This document shows positions 1 through 24,000 of a stretch of DNA of 24,000 nt, piece by piece. The DNA is taken from positions 53,095 through 77,094 of the forward strand of contig NZ_JBISEN010000005.1 in NCBI RefSeq assembly GCF_044383825.1, given 5' to 3'. Positions within the stretch are counted from its first letter, which is position 1; every line of letters begins with the position of its first letter. Position numbers and translations under genes: made by a program. The notes below the pieces were generated by a model. The model had not been told where the DNA came from. It saw only the letters and a list, made by a program, of their open reading frames with translations, and did no database searches. The DNA comes from Jeotgalibacillus sp. JSM ZJ347. Its GTDB lineage: Bacteria; Bacillota; Bacilli; Bacillales; Jeotgalibacillaceae.

Positions 1-720
1 CTGATCTAAGATGACTTCGGCAATTTCCTGAGGGGTTTGGAAAACACCTTCGTCCTGATTTGTTCGTTGCCCCATGAAATCATTTAACACCTGTTCAAAA
101 TCATCTTGAGGAAATCCTCCCGACTTTTCAACGTTTGCCAGTACTGAATTTGCAAATTCGGAAGAAATCCCTCCAGGCTCTACGACCATAAATTCAACCC
201 CAAAATACGGCGTCACATAAGTGGCTAAGCTCTCATAATATCCTTCAATTGCAAATTTCGATGCACAATAGATCTCATGTAACGGCTGTCCAACCAGCCC
301 ACCCACTGAAGAAATGGAGATAATTCTCCCTTGATTTCTTTTTCTCATATGCGGCAGCACTGCTTTTGTACAACGGATCTGTCCGAACGTATTAATATCA
401 AATACATGTTGATATTCTTCTTCTGTACTTTGCTCTGTTGTTTTGATAAATCCAACACCTGCATTATTGATAAGCAAGTCTATTTGGCCTTCTCTATCGA
501 TGACGAATTGAACCGCCTGATCAACAGATTTTTGTGATTGAACATCTAATTGAACGATCTCAATATCCAGACCCGATTCCTTCAAAGCAGTTACTTTATC
601 TCTTTTAGAGACATCTCTCATGGTAGCGTAAACCTTCCATCCGTTTTCCGCTAAAGCTTTACTTAATCCAAGACCGAGACCTGTTGAAGTACCTGTAATC
701 ACTGCAACTTTACTTTTCAT
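1..720 (-). CDS. SDR-family oxidoreductase (short-chain dehydrogenase/reductase); C-terminus runs off the window start
   Basis: Absent from the ORF track because it is open at the window edge. My minus-strand translation from the ATG at 720-718 gives MKSKVAVITGTSTGLGLGLSKALAENG (TGxxxGxG Rossmann motif). Further on it gives LLINNAGVGF (NNAG) and EIYCASKFAIEG (YxxxK). No stop occurs down to position 1. The track ORF 331..537(+) is antisense to it. Confidence 0.85.
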   Translation of the reverse strand, partial: MKSKVAVITGTSTGLGLGLSKALAENGWKVYATMRDVSKRDKVTALKESGLDIEIVQLDVQSQKSVDQAVQFVIDREGQIDLLINNAGVGFIKTTEQSTEEEYQHVFDINTFGQIRCTKAVLPHMRKRNQGRIISISSVGGLVGQPLHEIYCASKFAIEGYYESLATYVTPYFGVEFMVVEPGGISSEFANSVLANVEKSGGFPQDDFEQVLNDFMGQRTNQDEGVFQTPQEIAEVILDQ

Positions 721-793
721 GTTCATCATCCTTTTTTTGAGTATTATGCCTGCTATTAAATTCAGGCAAGATTCGAGCTTATAAAATGAAAGG

Positions 794-808
794 TGATCAA
801 TTTGATCA
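794..808. promoter_or_regulatory. Perfect 7-1-7 inverted repeat TGATCAA-t-TTGATCA in the SDR/MerR divergent intergenic region
   Basis: Read directly from the sequence. It is a second palindrome, distinct from the one at 823-840. Its function is unknown. Confidence 0.3.
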
Positions 809-813
809 ATTAC

Positions 814-844
814 ACTATAATTGTTAAAGTGCACTTTAACACAA
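814..844 (-). promoter_or_regulatory. MerR-type promoter for the SDR gene: -35 TTGTGT (844-839), 19-nt spacer, -10 TATAGT (819-814); an 18-bp perfect palindrome GTTAAAGTGCACTTTAAC (823-840) lies over the spacer
   Basis: Hexamers and spacing were counted by hand on the minus strand. An over-long 19-bp spacer with a dyad operator inside it is the classic MerR-family activator architecture. A MerR gene is divergently adjacent. Confidence 0.5.
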
Positions 845-874
845 GAGTAAAATGAATTTTTAAAGGATGATTAT

Positions 875-1243
875 ATGTATTCAATGAAGCTGGTTACACA
901 AAAAACAGGCTTATCAGCACCGACTCTTCGTTATTATGAAAAAGAAAAACTGCTGCCTTATGTGAAAAGAGACAAAAACGGATTAAGATTATACAGCGAT
1001 CGGGATATCAAGTCGATTTTATTTATCAAGGCATTAAGATCTACAGATATGCCTGTCAGAGAAATCAAAGAGTATGTCAGACTGTATGAAGATGGCGATC
1101 AGTCTTTTCAATTAAGAAGAGACCTGTTAGAAAATCATAAAACAAGAGTGGAAGAGAATATCAGTTTACAAATCAATTATCTGAAGAAAATTAAAGAAAA
1201 GCTTGCATTATATGATCAATCTGCACCTGAGTTGAAAAGGTGA
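875..1243 (+). CDS. MerR-family transcriptional regulator
   Basis: The N-terminal sequence MKLVTQKTGLSAPTLRYYEKEKLLPYVKRDKNGLRLYSDRDIKSILFIKALRSTDMPVREIKEY is the typical MerR winged-HTH signature. A C-terminal coiled-coil-like helix follows. AAAGGA lies 7 nt upstream of the ATG. Confidence 0.85.
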   Translation: MYSMKLVTQKTGLSAPTLRYYEKEKLLPYVKRDKNGLRLYSDRDIKSILFIKALRSTDMPVREIKEYVRLYEDGDQSFQLRRDLLENHKTRVEENISLQINYLKKIKEKLALYDQSAPELKR

Positions 1244-1485
1244 AATGGGAGAGCCACGCGATATGGACAAAACTAGGTGAGAAAGAAAAATAAGCTGATC
1301 ATCTGGAGAACTGTTCTACACCTTTTTCATCACATGTTTGTGTCGGTTTACACAATTCTTTTAACGATTCCCTATGCCAGATTCAATTTCTACGCAACTA
1401 TGTTTAATTTTATATCATATATTAAATCGTACGGGAATGATGTTTAACTTAACATAGGATGGGTGGTTAATATGATCAATTTAAA

Positions 1486-1513
1486 AAGAACCTCCTATCT
1501 CCAGGAGGTTCTT
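1486..1513 (-). terminator. Rho-independent terminator of the epimerase/YfcC/amidohydrolase operon
   Basis: 10-bp perfect stem AAGAACCTCC / GGAGGTTCTT with an 8-nt loop. On the minus strand it is followed by a T-run (complement of the plus-strand A-run at 1483-1487). It lies about 80 nt downstream of the stop at 1591. Confidence 0.7.
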
Positions 1514-1590
1514 CACATCAATTTTTACAGCGCAGGTATTCCATTTCAGAATCGGCCAGCTGTCCATTTTCTTTATATTACTCAATTTAG

Positions 1591-2700
1591 TTAACTGCTA
1601 CTGTTCATCACTTCCCTCACCGCTTTCTCTAACACTTCAACCCCGACTTTCAGACAATTCAGGTTGAAGGTCATGTGTGGATGATGAAGCCCTGGTGTCA
1701 GATCAGCTCCTAGGGCGAGCATAGATGCTTTAAGTTGCGGGCGTTCAATTGTGTAGAAGTGAAAATCATCACTTCCCGGAGTAATGATGGGTGCTTCACA
1801 ATTATCTTCCCCCAGTACATCCTTAATCGCAAGGCTCAATATACTTTCTGCTTCTGTTGAAACCTCTGCACCCGGTGTGTAATCAATCCAGTCACCTTCT
1901 ATTTCTATCTGATACATGATTTTTATTGCCTCTAGCGTGATCGACACTTCTTTTTTAAGCTGCTGAAGTCCATGATTGGTTTGAGCGCGCAGGTCCAGAC
2001 TGAATAATGCATTTCCTGGTATAATATTCGGGCTATTTCCTCCTGCTAATAATTTAGTCATTTTTACTGAATGGGGTGTCATAGGAGACAGCCTGATTTG
2101 ATTAAGGCGCTGTTGAATAGCAAATCCTGCATCAATTGCATTGACCCCCTGATGTGGTCTCGCACCATGTGCATCGGCACTAAGAATCTTACCTTCATAA
2201 AAAATTGCTGCACCGTGACGAATTGAAGGTGCTGCTTTTCCAAATCTGATTTCATCTTTAGGCCGCAAGTGAATACCAAACAAAGTCTCCATGTCATCAA
2301 CAGCACCTGCTTCGATCACTTTCAATGAACCATTTCCTTGTTCTTCGGCAGGCTGGAACAGGCAACGGAAAGTTCCTTTTAATTGTGACTCTTTTTCTTT
2401 TAGGGTAAGGAGCGTACCAATGCCAATGGTCATATGAGCATCATGTCCACAGGAGTGGTTGGCTTTCATCTTGCCATCAACTTCCTGCCACAGCGCATCA
2501 ATATCGGCACGCAGTCCAATCACTGGATTGCCGCTTCCAACTTCAGCAATCAAACCAGTATGATGTTCAAATGTCTGGAAGCGTATGTCAAATTTCGATA
2601 ACACTGATGCAATGTATGCTGTTGTTTTCTTTTCCTTAAAGCTTACCTCTGCCATCTCATGTAATTCTTTATACAACTTTTCAAGCCACAGCTGATCCAT
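1591..2700 (-). CDS. M20-family amidohydrolase (peptidase M20D / N-acyl-amino-acid amidohydrolase-like)
   Basis: Motifs read in the translation include GLRADIDAL and HSCGHDAHMT, plus a length typical of the family. I place the start at ATG 2700-2698 (MDQLWLEKLYKEL), which overlaps the upstream stop as TAATG. The track's 25-aa N-terminal extension lies inside the upstream gene. Confidence 0.8.
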   Translation of the reverse strand: MDQLWLEKLYKELHEMAEVSFKEKKTTAYIASVLSKFDIRFQTFEHHTGLIAEVGSGNPVIGLRADIDALWQEVDGKMKANHSCGHDAHMTIGIGTLLTLKEKESQLKGTFRCLFQPAEEQGNGSLKVIEAGAVDDMETLFGIHLRPKDEIRFGKAAPSIRHGAAIFYEGKILSADAHGARPHQGVNAIDAGFAIQQRLNQIRLSPMTPHSVKMTKLLAGGNSPNIIPGNALFSLDLRAQTNHGLQQLKKEVSITLEAIKIMYQIEIEGDWIDYTPGAEVSTEAESILSLAIKDVLGEDNCEAPIITPGSDDFHFYTIERPQLKASMLALGADLTPGLHHPHMTFNLNCLKVGVEVLEKAVREVMNSSS

Positions 2701-4100
2701 TATGAGACTCCAATCAGTACTGCAACAATCAATGCAATAACTGCGATACAGAACCAGCCAAGGATTAATTTCCAAATAAATTTAACCCATCGTTCATAGG
2801 GAATACCAGCAACAGCAAGATAGCCCATCAATGATGCAGAGGTTGGAATAATTGAATTAGAGATACCATCGCCATATTGATATGCGAGCACCGCAACTTG
2901 CCGGTTAATGCCCAGCAGATCAGATAAAGGCGTCATGATTGGCATTGTAGTGGCAGCCTGTCCGCTTCCTGAGGGAATAAACAGGTTTGTAATTGTCTGT
3001 ACCACCAGCATTCCCACTACATTCACCGTTTGAGGAAGCTGACTGATCAATGCTGCAAGTGAATTGACAAGTGTATCAATAATGACGCCATTTTCCATCA
3101 CAACAAGAATCGCACGAGCAAAACCTACAATCAACGCACCGAATGCCACAAGCTTCATACCATCGACAAAAGCATCAAATACCTGATTCACATTTAACCC
3201 GCCTACAAATCCAGAAAGCAAACCAATAATAATGAATGATGCAGCAAGCTCAGTTAAATACCATCCCCACTGAAAAACACCAAAGACGTTAAAAATTAAA
3301 CCACCAATGATAATTAAAAATACAAATAAATGCCTTGTTGAAAATGAAGGAAGTCCGGATTCCTTGATTTTCTCTTCCGCATCTTTTTTGGCTTTCAATT
3401 CAAGATCAGCAATGACACTGCGAGATGGGTCATTTTTTACTTTTCTTGCATATCTCATTACATAAAAAATTGCCACTGAAAGAATAAAAATGTATACCAC
3501 AAAGCGAAAACCAAATCCTGAAAAGATCGGAACCTCAGCAATGCCCTGTGCGATTCCAACAGTAAATGGATTCAGCATACCACCTATAAATCCGCTCGCT
3601 GCTCCGAGGCTGACCATTGCAGTACCAGTAATCGCGTCATATCCTATCGCACGGGCAATCGCAATCCCAATCGGAACAAAAATAATACTCTCCTCTGACA
3701 TACCCATGGTTGCTCCAAGCACTGAGAAAATAAACATGGTGATTGGAATTAATAAAAATTCTTTTTTGCCAAGCTTTACAACCGTTTTATGTATACCAGC
3801 TTCAATTGCATTCGTAGCGCGAATGATACCAAAAGCCCCACCTACTAAAAAGATATAAAAAATGATAGAAGAACCTGCTGCCATCCCTTCTGGAATTGCC
3901 ATAAAGACTTCAAAAAAGCCAATCGGATTTGATTCCACTTCCTTGTAGCTGTCACCAACCACGACTGTTCTCCCATCTACTTCTTCTCGATCGAACTGTC
4001 CTGCAGGAACAATGTAAGTTGCAATCGCCGCCAAAATCACAATCGAAAAAATAATGGCGTATGTATGTGGAATTGGCAATTTCTTTTTCTTTTCACTCAT
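2700..4100 (-). CDS. YfcC / DcuC-like family membrane transporter
   Basis: A 466-aa polytopic membrane protein. The N-terminus KKKKLPIPHTYAIIFSIVILAAIATYIVPAGQFDRE is typical of YfcC-family carriers. Its start overlaps the upstream stop as ATGA (4097-4100). Confidence 0.75.
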   Translation of the reverse strand: MSEKKKKLPIPHTYAIIFSIVILAAIATYIVPAGQFDREEVDGRTVVVGDSYKEVESNPIGFFEVFMAIPEGMAAGSSIIFYIFLVGGAFGIIRATNAIEAGIHKTVVKLGKKEFLLIPITMFIFSVLGATMGMSEESIIFVPIGIAIARAIGYDAITGTAMVSLGAASGFIGGMLNPFTVGIAQGIAEVPIFSGFGFRFVVYIFILSVAIFYVMRYARKVKNDPSRSVIADLELKAKKDAEEKIKESGLPSFSTRHLFVFLIIIGGLIFNVFGVFQWGWYLTELAASFIIIGLLSGFVGGLNVNQVFDAFVDGMKLVAFGALIVGFARAILVVMENGVIIDTLVNSLAALISQLPQTVNVVGMLVVQTITNLFIPSGSGQAATTMPIMTPLSDLLGINRQVAVLAYQYGDGISNSIIPTSASLMGYLAVAGIPYERWVKFIWKLILGWFCIAVIALIVAVLIGVS

Positions 4101-5218
4101 ATTATCTTCTCCTTTATTTCATCATATTTAACACTTAAGCTCTGCAGCAAGGAACGATCTATGTCAATGCCCAGACCAGGTTGCCCGGTAAGGACTACTT
4201 CAGGAATCTGGTAGCTCAGGTTACCAACGTCACTTGAGAACAACAAAGGTCCTGTAAGTTCAGTGCTGGTAATATTTTTTCTTGCCATCGCTGCGTGATA
4301 TCCTGCTGCTGAACCAATTGATGATTCCACCATTGAACCAATTTGACATGTAAGTCCTGCTGCTTCCGCTGTTTTAGCCATATGAACGGCAGGATAGATA
4401 CCTCCACATTTCATTAACTTGATATTGATTTTATCTGCTGCACGTGTCACAATCGCTCTGTTTAGATCTGTCTCACTCACAACACTTTCATCAAGCATCA
4501 ATGGAATAACAGAGAAAGATCTCAGTTCATTCATAGCATCAAATTCATGAGGGGCAAGCGGCTGTTCAATCCAGTCCAGATTAAGTGAGGCAAGCTGTGA
4601 CAGCGCACGTTTTGCCTGGTCAACTGTTTTCCAGCCCTGATTGACATCCACTCTGATTGGCACCTTGTCTCCTACTGTCTGACGAATCATATGTAAGCGC
4701 CGGACATCTGTCTGGACATCTCCACTCAACTTAATTTTTAATTCTCTATATCCCTCATTCAGCGATTCTTTGCATTGTGATGCCATTTTTTCTGGTGTTC
4801 CAATGGAAATCACCTTTGGATAGGTAAGTCTGTCATGTGCTTTCCCACCCAGCAGATCATACACTGGCAATCCTGCTGCTTTGCCCATTAAGTCATAGCA
4901 GGCGATATCAATTGCGGCTTTAATTGAAGGATTATGTATTAACCTGTCATTCATTTTCTGATGAATACGTTCAATATTAAATGGTGATTCACCAATCACT
5001 TCAGGAATCAGCATATGCTTTAATAGGGCGTACGCTCCTTCAAAAGATTCTCCTGTTACATGCTCATCAGGTACAGCTTCTCCAAACCCGCTAATTCCTT
5101 CATCTGTTTTTAGTTCCAGAATGATAGAAGGCATGTGTGGAAATGTTGCATAAGATATGACAAACGGCTCGATAAATGGAAGGTGGATTCCCCATATATT
5201 CGCTTCAATAATTTTCAT
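4097..5218 (-). CDS. Enolase-superfamily dipeptide epimerase (L-Ala-D/L-Glu epimerase-like, MLE subgroup)
   Basis: Motifs seen are LKIKLSG (KxK), RVDVNQGW, IEQPL, LMLDES and NIKLMKCGG, the acid/base and metal ligands of the MLE/dipeptide-epimerase subgroup. The start is chosen at ATG 5218 (MKIIEANIWG), with AGAGGTGA upstream. Confidence 0.75.
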   Translation of the reverse strand: MKIIEANIWGIHLPFIEPFVISYATFPHMPSIILELKTDEGISGFGEAVPDEHVTGESFEGAYALLKHMLIPEVIGESPFNIERIHQKMNDRLIHNPSIKAAIDIACYDLMGKAAGLPVYDLLGGKAHDRLTYPKVISIGTPEKMASQCKESLNEGYRELKIKLSGDVQTDVRRLHMIRQTVGDKVPIRVDVNQGWKTVDQAKRALSQLASLNLDWIEQPLAPHEFDAMNELRSFSVIPLMLDESVVSETDLNRAIVTRAADKINIKLMKCGGIYPAVHMAKTAEAAGLTCQIGSMVESSIGSAAGYHAAMARKNITSTELTGPLLFSSDVGNLSYQIPEVVLTGQPGLGIDIDRSLLQSLSVKYDEIKEKII

Positions 5219-5285
5219 AACAGTCACCTCTATTTTGTCGTTATTTTGTCGTTTATTATACATTATAATAATCTGAAAATTTTAT

Positions 5286-6551
5286 CTAGTCAACCTGATT
5301 CAAGAGTTTTTCTGTTGCACGATAGACTGCTCTCGGACGTCCCTGATCATATGGACGTTCAGTACCGGCATGTTGAATATATTGAAATTCAACAAACTTT
5401 TTGATCATTCTCTCAGCAGATCTTCTGGATTTTCCAGTGTAGGCAGCAAAATCATTTGCAGTAAAAGCTGGTGCGTCGCCATCAATAATAAATGATAAAA
5501 AAAGATGAACTGCTTTGGCAGCCAGATCAATTTCTTCAGCAATACGCAGGACATCTACAGAATCGGATTTAACTTTTATCTGCACCTTATGTTCAGCATT
5601 CCAATCTAATAAAACGTCTTTATCATTCAATAGATAAACTGCTGGACCACTGTGCTGATGTTTTTTTGCATACTGTAATGCATCATGTGCATGCAACTCT
5701 GCCCGCCTGAGCGTCTGCCCAAATCCAATCCCGATCACAGGTATATCTCCTGCTCCAAGCAGCTGCTCAGCATCAAAATTCTCTTCTACTGCTCCGCGTG
5801 TTGAATACAGATTCCAACTGTCATCCTGTTGTGTAACAGTGCCATTAAGCAACCGAATAAATGGATCATTTATCGCTTTGTATGAGCCATCTACTTTGAT
5901 TACTGCAACCTGGGATTTTTTCTCCTGCTCCAGCCTGCCGATTTGAATCGCTTTTTCGATTCCTTCTAACGTTGCAGATTCCGCCTGGATCATATAACGC
6001 GCAGGTACTCCGAGAGAAAGAAGCTGATCATATACGGCATGTATGCTTGTTAGGGCAATCAATGTTTCACCTGATTCATATAATGACCGGTGGTAGTTCA
6101 CAAACGCATCGAGGTCAAGCGTTTTTTGTTCTGATAACTCTTTATAGATCCATGCATAATCTTTTATGAACTTTACTTCATGGTCAGCCCCGAGCTGCTT
6201 AAGCACTCCATGAATCGTTCGCTGATCAGGCAAATCCAGTGACACCCGGCTCATGGTGATACCTTCCTGATAAAAAAGCTTGAACAACGAAAGCGCCACC
6301 ATTATTTCAGTAAACGGAGCGAAGGTGTATAGCAATTTTTTTTGCTTCACAGCAGAACGGGCATAAAAATAAGGAATGATACCTGAGAATAGCCAAACAT
6401 CCATTTTCTCTTCAACAGACCTGATTATACTTTCAGCCTCATCGGGAGATTCATATAAATATGGATAAAAACTGACTTCACGATATCTTTCTTTTAATTT
6501 TTCTATATCTTCAAGAAACTGCCTTGAACCAATTACACCAATTTTCATCAT
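5286..6551 (-). CDS. Hypothetical protein, possible transcriptional regulator with a C-terminal wHTH-like segment
   Basis: A 421-aa ORF with the GGGGG RBS close upstream. The C-terminal sequence FTANDFAAYTGKSRRSAERMIKKFVEFQYIQ looks like an HTH. I do not recognise the family, so the function call is weak. Confidence 0.55.
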   Translation of the reverse strand: MMKIGVIGSRQFLEDIEKLKERYREVSFYPYLYESPDEAESIIRSVEEKMDVWLFSGIIPYFYARSAVKQKKLLYTFAPFTEIMVALSLFKLFYQEGITMSRVSLDLPDQRTIHGVLKQLGADHEVKFIKDYAWIYKELSEQKTLDLDAFVNYHRSLYESGETLIALTSIHAVYDQLLSLGVPARYMIQAESATLEGIEKAIQIGRLEQEKKSQVAVIKVDGSYKAINDPFIRLLNGTVTQQDDSWNLYSTRGAVEENFDAEQLLGAGDIPVIGIGFGQTLRRAELHAHDALQYAKKHQHSGPAVYLLNDKDVLLDWNAEHKVQIKVKSDSVDVLRIAEEIDLAAKAVHLFLSFIIDGDAPAFTANDFAAYTGKSRRSAERMIKKFVEFQYIQHAGTERPYDQGRPRAVYRATEKLLNQVD

Positions 6552-6574
6552 GTCACCCCCTGAATTGTGGTCTT

Positions 6575-6583
6575 ATTATATCA
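6575..6583 (-). promoter_or_regulatory. Extended -10 element TGATATAAT upstream of the 421-aa gene
   Basis: Plus-strand ATTATATCA is TGATATAAT on the minus strand, matching TGnTATAAT. It lies about 25 nt upstream of the ATG at 6551. No good -35 was seen. Confidence 0.4.
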
Positions 6584-6680
6584 AATTTGAGCTGACGGAA
6601 AACAACACAAAAAAATACCGCGAATTTACGAAGGAGTATCCAGGAACACTAGCTAGCCTAAAAAACCTGTCTCAAAACAG

Positions 6681-6775
6681 GTTCGAACGTTCAGAATTGT
6701 TTTCTGGACAGGGAGGAACTTTCTAAACCACCCTGTCCTGGACAATTTCACACACATTCAGAACTAATTTCAAAA
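6681..6775. repeat. Dispersed intergenic repeat, two partial ends back to back (GGACAGGG ... CCCTGTCC)
   Basis: 6681-6713 GTTCGAACGTTCAGAATTGTTTTCTGGACAGGG resembles the right end of the 23.7-kb copy (GTGAATGTTCAAAATCGTTTTCAGGACAGGG). 6731-6775 CCCTGTCCTGGACAATTTCACACACATTCAGAACT resembles its left end and core. Confidence 0.6.
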
Positions 6776-6829
6776 CAGGAGAAAACCTTTAACAAATATC
6801 ATTAAAATCAACTGTGATTAATCAGCCAT

Positions 6830-7081
6830 TTGATGCCCGTTGCTTCTTCTGATACTTCCCAAAGTCTCTTGGCAACTTTTTTATCAAGTGCATGCGGCTT
6901 TATGACACAATCTCCGACTGGACCGACCCAGTTTGTAAAATCAGTCCGATTAAATAGCACCGCAATGAAAATCGCAACTGGCGTTAATATAACAGACGCT
7001 GCCTTTGAAGTCGGATATGTCAGTGCTTCTCAATTCAGCAGGGAATTCAAGAGAATGTATGGACAGTCTCCAAAACAATGA
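6830..7081 (+). pseudogene. AraC-family HTH remnant (C-terminal DNA-binding domain only)
   Basis: FVKSVRLNSTAMKIATGVNITDAAFEVGYVSASQFSREFKRMYGQSPKQ matches the second HTH of AraC/XylS regulators. There is no N-terminal sensor domain and no RBS, and the start would be TTG/ATG directly after the repeat element. Confidence 0.55.
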
Positions 7082-7288
7082 AGTATGACCCACAAACTGC
7101 CTTCAGAAATGAACCAGTTAAATAAATATGAATCAATTTCAGAAGGCTGCAGGTCTGCCGGCAAATTTAATTAAATAATGAATCTCTGATCATTCTAAAG
7201 TGTTAAATACCATATAAAAATGTTGGTTTAATATGTGGTCCCTGGCTCACAGCATGCTTAAACCGCTTTTTTAAGGCTAGTGAGAAAT

Positions 7289-8452
7289 TTAGAAATGAGC
7301 ATGCTTTTCTTTTCGAAATAACATGTGTGAGTTTTTTAATAAAATAAAGAAACATGCGCCAATCAATAAGGATGCTGCAGCCGTCATAATATAAACAACT
7401 GACAGATCATCAGAAATACTCTCAACAAAAGAAGATAAAAATTGACCTAGAAAAACAGCAGAAGAAAAGTAAGCAAGATTTTTACCACGATTAGTTGTAC
7501 TGCTTTTTTCGACTGTCATATGATTTGCGAGCGGAATTGTAAATCCAAATCCAAAGCCGATCAGGATCCCCCCTCCAATTGCCACCAGAATGAAGGTCTG
7601 ATTCAACCCAAGCAGTAAGTAACCAGTACCAAATAGGATAAAACCGCTCATCAATGTGGAATAATCATTCATTTTACTGACAACTTTAGGCATCTGACTG
7701 GCTGAAATCACTGCAACCAAAGAAATCATTGCCAGAAAATATCCTGTTCCTTCAGAAGTCATATGAAAATGCTCTGCAAGATAAAATGGTACAGAAACCA
7801 TCGTGACAAAAAATATAGTCATTGCAAGCATAGCGGACAATAATACTGGCCAGATTTTTTTTGAGGACATCTCGTCTAATGGCATTTCCTTCTTTTCTTC
7901 TTTAGAAGGAAATGGAACAAAGATCACTAGTGTGATTAGAGCGATCCATCCAATTAGATATAATAAGAACGGAAATTGCCATCCAAAACTCCCCAATATA
8001 CCTCCAATACTTAAGAATATGATACCTCCAGCTTCGATAGACATGCCTTGAAGTGCAATCATCTTCAAGCGCTTCTCTTTATCAAAAAACTCCGCAAGTA
8101 ACCCGGTTGCTGCTGACATGACAACAGCGGTTGCACCACCAAGCAGAATTCGATCTATTAAAATAATAGAAGTTCCTTCTAACCAAATTGCTGTTATCCC
8201 CAGTGCCCCATACAAAAATAGACCAATACATAAAGAGATGTAAGGACCAGCTCTATCGATCAATTTACCAGCCAACGGAGCAAAAATCACTACCCCAAGA
8301 GAGGGAAGCGTCGTTAGCCAGGCTGCGTGATTTTCCATATTAAAATGCCCGGATATAGTAGGTAAAGCAGGTGTAATCGCACTACCTACCATGACAGTAA
8401 GACTTGCTGCAAGCATTAAAGCAAATATGCCTGATTTGGATAATTCATTCAT
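7289..8452 (-). CDS. MFS transporter (probable drug/metabolite efflux pump)
   Basis: About 12 predicted hydrophobic segments and an MFS-like GKLIDRAGP loop motif. The start is chosen at ATG 8452 (MNELSKSG), with AAGGAGG upstream. It is divergent from a MarR gene. Confidence 0.8.
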   Translation of the reverse strand: MNELSKSGIFALMLAASLTVMVGSAITPALPTISGHFNMENHAAWLTTLPSLGVVIFAPLAGKLIDRAGPYISLCIGLFLYGALGITAIWLEGTSIILIDRILLGGATAVVMSAATGLLAEFFDKEKRLKMIALQGMSIEAGGIIFLSIGGILGSFGWQFPFLLYLIGWIALITLVIFVPFPSKEEKKEMPLDEMSSKKIWPVLLSAMLAMTIFFVTMVSVPFYLAEHFHMTSEGTGYFLAMISLVAVISASQMPKVVSKMNDYSTLMSGFILFGTGYLLLGLNQTFILVAIGGGILIGFGFGFTIPLANHMTVEKSSTTNRGKNLAYFSSAVFLGQFLSSFVESISDDLSVVYIMTAAASLLIGACFFILLKNSHMLFRKEKHAHF

Positions 8453-8497
8453 TGAAGCTACCTCCTTTATCATTAGAAACATATCTTATCATAAAGA

Positions 8498-8515
8498 TAG
8501 TTAGGAAACTAACTA
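8498..8515. promoter_or_regulatory. Inverted repeat TAGTTAG-gaaa-CTAACTA, candidate MarR operator
   Basis: A 7-4-7 perfect dyad in the 109-bp MFS/MarR divergent intergenic region. Confidence 0.4.
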
Positions 8516-8561
8516 AATGCATCTGATATATGATAAACTATTTTTAGAAAGGATGAATTCT

Positions 8562-8990
8562 ATGAATGAATCACATCACGATGATATCGGATATCAGATA
8601 CAAAAAATATCTCATTCCATAAAATTGCTGCAAAATGACAGACTTCAAAGTGAAGGATTAAGTGTTTCTCATGTAAACGTCATGTTTGTTCTCTATGAAA
8701 AAGATGGAGTGAAACAATCTTACCTTCAACGCGAACTCGGAATTCGAGGTTCATCTTTATCCAAGCTGATCGATATTCTGATTCAAAAAGATTTAGTGTA
8801 TAAAAAATCCGTTGAACATGATGCCAGAACAAAACTGATTTATTTAACAAACCTGGGGAAAGAACGAAAAAGTCAACTTCAGCATATTCGATATGATTTG
8901 GAGAGCGAAGTCACACACCCGCTTACAAAAAAAGAAATTGATCAGATGCAAAAAATGTTGACTAAAATTAAGAATCACCTTGAGGGTTAG
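8562..8990 (+). CDS. MarR-family transcriptional regulator
   Basis: SHVNVMFVLYEKDGVKQSYLQRELGIRGSSLSKLIDILIQKDLVYKKSVEHDARTKLIYLT is a typical MarR wHTH. The start is chosen at ATG 8562 (MNESHH), with AAAGGA 7 nt upstream. The track start 8517 has no RBS. Confidence 0.85.
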   Translation: MNESHHDDIGYQIQKISHSIKLLQNDRLQSEGLSVSHVNVMFVLYEKDGVKQSYLQRELGIRGSSLSKLIDILIQKDLVYKKSVEHDARTKLIYLTNLGKERKSQLQHIRYDLESEVTHPLTKKEIDQMQKMLTKIKNHLEG

Positions 8991-9087
8991 TCTTTTTAAC
9001 TTAGAATCATAAGCGCCTCTATACCTTGCGTATCAAGCTTCTCTGCTACAATGGTTATCCAGACTTATATCACTTACTTTATAATCC

Positions 9088-9132
9088 CCCTGTCCTAAAC
9101 ACTTGCTAATGTTAAGAGTATGAAGGACAGGG
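9088..9132. repeat. Short copy of the CCCTGTCCT ... AGGACAGGG inverted-repeat element
   Basis: 9-bp perfect arms at 9088-9096 and 9124-9132, with a 27-nt loop. The terminal sequence CCCTGTCCTAAACA is the same as in the 23.7-kb copy. Confidence 0.55.
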
Positions 9133-9153
9133 AATAATTGATTAGCACAGAGT

Positions 9154-9393
9154 TTAAATCCCTCTATTATTCTCAATAGCTTCCAGTAAGTCGTTTTTTC
9201 TCAAACCATCCAAGCATGCATAAAATTGATTCTGTTTATTGTGATCCAAACGATAAATAGAATTCTGTATCTGCAGACCACATGAATCTAGTAAACTCAA
9301 ACTTTCAGTGATATATCCAATCCAGGTGCTAAAGATCAAAAATAGGATGATGAAAGAGACAATGAAGATGGAACCGGTGTTTATCACTTTCAT
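9154..9393 (-). CDS. Hypothetical small membrane-anchored protein
   Basis: A 79-aa ORF with one N-terminal hydrophobic helix (IFIVSFIILFLIFSTWIGYI). The RBS is weak. Confidence 0.45.
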   Translation of the reverse strand: MKVINTGSIFIVSFIILFLIFSTWIGYITESLSLLDSCGLQIQNSIYRLDHNKQNQFYACLDGLRKNDLLEAIENNRGI

Positions 9394-9421
9394 TGAATCA
9401 CTCTTTTAAGTTAACATTCAT

Positions 9422-9796
9422 TCACCAATGTGATTGAAGCTTATTTCCATTCAAATCATAGAAAATAAAATATTTATGACCCTGATCTTCATGTATGTCC
9501 TCCACCTGAACGTCATGATCAACTAGATGCTGGTGGAACGCTTCTAATTCCGGAACTGCAAAACCGAGGCTGAAAGCAGCGTCATTGTTGATTGTAAAAT
9601 GAATAAACGTTTCATTTTCAGTTGGTACCAGTGTAATTAAAAATGGCCCTTCGTCTATTTTAAAAATCGCGAATGGATCCTCAGTAATCGTTACTAATTC
9701 AAGTCCTAATACATTTTGATACCATCGAACAGACTGATCTAAGTCTCTAACGGGAATTCTTATGTAATGAAGATGTTGGATGAATGATTTACTCAA
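9422..9796 (-). CDS. VOC / glyoxalase-bleomycin-resistance family protein
   Basis: HYIRIPVRDLDQSVRWYQNVLGLEL is the typical VOC N-terminal beta-alpha-beta motif. The start is TTG, with AGGAGG 7 nt upstream. Confidence 0.75.
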   Translation of the reverse strand: MSKSFIQHLHYIRIPVRDLDQSVRWYQNVLGLELVTITEDPFAIFKIDEGPFLITLVPTENETFIHFTINNDAAFSLGFAVPELEAFHQHLVDHDVQVEDIHEDQGHKYFIFYDLNGNKLQSHW

Positions 9797-9968
9797 TGGG
9801 GTTCCTCCTATGAACCAATCAAATTATGCGAATACCTAACGCTTACTTTTAGTGATTTCATTGATTTTATTAATACCAATTATTTCAAATGTCGTGCTCC
9901 TGCACAATCTATTTATAGAATATTTCTATCATTTTATTTCATATAGCATTTAAAAGCCATTAAAAAAA

Positions 9969-9991
9969 GAACCTCCCATCCCAGGAGGTTC
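9969..9991 (-). terminator. Rho-independent terminator of the dehydrogenase/kinase/GntP operon
   Basis: Stem GAACCTCC / GGAGGTTC with a 7-nt loop. On the minus strand it is followed by T7 (plus-strand A-run 9962-9968). It lies 17 nt downstream of the stop at 10008. Confidence 0.75.
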
Positions 9992-10007
9992 CTCTCATCA
10001 ACTATTC

Positions 10008-11363
10008 TTAAAGTCCAGGCAGCACACCTGAGAACAAGCTCAAAATATACACCATCGTAAGCGCAGTCAGTCCAGCTAAGAACCCGCCAACTGTCCATGC
10101 CTTCAATGTCTGTGGAATCGTCAGCTTACCAAACTTGTTCACAACCCAGAAGCCTGAGTCGTTCGGAAGTGACAGTCCGATTGCGCCGGCACAGATCGCA
10201 AGTCCAAGTAATACTGGTGCGACGCCAAGGTCTACTGCCAGTGGTCCCATAATGCTTGATGTTGTTACAAGCGCAACGGTTGCTGATCCGAGTGATGCAC
10301 GAAGGATCTGTGAGAAAATGAATGCAAGTAATAGGACCGGAATGCTCCAGCTCTGCATCGTTGCGATCAGGTGGTCACCGATACCACTCTGGTTGATAAC
10401 CGCTCCGAACGCACCACCAGCACCCGTTACAAGAATAATCAGTCCGGCAGAGTTAATTGCTTCTGTATAAAGCTCCTGCTTTGGCGTTCTGATGTAAGGC
10501 TGCAGCACAATGATTGCGACAATTACACTGATAAACAGGGCAACGTTTTTATCCCCGATAAAACCTAATGTTGAAGCAAACACACCTTCAGGCACAAACA
10601 GCTTTGAAATTGTATTTACTAAAATCAAGACAATCGGAAGACCAAGCATCGCAAATGATAGCCCTGTGCTGATCTGCTTGCGCGGCGCTGCTTCCTCAAC
10701 TGTTGCTGCTGCTTCTTCAGTCTCGTCAGTTGTAACGCCTGATTTCACGTGCTTACCAATAAACATCCCGTACAGATATCCACCAACCAATGTTGCAGGA
10801 ATCGCACAGATAATACCGTATAAAATAAATAGTCCAAGATCAGATCCTGTATTTTCAGCAACCACCAGTGGTCCCGGTGTTGGCGCGATCATACTGTGTG
10901 ACACGATCAGGCCTACCCCAAGTGCTGTTACGAATGACACGATGGAGATCCCTGTTTTCTTTGACAGACTCTTGATCAGTCCGCTCAAAATCACGAAGGC
11001 CGCATCAAAGAATACTGGAATCGATACAGCTGTTCCTGTCAGTGCAAGGCCTGCAGGTGATTTTTGTACACCGAATACGCGAAGGACTGCCTGTGCAATC
11101 CTTTCAATTGCGCCTGATGCTGCGAGAAATTGACCAAATACGACCCCAAGACCGATTAAGATCCCAACACCAGTCAGTGTTGCGCCAAATCCGCCTGCGA
11201 CAATGCCCGGCACTTCAGCAACCGGAATCCCAATCACTAACGCCGTTCCAAGTGCTACCCCGATCAATGCTAAAAACGGTTCAAGCTTTAATTTTAGAAT
11301 CAGGAAGAATAACGCCCCTAATGAAAGTAAAAAGATCAGAATCAGCATATTGCCTGTTAACAT
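10008..11363 (-). CDS. GntP-family permease (gluconate / acid-sugar:H+ symporter family)
   Basis: A polytopic protein of about 451 aa with a typical GntP N-terminus (LILIFLLSLGALFFLILKLKLEPFLALIGVALG). The start is chosen at ATG 11363, with GGGGGA 7 nt upstream. TTG 11384 and ATG 11378 are alternatives. Confidence 0.8.
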   Translation of the reverse strand: MLTGNMLILIFLLSLGALFFLILKLKLEPFLALIGVALGTALVIGIPVAEVPGIVAGGFGATLTGVGILIGLGVVFGQFLAASGAIERIAQAVLRVFGVQKSPAGLALTGTAVSIPVFFDAAFVILSGLIKSLSKKTGISIVSFVTALGVGLIVSHSMIAPTPGPLVVAENTGSDLGLFILYGIICAIPATLVGGYLYGMFIGKHVKSGVTTDETEEAAATVEEAAPRKQISTGLSFAMLGLPIVLILVNTISKLFVPEGVFASTLGFIGDKNVALFISVIVAIIVLQPYIRTPKQELYTEAINSAGLIILVTGAGGAFGAVINQSGIGDHLIATMQSWSIPVLLLAFIFSQILRASLGSATVALVTTSSIMGPLAVDLGVAPVLLGLAICAGAIGLSLPNDSGFWVVNKFGKLTIPQTLKAWTVGGFLAGLTALTMVYILSLFSGVLPGL

Positions 11364-11386
11364 ATTAATTTCCCCCATTCCCAATG

Positions 11387-12805
11387 TTAGTTTATTTGTT
11401 TCTGCTCAAGCAGTTCAACTACTTCTTTTAATGTCTCAATCTGTCCAACATTTCCCGGGAAGATGACGTACGGGATATGCGGGAATGTACTGCCCTCATC
11501 TGTTTCCCATACCGGAATCCCCGGTGCGACCTGTCCTTTGACAATGGCACGCTTGACCTGAAGACCATTTGTACCAACGTCACTTGATGTGATCCCGCCT
11601 TTAGCAATCACATAATTCGGTGTGACTGAAAGCGTGCGGACGATATTTGTGAGGGCCAGTGAGATCTCAACTGACAGTGCAAGCTCTTCTTCCTTCATGC
11701 CTTCTCCAAGGTCCAGACGCTCGCGGCGGGTGTAGATCACGGCTGTGACGCCTGAAGCAATCGCATCTTCAGCTTCTTTTTTCACACGTGCCACTTCTTC
11801 ATCAAATGCTGTCTTTTCAAGCACCAGGTGACTGTTGAATTGGATAAATACCGGTGCATCTAGCTCCATTAGTGCTTCAAGCTGTTCAGTCGTCTTTTTC
11901 ACGTGAGAGCCAATCACGACTAACCCACCATTCACTGAATCCTCCTGAATCAGTTCACTACGCGTCAAAAGTTTTCTTGTAGACACATTGCCAATCACCT
12001 TTGTAAATGTAGCGGCCGTCCGGTAAAGATAAGTCTTACCTTTTTGTAGCGCTTTCATTAATGCGATTGTAAAGACGCGTACATCCTGCTCCTCGATCGC
12101 ATTTACCACAACCTTCTGAAAATTCTTCACTGCAAGCAGCTGCGCTTCAATCTCATCAATCGCAAAGCTGCGGATCGACTCAAGTGAGATTGTCGTGACA
12201 TCCTCTGCTTTATAAGCACCCTTAGTCTTTTCTTCCACCCACTCAGTCAGGTCACTTGCCTGATAGCCAAACGTCCGGTCACCAGCAAACTCAGTTTCTC
12301 CTGCCGGAATCAGTTCTTCATCTTGTTGAACGTAATGCACATTATCAATCGTCAGGCGTCCGCCCTGCTCGAAAAATGGGAGGATTACTTCCCCATCCAT
12401 CTCACCAAGCTCCTGGCGCATCACATCTGTCTCAAGCGGATAATGTCCGCGAAGCGTTGAGTCACCTCGGCTGATAATGAGAAATGGCTGGTTGAACGCT
12501 GCTGCCGTTTCCTTCACTCGTTGCGCAATCGTGCGGTGCACCTCTTCTGTTTTCTGGGCGCTGAACGCTCTTGAATTCGTCAGGATAAAGAAGATCTGAT
12601 TGTCTTCCTGAAACCCGCGCTCAATCGTTTCCTTCTCCCAGTCCGTATAGACCGATACACTATGCACCGTCTGAACGCCTGTCGGATCATCATCAAGGAC
12701 GACAATTTTATGTTTAAATGACTCATACGTTTTTGCATATTCACTGTTGACCTGATTGGCATCAAGTTTCGGATAATCTTTGATCTGTTGAAGTGTTAAT
12801 GTCAT
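11387..12805 (-). CDS. Four-carbon acid-sugar kinase family protein (DUF1537; OtnK/DtnK-like)
   Basis: The N-terminal sequence KIVVLDDDPTGVQTVH matches the DDxTG motif of DUF1537 kinases. Its ATGA overlaps the upstream dehydrogenase gene. The context matches E. coli ygbJ-ygbK-...-ygbN. Confidence 0.7.
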   Translation of the reverse strand: MTLTLQQIKDYPKLDANQVNSEYAKTYESFKHKIVVLDDDPTGVQTVHSVSVYTDWEKETIERGFQEDNQIFFILTNSRAFSAQKTEEVHRTIAQRVKETAAAFNQPFLIISRGDSTLRGHYPLETDVMRQELGEMDGEVILPFFEQGGRLTIDNVHYVQQDEELIPAGETEFAGDRTFGYQASDLTEWVEEKTKGAYKAEDVTTISLESIRSFAIDEIEAQLLAVKNFQKVVVNAIEEQDVRVFTIALMKALQKGKTYLYRTAATFTKVIGNVSTRKLLTRSELIQEDSVNGGLVVIGSHVKKTTEQLEALMELDAPVFIQFNSHLVLEKTAFDEEVARVKKEAEDAIASGVTAVIYTRRERLDLGEGMKEEELALSVEISLALTNIVRTLSVTPNYVIAKGGITSSDVGTNGLQVKRAIVKGQVAPGIPVWETDEGSTFPHIPYVIFPGNVGQIETLKEVVELLEQKQIN

Positions 12806-13701
12806 TTTGCATTCACTTCCTTCTGCACTTTGACACCTGCAAGCTTTTCATAATGCTGCACAAGACCGCCGTGGTCATCTGCCCCTTTACCTTCAGCCTT
12901 CATCTCTTCATACATTTCAAGCACCTGACCCGACAGTGGAAGTGATACGCCGAGTGCGCTGCCTGTATCCAGTACATTTGTTAAGTCTTTTGCATTAATA
13001 TCAATGCGGCCGCCTGCGACAAAGTTACGCTCTAAAATGAGTGGTACCTTTGCATCAAGTACTGCACTGCCTGCCAGTCCTCCACGGATCGCCTGATACA
13101 TCTTCTCCACATCAATTCCTGCTTTTGCCGCAAGCACCAGTGCCTCTGACATCGCAGCAATATTCACATTCACCATAATCTGATTCGCAAGCTTCGCTGT
13201 TGTGCCTGATCCTGTGTCACCAACAAGGATAATCTGTCCGCCCATTGCCTCAAGTGCCGGGTAAGCCTTTTCATAAATGTCCGGCTGACCGCCTGCCATA
13301 ATCGCAAGCGTACCATCAATTGCTTTTGGCTCCCCGCCGCTCACTGGTGCGTCGATAAAATGAACACCTTTTTCAGCAAGCTGCGCTGCAAACTGCTTTG
13401 AATAAACAGGTGAGATTGAACTCATATCTACAACAATTGCACCCTGCTTCACTGCTTCCGCTACACCATTTTCACCGAAAAGTACGGCTTCAACGTGCGG
13501 GTGAGCTGGCAGCATGGTGAAAATCACGTCCTGCCCCTCTGCTGTTTCTGCTGGTGACATGGCCGGTTTTGCCCCAAGCGCTGCAAGTTCCTGAATCGCT
13601 GCTGTATTTAAATCGAATACTGTCACGTCGAAATCTGCTGCAAGCAAATTCTTCGCCATCGGTTTTCCCATAATCCCAAGTCCAATAAATCCAATTCTCA
13701 T
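12802..13701 (-). CDS. NAD-dependent beta-hydroxyacid dehydrogenase (tartronate-semialdehyde reductase / L-threonate dehydrogenase-like)
   Basis: MRIGFIGLGIMGKPMAKNL is the Rossmann motif. DAPVSGG and TAKLANQ are motifs of the 3-hydroxyisobutyrate dehydrogenase family. AAAGGAG RBS. Confidence 0.8.
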   Translation of the reverse strand: MRIGFIGLGIMGKPMAKNLLAADFDVTVFDLNTAAIQELAALGAKPAMSPAETAEGQDVIFTMLPAHPHVEAVLFGENGVAEAVKQGAIVVDMSSISPVYSKQFAAQLAEKGVHFIDAPVSGGEPKAIDGTLAIMAGGQPDIYEKAYPALEAMGGQIILVGDTGSGTTAKLANQIMVNVNIAAMSEALVLAAKAGIDVEKMYQAIRGGLAGSAVLDAKVPLILERNFVAGGRIDINAKDLTNVLDTGSALGVSLPLSGQVLEMYEEMKAEGKGADDHGGLVQHYEKLAGVKVQKEVNAK

Positions 13702-13750
13702 TGTAAAAACTCCTTTCTAAATGTAAAGGCTTTCATGAATTAGTTCGATT

Positions 13751-13798
13751 GTACACGATTATTTTATTTTTGTATACAATTTATTTTAAAAAGTATAC
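13751..13798. promoter_or_regulatory. Three GTA(T/C)AC half-palindromic boxes (TTGTACACGA, TTGTATACAA, AAGTATACAA), candidate GntR operators
   Basis: TTGTATACAA (13770-13779) is a perfect 10-bp palindrome. Related boxes lie at 13751-13756 and 13793-13798. All three are in the divergent region between the GntR gene and the dehydrogenase operon. Confidence 0.45.
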
Positions 13799-13965
13799 AA
13801 AATGATTTTATCCAACATTTCCATCTGCCCATTTTCACGCTATACTTAAGGCAGGACTTAATAAGGGATGTAACCGAACCTTTACAGATAGAGGAGGAGT
13901 GGCGCTGCCCGGCTGATCGATTGACACATCCAGATCCATCACCCCGAGCAGCAGCCCCGAAGCGT

Positions 13966-14574
13966 ATGTCAAAACCATCATCATCTGCCTACGTACTCGC
14001 GTATGAAACGATCCGTGACAGAATTCTAAACGGAGAATTAGAAGGCGGAACAAAATTAACAGAAGAACGCCTTGCTGAAGAACTCGGCGTCAGCCGTACA
14101 CCCATCAGAGAATCCATCAGGCGGCTTGAGCAGGAAGGCTTAATCAAAAAGAAACGCGTCGTCAAACCAACCGAAAGCGACCTACGCCACATGTTCCAGG
14201 TACGCATGATCCTAGAAGGTCACGCCGCCAGAACCGCAGCCGCCTACATGACAGACGACGAACTCACAGCACTCGCCGAATGTATCCACGTCGGCCGCAC
14301 CGGCACCATCGAAGAAATCATGAAAGCCAATAAACAATTCCACGACTTAATTGTTCAAGCAAGTCGCAACCCTGTCATGATTGATATCATTGATCAGATG
14401 CAGTCGATTATTTATCTGTTCAGAAAAACCGTTGTGTATCATAAGAGACCTGGGTTGATTGATGAGCATGAGGAGATTTATGAAGCGATTAAGGGTAGAG
14501 ATGCTGAGAAGGCTGAGGAATTGATGAAGAAGCATTTGCAGGCGGATTTGGATTTTTCGGTGCATGTATTGTAA
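13966..14574 (+). CDS. GntR-family (FadR/FCD subfamily) transcriptional regulator
   Basis: YETIRDRILNGELEGGTKLTEERLAEELGVSRTPIRESIRRLEQEGLI is the GntR wHTH, and the helical C-terminal part is FCD-like. I prefer ATG 13966. The track's TTG 13921 start adds a Pro/Ala-rich extension, and neither start has a good RBS. Confidence 0.8.
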   Translation: MSKPSSSAYVLAYETIRDRILNGELEGGTKLTEERLAEELGVSRTPIRESIRRLEQEGLIKKKRVVKPTESDLRHMFQVRMILEGHAARTAAAYMTDDELTALAECIHVGRTGTIEEIMKANKQFHDLIVQASRNPVMIDIIDQMQSIIYLFRKTVVYHKRPGLIDEHEEIYEAIKGRDAEKAEELMKKHLQADLDFSVHVL

Positions 14575-14615
14575 TAGGAAAAAGCGTTGATTGGGGATCA
14601 ACGCTTTTTCCTATT
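14573..14615. terminator. Bidirectional rho-independent terminator (19-bp perfect stem)
   Basis: AATAGGAAAAAGCGTTGAT-tgggg-ATCAACGCTTTTTCCTATT. A-run/T-run flanks are built into the stem. It serves the GntR gene (+) and probably the 598-aa gene (-). Confidence 0.85.
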
Positions 14616-14667
14616 ACATTCTAGATCTTATAAAGACCACAAGCACAGGAGCAAACTTTGTGTAATT

Positions 14668-16464
14668 TTATTTAATTAACGCTTGAAAAGCTTTATATAT
14701 AGGAAGATTACTCAAAGCCTCTTGCTCCGTTTTACTCAAGGAATTAAATATTTTATTTGACTTATGCTTATTTCCTAATATAACCTCACATGCAAAACAT
14801 ATTGAGCTTTCGCTTTTCTTCTCCGCTTTTTCAAGTATTTCAAAGATCTCTTGCTCATCTTTAGTACTTAACTGAATTCTTTTCTTTATTTTTATCAAAT
14901 TGATATTAATTTTTGCTATATCGCTTTCTGGATCCTTTTCTAAATACCCTTCATTGAGTTCTAAAGCCAAATCTAAATATCTTTCATCATTGATTGAATC
15001 ATAATAATTTATACAATCCAAAGATTTGTTTATAGTAACGTCAGATTCAATGTCATGAAACTCCTCAGTGAAAGATAATTTAAATATATCAAAATTAAAA
15101 TTTGCCATTTCTTCTAAATCATTTATTTTTTCTGGAGTAAATATACTTACTTTCCAATACTTATCGTTCCAATCATTTCCCTTCCACTCACTAAATTCTT
15201 GTTCAAATTTTATTTCACTTTTGGGAGTAAATCCTCCCACTATAGACAATGCTTCTTTGCTAAACATATTAATAAATTTATTTCCGCTATACATAACCTT
15301 TATTTTTATATAATTTGATAACTCTAGATTAAATATCATATCTTCTATTTTAAAGTCTTTCTCAAAATTAATACGATCTAACTTTTTATCATTAAAAATT
15401 TCTATAATATCAGTAAAAAGATGCTCTAAGTCCTCGTTCTTATCAAACTCATAATTTGCACTAATTCCTATTTGATTAAAAATGTTTTTCATTTCTTCAT
15501 AAAACTTTATATCAGTTGACAAATTATCAAATAAGTCTTTTTCTGTTATAGTTACACCCAGGTTAATCTTATTAAAAGGTAGTTTACCTTTTTCGATGTG
15601 ATATTTAATGAAATACAAGCATTTCAAGTATGAATCGATCGATTTTATTTTATCTATATGTAACTTACCTGTTTTCACCTCTTTATAGACCTCGAGAGTT
15701 AATGTGTTTTCTATAATTACTATGATCTTATCTTCTGATTCTCTTATATTGTAATTAATCACCAAGCTATTATTGTCTATTTCAACCACTTCAAAATTAC
15801 CCATTTTAATCTCTTTTAGTAGTACAGAATTAAGAGGAATCTCATAATTATTTAAAATTCCGTACAAATAAACGCTCTCTTCAAACAAATTATAGCCCTC
15901 TTTATCAGTATCATGGAAACGGATCTTATAATTGGTGAAATCTTTTTCGTGAGATGCCTCAATTAAATGTTTTGGCTGGCTTTCTACTACTCTCAAAGTG
16001 TTAATGCAGATTGATTCTAGTTCTCCTATATTCAAAACTTTAAATGATATTGAGATCGTTTCATTACCGCTATTCTTAAGTTGATATAGTATACCTTTTA
16101 AATCTAACGGTGCAAGTCTTCTATAATATGCTTGCTTTGCTCGTGTGGCTTTATTTATGGTAACTACAAAGTAAAGTACACCTTGCCCATCTTTGTAATA
16201 GACCTCTAAGTCTTTTTTGGCGACACTATGTTTTATTTTATTTTTTTTATTTACTTTTTTAAAAGTTGTTGTTCCTTTTACTTGAACAGGAACTCTCCCT
16301 TTAAAATTAGCTTTTTCTATAGCACCATTATATATCTCAACATCACCATCAAATGAGAGCCCTTTGTCGTTCCACTTTACATTACTAATTAATCTGTATG
16401 GTGGTTGCAGTATATGATAGTTAATCTCCATACAAGCTAAGTGCTCAATAATCACCTTATCCAT
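14668..16464 (-). CDS. 598-aa hypothetical protein; N-terminal DUF4365 / PD-(D/E)xK nuclease-like domain plus about 430 aa of unassigned, partly helical sequence (candidate effector of the RT locus)
   Basis: Residues about 7-65 read EHLACME...NDKGLSFDGDVEIY...GRVPVQVKGTT. That gives the E ... DxGxD ... QxK arrangement I associate with DUF4365 and Mrr-like restriction-endonuclease folds. The protein is Lys/Asn/Ile-rich and the gene is very AT-rich. GAGGTG RBS. The domain assignment is from memory of the family pattern, not from a search. Confidence 0.6.
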   Translation of the reverse strand: MDKVIIEHLACMEINYHILQPPYRLISNVKWNDKGLSFDGDVEIYNGAIEKANFKGRVPVQVKGTTTFKKVNKKNKIKHSVAKKDLEVYYKDGQGVLYFVVTINKATRAKQAYYRRLAPLDLKGILYQLKNSGNETISISFKVLNIGELESICINTLRVVESQPKHLIEASHEKDFTNYKIRFHDTDKEGYNLFEESVYLYGILNNYEIPLNSVLLKEIKMGNFEVVEIDNNSLVINYNIRESEDKIIVIIENTLTLEVYKEVKTGKLHIDKIKSIDSYLKCLYFIKYHIEKGKLPFNKINLGVTITEKDLFDNLSTDIKFYEEMKNIFNQIGISANYEFDKNEDLEHLFTDIIEIFNDKKLDRINFEKDFKIEDMIFNLELSNYIKIKVMYSGNKFINMFSKEALSIVGGFTPKSEIKFEQEFSEWKGNDWNDKYWKVSIFTPEKINDLEEMANFNFDIFKLSFTEEFHDIESDVTINKSLDCINYYDSINDERYLDLALELNEGYLEKDPESDIAKININLIKIKKRIQLSTKDEQEIFEILEKAEKKSESSICFACEVILGNKHKSNKIFNSLSKTEQEALSNLPIYKAFQALIK

Positions 16465-16508
16465 TATTCACCTCTAAAAATAATTATTTGATAAATAAAA
16501 AATGATAA

Positions 16509-16526
16509 AGAAGGAAAAATCCTTCT
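16509..16526 (-). terminator. Terminator-like hairpin between the short RT gene and the 598-aa gene
   Basis: AGAAGGA-aaaa-TCCTTCT. On the minus strand the stem is followed by TTATCATTTTTTATTTATC (U-rich). It lies 45 nt upstream of the 598-aa start codon. The stem is short and AT-rich, so its strength is uncertain. Confidence 0.4.
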
Positions 16527-16567
16527 GTTCTGAGAAAAGCTTGTATATATACTATGATTTAATTAAA

Positions 16568-16609
16568 ATTCAGAAGTCATACAGAATTAATGTATATTTA
16601 CTTCGAAAT
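16568..16609. repeat. Core hairpin of the dispersed repeat family, inside the RT locus spacer
   Basis: ATTCAGAAGTCATACAGAAT matches 23753-23772 ATTCAGAAGTCATATAGAAT at 19 of 20 positions. The partner arm ACTTCGAAAT (16600-16609) lies 22 nt away, the same arm spacing as in the 23.7-kb copy. Confidence 0.55.
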
Positions 16610-16691
16610 GTGAATTTGAAATGAGTCTTAAAAAGCATTATCAAAATAGGGAGAGACTTCTATTATTACTTTTATAGTACATAATTAAAAA

Positions 16692-17807
16692 TCAATAGAG
16701 TTTGTCAAATATTTTCATCACCAATTTATTTTTGGTTATTTTTAGAGGTTGAGGTATTCCAATATTATTGGCAATTAAATGAAGTTGAGAAAGAGTAGCT
16801 TTGTTATAGTTATAAATCTGCGGTGCTTGTGAAAGGTTTAAAGAAAATAATAATTTTTTATTTTTTTTACTAAACAATCTGGAGGTATTAATTTGTTTAG
16901 CAATTTCTTTATTTAGTAAATCATAGCTTTCATATCTATTAATACGTTTATAACTATTTTTAAATCCATAAGATACTATTTTATTAGTAGAATATTTTTT
17001 TGTTTCAACTTTCCACAAAAGATTTCTTAAAGAATAATATAAGATATAAACATCCGATTGATTTCTGCTGCTATGAAAATAACGTGAAAATAATTCTTGG
17101 ATCTTTTTTATATATTTTTTAATTTTATCATTACTAACAGAAACGTCGATTTCATTTGAACCGTTGCTACTTTTGAAGGAATAACCAAGATATGAAAAAT
17201 CAAAATTGTTTTCTTTATTAACAACTTGTAGTTGAGTTTTATCATTTAGTTCTAACTGATAATTTTTCAAAAGCTTTTCAACTAAAGATATTAAATGATC
17301 TTTTTGTTCTTTGTGGTTACCATAAATCACTACAATAATATCATCTACAAATCTTTCATAGAGTTGTATATTAGGAAGAATAATCGGCATAAGTTGATCA
17401 AATTCTTCAAGATAAATTTCTGACAACGATGAAGAAAAGCTTATTCCCTGTGGCAACCCTTTAACCTTATTAGAAAACACGATTTCTTTCACCTTATTTA
17501 ACGAGTTCTCTTTTAACATCATAGACTTATTTAATTTTTGATACAGTTTATGAGTATTTATACTCTCAAAAAAATTCTTCACATCAAATCTTAAAATTGT
17601 CAGAGATGTCCCTTTAGCTATTTTTTCATTTTTATTACTTAAAACAGTTAATAAAGCATCAATTATGTAATCTCTGTTTTTATCTATTAATCTATACTTA
17701 TTTTTAAGTTCTAAATGAATCTGATAGTCAACTAGTTTTTGACTCGAAGGCGCTACATAAATATTACGATTTTTTATTATTAGACGCTTATATTTAGAAA
17801 CTTTCAA
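16692..17807 (-). CDS. Reverse transcriptase, compact form (371 aa), non-retron, non-intron; candidate defence RT (UG8/DRT3b-like by size and context)
   Basis: RT motifs read in the translation: IIKNRNIYVAPSSQKLVDYQI (RT1/2-like), LRFDVKNFFESINTHKL (motif A Asp), GLPQGISFSSSLSEIYLEEFD (motif B), YERFVDDIIVV (motif C, FVDD in place of YxDD), LELNDKTQ, and SYLGYSF (motif 7). TTG start with AAGGAG 10 nt upstream. Confidence 0.85.
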   Translation of the reverse strand: MKVSKYKRLIIKNRNIYVAPSSQKLVDYQIHLELKNKYRLIDKNRDYIIDALLTVLSNKNEKIAKGTSLTILRFDVKNFFESINTHKLYQKLNKSMMLKENSLNKVKEIVFSNKVKGLPQGISFSSSLSEIYLEEFDQLMPIILPNIQLYERFVDDIIVVIYGNHKEQKDHLISLVEKLLKNYQLELNDKTQLQVVNKENNFDFSYLGYSFKSSNGSNEIDVSVSNDKIKKYIKKIQELFSRYFHSSRNQSDVYILYYSLRNLLWKVETKKYSTNKIVSYGFKNSYKRINRYESYDLLNKEIAKQINTSRLFSKKNKKLLFSLNLSQAPQIYNYNKATLSQLHLIANNIGIPQPLKITKNKLVMKIFDKLY

Positions 17808-18064
17808 AGGTAATTCACTCCTTTTAAAGGTATGGCTAGGTGGTAAGCAAGCTCACCACCTTATCACCCCTCAACAAGCGGGTAATATTGGAGCTTAATT
17901 ATATAATGAATCAAGATCCCTAATGTGTGTGCAAGGAGCAGGTACTGTTCAACAGTATAATGTAAAAGCTTGACCGATCTAACAGTATATAAGTTGAATA
18001 AACCATTTCCCGTGTTACTTTTGGCCGATACCTCTGTTATTATAATAAGAAATAAAACAAAAAA
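17808..18064. ncRNA. Candidate structured non-coding RNA / shared control region between the two divergent RT genes (orientation unknown)
   Basis: 257 bp without a credible ORF. Patches are visibly more GC-rich than the surrounding island (for example 17832-17895). Features are a hairpin AGGTGGT-N10-ACCACCT (17838-17861), a palindrome TACTGTT-c-AACAGTA (17943-17957), direct repeats AACAGTATA (17951-17959 and 17981-17989) and TG(A/G)CCGAT (17971-17978 and 18022-18029), and a (TG)4 tract (17924-17931). The RNA itself is inferred, not demonstrated. Confidence 0.35.
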
Positions 18065-18079
18065 ATGGAAGAGGTTATT

Positions 18080-19966
18080 ATGAAAAATAAGTTTTTTCTT
18101 AAAACTGATGTTTTACCTTCAGAATTGCCAATAAATTTCACAAACAAAAACCTATATTTAGCAAAAAAGGATTTTTCGAATAAGATATATACTATTCCTT
18201 ATAATTTTGAAATCCCTAAACCTAATTCAATTAATAATAGGGTATTGAGTTTGCCTCATCCCATTGCACAATTACAAATGATGAATTTTATTGATGCATT
18301 TAAGTTTAATATAACTAGTTTTTGTTCGCTGTCACCCTTCAGTATAAGATCTCCTTATAAAATAAATTCAATAAATACTCATTTAATAAAAAGAAAGCTA
18401 CAAAAAATTACATATGACAATGAACAGTTTTTTAATGCTGATGATAAATATATGATCAGGCTATCTTATAACGATGTTGTTGAAGAATATCATAATTTTT
18501 TTAGATACAAGAAATTTAGTATGCTTACTCAATTTTTAAATTCTCCCATATATCATCGATCGAAATCTAAGTATGATAATTTTATGAAATTAGATATCCA
18601 AAATTATTTTGACTCAATTTACACCCATTCTATAGAATGGGCATTGGCAGGTGATAAATACAGTATCAAAACAGGGTCTTTAAATACAAATACTGATGAC
18701 TTTCTGAAGGCTATAGATTTAATATGTCAACAGATAAATTACAAAGAAACCAACGGAATCATAATAGGTCCAGAATTCTCTAGGATTATATCTGAAATTC
18801 TTTTAACAAGAATTGATTTAAATATATTTAGGGATTTGTTTGATGTTGGATTAAAATATAATAAAGATTATATTATTTATCGTTATATTGATGATTACTT
18901 TATTTTTTTCAATAATGTTAGTGATATGAATGATGATAAAATTAAAGGAATAATTAGTAATAGACTTAAAGAATACAAATTATCATTAAACGATAACAAA
19001 TATGCTTTAGCAGATTCCAAAACTACTTTAGAAGATGACAGTATTGTCACATTAATCAAAGTAATAGATTACTTTTCCCAAAAATATTTCGAAACTTCTA
19101 ACTTTGATAATCGTATGAAATACATAAGTAATTTCTTAATTGATTTTGAAGTTATTATACAAAAATACCCTACTAAAAAACAAAAGTTAGTAAGATATAC
19201 CTTAAAGTCTCTAAATAAATTTATCAAAACTACCAAGGTGGAACGTGACCGGAAATTAATATTCGAACTAGCTTTACACTTATTTTCTCATTCTCCTGAA
19301 TATTATAGTTCTAGGTATTACTATACTTTTTTTCTTAAATGTATAGAATTCTCTAAAAAAGAAAAAATGGACAAGAGTCTGCTACGCAAGTTAGATGAAG
19401 ACGCTTTTCATTTTATGGTGAAAGCTTTAAAACAGAATTCAAATCACTTCCCTAAAATATACGATTTACTTATAGCAATGAAATTTTTAGATAAGAAAAT
19501 ATCCTCTTCTTTACTTTGTTCACTAATTGAAAAACATAAAAACGATTATTTCAGTCTTTGCACAATTGCATTATATATATTAAATGAAGACAAAATTGTT
19601 ACTAAGCAATATATTATTGTGCTTAAAAAAATTATTTCCACTCTGGATTTCTTTTTAAAAAATTATACTCAAAAAAGCCCAAAGAAATATCAAGACGCTT
19701 TTTACTTCTATCTAATTAATGACTTTTATCATTATCCTGGGTTCAACAAAAATTTTATTACAAAAAAAATTCATATGTCTTTAAAAAATGAATATAATGA
19801 GATGAAAAAAAATATGAATTTAGAATCATCTGTAACTCCTTCTGAGATTGATGTATTAATCAACAGATCTTATTTTAATTGGACCTGTAAGTTTGAATGG
19901 TTCTTTAAAAGAAGTATTCTTAAATCTGAAAACATTTCAAATGATACTATTAATAGCGATTATTAA
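18080..19966 (+). CDS. Reverse transcriptase, large UG/Abi-type (628 aa from ATG 18080; 633 aa from track start 18065) with a long helical C-terminal extension
   Basis: Motifs: LPSELPINF ... RVLSLPHPIAQLQ (N-terminal RT region), FMKLDIQNYFDSIYTHSIEWAL (motif A plus the SIYTHS signature I associate with Abi/UG defence RTs), NGIIIGPEFSRIISEILLTRID (motif B), and YRYIDDYFIFF (YxDD). About 330 aa of Lys/Tyr/Phe-rich helical sequence follows. GAGG lies 5 nt upstream of ATG 18080. Confidence 0.85.
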   Translation: MKNKFFLKTDVLPSELPINFTNKNLYLAKKDFSNKIYTIPYNFEIPKPNSINNRVLSLPHPIAQLQMMNFIDAFKFNITSFCSLSPFSIRSPYKINSINTHLIKRKLQKITYDNEQFFNADDKYMIRLSYNDVVEEYHNFFRYKKFSMLTQFLNSPIYHRSKSKYDNFMKLDIQNYFDSIYTHSIEWALAGDKYSIKTGSLNTNTDDFLKAIDLICQQINYKETNGIIIGPEFSRIISEILLTRIDLNIFRDLFDVGLKYNKDYIIYRYIDDYFIFFNNVSDMNDDKIKGIISNRLKEYKLSLNDNKYALADSKTTLEDDSIVTLIKVIDYFSQKYFETSNFDNRMKYISNFLIDFEVIIQKYPTKKQKLVRYTLKSLNKFIKTTKVERDRKLIFELALHLFSHSPEYYSSRYYYTFFLKCIEFSKKEKMDKSLLRKLDEDAFHFMVKALKQNSNHFPKIYDLLIAMKFLDKKISSSLLCSLIEKHKNDYFSLCTIALYILNEDKIVTKQYIIVLKKIISTLDFFLKNYTQKSPKKYQDAFYFYLINDFYHYPGFNKNFITKKIHMSLKNEYNEMKKNMNLESSVTPSEIDVLINRSYFNWTCKFEWFFKRSILKSENISNDTINSDY

Positions 19967-20007
19967 TTGAAATATTGACAAATCAAAATCATATTATAAA
20001 AAACAAA

Positions 20008-20086
20008 CCCTGCGTTAGAAGTTATTTATGTCGACAATCAAAATCAGTTAACCTTAAAAAGATTGTTCAGCGCAGGGTATTTTTTT
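20008..20086. terminator. Bidirectional terminator-like element with an unusually large (56-nt) loop
   Basis: AAAAAACAAA-CCCTGCG ... CGCAGGG-TATTTTTTT. It has an A-run upstream and a T-run downstream, so either strand reads stem plus U-tract. An inner helper stem is GACAATC / GATTGTT. It lies between the large RT gene (+) and DegV (-). Confidence 0.5.
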
Positions 20087-20161
20087 ATTAGATTTTTATA
20101 AAACTCAATTTTATGTAGTTAGTACTTTCCCTATGATAAGTAACTGTCAGTTTAATCTTTT

Positions 20162-21025
20162 TTATAGCTTTTTTAAATTCTCCAACCCCGCAACCCCAAA
20201 TCCCCCAGGTCCCGAATGCGTCGAAATCATCCCACCAGCCTGAATCCATCTAACATTTTCAAATCCATTCTCCTTCGCAACTTCATCCATCCGTTGCTTG
20301 ATCCCCTCATCAAGTCCAATCGAATAAATCAGATACAGTTGCTCTCTATCAATATCGAATTCTTTTAAGTAATCACTAAAAAGCTTCTCAGTCGCTCCGC
20401 TCATTTTCCCGCGGTATTTCTTTGTGGAGACGAGCTTTCCACCCTTTAATTCGATGCATGGCTTTATTTTCAGCAGTGCGCCGATCAGGGAAGCCATGTT
20501 GCTGACGCGGCCTCCTGCTTTTAGAAATTCGAGGCTGCCCGGGATGAAGGCGAGTTTTGATTTTGGAACGACTGCTTCTATTTTTTCGATTAAGTGTGCT
20601 GGTTCGATGTCAGGTTCTTTTTCCAGTAAGTCAGCAGCATATAATACAACAGCTGCTAATCCTCCGGTTACGTTTAGCGCGTCGATCAGGTGGAGGTTTT
20701 CGAATTCTTCTGCAGCGATGACTGCGTTTTGAAAGGATGAGGATGCCTGTGATGTATAGCCGATATGTACGATGGTGCTGTCAGGGTACTGTTCTTTGAT
20801 AGATGTGAAAAACTCCTGGTACTCGTGAATATTCGTGGCGGTGGTGGAAGGTATTTTCTTCGTGCGGTCATAGTAGTCATAGATGTCCTGGACTGGTAAA
20901 GAGCCGTCCAGATAATCTTTTCCGTCCATGATGATGTGCATGGGAACGACTTGCAGATTGTACTTTTCAACTAGATCCTTCGGCAGGTCGGCGCCGCTTT
21001 CGGTTGATAGGATGATGTTAGGCAT
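20162..21025 (-). CDS. DegV-family fatty-acid-binding protein
   Basis: MPNIILSTESGADLPKDLVEKYNLQVVPMHIIMDGKDYLDG is a typical DegV N-terminus. The start is chosen at ATG 21025, with GGGGGA upstream. The track's 41-aa extension lacks an RBS. Confidence 0.85.
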   Translation of the reverse strand: MPNIILSTESGADLPKDLVEKYNLQVVPMHIIMDGKDYLDGSLPVQDIYDYYDRTKKIPSTTATNIHEYQEFFTSIKEQYPDSTIVHIGYTSQASSSFQNAVIAAEEFENLHLIDALNVTGGLAAVVLYAADLLEKEPDIEPAHLIEKIEAVVPKSKLAFIPGSLEFLKAGGRVSNMASLIGALLKIKPCIELKGGKLVSTKKYRGKMSGATEKLFSDYLKEFDIDREQLYLIYSIGLDEGIKQRMDEVAKENGFENVRWIQAGGMISTHSGPGGFGVAGLENLKKL

Positions 21026-21217
21026 GTGAACTCCCCCTTGGTTGTTTGTAGCGTTTGTTTTTCCAGTTATTGCTTTAACTATACAGGAGATTGTGGGGTT
21101 AGTGATGTGACAAATATAATTTTTTGGAAGAAAAAAGCTCCTTCTCATTTTTGTGAGAAGGAACTCTTGAACTTTTGACAGTCAAACTTTTCGGACAATC
21201 ACTATATTACATATTCT

Positions 21218-21682
21218 CTAATCTACCGTCTCTTCACTATCGAGTAACACATAATAGATCGCATAAACGATAGAAAACAAAATAATCAAACCTAAAAATG
21301 AGAATTCAATTCTTCTAAAATATACATCTGTTACTACTTTAAATACAACTGCACAAATAACAAGTTGTATGAGGTAATTAAAAATCATGACTTTTTTAGT
21401 AATCGAGTAATCAATCATACTAAATAGTATTTTTGAACAAGTATCAAGCAGAGTTGATAAGATATAAATTAAAAAGAATAAGAGCCCGAAGTACAGAACA
21501 TTGTTGAGAACCCCATCATAAAAATCAATTTTTGCTAAACCTCATTCGTTAATGATTCTATAAAATCCAAAGGAACCCAAGAATGGGAAAGATATAAATA
21601 CATTAGCGATTATAATTGCCATTATAGCAACGGTTACAGCAGCTAAAATACCACCTTTATCTACTTTTTTCCGATCACCCAT
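21218..21682 (-). pseudogene. Small polytopic membrane protein gene interrupted by a single in-frame TGA (21544-21542)
   Basis: ATG 21682 has AAGGAG upstream and opens 46 codons (MGDRKKVDKGGILAAVTVAIMAIIIANVF...). A TGA follows, and the same frame then continues open (GLAKIDFYDGVLNNVLYFGLLFFLIYIL...) into the track's 66-aa ORF, ending at 21218. The frame was checked by hand. Confidence 0.55.
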
Positions 21683-21895
21683 CGCCAACAACTCTCCTTG
21701 AAGCTACAACTAGCATCACACATCGAAGCCAAAGCGTTAACGCACATAATCAATGTAATGATCTTCTAATAATATATGCTAATTATAGGAATTATTGACC
21801 AAAACACTTGACTCTATTATATGGATAATTTACCATTAAATTGTAAACTAGTTGCGCAACTTGTAATCTACAGACAAAATAACAAGGAGGATTTT

Positions 21896-22573
21896 ATGTT
21901 ATTTAGTAAAGTCTTTAAAAAGTCATTCTTTTCACTGATAGTAACTTTACTTTTTGTAGGGATGATATCCCCAGCCTATTCAAGTGCAGAAACTGTTGAC
22001 TCAAATTCAGTAGAAAATGGTCTGCCAATGGAAACCATAAACTTAGCTGATAAGTATATCACAGTTACTAATAATAAATTCGTCATAACCGATAGCGAAG
22101 AATTAAAGAATGAAATTGGAGAAAAAGAGTTTAATATCGTTGAAAATTTAGTAAAAGAGAATAATGAATTGTTAAAAGAAAATTGGAATCCCAATATAGT
22201 AAAACAAGGCAATAAATTTACTGAATCAGTACAGAATGAGGCAAGTGGTCAATTCACTGTTCAAGCTGTAAATGCCTCTCAGTATATAGACGTTGATTAT
22301 ACTTGGTGGGGGATGCAAGTTTATTTTTCTTCATCAGCGATTACTGATCTTAATGATTTCCTTGCAATTAATGGTATTGTAGGTGGCTTAGGTGCTGCTG
22401 ATGGAATTAAAAGCTTTCTAGCTAAGAATGGGTATAAAGTAACTTCAAAAGCATTAGGTCCTGTAGCGCTATTCTCTGGTGGAGTTAGTTGGGCTATGAG
22501 TAAAGTAGATAAAGGCAATGGAGTAAATCTAAATTGTGTACTTTACGTGCCGGCCACTATTACAGCAGCATAA
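21896..22573 (+). CDS. Secreted hypothetical protein (Sec signal peptide)
   Basis: The start is ATG 21896, with AAGGAGG upstream. MLFSKVFKKSFFSLIVTLLFVGMISPAYS/SAETV looks like a signal peptide with an AYS-SA cleavage site. The C-terminal part is Gly/Ala-rich. No family was recognised. Confidence 0.65.
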   Translation: MLFSKVFKKSFFSLIVTLLFVGMISPAYSSAETVDSNSVENGLPMETINLADKYITVTNNKFVITDSEELKNEIGEKEFNIVENLVKENNELLKENWNPNIVKQGNKFTESVQNEASGQFTVQAVNASQYIDVDYTWWGMQVYFSSSAITDLNDFLAINGIVGGLGAADGIKSFLAKNGYKVTSKALGPVALFSGGVSWAMSKVDKGNGVNLNCVLYVPATITAA

Positions 22574-22578
22574 TTTAA

Positions 22579-22625
22579 AAGATCACCTCTTAATATCACA
22601 TTATAGTGAATTAAGAGGTGATCTT
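22579..22625. terminator. Bidirectional terminator hairpin (16-bp perfect stem)
   Basis: AAGATCACCTCTTAAT-N15-ATTAAGAGGTGATCTT, between the convergent secreted-protein gene and the 53-aa gene. Confidence 0.65.
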
Positions 22626-22652
22626 ATATTATAAGCAGAGTTTACGAAAAGT

Positions 22653-22814
22653 CTATTTTCTATTAAAACTTATCCCTATTGAAAGCCCACAAATTATCGC
22701 TAACACAAATATGTATCCTGAACTAACATCAAAGCCAAATTGTAGAGTGGCAACTATGACGAGTAAAATTAAACCAACGATAAATAGTAGAGGTCTTTTA
22801 ATAATACCCAACAT
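22653..22814 (-). CDS. 53-aa hypothetical membrane protein (below the ORF-track size cut-off)
   Basis: My translation is MLGIIKRPLLFIVGLILLVIVATLQFGFDVSSGYIFVLAIICGLSIGISFNRK, which has two hydrophobic helices. AAAGGAGGG lies immediately upstream. It replaces the antisense track ORF 22618..22863(+). Confidence 0.45.
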   Translation of the reverse strand: MLGIIKRPLLFIVGLILLVIVATLQFGFDVSSGYIFVLAIICGLSIGISFNRK

Positions 22815-23205
22815 TATCCCTCCTTTATCCCGATCAATTACTAGAATTATTTACATTGTATAGAATATATTAGGATTTTTCAAATTATATATATACATTT
22901 AAAAATTTGCGTTTCTATAAGTTGCTATAGAAAAGTGATCAAAGGAATTACTCTTTTAGATAATCATGAAGTCTTGATTATTTAATATATGGTTGCAGTT
23001 CATATTTTTAAATGCAGTGATTTTCACTGTGTATTTGAATACACTAATATACTGATAAATAAAAAGGAATTTAAAAATGTGAATAAAGAACCTGCAAGAA
23101 TTAATGGTAATATCTATGTTAATCTGAATAGAGACGATAAGCAAAGTTACATTTTCAGAACAGGATCAGTCAAAATGTACCTGACGTATTAATGGGGGAA
23201 TCAAT

Positions 23206-23691
23206 TTGCGGAAGATGATTAAGTTTTTGTTTGTACCACTATCAATCATACTCTTCTTAACTGCCTGTAATTCAAATGAAAATGACTTTGATTTGTTTCA
23301 ATATAAAGGTTCTTATGTTGGTGACATTAGCGCAGTAGTTAATTCTATTGTTAATTTACAGGGTGCAAATCACTTTAGTGGATTAGAGCTCCACACAAAA
23401 GATGAACCATATGGGATCACTGTGAACTATGATTGGACCGAATCACAGTTAGATGAAAAAGAAACAGTGCTCAACAATTCTTCTTACTTATTTACATTGC
23501 TGCAAAATGTGGACTGGGTAAGCTTCCATTTTGATACTGAGGGTGAAGTGAATGAGTATAAGATTACTCGGAAGAAGTTACAGGAATCGTATGGAGTAGA
23601 ATTGAACGACATTGATAGCGAAGATGTACTAACGAAGTTGATACAGGATTCTTTAGAAGATGTTCAAAGTGTAAATCAGCTTTTGAACTAA
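23206..23691 (+). CDS. Lipoprotein, function unknown (possibly DUF4825-like)
   Basis: MRKMIKFLFVPLSIILFLTAC carries the lipobox LTAC. TTG start with GGGGGA 6 nt upstream. The DUF4825 resemblance (YKGSYVGD ... PYGITVNY) is from memory only. Confidence 0.7.
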   Translation: MRKMIKFLFVPLSIILFLTACNSNENDFDLFQYKGSYVGDISAVVNSIVNLQGANHFSGLELHTKDEPYGITVNYDWTESQLDEKETVLNNSSYLFTLLQNVDWVSFHFDTEGEVNEYKITRKKLQESYGVELNDIDSEDVLTKLIQDSLEDVQSVNQLLN

Positions 23692-23706
23692 GGCATGAAT
23701 TTAACT

Positions 23707-23836
23707 CCCTGTCCTAAACACAATTATGAATATTTACTTCAAATCAATTAACATTCAGAAGTCATATAGAATCATTGGTTTCACACTTCTGAATATACGT
23801 TTGTAGTGAATGTTCAAAATCGTTTTCAGGACAGGG
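23707..23836. repeat. Full-length (about 130 bp) copy of the dispersed intergenic repeat with inverted ends CCCTGTCCTAAACA ... TTTTCAGGACAGGG
   Basis: The terminal inverted repeats are 23707-23720 and 23823-23836. The internal hairpin is ATTCAGAAGT (23753-23762) / ACTTCTGAAT (23785-23794). An upstream alternative partner is ACTTCAAAT (23746-23754). Related sequences occur at 6681-6775, 9088-9132 and 16568-16609. Confidence 0.65.
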
Positions 23837-23902
23837 ATAATTTCCAAAAAAACTCCCTCTCAATATATGGAGAAGGAATTCTGTCTGGTTATAAACCGGT
23901 TG

Positions 23903-24000
23903 TTACTGTACTTCCTGAACTTCTTCAGTGTTAAAGTCAACGGTATATTCCTTTATCACCTTTTCGCTGCCATTTACCTCTTCATACACTCTAATGAAGT
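23903..24000 (-). CDS. 3' end of an unidentified gene entering from beyond the window
   Basis: The minus-strand frame reads ...FIRVYEEVNGSEKVIKEYTVDFNTEEVQEVQ*, with TAA at 23905-23903. Only 32 codons are visible, so this is tentative. Confidence 0.3.
   Translation of the reverse strand, partial: FIRVYEEVNGSEKVIKEYTVDFNTEEVQEVQ

Follow-up and report, generated by a model that had tools for sequence, protein, structure and literature searches.

An AT-rich island inserted between two convergent genes of Jeotgalibacillus sp. JSM ZJ347, located in a window of 24,000 nucleotides (the whole stretch of DNA that was analyzed, to which all coordinates refer), encodes a 598-aa DUF4365 protein and two reverse transcriptases (RTs). 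This arrangement raises the question whether the three genes and their non-coding gaps constitute one undescribed RT-based defence system, an option raised in an earlier note on this sequence, or separate modules.

Composition, borders and chromosomal site of the island

The GC content is 0.23-0.30 across approximately positions 14600-20000, as compared to 0.43-0.50 for the flanking genes, confirming the abrupt AT-rich segment that had been reported between the convergent GntR (stop at 14574) and DegV (stop at 20162) genes. The borders of the island were set by comparison with J. haloalkalitolerans at 14609/14610 on the left and ~20180/20181 on the right; homology with this species stops at 14609, and homology to relatives picks up again at 20178-20183. 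The insert (14610-20180) contains three large genes (598, 371 and 633 aa, the last probably 628 aa), the open reading frames being as previously claimed, two gaps without coding sequence, 227 bp (16465-16691) and 257 bp (17808-18064) long, and terminator hairpins at both edges. The left border carries a perfect 23-bp, terminator-like hairpin (14570-14618, assigned to neither strand; -32.6 kcal/mol, z -8.0) that the GntR gene shares with the 598-aa gene. Rfam miRNA matches on this hairpin were discarded as spurious. In the right border region, a terminator-like hairpin (CCCUGCG...CGCAGGG) followed by U7 is located 3’ of the large RT gene (20007-20086, + strand; z -3.2), and the terminator-type structures described at both island ends are thus real. 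Also in agreement with the earlier description, no integrase, transposase or phage gene was found among the island ORFs.

In J. haloalkalitolerans, identical breakpoints enclose PD-Lambda-1/SNIPE (9e-175) together with other genes. The junction between the 3’ ends of the GntR gene and degV is a chromosomal defence hotspot, occupied in related species by other defence genes. The suggestion that a cassette of horizontal origin landed between the convergent genes is supported.

The two reverse transcriptases

Of the two RTs, the 371-aa protein is Drt3a (UG3) and the 633-aa protein Drt3b (UG8), both belonging to the already described DRT3 anti-phage system (Gao 2020; Mestre 2022, PMC9226505), whose mechanism was elucidated in 2026 (Wang et al. 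2026, PMC13174585). The placement of both RTs in the UG/Abi defence lineage is therefore upheld, while their presentation as an undescribed RT system is not, since the combination of a small and a large RT is exactly DRT3. Among all RT families of PADLOC, the best matches were Drt3a (E 3.1e-63, 213 bits) and Drt3b (E 6.6e-117, 390 bits), the latter covering the full protein length. Both families were also the top NCBIfam matches, at scores which do not reach the equivalog cut-offs (155 bits against 200 for Drt3a, 278 bits against 350 for Drt3b), and the two proteins are therefore divergent family members. Pfam identified RVT_1 in the 371-aa protein and gave no match for the 633-aa protein.

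Secondary matches could indicate a retron, a group II intron or another DRT type (DRT10/UG17, DRT4, DRT6, AbiK), as the small RT also matches UG17 (9e-29, its second-best PADLOC family), group II intron RT (79 bits) and retron St85 (50 bits), and the large RT matches Drt6 (8e-44), Drt4 (3e-34) and AbiK (9e-25). However, the Drt3a and Drt3b scores are far higher, the group II and retron scores lie far under their cut-offs (300 and 235, respectively), Rfam models detected neither a group II intron nor a retron RNA, and the UG3+UG8 pairing and the ACACAC motif (see below) are DRT3-specific, which leaves such an assignment a negligible chance.

The drt3a gene (16692-17807, - strand, TTG start) encodes a class 2 UG RT with intact motif A (Asp75) and motif C (F-V-D155-D156), the FVDD variant being present in 13 of 92 Drt3a homologues; at 371 aa, corresponding to profile positions 82-389 of 411, it is shorter than its EcoDRT3 counterpart. 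The drt3b gene (18065-19966, + strand) encodes a class 1 UG RT with an alpha-repeat C-terminal region; its start is probably the ATG at 18080, yielding 628 aa and matching NCBI protein P0081. Drt3b shares ~28% identity with proteobacterial Drt3b. Its key residues (633-aa numbering) E20, R59, D177, F182, R240, Y-I-D276-D277 and the C-terminal Y633 correspond to E22, R71, D182, F187, R241, YVDD and the priming tyrosine Y666 of EcoDRT3b, and are invariant or at least 90% conserved in an alignment of 20 sequences. All diagnostic Drt3b residues and the catalytic motifs of both RTs are thus kept at this locus.

The candidate intergenic RNA and its predicted template

The genes drt3a (-) and drt3b (+) are divergent, in the head-to-head arrangement of Gram-positive DRT3, with the 257-bp gap between them, as at 17 other loci (gap 197-350 bp), whereas the EcoDRT3 genes are co-directional and overlapping. 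The locus is a member of the published Terrabacteria UG3+UG8 layout (UG8 ncRNA groups 18-20; Mestre et al. 2022, PMC9226505), in which the two genes occupy opposite strands with conserved non-coding sequence/structure between them. That work places the ncRNA ‘upstream of UG8’, the strand not being stated, and gives in its main text a CACACA motif for groups 1-17 only.

Both gaps had been described as structured, with one or more ncRNAs proposed, which stands for the 257-bp gap (fold z -3.66; DRT3 template motif present) and not for the 227-bp gap, which folds weakly (z -1.6) and is without the motif. The latter consists of the remnant of a MITE-like repeat together with the terminator of drt3a: most of it is filled by a degenerate copy (16515-16668, no strand assigned; ~72% identity) of a palindromic dispersed repeat with a unit of ~140 nt and an intact copy at 23698-23843, and a small intrinsic-terminator-like hairpin with a U-rich tail (16509-16526, - strand) lies 3’ of drt3a and sets it apart from the 598-aa gene.

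The candidate DRT3 ncRNA (17826-18035, - strand) is encoded as the 5’ leader of drt3a. It is closed by a helix pairing 18024-18035 with 17826-17836, within which a variable 5’ domain is followed by a single-stranded template region and three hairpins (~17890-17919, 17862-17887 and 17838-17861); then comes the drt3a Shine-Dalgarno sequence GGAG (17818-17821). No terminator was found between this RNA and drt3a, and no Rfam family matches it. The unpaired sequence CACACACA (17924-17931, - strand; mean P(unpaired) 0.81), which Drt3a is predicted to copy into poly(dTdG), contains the sole ACACAC in the island, 5’-ACACAC-3’ being the template shown by experiment in EcoDRT3 (PMC13174585). An (AC)3 motif is present in 15/15 divergent gaps, in each case on the drt3a strand and in none on the opposite one; it is in the gap on the drt3a strand at 12/12 divergent loci and 3’ of drt3b at 0/12, in contrast to canonical loci, where it lies 3’ of drt3b in 56 of 59. 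As ACACAC is absent from the region 3’ of drt3b (20007-20086), there is no canonical-type ncRNA there.

The same RNA architecture is found in 14/14 divergent loci in per-sequence folds, and a consensus fold with one of these loci (L024) has 40 pairs, five of them compensatory. For the closing helix, 76% of cells are paired versus 27-50% in slid registers, and 5/9 pairs are changed on both sides, a count pertaining to one helix in a partly mis-registered alignment and defined from the same sequences; closing-duplex z-scores are negative in 14/14 regions, individually modest (-1.2 to -4.2). Because RNAalifold on a whole-RNA alignment across subgroups returned no pairs and a covariance model from two sequences recovered no other subgroup, the shared architecture rests on the per-sequence folds and this one helix.

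An RNA on the other strand, lying 5’ of drt3b in the same orientation and carrying GUGUGU instead of ACACAC, would fit the published description, for which sequence was retrieved relative to UG8, and helix formation is, to a first approximation, symmetrical between the strands. Yet the 5’-ACACAC-3’ template read by Drt3a is confined to the drt3a strand in 15/15 gaps, the RNA of this strand folds better than its antisense by 4-28 kcal/mol in 14/15 regions, G-U pairs of the closing helix become A-C mismatches on the opposite strand, the helix has the drt3a Shine-Dalgarno sequence next to its 3’ strand and a TATAAT box ahead of its 5’ strand, and the class 2 UG RTs DRT2 and DRT9 carry their ncRNA 5’ of the RT gene (PMC9226505). 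A drt3b-strand RNA is accordingly considered improbable, and the divergent-type ncRNA appears, from these sequence comparisons, to be a drt3a leader. The palindrome TTATTATAATAA (18037-18048, neither strand) contains a TATAAT box on each strand and, as read from the sequence, possibly represents back-to-back -10 elements for ncRNA-drt3a (-) and drt3b (+); in most divergent loci a -10-like box is located 2-8 nt upstream of the closing helix.

Foreign composition, an inserted MITE-like repeat and RT scores under the NCBIfam cut-offs might together suggest that the horizontally acquired DNA is decaying and no longer functional. Such decay is very unlikely given that the three ORFs are full-length with respect to homologues, that catalytic, gating and priming residues are all intact, and that template and RNA architecture are conserved.

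The 598-aa DUF4365 protein

The 598-aa gene (14668-16464, - strand) is a separate module. Its product has a DUF4365/DREN PD-(D/E)xK-type nuclease domain at the N-terminus (D39, Q61, K63; Pfam E 1.3e-5, exceeding the gathering score), continues with beta-rich middle domains and ends in a TPR-like domain. In Foldseek searches with an AF2 model (pLDDT 87.9), residues ~1-155 resembled the SPARDA nuclease domain (probability 1.0) and the C-terminus a TPR. Q61/K63 correspond to the active-site residues Q62/K64 of TmuRE, and D39, Q61 and K63 are invariant across 31 homologues. PADLOC gave no match for this protein, which matches phrog_9827 over its full length.

With SPARDA and the TmuRE-Ago DUF4365(DREN)-APAZ proteins, the N-terminal ~155 residues share the PD-(D/E)xK-type fold and the Q-x-K motif; unlike these systems, the 598-aa protein is without APAZ and a short Argonaute partner, being encoded by a solitary gene, and has the middle and TPR-like domains. 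It shares with Divona, a single-gene DUF4365 defence of Vibrio integron cassettes with validated anti-phage activity (bioRxiv 10.1101/2024.07.02.601686), the fusion of an N-terminal DUF4365 nuclease-type domain to another domain in one protein. In Divona, however, the partner is crr6 (PF08847), which had no match in the 598-aa family, and the gene lies in a small integron cassette, whereas this family carries TPR and other domains and occurs on Bacillales chromosomes, plasmids and in a phage protein family (phrog_9827).

 

The earlier note had the three genes and the ncRNA(s) in one or two defence modules; in the one-module reading, the DUF4365 nuclease would be the effector of both RTs of an undescribed system. 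The genes do adjoin in a single AT-rich insert, DRT3 has no known effector that would account for growth arrest (PMC13174585), and one of ~85 canonical DRT3 loci (L060) has a 598-aa family gene ~3 kb upstream, co-directional. Against this, Drt3a/Drt3b were found within 10 kb of 598-aa homologues at 0/23 genome loci, and two plasmids carry a gene of the family in solitary form with DRT3 absent. Conversely, none of the 17 further divergent DRT3 loci (0/17) has the family, which is also missing at the loci of the four nearest relatives of Drt3b (42-65% identity). The terminator and the MITE-like remnant separate the 598-aa gene from drt3a, and EcoDRT3 defence needs the two RTs and the ncRNA only (PMC13174585). 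An integrated system is thus highly improbable: the 598-aa gene is not a DRT3 partner but an unrelated stand-alone neighbour and candidate defence nuclease, no conserved neighbour gene of its family having been found. Judged from its sequence, its most likely role is that of a defence or addiction nuclease working as a single gene, the TPR and middle domains most likely acting as sensor or regulator.

Discussion

[quoted passage not shown] The Jeotgalibacillus locus shares with EcoDRT3 (drt3a-drt3b-ncRNA; Gao et al. 2020; Wang et al. 2026, PMC13174585) both RT families, the (AC)n template in an exposed part of a structured RNA and the lack of a further protein component, and differs in that this RNA lies in the intergenic gap 5’ of drt3a rather than 3’ of drt3b. 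What DNA is made here, what triggers the system and what follows are inferred from the EcoDRT3 experiments. Transcription from a promoter within the 257-bp gap would generate a minus-strand RNA comprising a ~210-nt structured leader and then drt3a, the long-range closing helix leaving CACACACA exposed in a single-stranded junction. Reiterated copying of this sequence by Drt3a would yield poly(dTdG), while Drt3b, transcribed the opposite way, would synthesize poly(dCdA) without a nucleic-acid template, primed from Y633, with E20 and R240 serving as gates for dA and dC. Annealing of both products would give poly(GT/AC) duplex DNA, which, by pure analogy with E. coli, may be cleared by a host dsDNA exonuclease (AddAB here, RecBCD in E. 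coli) until a phage inhibits this enzyme, upon which the duplex would accumulate and cause growth arrest.

The locus shares with DRT10 (UG17), DRT9 and DRT2 (class 2 UG RTs) an ncRNA directly upstream of the RT gene, in which an exposed loop or junction presents a short template for repeated copying into tandem-repeat DNA. These systems differ in being without a second, protein-templated RT for the complementary strand, DRT10 having a SLATT effector and a single RT. With respect to the earlier account of the Terrabacteria layout (Mestre et al. 2022, PMC9226505), the present comparison adds that each divergent gap carries the motif, always on the drt3a strand, and that the RNA is apparently a drt3a leader.

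The island would accordingly comprise a first module (16692-20086), representing a complete DRT3 of the divergent, Terrabacteria layout, and a second (14668-16464), representing a solitary DUF4365-nuclease/TPR gene in its own terminator-bounded unit. It is very probable that the hotspot of this Jeotgalibacillus chromosome holds these two independent defence-type modules side by side.

Composition and borders of the AT-rich island

The AT-rich island reported in the earlier note between the convergent GntR (stop at 14574) and DegV (stop at 20162) genes is real, its GC drop, three large ORFs, two gaps and terminal hairpins all being recovered. GC content is 0.23-0.30 from approximately 14600 to 20000, as compared to 0.43-0.50 in the flanking genes. 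ORF annotation revealed exactly three large ORFs: a 598-aa ORF on the minus strand (14668-16464), a 371-aa ORF on the minus strand (16692-17807) and a 633-aa ORF on the plus strand (18065-19966), the latter two being assigned by profile match as drt3a and drt3b, respectively. The proteins encoded by the 598-aa ORF, drt3b and degV share 100% identity with NCBI entries of Jeotgalibacillus sp. JSM ZJ347, the source of the window. Non-coding gaps of 227 bp and 257 bp separate the 598-aa gene from drt3a, and drt3a from drt3b, while the island ends carry a perfect 23-bp hairpin on the left (14570-14618; z -8.0) and a hairpin followed by U7 on the right (20007-20086; z -3.2). The island is defence-related. 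The remaining genes of the window are ordinary transporters, a GntP permease, enolase-superfamily and M20 peptidase genes and MerR/MarR/GntR regulators, with a 421-aa ORF (5286-6551, minus strand) and a 250-aa ORF (21821-22573, plus strand) being without a Pfam match at E<=1e-4.

The 227-bp gap had been suggested to encode an ncRNA of the system, an assignment that is not retained because the gap is largely filled by a small terminator (16509-16526), which separates the 598-aa gene from drt3a, and by a degenerate copy (16515-16668; ≈72% identity) of a MITE-like repeat. This repeat remnant folds only weakly, and the gap was therefore rejected as a second ncRNA. The repeat is a dispersed palindromic element of ≈140 nt with terminal inverted repeats CTCCCTGTCCTGAAAAC...GTTTTCAGGACAGGGAG, of which the window contains an intact copy (23698-23843; -46.2 kcal/mol, z -8.4) and a fragment (6682-6718). 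It is present in at least two Jeotgalibacillus genomes, with copies occurring in J. alimentarius; positions outside the window are 14286-14561 and 16335-16474 of L134 (one of the compared loci).

The GntR/degV site in related genomes

The equivalent sites of relatives were located by DegV homology search. In J. haloalkalitolerans (locus L133), homology to the window ends at or before 14609, in the GntR 3’ region, and resumes at or after 20181 in degV, with 5.8 kb of other cargo between the same two breakpoints. This cargo (L133 8853-15165) encodes a Schlafen/AlbA_2 protein that is PDC-S50-like, a PD-Lambda-1/SNIPE protein (E 9e-175) and an 873-aa NB-ARC protein without PADLOC match. J. alimentarius and J. 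malaysiensis possess other genes after degV. None of the three relatives showed a simple empty site in which GntR and DegV adjoin each other, the site being variable instead. Therefore, based on the differing cargo at the same site, the GntR/degV site is a Jeotgalibacillus defence hotspot with exchangeable cargo, which is easier to reconcile with separate acquisition of two modules than with one cassette.

The GntR gene of J. haloalkalitolerans at this site is a truncated remnant (residues 72-217 only). The right-hand island junction lies inside the last degV codons, as homology to degV of other Jeotgalibacillus is regained no earlier than 20178-20183; the DegV product is 287 aa in the window and 283 aa in relatives.

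The two reverse transcriptases represent a DRT3 system

Profile searches against DRT, retron and group II intron models, as had been proposed in the earlier note, returned Drt3a and Drt3b as the clear best matches, with low retron and group II scores. The small reverse transcriptase (RT) matches PADLOC Drt3a (E 3.1e-63, 213 bits) as the top hit among 30 RT families, the runner-up being UG17 (9e-29), while residues 7-611 of the large RT align to positions 15-585 of the 604-position PADLOC Drt3b profile (E 6.6e-117). NCBIfam also ranks Drt3a and Drt3b first for the small and large RT, respectively, at scores below the equivalog cut-offs (155 vs 200 bits for Drt3a; 278 vs 350 bits for Drt3b). The two genes are adjacent, with 257 bp between them, and the same pairing occurs in approximately 100 loci. 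A retron RT was rejected, the St85 model scoring 49.6 bits against a 235-bit cut-off and PADLOC retron RT matches falling far below Drt3a, as was a group II intron RT/maturase (TIGR04416, 79 bits against a 300-bit cut-off). An Rfam scan of 14000-20600 at E<=1 detected neither a retron RNA nor a group II intron RNA; it returned miRNA matches on the terminator hairpin only, which are spurious, and no match to a DRT3 ncRNA family.

Judged from sequence, the 371-aa protein is a class 2 UG RT of the Drt3a/UG3 family with an intact catalytic motif, and the 633-aa protein a class 1 UG RT of the Drt3b/UG8 family, with an RT domain and a predicted alpha-repeat region. DRT3 (UG3+UG8) has been described as a defence system (Gao 2020; Mestre 2022, PMC9226505), and for this reason the combination of a large and a small RT corresponds to a known system. 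The island core is a DRT3 system in a divergent layout that has likewise been described.

The NCBI name for the large RT is merely ‘RNA-directed DNA polymerase’. Because the NCBI equivalog models miss divergent-type Drt3a and Drt3b, public genomes probably contain more members of the divergent Gram-positive DRT3 subtype than their annotation indicates. Divergent-type Drt3a proteins (loci L024-L040 and the window) are 371-420 aa in length, compared to ≈400-500 aa for most canonical Drt3a, and the window Drt3a lacks an N-terminal segment, its alignment to the PADLOC profile (411 positions) being confined to positions 82-389.

Conservation of functional residues in Drt3a and Drt3b

The DRT3 mechanism was published in 2026 (PMC13174585), all mechanistic work having been performed on the E. 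coli subtype, and DRT3 subtypes and architectures are named as an open question in a 2026 review. Drt3a copies 5’-ACACAC-3’ of the ncRNA into poly(dTdG), while the hexameric Drt3b generates poly(dCdA), for which Tyr666 provides the primer and E22 and R241 serve to gate the nucleotides (PMC13174585). The poly(dTdG) and poly(dCdA) strands anneal into dsDNA, which is held at a low level by RecBCD; inhibition of RecBCD by phage Gam leads to abortive infection (PMC13174585).

When the window Drt3b was aligned with 19 homologues of Firmicutes and Proteobacteria origin, among them several annotated as Drt3b, E20, R59, D177, F182, R240 and D276/D277 (Y-I-D-D) were invariant across the 20 sequences, and the C-terminal tyrosine Y633, the final residue, was at least 90% conserved. 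By sequence context, E20, R59, D177, F182, R240, Y-I-D-D and Y633 correspond to E22, R71, D182, F187, R241, YVDD and Y666 of EcoDRT3b. The window Drt3b is thus predicted to possess the residues for protein-primed, protein-templated poly(dCdA) synthesis. Since ATG 18080 corresponds to the start of the homologues, Drt3b probably has a true length of 628 aa. Motif C of Drt3a, F-V-D-D, is intact, and the same variant is found in 13 of 92 Drt3a homologues.

Gene layout and position of the template motif

EcoDRT3 has the gene order drt3a-drt3b-ncRNA, in which the two genes are co-directional and the ncRNA is located downstream, whereas the genes of the window are divergent. The latter arrangement corresponds to the Terrabacteria layout, in which UG3 and UG8 are encoded on opposite strands and flank a conserved non-coding element located upstream of UG8 (Mestre 2022, PMC9226505). 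We annotated ≈105 loci encoding Drt3b, drawn from assemblies, metagenomes and viral contigs; in 17 of these the two genes are divergent and separated by 197-350 bp, all others being co-directional. In the main text of Mestre 2022 (PMC9226505), a CACACA motif is reported for canonical groups 1-17 only.

The island contains a single ACACAC (17925-17930, minus strand), situated within the mostly unpaired predicted Drt3a template CACACACA (17924-17931, minus strand). The motif position was counted in non-redundant loci with adequate flanks (59 canonical and 12 divergent). In canonical loci ACACAC is present within 300 nt downstream of drt3b in sense orientation in 56/59 cases and in antisense orientation in 2/59, as compared to 0/12 divergent loci; in the latter, all 12 gaps contain it on the drt3a strand and none on the other strand. 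Similarly, 15/15 divergent gaps contain an (AC)n stretch of ≥7 nt on the drt3a strand, and 0/15 contain one on the other strand. A canonical ncRNA downstream of drt3b was rejected for the window, there being no ACACAC within 300 nt. From the divergent genes and the absence of this downstream motif it follows that the window locus is of the alternative layout and not of the E. coli subtype.

A candidate ncRNA as the proposed drt3a 5’ leader

The minus-strand RNA of the 257-bp gap folds with a z-score of -3.66, and in 14 of 15 gaps the antisense is less stable than the RNA of the drt3a strand. The consensus structure of the window and the divergent locus L024 comprises 40 pairs, five of which are compensatory, and includes a long-range closing helix in which AGAGGUAU.GGC (18024-18035) pairs with GCC.AUACCUUU (17826-17836), the 3’ strand abutting the drt3a Shine-Dalgarno sequence. 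A common plan was observed in 14/14 single-gap folds, consisting of the closing helix, a variable 5’ domain, the template, two to three hairpins and the ribosome-binding site, with the template being mostly unpaired in the 14 folds (P(unpaired) 0.52-0.99). The candidate template CACACACA is thus mostly unpaired within a structured RNA, and its motif is kept in 15/15 divergent gaps.

At least five sequence versions of the closing helix exist. In a MAFFT alignment in which two loci (L026 and L027) are mis-registered at this helix, its pairing amounts to 76%, as compared to 27-50% in slid registers and 66% in shuffles (0/500 as high as observed), the helix having been derived from the same sequences on which pairing was counted; five of its nine pairs are changed on both sides. 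In 14/14 gaps the closing duplex is energetically more favourable than its dinucleotide shuffles, the z-scores being modest (mean -1.9). MAFFT combined with RNAalifold yielded zero consensus pairs for the 14 trimmed RNAs, because the subgroups are too divergent for alignment by sequence, and pairs were countable for the closing helix alone. A covariance model of the window and L024 sequences proved too specific, retrieving only these two from among 25 loci.

A TATAAT-like box is located a few nt upstream of the closing helix in most gaps. In the window, the palindrome TTATTATAATAA (18037-18048) presents a TATAAT box on both strands. These boxes may serve as overlapping -10 elements of two divergent transcription units, ncRNA-drt3a and drt3b, and an overlap between the ncRNA 5’ end and the drt3b promoter is unavoidable. 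No terminator was found between the candidate ncRNA and drt3a. We infer that the candidate ncRNA is the 5’ leader of drt3a, similar to the ncRNAs located 5’ of the RT gene in the class 2 UG RTs DRT2 and DRT9 (PMC9226505).

The 598-aa DUF4365-TPR protein

Pfam assigns a DUF4365 domain to the 598-aa protein and no further domain at E<=1. In its AlphaFold model (pLDDT 87.9), residues ≈1-155 match the SPARDA DUF4365 (DREN) nuclease (prob 1.0) and the last ≈125 residues match TPR repeats, with no assignment for the middle part. Residues D39, Q61 and K63 are invariant across 31 homologues, Q61/K63 being the equivalents of active-site residues Q62/K64 in the DUF4365 nuclease TmuRE. The protein has no PADLOC match; its full length matches phrog_9827 (E 1e-31), and tblastn against sequenced phages returned no match.

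Two described DUF4365 systems were considered. SPARDA combines DUF4365-APAZ with a short Argonaute, of which the 598-aa protein shares DUF4365 only; a SPARDA/short pAgo system was rejected, given that there is no APAZ-type Pfam domain at E<=1 and no PADLOC match, and no Argonaute-sized gene is present in the island or beside the 598-aa homologues. Divona, a validated single-gene defence, carries an N-terminal DUF4365 together with crr6 (PF08847) (10.1101/2024.07.02.601686), whereas the C-terminus of the 598-aa protein is TPR-like by fold and has no crr6 match in Pfam at E<=1, and this assignment was also rejected.

The proposal that the three genes form one system is contradicted by their distribution. 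Neither Drt3a nor Drt3b was found near 598-aa homologues in 23 genome loci (up to 10 kb on each side), and the family is absent from the loci of the four closest Drt3b relatives and from all other divergent DRT3 loci. The sole other DRT3 locus with a gene of this family is L060, a canonical locus, in which it lies 3 kb upstream with two unknown genes between. On this metagenome contig (L060 2-6932) the C-terminal 283 aa of the homologue are visible, followed by a 293-aa ORF (weak RES match), a 621-aa ORF (no match) and canonical drt3a-drt3b, all co-directional with short gaps. A reading in which the nuclease is an optional accessory DRT3 effector here, and perhaps in L060, for instance as a sensor of the poly(GT/AC) duplex or by acting on it, would account for the growth-arrest step of DRT3 if true, and we consider it very improbable.

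The 598-aa DUF4365-TPR protein is instead an independent, uncharacterised candidate defence nuclease. Its family is widespread on Bacillales chromosomes and plasmids, with 31 records on Bacillus and Priestia plasmids (solitary in the two inspected), and no conserved neighbour was found in 14 loci. The family sometimes occurs among defence genes: in Rossellomorea sp. SC111 (L004 8644-13812) the homologue is positioned between two of these, encoding a type IV methyl-directed restriction enzyme (E 4e-57) and an OLD-family nuclease (E 6e-87), a neighbourhood that provides guilt-by-association support for a defence role. That the family constitutes an undescribed stand-alone, single-gene anti-phage nuclease is a serious candidate explanation, to which we assign slightly less than an even chance; it is the more probable and less radical reading as compared to an accessory effector.

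Implications for DRT3 and the DUF4365-TPR family

As a discovery claim the island carries little weight, because its two RTs are DRT3 and the Gram-positive head-to-head layout was already noted in 2022. The analysis adds that the template RNA can be assigned to the drt3a leader, and that features specifying poly(GT/AC) are kept in the divergent subtype. Sequence comparison shows that in this subtype the predicted ACACAC template is kept, as are all gating and priming residues of Drt3b, because of which poly(GT/AC) output is probably universal in DRT3. The proposed shift of the template RNA to the drt3a 5’ leader, as in other class 2 UG RTs, provides a clear prediction of its strand and boundaries, and the 598-aa DUF4365-TPR family merits attention as a widely distributed, uncharacterised candidate defence nuclease.

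Follow-up and report, generated by a model that had tools for sequence, protein, structure and literature searches.

An opposite-strand DRT3 system adjoining a stand-alone DUF4365 nuclease-like gene in Jeotgalibacillus

The window analysed here is a 24,000-nt stretch of DNA from Jeotgalibacillus sp. JSM ZJ347 (contig NZ_JBISEN010000005.1, assembly GCF_044383825.1), in which a reverse transcriptase (RT) gene is followed on the same strand by a gene for a 598-amino-acid (aa) protein with a predicted nuclease domain. The two genes very probably belong to independent units that abut by chance, one a complete opposite-strand DRT3 system and the other a stand-alone nuclease-like gene. [quoted passage not shown] For the 598-aa protein, the most likely role is that of a defence nuclease, so far uncharacterised, that works on its own, a reading that draws on its context and on analogy of its domains.

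DRT3 attracts current interest for two reasons: one of its enzymes synthesises DNA with no nucleic acid as template, and its way of stopping infected cells has yet to be explained. A dedicated nuclease partner would have been a direct lead to the missing terminal effector; the evidence indicates that the adjacency of RT and nuclease is coincidental, so that the locus gives no such lead. The locus does provide a clean Gram-positive instance of opposite-strand DRT3, in which the ACACAC template can be placed on the strand of Drt3a, and it flags a conserved, uncharacterised family of DREN-type nucleases of about 600 aa as a sensible candidate for a new single-gene defence system.

A divergent pair of reverse transcriptases

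The DRT3 unit consists of two RT genes and the predicted ncRNA between them:

16692..17807, minus strand: Drt3a (UG3, class 2 UG/Abi RT), 371 aa, TTG start, catalytic F-V-D-D; from PADLOC, NCBIfam and RVT_1
17826..18037, minus strand: predicted DRT3 ncRNA, within the 5′ leader of Drt3a, ends approximate; from a conserved motif and a consensus fold
18065..19966, plus strand: Drt3b (UG8, class 1 UG/Abi RT), 633 aa, catalytic Y-I-D-D; from PADLOC and NCBIfam

Drt3a is recognized by PADLOC model PDLC03768 over residues 8–341 (E = 3.1e-63) and by Pfam RVT_1 (E = 1.9e-15), and Drt3b by PADLOC at E = 6.6e-117; the latter protein would be 628 aa long if the ATG at 18080 is the translation start. As expected of DRT3, the two RTs belong to the appropriate families and have suitable sizes, both polymerase motifs are intact (RFVDDIIVV in Drt3a and YRYIDDYFIFF in Drt3b), and a predicted cis-encoded ncRNA exposes ACACAC. 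Both RTs fall below the NCBIfam equivalog cut-offs (155 bits versus 200 for Drt3a, which is the best match of the RT, and 278 versus 350 for Drt3b), and we therefore regard them as divergent members.

The two genes diverge from a common 257-nt intergenic region. This is the layout described for opposite-strand DRT3 of Terrabacteria by Mestre et al. 2022, with divergent RT genes and the ncRNA in the intergenic region that they share. It differs from the arrangement in E. coli, where drt3a, drt3b and the ncRNA follow one another in that order on one strand, whereas here the predicted ncRNA lies upstream of drt3a, on the drt3a strand. In seven other lineages, each homologue of Drt3a (34–62% identity) is accompanied by a divergently encoded Drt3b, and an open reading frame (ORF) of 624–664 aa occupies the position of Drt3b in every related locus.

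A predicted ncRNA with an ACACAC template

Within the intergenic region, 7 of the 8 lineages carry the motif CACACACATTAGGG on the strand that is sense for Drt3a. The template motif ACACAC(A) is read on the Drt3a strand, as the complement of GTGTGTG on the plus strand at 17925–17931, and the ACACACA core, itself kept in 7 of 8 intergenic regions, is unpaired in the consensus fold. That fold has 35 pairs, 12 of them with compensatory changes, and several of its G-U pairs are compatible with the Drt3a strand only. A closing stem is predicted between 18023–18035 and 17826–17839, and a conserved TATAAT box lies directly upstream, at about 18039–18044. Rfam returned no family match anywhere in the window, the predicted ncRNA included.

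The mechanism, template and products of DRT3 are known from the E. coli system (Wang et al. 2026 preprint, bioRxiv 10.64898/2026.05.04.722794), the template of which was defined experimentally as 5′-ACACAC-3′ in the same work. By analogy, Drt3a would use ACACAC as the template for poly(dT-dG) synthesis, and Drt3b would produce poly(dC-dA) with no nucleic acid to copy; the double-stranded DNA product would build up once host nucleases are blocked by a phage, and could bring about abortive infection. The first-pass annotation of this stretch had drawn no connection from the RT to the opposite-strand RT gene at 18065–19966 or to the intergenic region that bears ACACAC.

A DUF4365-type nuclease domain in an uncharacterised protein

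The second unit is a single gene, the product of which divides into three parts:

14668..16464, minus strand: 598-aa stand-alone DUF4365 (DREN-like PD-(D/E)xK) protein; from ORF, Pfam, conserved residues, AlphaFold2 and Foldseek
15970–16464, minus strand: predicted nuclease domain, about residues 1–165
15055–15969, minus strand: beta-rich/helical middle region without a fold match, about residues 166–470
14671–15054, minus strand: TPR-like helical tail, about residues 471–598

The prediction that the N terminus is a DUF4365-type PD-(D/E)xK nuclease domain holds. This restriction-endonuclease-like fold, first suggested from a pattern of residues (E7, D39-G-D41-V-E43 and Q61-V-K63), agrees with the Pfam match, with a conserved D…QxK and with a modelled structure that resembles the DREN domain of SPARDA. 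Pfam DUF4365 (PF14280) matches residues 37–152 (E = 1.3e-5) at 25.7 bits, a narrow pass of the gathering cut-off of 24.3, and homologues give matches of like or slightly greater strength. In a family alignment of 73 sequences, eight residues never vary (E7, D33, G40, K51, Q61, K63, G64 and D85), and conservation reaches at least 90% at D39 and K34. All residues of the proposed pattern are present, and E7, D39, Q61 and K63 are shared by the family; D41 and E43 are not conserved, so that the predicted nuclease core is better written as E7…D39…Q61-x-K63.

The AlphaFold2 model of the protein (pLDDT 89.3) has an alpha-beta-beta-beta-alpha-beta core in which D39 opens the second strand and QxK lies in the third. 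Its best Foldseek matches are SPARDA DREN-APAZ chains (9vx6_T, 9jsz_J and 9qcc_Y) and the D212 nuclease; for the nuclease domain the E-values are weak (4e-3 to 2e-2) and the probabilities 0.97–1.0. The C-terminal 100 aa or so, previously described as helical, do form helices in the model (eight over residues 475–597), and the tail matches TPR-like structures. At the level of sequence, neither a profile of the full family nor one restricted to the N-terminal domain found anything meaningful among solved structures.

The closest characterised relative by domain is TmuRE, a DUF4365-APAZ nuclease of the SPARDA type, from short prokaryotic Argonaute systems, in which the active-site pair Q62/K64 was mutated (PMC10810196); Q61/K63 of the 598-aa protein, which shares the Pfam DUF4365 domain, correspond to this pair in position. 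Unlike in SPARDA, there is no Argonaute gene nearby, the flanking genes being those of Drt3a and a GntR/FCD regulator, and the nuclease domain is followed by no credible APAZ but by an unmatched region of 300 aa and the TPR-like tail. An alignment of 445 columns with a SPARDA chain had suggested that the middle region might be APAZ-like; we dropped this reading because residues 166–470, modelled alone, gave no credible match in the PDB (all probabilities ≤0.41; no SPARDA chain listed).

Distribution of the family and its possible role

The family has a fixed layout of DREN-like nuclease, unmatched beta-rich middle and TPR-like tail. Its C-terminal 433 aa were found solely in proteins of about 580–634 aa with this same layout (59 of 59 representatives), and we therefore rejected effector swapping, in which this part would be fused to other N-terminal effectors as is characteristic of modular defence proteins. 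Members are always single genes in variable contexts, often rich in defence genes or on plasmids, and they occur in 31 plasmids and in 0 phage records. Across 23 full-length family loci, the window included, there is no conserved neighbour. Genes seen nearby include those for type III restriction–modification, Avs1b, PsyrT, GajB/DpdF-like helicases, GmrSD and HNH proteins, counted as raw occurrences.

We suggest that the 598-aa protein is a defence nuclease that unites sensor and effector in one chain and acts independently of the RT. The middle and TPR regions may sense a trigger or mediate self-assembly, after which DNA would be cut by the QxK nuclease, as happens with this domain upon oligomerisation of SPARDA. 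Divona, from a Vibrio integron cassette (DUF4365, a RecB-like nuclease and crr6), is likewise a single-gene anti-phage candidate or system that starts with DUF4365; the C-terminal domains differ (crr6 in Divona, the unmatched middle and TPR-like tail here). Whether the family as a whole, with its DUF4365 domain, unmatched middle and TPR region, constitutes a new single-gene anti-phage system is a matter of roughly even chances.

The protein could instead be a constitutive restriction-like enzyme (for example type IV or modification-dependent), recognising DNA through its middle and TPR regions and cutting foreign DNA directly and independently of the RT, instead of awaiting a trigger for abortive infection. 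PD-(D/E)xK and DUF4365 domains are classic restriction folds, the gene stands alone without a methyltransferase partner, and restriction–modification or GmrSD genes are often nearby. However, no DNA-binding or modification-reading domain is recognisable in the protein, no known structure matches the middle region, and the TPR-like tail has a fold that more often binds protein. The characterised DUF4365 nuclease, in SPARDA/TmuRE, is moreover a non-specific DNase that depends on activation. We consider this alternative rather unlikely.

Doubtful to a greater degree is the view that the protein has no defence role, being either the cargo of a plasmid or integrative element, where it would serve as a nuclease for another purpose, or the product of a gene in decay. 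Neither PADLOC nor NCBIfam has a model for the family, many of its neighbours are housekeeping genes, and several plasmid copies from Priestia align only from residue 81–85 onward and so may lack the catalytic N terminus. Against this, the catalytic residues and full length are kept across Bacillota and Bacteroidota at 20–50% identity, the distribution is patchy, the gene has a higher AT content than its flanks, and defence genes recur in the neighbourhood.

Linkage of the nuclease and RT genes

The first-pass annotation had placed the RT upstream of the 598-aa gene on the same strand, and the coordinates of the two ORFs bear this out: both are on the minus strand, separated by a gap of 227 nt. 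The NCBI annotation of the genome contains identical RT and 598-aa proteins (P0001 and P0081; 100% identity and coverage). From this arrangement it had been proposed that the nuclease could be an effector under the control of the RT, in the manner of retrons. The proposal does not survive a survey of gene neighbourhoods, in which homologues of the 598-aa protein are unlinked to RT genes, an outcome named in advance as refuting it, and the RT is assigned to DRT3.

Neither Drt3a nor Drt3b occurs within 8 kb of relatives of the 598-aa protein at any of 80 genomic loci. A Drt3a-family HMM run over these loci found one RT-like ORF, beside a distant DUF4365-only match that is not a family member; we judge this HMM to be insensitive to distant RTs, because Drt3b itself received no score. 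The annotation of five further loci (the three closest relatives, 48–50% identical, and two plasmid copies) contains no RT genes. Viewed from the side of the RT, the seven other lineages of opposite-strand DRT3 keep the unit of Drt3b, ncRNA and Drt3a and have no DUF4365 gene, although in two of them (L091 and L092) the sequence available downstream of Drt3a is shorter than about 1 kb and no gene was called there. The genes downstream of Drt3a vary by lineage and include those for an IS3 transposase, a hydrolase, DUF6262 plus integrases, MetRS and an integrase.

Adjacency of an RT gene and a gene for a restriction-fold nuclease is also seen in UG7 with cluster 17, in UG26 with YcjD-like proteins and in retron modules. 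In those cases the pairing recurs across many genomes, whereas here it is found only in Jeotgalibacillus sp. JSM ZJ347 among the genomes sampled, and the RT has partners of its own.

The two genes lie within one AT-rich islet of 5.4 kb (about 14.6–20.1 kb) between housekeeping genes. Shared low GC was rejected as a sign of co-transfer, because members of the Drt3a/Drt3b and 598-aa families are AT-rich wherever they were checked. Two repeats bear on how the genes are bounded:

16509..16526, minus strand: terminator-like hairpin AGAAGGA-TTTT-TCCTTCT with a T-rich stretch after it, located past the Drt3a stop and ahead of the 598-aa start codon
14570..14618, no strand: perfect inverted repeat (I3) of 22 nt with a 5-nt loop, separating the gene for the GntR/FCD regulator from that for the 598-aa protein

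The hairpin lies 45 nt upstream of the ATG of the 598-aa gene and is the sole terminator-like site in 14400–20300, where 1.4 would be expected by chance, so that taken alone it is weak evidence. No convincing promoter was found between the hairpin and the start codon, and read-through co-transcription of Drt3a and the 598-aa gene is therefore possible. Nucleotide comparison of the 227-nt gap revealed no homology with DRT3 loci and, past the coding start, none with nuclease loci, and its RNA fold is no better than that of shuffled sequence (z = −0.65).

A lineage-specific three-gene variant of DRT3, in which the DUF4365 nuclease was recruited as terminal effector, is co-transcribed with Drt3a and is activated by, or acts on, either the RT complex or its poly(dTdG)/(dCdA) DNA, would fit the position of the gene directly downstream of Drt3a, the lack of a clear separate promoter, the optional PD-(D/E)xK partners of some other UG/Abi RT groups such as UG7 and UG26 (Mestre 2022) and the conceptual room that the literature leaves for an accessory nuclease by not identifying the DRT3 terminal effector, but we regard it as very improbable given that the pairing is absent from all the other loci surveyed, that members of the nuclease family are intact and conserved where no RT is present, that E. 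coli DRT3 defends with two RTs and the ncRNA alone, and that the hairpin separates the two genes.

Two independent units thus remain the preferred reading of the islet. Its flanks carry no direct repeats or att-like sites above chance AT-rich matches. On the left, GC content drops from about 45% to 25–28%, and the inverted repeat I3 is likely to be a bidirectional terminator that marks this edge.

A DRT3 variant next to an independent nuclease gene

The locus is a variant of the known DRT3 antiviral system that adjoins an independent, uncharacterized gene for a DREN-type nuclease. Both lie in a sharply bounded, AT-rich islet (about 14.6–20.1 kb of the window), the genes of which have a GC content of 25–28% compared with about 45% for the flank on the left. 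Bordering the islet are a GntR/FCD regulator and a sugar-acid operon on the left and a DegV gene on the right. The open reading frames (ORFs) reported in the first-pass annotation had been placed correctly, in coordinates and strands, and the 598-aa protein and the 371-aa reverse transcriptase (RT) are identical in the NCBI annotation of Jeotgalibacillus sp. JSM ZJ347.

ORFs of the AT-rich islet (window coordinates)
14668–16464, − strand, 598-aa protein
16692–17807, − strand, 371-aa RT
18065–19966, + strand, 633-aa protein

The RT matches the PADLOC model of Drt3a (E = 3e-63), and the 633-aa protein on the opposite strand matches Drt3b (E = 7e-117). Drt3a and Drt3b are also the best NCBIfam matches, with both scores under the strict equivalog cut-offs, so the two proteins are divergent members; both keep their polymerase motifs, Drt3a as FVDD and Drt3b as YIDD. 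Given Drt3b and an intergenic region that bears ACACAC, the partner set of the RT is complete, known and located on its other side. Directly past the Drt3b stop codon, a long hairpin (AACCCTGCG ... CGCAGGGT) with a T run behind it (20006–20086) is a probable terminator that also forms the islet's right-hand edge; the terminator scan passed over it because its loop is ~56 nt.

Linkage of the nuclease and RT genes

The first-pass annotation had proposed that the RT and the 598-aa nuclease may form one effector module, a proposal that neither family supports. A scan of the genome collection for relatives of the 598-aa protein returned 80 loci, and in none of them does Drt3a or Drt3b lie within 8 kb. 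A Drt3a-family hidden Markov model run over all ORFs of these loci, which is insensitive to distant RTs because it leaves Drt3b unscored too, found one RT-like ORF, adjoining a distant DUF4365-only match that does not belong to the 598-aa family. Neighbour clustering across 23 full-length loci, with the window among them, yielded no conserved partner of any kind. Of the three closest relatives (48–50% identity), none has an RT nearby; their neighbours are an integrase or genes of the GmrSD, HNH, DUF2726 and PLD types. Two plasmid copies also stand alone.

Conversely, the divergent unit of Drt3b, intergenic region and Drt3a is kept in all seven other lineages (Drt3a 34–62% identical), where Drt3a is followed by an IS3 transposase, a hydrolase, DUF6262 with integrases, MetRS or an integrase. 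In none of the seven is a DUF4365 gene found downstream of Drt3a, two of them (loci L091 and L092) having only a short sequence there with no called gene. Homologues of the nuclease are therefore not linked to RT genes from either side, the outcome that the annotation itself had set against its module. Nor does the low GC content common to both genes argue for joint transfer, because each family exceeds its flanks in AT content in all genomes checked.

A lineage-specific, local recruitment of the nuclease to DRT3 is conceivable, and the terminal effector step of DRT3 is given as unknown (bioRxiv 10.64898/2026.05.04.722794), but nothing here supports it and we consider it very improbable. A terminator-like hairpin (16509–16526) separates Drt3a from the 598-aa gene. 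Between this hairpin and the start codon of the 598-aa gene there is no convincing promoter, and the sole good consensus match (TTGACA-16-AATTAT, 16708–16681) spans the Drt3a stop codon; read-through, and with it co-transcription with Drt3a, is therefore possible, as is a long leader that includes the hairpin.

In the closest DRT3 relatives, from two genera (L081/L082 and L084, about 2739–6725 in each; Drt3a 60–62% identity), DRT3 is inserted directly downstream of groES–groEL, a site other than that in the window, so the unit moves as a two-gene-plus-ncRNA cassette. AAA_15/AAA_21 ATPases are typical of several defence systems, and their genes adjoin DRT3 in two lineages (L085, 516–4294; L091, 151–1230); opposite-strand DRT3 is thus located in defence islands, as in the window.

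The DRT3 intergenic region

The region between the divergent genes spans 257 nt (17808–18064) and carries GTGTGTG on the + strand at 17925–17931 (ACACAC when read on the Drt3a strand). In Escherichia coli DRT3, a conserved ncRNA loop, 5′-ACACAC-3′, serves Drt3a as template for poly(dT-dG), and Drt3b synthesizes poly(dC-dA) with no nucleic acid as template (bioRxiv 10.64898/2026.05.04.722794). In an alignment of the window with the seven other lineages, 7 of the 8 regions keep the core (C)ACACACATTAGGG, on the Drt3a-sense strand every time. A consensus fold built from the four closest sequences leaves the ACACAC motif in an unpaired stretch that a long-range stem (18023–18035/17826–17839) closes, with compensatory changes in 12 of 35 pairs and several G-U pairs compatible only with the Drt3a strand. 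A conserved TATAAT box lies just upstream of the predicted ncRNA.

For Terrabacteria, Mestre et al. 2022 describe a layout in which UG3 (Drt3a) and UG8 (Drt3b) occupy opposite strands and the ncRNA lies upstream of UG8 (PMC9226505). In opposite-strand loci (the window, L081, L084, L085 and L090–L092), the predicted ACACAC ncRNA is on the Drt3a strand as the Drt3a 5′ leader, preceded by the conserved TATAAT. As the main text of that study places the ncRNA only "upstream of UG8" and reports a CACACA motif for same-strand groups (PMC9226505), this assignment of strand and motif may be a small addition to it. The sequence TTATTATAATAA (18036–18047) is a palindrome, so that either strand presents a TATAAT −10 box; it could be a back-to-back pair of divergent promoters for Drt3b and for ncRNA–Drt3a. 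Were transcription to start so near, the second Drt3b ATG (18080), preceded by GGAAGAGG, would be a more plausible start than 18065.

Fold and family of the 598-aa protein

The Pfam DUF4365 match is narrow (25.7 bits against a 24.3-bit cut-off), and the protein is covered by neither PADLOC nor NCBIfam models. The nuclease fold recognized in the first-pass annotation is borne out by this match, by conserved residues and by structural matches to SPARDA DREN–APAZ. The N-terminal residues had been numbered correctly. E7, D33, G40, K51, Q61, K63, G64 and D85 are invariant in 73 sequences, D39 and K34 are conserved in at least 90%, and D41 and E43 are variable among relatives. Q61/K63 match in position Q62/K64 of TmuRE, assigned as active site by alignment and mutated (Q62A/K64A) in the inactive control (PMC10810196). 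A confident AlphaFold2 model (pLDDT 89.3) has an alpha-beta-beta-beta-alpha-beta core in which D39 and QxK lie on neighbouring strands; its top PDB matches are SPARDA DREN–APAZ chains and the viral D212 nuclease (probabilities 0.97–1.0, E-values weak). The C terminus is helical, as had been noted, and the tail (about residues 475–598) has TPR-like structural matches. Residues 166–470, modelled alone (pLDDT 86), gave no credible structural match; an APAZ-like identity was rejected, as they show no such resemblance.

The architecture of the family is fixed. Members (~590–630 aa) are common in Bacillaceae (35–51% identity), with full-length relatives in Paenibacillus, Clostridia and Bacteroidota (20–28%). 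The C-terminal 433 aa match only 59 representative clusters among 1.84 billion; the full-length matches are nearly all 580–634 aa, the match starting near residue 170–210. DUF4365 was detected at E ≤ 0.01 in 5 of 10 distant members tested, 4 of these above the gathering score.

Likely role of the nuclease family

Defence genes are often among the neighbours of the family (type III restriction–modification, Avs1b, PsyrT and GajB/DpdF-like helicases); in raw counts, helicase domains recur (ResIII in 7 and DEAD in 5 of 119 neighbours), as do methylases and resolvases. The family is patchily distributed, AT-rich relative to its flanks, present in 31 plasmid records and absent from phage records. 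The DUF4365 nuclease domain in SPARDA is a non-specific, activation-dependent DNase (PMC10810196). Taking together the defence neighbours, plasmids, patchiness, AT-richness and SPARDA-type domain, the most economical model would be a stand-alone defence nuclease, in which the middle and TPR regions may serve in trigger sensing or assembly. The main alternative is a constitutive, restriction-like role.

Many Priestia megaterium plasmid copies (H7–H15; for example, NZ_CP058266.1, 6299–7852) match from residue 81–85 onward only, one being annotated as a 517-aa protein. E7, D39 and Q61/K63 would therefore be missing, and such copies may represent nuclease genes that are truncated or inactivated. 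Distant members, in Hespellia of the Clostridium group (L012, 4076–15180) and in a Paludibacter metagenome-assembled genome of the Bacteroidota (L024, 21–7996), are enclosed by one and the same conserved gene block, which comprises four large genes (about 1091, 203, 612–657 and 1045 aa) and is probably a restriction–modification or helicase cassette common to both phyla.

What the first reader, a model, noticed from the sequence alone, without database searches (positions are those of the whole stretch)
16692..19966. Divergent pair of dissimilar RT genes sharing one control region: DRT type 3-like composition in a non-canonical layout
Seen: two RT genes of very different architecture are transcribed away from each other across 257-272 bp. 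One is 371 aa and compact, with a GLPQG...FVDD...LGY motif set. The other is 628 aa, with SIYTHS...IGPEFSR...YIDD motifs and a helical tail of about 330 aa. Established: the only described defence system I know of that needs two different RTs is DRT type 3. It pairs a long UG3-class RT with a short UG8-class RT and an ncRNA, and as I remember it these are drawn as a co-directional operon. Inference: this locus may be a diverged DRT3 relative, with the ncRNA placed between divergent genes. Alternatively it is two independent single-RT systems that happen to be adjacent. I cannot assign UG clades without a phylogeny.
Basis: partly seen in the sequence, partly recalled or inferred. Interest (0 to 1): 0.8.

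Follow-up and report, generated by a model that had tools for sequence, protein, structure and literature searches.

The report
Divergent-layout DRT3 phage-defence locus
The two back-to-back reverse-transcriptase genes form a DRT3 anti-phage system in the gene layout already described for Gram-positive bacteria, and its template RNA most likely lies between the genes on the short gene's strand, so this is a sound but fairly ordinary find.

Summary
A 371-aa RT gene (16692-17807, minus) and a 628/633-aa RT gene (18080 or 18065 to 19966, plus) diverge across 257-272 bp.

They are Drt3a (UG3, class 2) and Drt3b (UG8, class 1).

The divergent layout is not new. Mestre et al. 2022 describe it for "Terrabacteria" DRT3. 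Among 87 Drt3b loci, all 18 divergent ones plus the window form one clade. From the Drt3a side, 35 of 35 assessable metagenome loci carry a divergent Drt3b.

The spacer holds an invariant ACACACA on the drt3a strand in the window and 48 relatives. This matches the ACACAC template of the E. coli DRT3 ncRNA. I predict a 210-nt ncRNA (17826-18035, minus) that forms the 5' leader of drt3a. It folds better on that strand in 8 of 8 close relatives. The hairpin next to the template has 15 G·U and 0 A·C pairs.

Drt3b keeps the residues that specify protein-primed poly(dC-dA) synthesis (E20, R59, R240, C-terminal Y633).

The neighbouring 598-aa DUF4365 gene is unrelated to the system.

Verdict: a new member of a known kind, of modest interest.

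The parts
16692..17807 (-). drt3a: class-2 (UG3) reverse transcriptase, 371 aa, TTG start, FVDD active site
   Evidence: The ORF is listed. Pfam RVT_1 scores 1.9e-15. PADLOC Drt3a scores 3.1e-63, against 9e-29 for the next family, UG17. NCBIfam Drt3a scores 155 bits, below the 200 cut-off. PDB Drt3a 9z6y_A matches at 2.6e-10. All 13 clade members hit Drt3a best.
17818..17824 (-). Ribosome-binding site (AAAGGAG) of drt3a, directly after the 3' strand of helix P1
   Evidence: Read directly from the sequence. The distance from the end of P1 to the start codon is 17-49 nt in all 8 close relatives.
17826..18035 (-). Predicted DRT3 ncRNA, about 210 nt, forming the 5' leader of drt3a. A long-range helix P1 (18024-18035 pairing with 17826-17836) closes a multi-branch fold.
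   Evidence: The minus strand folds at -64.1 kcal/mol (z = -3.0). The plus strand folds at -51.0 (z = -0.5). A P1 helix of 7-19 bp appears in all 8 independent MFE folds. The drt3a strand has the lower MFE in 8 of 8 loci. Expression has not been tested.
17924..17930 (-). ACACACA: predicted RNA template for Drt3a-made poly(dT-dG)
   Evidence: This is the only ACACAC in the island. It is invariant in the alignment of 8 loci. It is present on the drt3a strand in 14 of 14 genome loci of the two nearest subclades and in 35 of 35 metagenome loci, and never on the other strand of the spacer. It is unpaired in every MFE fold. The template role is established for E. coli DRT3 (PMC13174585).
17890..17919 (-). 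SL-T: hairpin immediately 3' of the template, starting at an invariant GG
   Evidence: RNAalifold predicts 11 pairs, 3 of them with compensatory changes, across 4 loci. An anchored search finds 9-11 paired positions in 7 of 8 loci (shuffle fractions 0.006-0.07), with AU/UA/GC covariation at depths 2-5. The stem has 15 G·U and 0 A·C pairs. It is also the MFE of the isolated segment.
17838..17887 (-). Two further hairpins (17862-17887 and 17838-17861) between SL-T and the 3' strand of P1; variable among relatives
   Evidence: Seen in the window MFE. Hairpins are also predicted at this position in L081 and L085/L087, but absent in L082 and L084.
18036..18047 (.). Conserved, nearly palindromic -10-like element. 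It reads TATAAT on the minus strand (18044-18039) and TGnTATTAT/TATAAT on the plus strand. It is a candidate shared core for the divergent promoters.
   Evidence: Columns T39 A40 T41 T44 T47 A48 are invariant in alignment A3. The generic promoter scan was uninformative in this AT-rich DNA. This assignment is inference only.
18080..19966 (+). drt3b: class-1 (UG8) reverse transcriptase with an alpha-repeat domain and a C-terminal tail. It is 628 aa from the ATG at 18080; the ORF is open from 18065 (633 aa). YIDD active site.
   Evidence: PADLOC Drt3b scores 6.6e-117. NCBIfam Drt3b scores 278 bits, below the 350 cut-off. PDB 26cz (SUMO-tagged 667-aa Drt3b) matches at 4.3e-43 and 9z6y_H Drt3b at 1.2e-34. 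In 633-aa numbering, E20, R59, D177, F182, R240, Y274-I-D-D277 and Y633 align with E22, R71, D182, F187, R241, YVDD and Y666 of E. coli Drt3b.
16509..16526 (-). Terminator-like hairpin plus T-run after drt3a, separating it from the DUF4365 gene
   Evidence: Found by the terminator scan. The fold is -8.9 kcal/mol with z = -2.4.
20007..20088 (+). Long hairpin (CCCTGCG...CGCAGGG) flanked by an A-run and a T-run after drt3b; likely a bidirectional terminator shared with degV
   Evidence: Sequence. The fold is -22.1 kcal/mol with z = -3.6.

Best explanation
The locus is a complete DRT3 (UG3 + UG8) anti-phage system of the divergent architecture found in Bacillota.

Shown here:
- The short gene is Drt3a and the long gene is Drt3b.
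- The pair is conserved as a divergent unit across one clade.
- The spacer carries an invariant ACACACA on the drt3a strand, within a region that folds significantly and preferentially on that strand.

Inferred by analogy with the E. coli system (PMC13174585):
- The spacer is transcribed toward drt3a as a roughly 210-nt ncRNA leader (17826-18035, minus strand).
- Drt3a binds this RNA and copies the ACACAC template repeatedly into poly(dT-dG).
- Drt3b, probably as an oligomer, primes from its C-terminal tyrosine (Y633). Using the conserved Glu (E20) and Arg (R240) as nucleotide gates, it makes poly(dC-dA) without any nucleic-acid template.
- The two strands anneal into GT/AC duplex DNA. When a phage disables the host's DNA-end degradation, this DNA accumulates and causes growth arrest (abortive infection).

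The divergent layout only changes where the ncRNA gene sits. Here it is upstream of drt3a, as in DRT2, DRT9 and DRT10, rather than downstream of drt3b.
For: Family assignment:
- PADLOC Drt3a 3.1e-63 and Drt3b 6.6e-117, each far ahead of other RT families.
- Solved Drt3b and Drt3a structures are the best PDB matches.

Catalytic and specificity residues:
- E22, R71, R241, YVDD and Y666 of E. coli Drt3b align with E20, R59, R240, YIDD and Y633.
- These positions are invariant or nearly invariant in 15 homologues.

Linkage:
- 82 of 87 Drt3b loci have an adjacent Drt3a.
- The 18 divergent loci plus the window form a single clade on a neighbour-joining tree, with no co-directional locus inside it.
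- 35 of 35 assessable Drt3a-anchored metagenome loci have a divergent Drt3b.

Template:
- ACACAC(A) lies on the drt3a strand of the spacer in the window, in 13 genome loci and in 35 metagenome loci. It is never on the other strand of the spacer.
- As a positive control, 57 of 64 co-directional loci have ACACAC within 400 nt downstream of drt3b (56 on the operon strand).

Strand and structure:
- Window MFE is -64.1 (z = -3.0) on the minus strand and -51.0 (z = -0.5) on the plus strand.
- The drt3a strand is more stable in 8 of 8 relatives.
- SL-T shows compensatory changes and 15 G·U against 0 A·C pairs.
- A P1 closing helix is predicted in 8 of 8 loci and ends 17-49 nt before the drt3a start codon.
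- Streptococcus-like relatives have a clear TTGATT-17-TGnTACCAT promoter on the drt3a strand just upstream of a conserved GUAGGC/GCCUAC P1.

Mechanism: E. coli DRT3 was dissected in PMC13174585.
Against: - There are no expression, product or phenotype data for this locus or for any divergent-type DRT3.
- NCBIfam scores for both proteins are below the curated equivalog cut-offs.
- Rfam has no matching family.
- MAFFT-based consensus folding of 8 or 15 loci gave no structure, so most structural support comes from my own anchored analyses.
- P1 is not individually significant in the window in a strict contiguous-pair test.
- The 5' domain of the fold is not conserved between the window and its closest relative: 28 of 70 MFE pairs are broken.
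- In the L001-L006 subclade both strands fold equally well.
- No convincing -35 element precedes the ncRNA in the window itself.
- Mestre et al. describe the ncRNA only as 'upstream of UG8', which leaves the strand open.
Confidence: 0.8

Rival explanations
1. It is the same DRT3 system, but the ncRNA is transcribed in the drt3b direction as the 5' UTR of drt3b. This is the literal reading of 'ncRNA upstream of UG8'. The RNA would then carry UGUGUGU.
For: Mestre 2022 found conservation in the 300 bp upstream of UG8 in Terrabacteria. A conserved extended -10-like TGnTATTAT faces drt3b. In the L001-L006 subclade the drt3b-strand RNA folds as well as the other strand. On this strand the conserved hairpin would lie 5' of the repeat, as it does in canonical loci.
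Against: - A UGUGUG template would make Drt3a produce poly(dC-dA), the same strand that Drt3b is predicted to make from its conserved E20 and R240. No duplex could then form.
- SL-T has 15 G·U and 0 A·C pairs, so it is mismatched on the drt3b strand.
- The MFE is lower on the drt3a strand in 8 of 8 loci of the window's subclade.
- In canonical loci the motif is always ACACAC on the drt3a strand.
- The conserved region (P1) ends at the drt3a ribosome-binding site.
Confidence: 0.1
2. Two unrelated single-gene RT defence systems (for example a UG17/DRT10-like RT and an AbiK/DRT4-like RT) happen to lie next to each other in a defence island.
For: Defence genes cluster in islands. The long RT also hits Drt6, Drt4 and AbiK models, and the short RT also hits UG17 and Drt2 models, at weaker scores. 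Both NCBIfam scores are below cut-off.
Against: The best-scoring families are Drt3a and Drt3b, by 34 and 73 orders of magnitude over the next family. The same divergent pair recurs in 18 genome and 35 metagenome loci, in different genomic contexts, with a conserved spacer motif.
Confidence: 0.02
3. It is a three-gene system in which the adjacent 598-aa DUF4365 (nuclease-like) protein is the effector of this DRT3 variant.
For: The DUF4365 gene lies in the same low-G+C island, on the same strand as drt3a and 227 bp downstream of it. Pfam DUF4365 scores 1.3e-5. Some DRT3 loci carry accessory SLATT genes (Mestre 2022).
Against: No DUF4365 homologue lies next to any of the other 87 Drt3b loci or in the close relatives. 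A terminator-like hairpin separates it from drt3a. Its homologues occur alone in integrase-bearing or other islands without RTs.
Confidence: 0.05
4. It is a decaying or inactive remnant of a DRT3 system.
For: Scores are below the NCBIfam cut-offs. Drt3a is about 40 aa shorter at the N-terminus than the PADLOC profile.
Against: Both ORFs are full length for their clade, which spans 371-399 aa for Drt3a and 628-652 aa for Drt3b. All catalytic, gating and priming residues are intact. The spacer motif is intact.
Confidence: 0.03

Closest known systems
Terrabacteria-type DRT3 (UG3 + UG8 on opposite strands) noted by Mestre et al. 2022, NAR 50:6084 (PMC9226505)
   Same: It has the same two RT families, the same divergent orientation, conserved non-coding sequence between the genes, and a Bacillota host. 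The window belongs to this group: it falls in one clade with 18 other divergent loci.
   Different: The paper gives only one sentence and a supplementary figure. It places the ncRNA 'upstream of UG8' and reports the CACACA motif only for the canonical groups 1-17. Here the motif is found in the divergent group as well. It is assigned to the drt3a strand, which makes the ncRNA the drt3a leader. No member of this group has been tested experimentally.
Canonical DRT3 of E. coli (EcoDRT3; Gao 2020; Wang et al. 2026, PMC13174585; Deng et al. 2026; PDB 26cz, 9z6y, 9z6z)
   Same: It has Drt3a plus Drt3b plus an ncRNA with an ACACAC template on the drt3a strand. The Drt3b E22, R71, R241 and Y666 equivalents and both YxDD boxes are conserved.
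   Different: The gene order there is drt3a-drt3b-ncRNA in one operon; here it is ncRNA-drt3a on one strand and drt3b on the other. Protein identity is roughly 30-35% or less. The ncRNA shares no sequence outside the template. In canonical loci the conserved hairpin abuts the 5' side of the template, whereas here it abuts the 3' side.
DRT10 (UG17), DRT9 (UG28) and DRT2 (UG2): class-2 RTs with an ncRNA encoded just upstream of the RT
   Same: Drt3a's next-best family is UG17. As in DRT2, and as I recall for DRT9/DRT10, the predicted ncRNA here lies directly 5' of the class-2 RT gene on the same strand. A short template sits in an unpaired region and is copied repeatedly (PMC13174585; PMC12632851 abstract).
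   Different: Those systems have one RT (plus a SLATT effector in DRT10) and no class-1 partner making the complementary strand. Their templates and products differ: poly-dA for DRT9, other tandem repeats for DRT10, and a concatenated gene for DRT2.
AbiK, DRT4 (UG15) and DRT6 (UG12): class-1 protein-primed, untemplated RTs
   Same: Drt3b shares their RT plus alpha-repeat architecture and C-terminal tyrosine priming.
   Different: They act as single genes and make random or other products. The Drt3b-specific models score far higher here.

Membership tests
DRT type 3 (UG3 + UG8) | A class-2 RT of the UG3/Drt3a family | tested here: met
   PADLOC Drt3a scores 3.1e-63, against 9e-29 for the next family, UG17. 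PDB Drt3a is the best match. Caveat: the NCBIfam equivalog scores 155 bits, below its 200 cut-off.
DRT type 3 (UG3 + UG8) | A class-1 RT of the UG8/Drt3b family with an alpha-repeat domain and C-terminal tail | tested here: met
   PADLOC Drt3b scores 6.6e-117 over profile positions 15-585 of 604. PDB Drt3b matches at 4.3e-43 over residues 9-519. Caveat: NCBIfam scores 278 bits, below its 350 cut-off.
DRT type 3 (UG3 + UG8) | The two RT genes are adjacent and conserved as a pair | tested here: met
   82 of 87 Drt3b loci have an adjacent Drt3a. 35 of 35 assessable Drt3a loci have an adjacent Drt3b.
DRT type 3 (UG3 + UG8) | A cis-encoded structured ncRNA carrying an exposed ACACAC template | tested here: inconclusive
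   The motif is present, invariant and on the drt3a strand. The region folds significantly (z = -3.0) with the motif unpaired. The existence and ends of the transcript were not testable, and Rfam has no matching family.
DRT type 3 (UG3 + UG8) | Intact polymerase active sites in both RTs | tested here: met
   FVDD in Drt3a (V154, D155 and D156 are invariant). YIDD in Drt3b (D276 and D277 are invariant).
DRT type 3 (UG3 + UG8) | Drt3b residues that gate dATP and dCTP (E22, R241, with R71) and the priming tyrosine (Y666) | tested here: met
   E20, R240, R59 and Y633 align to these residues. The 108-residue tag offset in 26cz reproduces the published numbering. R59 and R240 are invariant; E20 and Y633 are at least 90% conserved.
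DRT type 3 (UG3 + UG8) | Canonical operon order drt3a-drt3b-ncRNA on one strand | tested here: not met
   The genes are divergent and the motif lies between them. This is a feature of the canonical subgroup only. Mestre 2022 includes the divergent architecture within DRT3.
DRT type 3 (UG3 + UG8) | Synthesis of poly(dT-dG) and poly(dC-dA) and protection against phage | not testable with these tools
   This needs cloning, plaque assays and sequencing of the DNA products.
Terrabacteria-type (divergent) DRT3 subgroup of Mestre 2022 | UG3 and UG8 on opposite strands with conserved non-coding sequence between them, in Terrabacteria | tested here: met
   The host is Jeotgalibacillus. The genes are divergent with a 257-272 bp conserved spacer. 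The locus falls in a single clade with the other divergent loci.

The most novel reading that the evidence does not exclude
In the divergent Bacillota DRT3 clade, the ncRNA is the 5' leader of drt3a rather than an RNA 'upstream of UG8'. The unit would then be ncRNA followed by a class-2 RT, exactly as in DRT2, DRT9 and DRT10, with the class-1 Drt3b transcribed the other way from a shared, nearly palindromic -10 region. This would be natural genetic evidence that the ncRNA belongs to Drt3a. It would suggest that DRT3 arose when an ncRNA-plus-class-2-RT module recruited a class-1 RT. It would also show that the GT/AC duplex chemistry (ACACACA template plus the Glu/Arg/Tyr set in Drt3b) is conserved across both layouts and across phyla.
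Probability: 0.6. Interest if true: 0.4.

Novelty: new member of a known kind. Interest (0 to 1): 0.3.

Why it matters
DRT3 is the system in which a protein active site, not a nucleic acid, dictates a DNA sequence. All experiments so far use one E. coli operon.

This locus shows that the Gram-positive, divergently arranged version keeps every known determinant: the ACACACA template, the Glu/Arg gates and the priming Tyr. It also shows that the ncRNA travels with drt3a, which independently supports the division of labour found biochemically.

The locus is compact, about 3.3 kb. It offers a Bacillota system for testing whether the mechanism and its RecBCD/Gam trigger logic hold in hosts that use AddAB.

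Both proteins score below the NCBIfam cut-offs and are annotated only as generic RNA-directed DNA polymerases. This clade is therefore under-counted in genome annotation.

Tried and rejected
- **Rfam.** Neither the gathering threshold nor a permissive E-value search gave a relevant family.
- **MAFFT plus RNAalifold.** Runs on 8 ncRNA regions, on 8 template segments and on 15 Streptococcus-like loci gave no consensus pairs, because stems of different length were misaligned. A 4-sequence alignment for a covariance model was also misaligned, so I built no model. Only the 4-locus alignment recovered SL-T.
- **Strict P1 test.** A contiguous-pair test anchored on the invariant AGG was significant in only 2-3 of 8 loci, and not in the window. 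P1 therefore rests on its recurrence in independent MFE folds.
- **Projecting whole MFE folds between sister loci.** The 5' domain is not conserved, so I claim only P1, the unpaired template and SL-T.
- **Generic promoter scan.** It found no more sites than shuffled sequence does in this AT-rich DNA.
- **Metagenome scan with the single Drt3a protein.** It found nothing. The repeat with a clade alignment worked.
- **Direct repeats flanking the island.** None were convincing.
- **Mestre 2022 supplementary figures.** They are not held as text in the library.
- **DUF4365 gene as a third component.** Considered and rejected.


Full report
**What is in the sequence.** One search lists both ORFs at the stated coordinates. 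The first runs 16692-17807 on the minus strand (371 aa, TTG start preceded by AAAGGAG). The second runs 18065-19966 on the plus strand (633 aa). The likely start of the long gene is the ATG at 18080. It has a GGAAGAGG ribosome-binding site, matches the N-termini of homologues, and is the start of the public protein P0001 (628 aa) from Jeotgalibacillus sp. JSM ZJ347. The spacer is therefore 257 or 272 bp, as reported. Both genes, together with a third gene at 14668-16464, lie in an island of about 26% G+C (about 14600-20100) in a 40-47% G+C chromosome. The island sits between a GntR/FCD regulator gene and a DegV gene.

**What the two proteins are.** Against PADLOC, the short protein hits Drt3a at 3.1e-63, with UG17 next at 9e-29. 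The long protein hits Drt3b at 6.6e-117, with Drt6 next at 8e-44. NCBIfam ranks Drt3a and Drt3b first for the two proteins, but both score below the curated cut-offs: 155 against 200 bits and 278 against 350 bits. This explains why the public record calls the long protein only 'RNA-directed DNA polymerase'. The best solved-structure matches are Drt3b (26cz at 4.3e-43; 9z6y_H at 1.2e-34) and Drt3a (9z6y_A at 2.6e-10). So the short RT is UG3/Drt3a (class 2) and the long RT is UG8/Drt3b (class 1).

**Is the layout new?** It is not. Mestre et al. 2022 (PMC9226505, read) distinguish two architectures. One is the canonical UG3-UG8-ncRNA order. [quoted passage not shown]

I tested this on fresh data:
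- A scan of one genome per species returned 80 Drt3b loci, and I added 7 close relatives.
- Of these 87 loci, 64 have drt3a co-directional and just upstream of drt3b, 18 have it divergent, and 5 gave no Drt3a hit.
- On a neighbour-joining tree of Drt3b, the 18 divergent loci plus the window form a single clade with no co-directional locus inside it. The named genomes among them are Bacillota.
- From the other side, a metagenome scan seeded with a Drt3a alignment gave 40 strong Drt3a loci. Thirty-five have a divergent Drt3b immediately upstream. The other five end within 340 nt of the contig edge, so they cannot be assessed.

The pair is therefore an obligate unit, and 'two independent systems' is excluded.

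**The ncRNA.** In E. coli DRT3, the ncRNA lies downstream of drt3b. It carries a 5'-ACACAC-3' loop that Drt3a copies into poly(dT-dG) (PMC13174585). As a positive control, 57 of the 64 co-directional loci have ACACAC within 400 nt downstream of drt3b (56 on the operon strand).

In the window, the only ACACAC in the whole island is at 17925-17930 on the minus strand, in the spacer. An alignment of the spacer with 7 relatives, whose Drt3b proteins are 41-65% identical to the window's, shows an invariant block ACACACA-U-GG on the drt3a strand. The motif is also on the drt3a strand in six more distant genome loci. It is there in all 35 metagenome loci too, and none of them has it on the opposite strand of the spacer.

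**Strand and structure.**
- The window's minus-strand RNA (17808-18035) folds at -64.1 kcal/mol (z = -3.0). The plus strand folds at -51.0 (z = -0.5).
- Across the 8 loci of the window's subclade, the drt3a strand has the lower MFE in 8 of 8 and the stronger z-score in 7 of 8.
- The independent folds share one plan. A long-range helix P1 of 7-19 bp joins the 5' end to a site 17-49 nt before the drt3a start codon. After a variable 5' domain, the template is unpaired. A hairpin (SL-T) begins at the invariant GG just 3' of the template.
- RNAalifold on four loci recovers SL-T with three compensatory pairs.
- An anchored search finds 9-11 paired positions in 7 of 8 loci, with AU/UA/GC covariation.
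- In a strand-symmetric count, SL-T has 15 G·U and 0 A·C pairs. The helix is therefore complete only on the drt3a strand.
- In Streptococcus-like relatives, a clear TTGATT-17-TGnTACCAT promoter on the drt3a strand precedes a conserved GUAGGC/GCCUAC P1.

I therefore place the ncRNA at 17826-18035 on the minus strand, as the leader of drt3a. The weaknesses of this assignment are:
- There are no expression data.
- MAFFT-based consensus folding failed on the larger sets.
- P1 is not individually significant in the window.
- The 5' domain is not conserved.
- In the L001-L006 subclade both strands fold equally well.

**Drt3b determinants.** Wang et al. show that E22 and R241, helped by R71, gate dATP and dCTP, and that Y666 primes synthesis. 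The alignment to chain 26cz carries a 108-residue tag offset that reproduces those numbers. It maps them to E20, R240, R59 and Y633 of the window protein. Y633 is the last residue. Among 15 homologues, R59 and R240 are invariant, and E20 and the terminal Tyr are at least 90% conserved. The YIDD box in Drt3b and the FVDD box in Drt3a are intact. A Drt3b predicted to make poly(dC-dA) needs a Drt3a template that reads ACACAC. This again favours the minus strand. A plus-strand RNA would read UGUGUG, and both enzymes would then make the same strand.

**How it most likely works.**
- Shown: the family identity, the conserved pairing, and the conserved template motif and residues.
- Inferred by analogy: the spacer is transcribed toward drt3a. 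Drt3a with the ncRNA makes poly(dT-dG). Drt3b, primed on Y633, makes poly(dC-dA). The strands anneal. The GT/AC duplex accumulates when a phage blocks host end-processing nucleases, and the result is abortive infection.

A conserved, nearly palindromic -10-like element (18036-18047) lies between the ncRNA 5' end and the drt3b start. It could serve both transcription units. This is speculative, and the generic promoter scan was uninformative.

**The neighbouring gene.** The 598-aa protein encoded at 14668-16464 has a weak DUF4365 match and no PADLOC or PDB match. It has about 77 homologues of similar length, mostly from Bacillaceae. None lies beside any other DRT3 locus. Homologues sit alone in integrase-bearing or other islands. 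A terminator-like hairpin separates the gene from drt3a. It is a separate cargo gene of the island.

**Verdict.** This is a new member of a known kind. The modest additions here are the assignment of the ncRNA to the drt3a strand, the finding that the ACACACA template and the Drt3b gating and priming residues are conserved in the divergent clade, and the note that this clade falls below the NCBIfam naming cut-offs.

Noticed in passing
window 14668-16464 (-): A 598-aa protein with a weak N-terminal DUF4365 (nuclease-like) match and no PADLOC or PDB hit. About 77 homologues of 580-630 aa exist, mostly from Bacillaceae. They occur as lone genes in integrase-bearing islands or next to SLFN-like helicase genes. 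It is a candidate uncharacterised defence or mobile-element gene and is not linked to DRT3.
   Followed up: partly
L009 (Alicyclobacillus), L010 (Proteocatella), L033 (Heyndrickxia), L049 (Halobacillus): around positions 3750-4000 of each locus: A deeper branch of the divergent DRT3 clade has a much shorter spacer and no ACACAC between the genes. L009 has the motif on the drt3a strand just past the drt3b stop. Where these systems keep their template, and whether it has the same sequence, is unknown.
   Followed up: partly
window 16692-16700 (C-terminus of Drt3a) and alignment A8: Drt3a proteins of this clade end in (I/L)F..LY. A tyrosine at or near the C-terminus is present in 11 of 13. This recalls the priming tyrosine of Drt3b and might indicate protein priming by Drt3a.
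   Followed up: no
L081 4001-7983 and L083 4001-8075: In two different Bacillaceae genomes, the same divergent DRT3 pair sits immediately beside groEL-groES. This suggests a recurrent insertion site that differs from the GntR/DegV site in the window.
   Followed up: no
window 16692-17807 and 18065-19966: Both proteins score below the NCBIfam equivalog cut-offs for Drt3a and Drt3b (155 against 200 bits; 278 against 350 bits), and the public record names Drt3b only 'RNA-directed DNA polymerase'. Divergent-type DRT3 is probably under-annotated in RefSeq.
   Followed up: partly
window 14570-14618: A perfect 22-nt inverted repeat with a 5-nt loop lies between the convergent GntR-family gene and the DUF4365 gene, at the left edge of the low-G+C island. 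It is probably a bidirectional terminator.
   Followed up: no
window 17820-17830 (-): The 3' strand of P1 (CCUUU) could instead pair with the drt3a ribosome-binding site (AAAGG) just downstream. ncRNA folding might then influence drt3a translation. This is pure speculation.
   Followed up: no
co-directional loci L011-L080, 30 nt before ACACAC: In canonical DRT3 loci a short G+C-rich hairpin ends directly at the 5' side of the template (for example GGCUGUUGGCAGCC-C-ACACAC). In the window's clade, the conserved hairpin is on the 3' side instead. The template-boundary arrangement may differ between the two architectures.
   Followed up: partly

What the first reader, a model, noticed from the sequence alone, without database searches (positions are those of the whole stretch)
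17808..18079. Comparatively GC-rich, hairpin- and repeat-containing region between the RT genes: candidate system ncRNA
Seen: the island is otherwise extremely AT-rich, but this spacer has GC-richer patches, which suggests structural constraint. It contains a perfect hairpin AGGTGGT-N10-ACCACCT (17838-17861) just upstream of the short RT's RBS, and a palindrome TACTGTT-c-AACAGTA (17943-17957). The 9-mer AACAGTATA occurs twice, 30 nt apart, and TG(A/G)CCGAT occurs twice. TATAAT boxes lie at 17902-17907 and 18041-18046 on the plus strand, and one lies at 17903-17898 on the minus strand. Established: DRT2, DRT3, DRT9 and retrons all depend on a structured ncRNA encoded next to the RT. Inference: a template or scaffold RNA may be transcribed here, and I cannot tell from which strand.
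Basis: partly seen in the sequence, partly recalled or inferred. Interest (0 to 1): 0.7.

Follow-up and report, generated by a model that had tools for sequence, protein, structure and literature searches.

The report
DRT3 template RNA upstream of drt3a
The spacer between two back-to-back antiviral reverse-transcriptase genes encodes, on the minus strand, a folded non-coding RNA whose exposed CACACACA stretch is most likely the template from which the smaller enzyme makes poly(TG) DNA; this is an expected part of the known DRT3 defence system, here in its less-studied Bacillota gene layout.

Summary
Taken one at a time, the motifs are no more than chance would give.

The two genes are Drt3a (16692-17807, minus) and Drt3b (18080-19966, plus), so this is a DRT3 system. 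The only ACACAC in the AT-rich block lies in the spacer on the minus strand, within CACACACA at 17931-17924. ACACAC is the published template of the DRT3 ncRNA.

The minus strand folds well (z -3.7 to -4.2) and the plus strand does not. In 32 related Bacillota loci with the same divergent layout, 28 carry ACACAC in the spacer, always on the drt3a strand, and the other 4 carry ACACA. None of 26 has it downstream of drt3b.

The predicted RNA runs about 18035-17826. It starts just after a conserved TATAAT and is closed by helix P1. A stem ends 2 nt 5' of the unpaired template, and three hairpins follow it. The RNA ends at the drt3a ribosome-binding site.

Mestre et al. (2022) already noted this divergent layout. 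Verdict: a real ncRNA and a new member of a known kind. There are no expression data.

The parts
17826..18035 (-). Predicted DRT3 ncRNA, measured from P1 5' strand to P1 3' strand, about 210 nt. It is probably the 5' leader of the drt3a transcript.
   Evidence: Minus-strand fold z = -4.2 against -1.4 for the antisense. Covariance model R1 matches 18037-17824. On the five-sequence alignment, 89.8% of cells pair, against 36-42% in the slid controls, and 12 pairs show compensatory change. Nucleotide identity to relatives is 72-74%.
18039..18044 (-). TATAAT -10 box for the ncRNA/drt3a transcript, 3 nt before P1. It overlaps the plus-strand TATAAT (18041-18046), the likely drt3b -10 box.
   Evidence: Read directly from the sequence. 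A perfect TATAAT on the drt3a strand lies 0-9 nt before P1 in window, L081, L084-L087, L012, L023 and L004, and a 5/6 match in L001, L019 and L090. No good -35 was found.
18024..18035 (-). P1 5' strand, AGAGGUAU(C)GGC
   Evidence: Pairs 11/11 with 17836-17826. In the curated comparison with L081, L084-L087, 66/66 cells pair and 6 positions change compensatorily. A closing helix of unrelated sequence is present in almost all divergent loci folded.
17934..18011 (-). P2 domain. The outer stem is GGGAAAUGGU (18011-18002) with ACCUGCUCCU (17943-17934).
   Evidence: The outer stem pairs 7/10 in the window, with 3 compensatory positions across relatives. The interior fits the relatives' helices poorly (7/16). 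The stem ends 2 nt 5' of the template, so it is a candidate template boundary.
17924..17931 (-). Template candidate, 5'-CACACACA-3'. It contains the DRT3 ACACAC motif at 17930-17925.
   Evidence: It is the only ACACAC in 14.6-20.1 kb. It is mostly unpaired in the MFE fold. The same motif on the same strand occurs in 28/32 divergent loci, and ACACA in the other 4. ACACAC is the experimentally shown template of the EcoDRT3 ncRNA (PMC13174585).
17890..17920 (-). SLa, the hairpin directly 3' of the template (GGGAUCUUGAUU...AAUUAAGCUCC). Its loop holds the internal TATAAT boxes.
   Evidence: Pairs 9/10 in the window, with one U.C mismatch. The block ACACACA-UUAGGGAU is conserved in L081-L087. One search gives curated pairs.
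17864..17885 (-). SLb hairpin (UUACCC...GGGUGA)
   Evidence: All 6 stem positions differ compensatorily between the window, L081/L085 and L084. MFE fold.
17838..17861 (-). It forms 10 bp on the minus strand, using G.U pairs, but only 7 bp on the plus strand.
   Evidence: There are 3 compensatory positions: GGUGG/CCACC, GAUGG/CCAUC and GGCGG/CCGCC.
17826..17836 (-). P1 3' strand, GCCAUACCUUU. The drt3a RBS AGGAG (17822-17818) follows directly, and the TTG start is at 17807.
   Evidence: No terminator-like site lies between P1 and the RBS.
16692..17807 (-). drt3a (UG3, Class 2 RT), 371 aa, with an intact FVDD catalytic motif
   Evidence: PADLOC Drt3a 3.1e-63. NCBIfam Drt3a 3.2e-45, below the equivalog cut-off. 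29% identity to EcoDRT3a.
18080..19966 (+). drt3b (UG8, Class 1 RT), 628 aa counted from ATG 18080
   Evidence: PADLOC Drt3b 6.6e-117. NCBIfam Drt3b 1.8e-82. The counterparts of EcoDRT3b E22, R71, R241 and YVDD are kept as E15, R54, R235 and YIDD, and the last residue is Tyr.

Best explanation
The spacer encodes the DRT3 non-coding RNA on the minus strand, about 210 nt (roughly 18035 to 17826).

Inferred: transcription starts a few bases after the TATAAT at 18044-18039. The RNA is the structured 5' leader of the drt3a message, and it may or may not be cut free.

Shown by prediction and comparison: helix P1 pairs the first 12 nt with the 11 nt just before the drt3a ribosome-binding site. Inside P1 lie a long stem domain (P2), an unpaired CACACACA beginning 2 nt after P2, and three hairpins (SLa, SLb, SLc).

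Inferred from the E. coli DRT3 experiments and the related DRT10 system: Drt3a binds this RNA and copies the AC repeat again and again. [quoted passage not shown] Drt3b keeps the Glu and Arg gate residues and the C-terminal priming tyrosine. It makes the complementary poly(dC-dA) without a template, and the two strands anneal to double-stranded DNA that drives abortive infection.
For: 1. The genes are Drt3a and Drt3b.

2. ACACAC is the published conserved template of the DRT3 ncRNA. Mutating it abolishes poly(dTdG) synthesis and defence (PMC13174585). The only ACACAC in the AT-rich block is on the minus strand at 17930-17925, inside the spacer.

3. The motif's position tracks the gene layout.
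- Of 32 divergent Bacillota loci, 28 have ACACAC in the spacer on the drt3a strand. None has it on the other strand of a true spacer. The other 4 have ACACA.
- None of 26 divergent loci has ACACAC downstream of drt3b.
- In co-directional loci, 37 of 44 have it downstream of drt3b.

4. Strand.
- Whole spacer: z = -3.66 for the minus strand against -0.51 for the plus strand.
- Across 18 loci: mean z = -5.6 on the drt3a strand against -3.8 on the other, and the drt3a strand folds better in 15 of 18.
- In the consensus helices, 40 cells are G.U and 5 are A.C.

5. Structure conservation.
- 89.8% of cells pair, against 36-42% in the slid controls. 12 pairs change on both sides, against 5.7 +/- 1.8 in shuffles, with 0 of 500 shuffles reaching 12.
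- Curated helices show 3 to 6 compensatory positions each in P1, P2 outer, SLa, SLb and SLc.
- A closing P1 of unrelated sequence, and an unpaired template, are found in nearly all groups.

6. The spacer is as conserved as the coding DNA.

7. A -10 box sits at a fixed short distance before P1 in most groups, and the RBS follows P1.

8. The topology matches EcoDRT3. In both, a closing P1 encloses a stem that abuts the 5' side of the template. In DRT10, the stem 5' of the template sets the template boundary (PMC12632851).

9. Model R1 finds the spacers of more distant relatives at the right place and strand: L086 and L087 at E about 1e-5, L088 at 0.017 and L089 at 0.7.
Against: - There are no expression, RNA-binding or cDNA data for this organism. 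Everything is prediction and comparison.
- The promoter is only a -10 box. The consensus scan finds no sigma-70-type site here.
- Covariation within the window's own group rests on 5 sequences from about 4 lineages, and the structure was derived from those same sequences.
- The interior of P2 in the window does not fit the relatives' helices (7 of 16 pairs), and SLa has a U.C mismatch.
- No Rfam family matches.
- My model does not reach Streptococcus, Enterococcus or proteobacterial DRT3 RNAs. Homology with the E. coli ncRNA therefore rests on motif, context and topology, not on sequence.
- The RNA lies upstream of drt3a rather than downstream of drt3b, and has three hairpins that EcoDRT3 lacks.
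Confidence: 0.85

Rival explanations
1. The spacer is only a divergent promoter and leader region. Its folds regulate drt3a translation or mRNA stability (a cis-regulatory leader), and the AC run is not used as a template.
For: The RNA is contiguous with the drt3a RBS, with no terminator between them. In the window, P1's 5' strand could alternatively pair over the TTG start (direct repeat D1). The -10 boxes of the two promoters overlap.
Against: A purely regulatory leader does not explain why an unpaired ACACA(C) run is kept on the drt3a strand in 32 of 32 divergent loci. It also does not explain why the motif sits downstream of drt3b exactly when the genes are co-directional. The alternative start-codon pairing is not conserved in relatives. 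No Rfam cis-regulatory family matches. A regulatory side-role alongside templating is not excluded.
Confidence: 0.07
2. The RNA binds the RTs as a scaffold or activator only. Alternatively, it templates a product other than poly(TG) in this lineage.
For: The three extra hairpins after the template have no counterpart in EcoDRT3. The E. coli complex uses the RNA as a scaffold in a 6:6:6 assembly (review PMC13314766). Some relatives have only ACACA.
Against: The AC run is 8 nt, unpaired and flanked as in EcoDRT3. Drt3b keeps the residues that enforce the complementary CA repeat, which argues for the same pair of products.
Confidence: 0.05
3. The functional transcript is on the plus strand, as an antisense or drt3b-leader RNA.
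For: Plus-strand TATAAT boxes lie at 17902, 17956 and 18041. Stems made of Watson-Crick pairs also form on the opposite strand.
Against: The plus-strand fold is no better than shuffles (z = -0.51). G.U pairs outnumber A.C pairs 40 to 5 in the conserved helices. On the plus strand the motif would read GUGUGU. The internal TATAAT boxes are not conserved. The conserved box at 18041 would start drt3b transcription near 18053, outside the structured part.
Confidence: 0.02
4. It is a retron-like msr/msd unit: inverted repeats flanking a template, upstream of its RT.
For: The layout is superficially similar, with a structured RNA closed by a long-range helix just upstream of an RT gene.
Against: The RT scores as Drt3a (3e-63) and far lower as a retron RT (2e-12 in PADLOC, 3e-13 in NCBIfam). 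It is paired with Drt3b in every relative. The conserved single-stranded element is the DRT3 AC repeat, not an msd stem.
Confidence: 0.01

Closest known systems
EcoDRT3 ncRNA (E. coli ECOR12; Wang, Yoneyama et al. 2026 preprint, PMC13174585; first reported as essential by Gao et al. 2020, per Mestre 2022)
   Same: It belongs to a Drt3a + Drt3b system. It has an unpaired ACACAC run. A closing helix P1 encloses the template, and a stem abuts the template on its 5' side. The partner Drt3b keeps E22, R71, R241, YxDD and the C-terminal Tyr.
   Different: The E. coli RNA is 161 nt, lies downstream of drt3b on the operon strand and ends in a terminator. Its template is followed directly by the P1 3' strand. 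The window RNA is about 210 nt, lies upstream of drt3a in a divergent spacer, has three hairpins between the template and the P1 3' strand, and runs into the drt3a RBS. No sequence similarity is detectable outside the motif.
'Terrabacteria' UG3/UG8 groups of Mestre et al. 2022 (NAR, PMC9226505): UG3 and UG8 on opposite strands, 'ncRNA upstream of UG8'
   Same: This is the same gene layout and the same place for the ncRNA. The window (Jeotgalibacillus, Bacillota) evidently belongs to this set.
   Different: In the text I could read, that paper claims the CACACA motif only for the canonical groups 1-17 and does not give the strand. Here the motif is found in the divergent set too, always on the UG3/drt3a strand, and an anatomy is proposed. 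Their supplementary figures were not available to me.
DRT10 (UG17) ncRNA and telomerase RNA
   Same: Drt3a's next-best PADLOC family is UG17 (9e-29). In both cases a short template sits in a single-stranded stretch directly 3' of a stem that sets the template boundary, and repeats are added by re-alignment (PMC12632851).
   Different: The DRT10 template gives 9-nt repeats and varies between systems, and its partner is a SLATT protein. Here the repeat unit is 2 nt and the partner is a second RT.
DRT2 (UG2) and DRT9 (UG28) ncRNAs
   Same: The ncRNA is encoded immediately 5' of the RT gene that uses it (Mestre 2022).
   Different: The RT families and products differ: rolling-circle concatemer cDNA for DRT2 and poly-dA for DRT9. 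There is no second RT.

Membership tests
DRT3 defence system | A Drt3a (UG3, Class 2) reverse transcriptase is present with an intact catalytic motif | tested here: met
   PADLOC Drt3a 3.1e-63. NCBIfam Drt3a 3.2e-45, at 155 bits, below the equivalog cut-off of 200. BLASTP to EcoDRT3a gives 4e-21. FVDD is present.
DRT3 defence system | An adjacent Drt3b (UG8, Class 1) carries the residues for protein-primed, protein-templated poly(dCdA) synthesis (E22, R71, R241, YVDD, Y666 in E. coli) | tested here: met
   PADLOC Drt3b 6.6e-117. The alignment to EcoDRT3b keeps E15, R54, R235 and YIDD. The protein ends in Tyr. The C-terminal Tyr was matched by position only, because the E. coli C-terminus was cut off in the table I could read.
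DRT3 defence system | Canonical operon order drt3a - drt3b - ncRNA on one strand | tested here: not met
   The genes are divergent and the RNA lies between them. This is the alternative layout already recorded for Terrabacteria (PMC9226505). It therefore changes the subtype, not membership of the system.
DRT3 ncRNA | A conserved, exposed 5'-ACACAC-3' template motif | tested here: met
   CACACACA at 17931-17924 on the minus strand, with 6 of 8 bases unpaired in the MFE fold. The motif is conserved in 28 of 32 divergent loci, and ACACA in the rest.
DRT3 ncRNA | The template lies inside a closing helix, directly 3' of a stem-loop (SL4 in E. coli) | tested here: met
   P1 pairs 18035-18024 with 17836-17826. 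The P2 outer stem ends 2 nt before the template. EcoDRT3 folds the same way. These are predictions, not probing data.
DRT3 ncRNA | [quoted passage not shown] | not testable with these tools
   The model is not in Rfam, where no family matched, and is not otherwise available here. Canonical ncRNAs from different groups share no alignable sequence even with each other (Mestre 2022).
DRT3 ncRNA | The RNA is expressed, binds the RT complex and templates poly(dTdG) | not testable with these tools
   This needs RNA-seq, RIP-seq and cDNA sequencing.
Retron msr/msd | A retron-type RT next to an msr-msd flanked by inverted repeats | tested here: not met
   Retron RT models score 2e-12 (PADLOC) and 3e-13 (NCBIfam), against 3e-63 for Drt3a. 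No Rfam retron family matches.

The most novel reading that the evidence does not exclude
In the Bacillota subtype the template RNA is not a separate gene. It is the 5' leader of the drt3a message itself, a promoter-ncRNA-RT module like those of DRT2, DRT9 and DRT10, and it may be the ancestral Class 2 layout onto which drt3b was added back-to-back. On this reading Drt3a would load in cis onto the transcript it is translated from. The overlapping -10 boxes (18039-18046) would make RNA polymerase choose between the drt3b arm and the ncRNA-drt3a arm, which would set the ratio of the two RTs. The three extra hairpins (SLa-SLc) would be a lineage-specific scaffold for the Drt3a-Drt3b-RNA complex.
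Probability: 0.25. Interest if true: 0.5.

Novelty: new member of a known kind. Interest (0 to 1): 0.38.

Why it matters
DRT3 is the system in which one reverse transcriptase copies an RNA repeat while a second writes the complementary DNA strand using only its own amino acids. All the mechanistic work has been done on one E. coli operon.

A 2026 review lists as open whether all DRT3 systems share one architecture, or whether subtypes with other motif outputs exist (PMC13314766). This locus and its 31 relatives give a computational answer for the Bacillota subtype:
- The gene order is rearranged and the RNA has moved to the 5' side of drt3a and gained a three-hairpin domain.
- The AC-repeat template, the stem that bounds it, and the Drt3b gate residues are all kept.
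- The same TG/CA duplex product is therefore predicted.

The result also gives exact coordinates and testable helices for a Gram-positive DRT3 RNA. It explains why annotation pipelines miss the system: both proteins fall below the NCBIfam cut-offs, and no Rfam family exists.

Tried and rejected
- **Rfam.** Searches at gathering and E-value thresholds found nothing in the spacer. The only hits were chance-level miRNA/snoRNA matches elsewhere.
- **Exact-pattern scans.** I scanned metagenome and viral contigs for ACACACANTAGGGAT (template plus the start of SLa). This returned 120 and 35 stretches, but none encodes a Drt3a or Drt3b relative.
- **Covariance model R1.** Built from the window and its four closest relatives, it finds only that group plus L086 and L087. 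With filters off it also finds L088 and L089 weakly. It cannot link to the Streptococcus, Enterococcus or proteobacterial RNAs.
- **BLASTN with the E. coli ncRNA.** Searching the downstream regions of 44 co-directional loci gave only 9-10-nt chance matches. A model of the canonical RNA that could be tested on the window therefore could not be built.
- **Cognate versus non-cognate P1 duplex test.** RNAduplex on long AT-rich segments was uninformative. An ungapped helix score was only weakly discriminating (mean 24.9 for cognate pairs against 20.1 for non-cognate) and missed the window's bulged P1. I rely instead on the helix-by-helix tables.
- **MAFFT and model-fitted alignments.** Both keep SLb and SLc out of register for the window and L084. 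Those two hairpins were compared by hand, which leans towards the structure.
- **Small ORFs.** The spacer has ORFs of 27-37 aa. I rejected them because their start codons and frames are not kept in relatives.

Full report
**What is in the sequence.** The finding covers the 272-nt spacer between two divergently oriented genes inside a 5.5-kb AT-rich block (about 14.6-20.1 kb) flanked by ordinary metabolic genes. The spacer is 36% GC, and its central 210 nt are 40% GC, against 25% for the two flanking genes. Taken one by one the motifs are unremarkable. About one in five dinucleotide-preserving shuffles of the region contains an exact 9-mer repeat, and about one in five contains a perfect 7-bp hairpin. 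What is unusual is the region as a whole, and only on one strand.

**The genes.** The 371-aa minus-strand ORF (16692-17807) is Drt3a/UG3 (PADLOC 3e-63). The plus-strand ORF is Drt3b/UG8 (7e-117). NCBIfam agrees, although both proteins fall below the equivalog cut-offs. That fits the public annotation of the identical protein from Jeotgalibacillus sp. JSM ZJ347 as a plain 'RNA-directed DNA polymerase'. Homologue alignments put the drt3b start at ATG 18080, behind GGAAGAGG, rather than at 18065. Both catalytic motifs are intact (FVDD and YIDD). Aligned to E. coli Drt3b, the window protein keeps the residues shown to enforce alternating dA/dC addition: E22, R71 and R241 correspond to E15, R54 and R235. 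It also ends in a tyrosine, as expected for the priming residue Y666.

In the E. coli system, Drt3a copies a conserved 5'-ACACAC-3' loop of an ncRNA into poly(dT-dG). Drt3b makes poly(dC-dA) with no nucleic-acid template, and mutating the loop abolishes the product and defence (PMC13174585). The only ACACAC anywhere in the AT-rich block is on the minus strand at 17930-17925, inside an 8-nt run CACACACA (17931-17924) in the middle of the spacer. Nothing comparable lies downstream of drt3b, where the E. coli RNA is encoded. That region holds only a terminator-like stem.

**Strand.** As RNA, the minus strand of the spacer folds far better than shuffled controls (z = -3.66, with 0 of 200 shuffles as good). 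The plus strand does not (z = -0.51).

**Relatives.** I collected 92 loci through Drt3a homologues.
- They fall into two layouts. Divergent drt3b<- ->drt3a occurs in Bacillota: Sporosarcina, Bacillus, Terribacillus, Planococcus, Enterococcus, Streptococcus, Leuconostoc and others. Co-directional drt3a->drt3b occurs in Proteobacteria, Bacteroidota and others.
- In the divergent set, 28 of 32 loci have ACACAC in the spacer on the drt3a strand. None has it on the other strand of a true spacer. The remaining four have UACACA.
- None of 26 divergent loci has the motif downstream of drt3b.
- In the co-directional set, 37 of 44 loci have it 30-210 nt downstream of drt3b.
- The template motif therefore follows the RNA's position in each layout. 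A 250-nt AT-rich spacer would carry it by chance about 5% of the time (my estimate from base composition).

**Anatomy.** The window's four closest relatives (60-62% protein identity) align across the whole spacer. The non-coding DNA is as conserved as the genes: 72-74% against 70-74% nucleotide identity. The consensus fold, mapped to the window, gives the following elements:
- A perfect TATAAT on the drt3a strand (18044-18039), 3 nt before P1.
- P1, pairing 18035-18024 with 17836-17826, 11 of 11 pairs.
- A long P2 domain whose outer stem (18011-18002 with 17943-17934) ends 2 nt before the template.
- The unpaired CACACACA.
- The P1 3' strand, followed at once by AGGAG and the TTG start of drt3a. 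No terminator lies between them.

**Pairing statistics.** On the unfitted MAFFT alignment, 89.8% of cells pair, against 36-42% when partners are slid by 1-3 columns. Twelve pairs change on both sides, against 5.7 +/- 1.8 in shuffles, and 0 of 500 shuffles reach 12. G.U cells outnumber A.C cells 40 to 5, which fixes the strand. Hand-registered tables give 6 compensatory positions in P1 (66 of 66 cells paired, including L086 and L087), 3 in the P2 outer stem, 5 in SLa, 6 in SLb and 3 in SLc. These counts come from five sequences and about four lineages, and the structure was derived from those same sequences, so they support the structure rather than prove it.

**More distant groups.** Primary sequence is unrecognisable apart from the AC run, but the plan recurs. 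A -10-like box lies a few bases before a closing helix of completely different sequence. Examples are AUAGGUAGAUUGU/ACAGUCUACCUAU, GUAGGC/GCCUAC, CACCAAUACU/AGUAUUGGUG and GCGGCAU/AUGCCGC. The AC run is unpaired and sits 0-8 nt after a helix, and an RBS follows P1. Most groups have about three hairpins after the template. Two distant loci (L019, L023) have none, and in that respect look like the E. coli RNA, which also folds as P1[stem-loops - template]P1'. P1-to-P1 segments fold with mean z = -5.6 on the drt3a strand against -3.8 on the other, and the drt3a strand is better in 15 of 18 loci. A covariance model built from the window's group finds the spacers of L086 and L087 (E about 1e-5), L088 (0.017) and L089 (0.7) on the correct strand, but nothing further.

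The palindrome TACTGTT-c-AACAGTA, the twice-occurring AACAGTATA and the TG(A/G)CCGAT pair all lie in the interior of P2 or in the P1 5' strand, and are not present in relatives. In the window the interior of P2 fits the relatives' helices poorly (7 of 16 pairs). It may have been remodelled or partly duplicated, and I cannot resolve it. The TATAAT boxes at 17898-17907 are in the loop of SLa and read TATTTT or TACATA in relatives. Only the box at 18039-18046 is conserved. It reads TATAAT on both strands, so the two divergent -10 elements overlap.

**Mechanism.** Shown here are the gene identities, the motif, its strand, its conservation, and the predicted, covarying fold. Inferred from E. coli DRT3 and from DRT10, where the stem 5' of the template sets the boundary, is the following:
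- Drt3a binds the RNA and copies the AC run, stopping at P2.
- The product slips back in 2-nt register and is extended to poly(dT-dG).
- Drt3b makes poly(dC-dA), primed from its C-terminal Tyr.
- The two strands anneal, and the duplex triggers abortive infection when the host can no longer degrade it.

Whether the RNA is released from the drt3a message, what primes Drt3a, and what the three extra hairpins do are all unknown.

**Comparison with what is known, and novelty.** Mestre et al. 2022 already recorded that in 'Terrabacteria' UG3 and UG8 are often on opposite strands with 'the ncRNA upstream of UG8'. In the text available to me, they reported the CACACA motif only for the canonical groups. 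Wang et al. modelled only downstream ncRNAs. This locus is therefore a new member of a known kind. The added value is the strand, the template, the promoter-to-RBS boundaries and a helix map for the Bacillota subtype, together with the prediction that its product is the same TG/CA duplex. The rival readings are a purely regulatory leader, a scaffold-only RNA, a plus-strand RNA and a retron-like unit. I rate these at 0.07, 0.05, 0.02 and 0.01 for the reasons given in their entries. I put 0.85 on the main explanation. The remaining doubt comes from the complete lack of expression or biochemical data for this lineage.

Noticed in passing
window 14570-14618: A perfect 23-bp hairpin (z = -7.5) lies between the convergent GntR-type gene (13921-14574, plus) and the DUF4365 gene (14668-16464, minus). 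It marks the left edge of the AT-rich block and gave weak miRNA-like Rfam hits. It looks like a bidirectional terminator.
   Followed up: partly
window 14668-16464 (minus): A 598-aa ORF with an N-terminal DUF4365 domain sits downstream of drt3a in the same AT-rich block. It has no PADLOC or NCBIfam hit and is absent next to DRT3 in all relatives examined. It is probably a separate, unclassified defence-island gene rather than part of DRT3.
   Followed up: partly
window 18037-18048: The palindrome TTATTATAATAA puts a TATAAT on both strands (plus 18041-18046, minus 18044-18039). The -10 boxes of the drt3b promoter and the ncRNA/drt3a promoter therefore overlap, which could make the two arms compete for RNA polymerase.
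   Followed up: no
window 17801-17812 and 17821-17832: There is a direct repeat, CTTTCAAAGGTA / CTTTTAAAGGTA. On the RNA strand the start-codon region UACCUUUG repeats the end of the P1 3' strand, so the P1 5' strand could alternatively pair over the TTG start of drt3a. This is not conserved in relatives.
   Followed up: partly
window 17944-18001: The interior of the P2 domain carries window-specific repeats (UAUACUGUU twice, AUCGG(C/U)CA twice) and fits the relatives' helices poorly. This may reflect an internal duplication or remodelling.
   Followed up: partly
L019 4720-4835 and L023 4690-4805 (Clostridiales and Bacillota MAGs): These are short-type spacer RNAs, about 110 nt. The template is only ACACA and is followed directly by the P1 3' strand, the same topology as the E. 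coli RNA. They contrast with the long type, which has three hairpins after the template, so at least two RNA topologies exist within the divergent layout.
   Followed up: partly
window 20007-20090: A terminator-like stem, CCCUGCG...CGCAGGG followed by a U-run, lies after drt3b. No AC-repeat motif is present there, so there is no canonical downstream DRT3 ncRNA in this locus.
   Followed up: yes
L081/L082 and L084 (relatives), 100-2706: In the closest relatives the DRT3 pair sits next to groES-groEL, and in L081 beside an IS3-type transposase. In the window it lies between a GntR-type regulator and a DegV-like gene. The module is therefore mobile between chromosomal sites.
   Followed up: no
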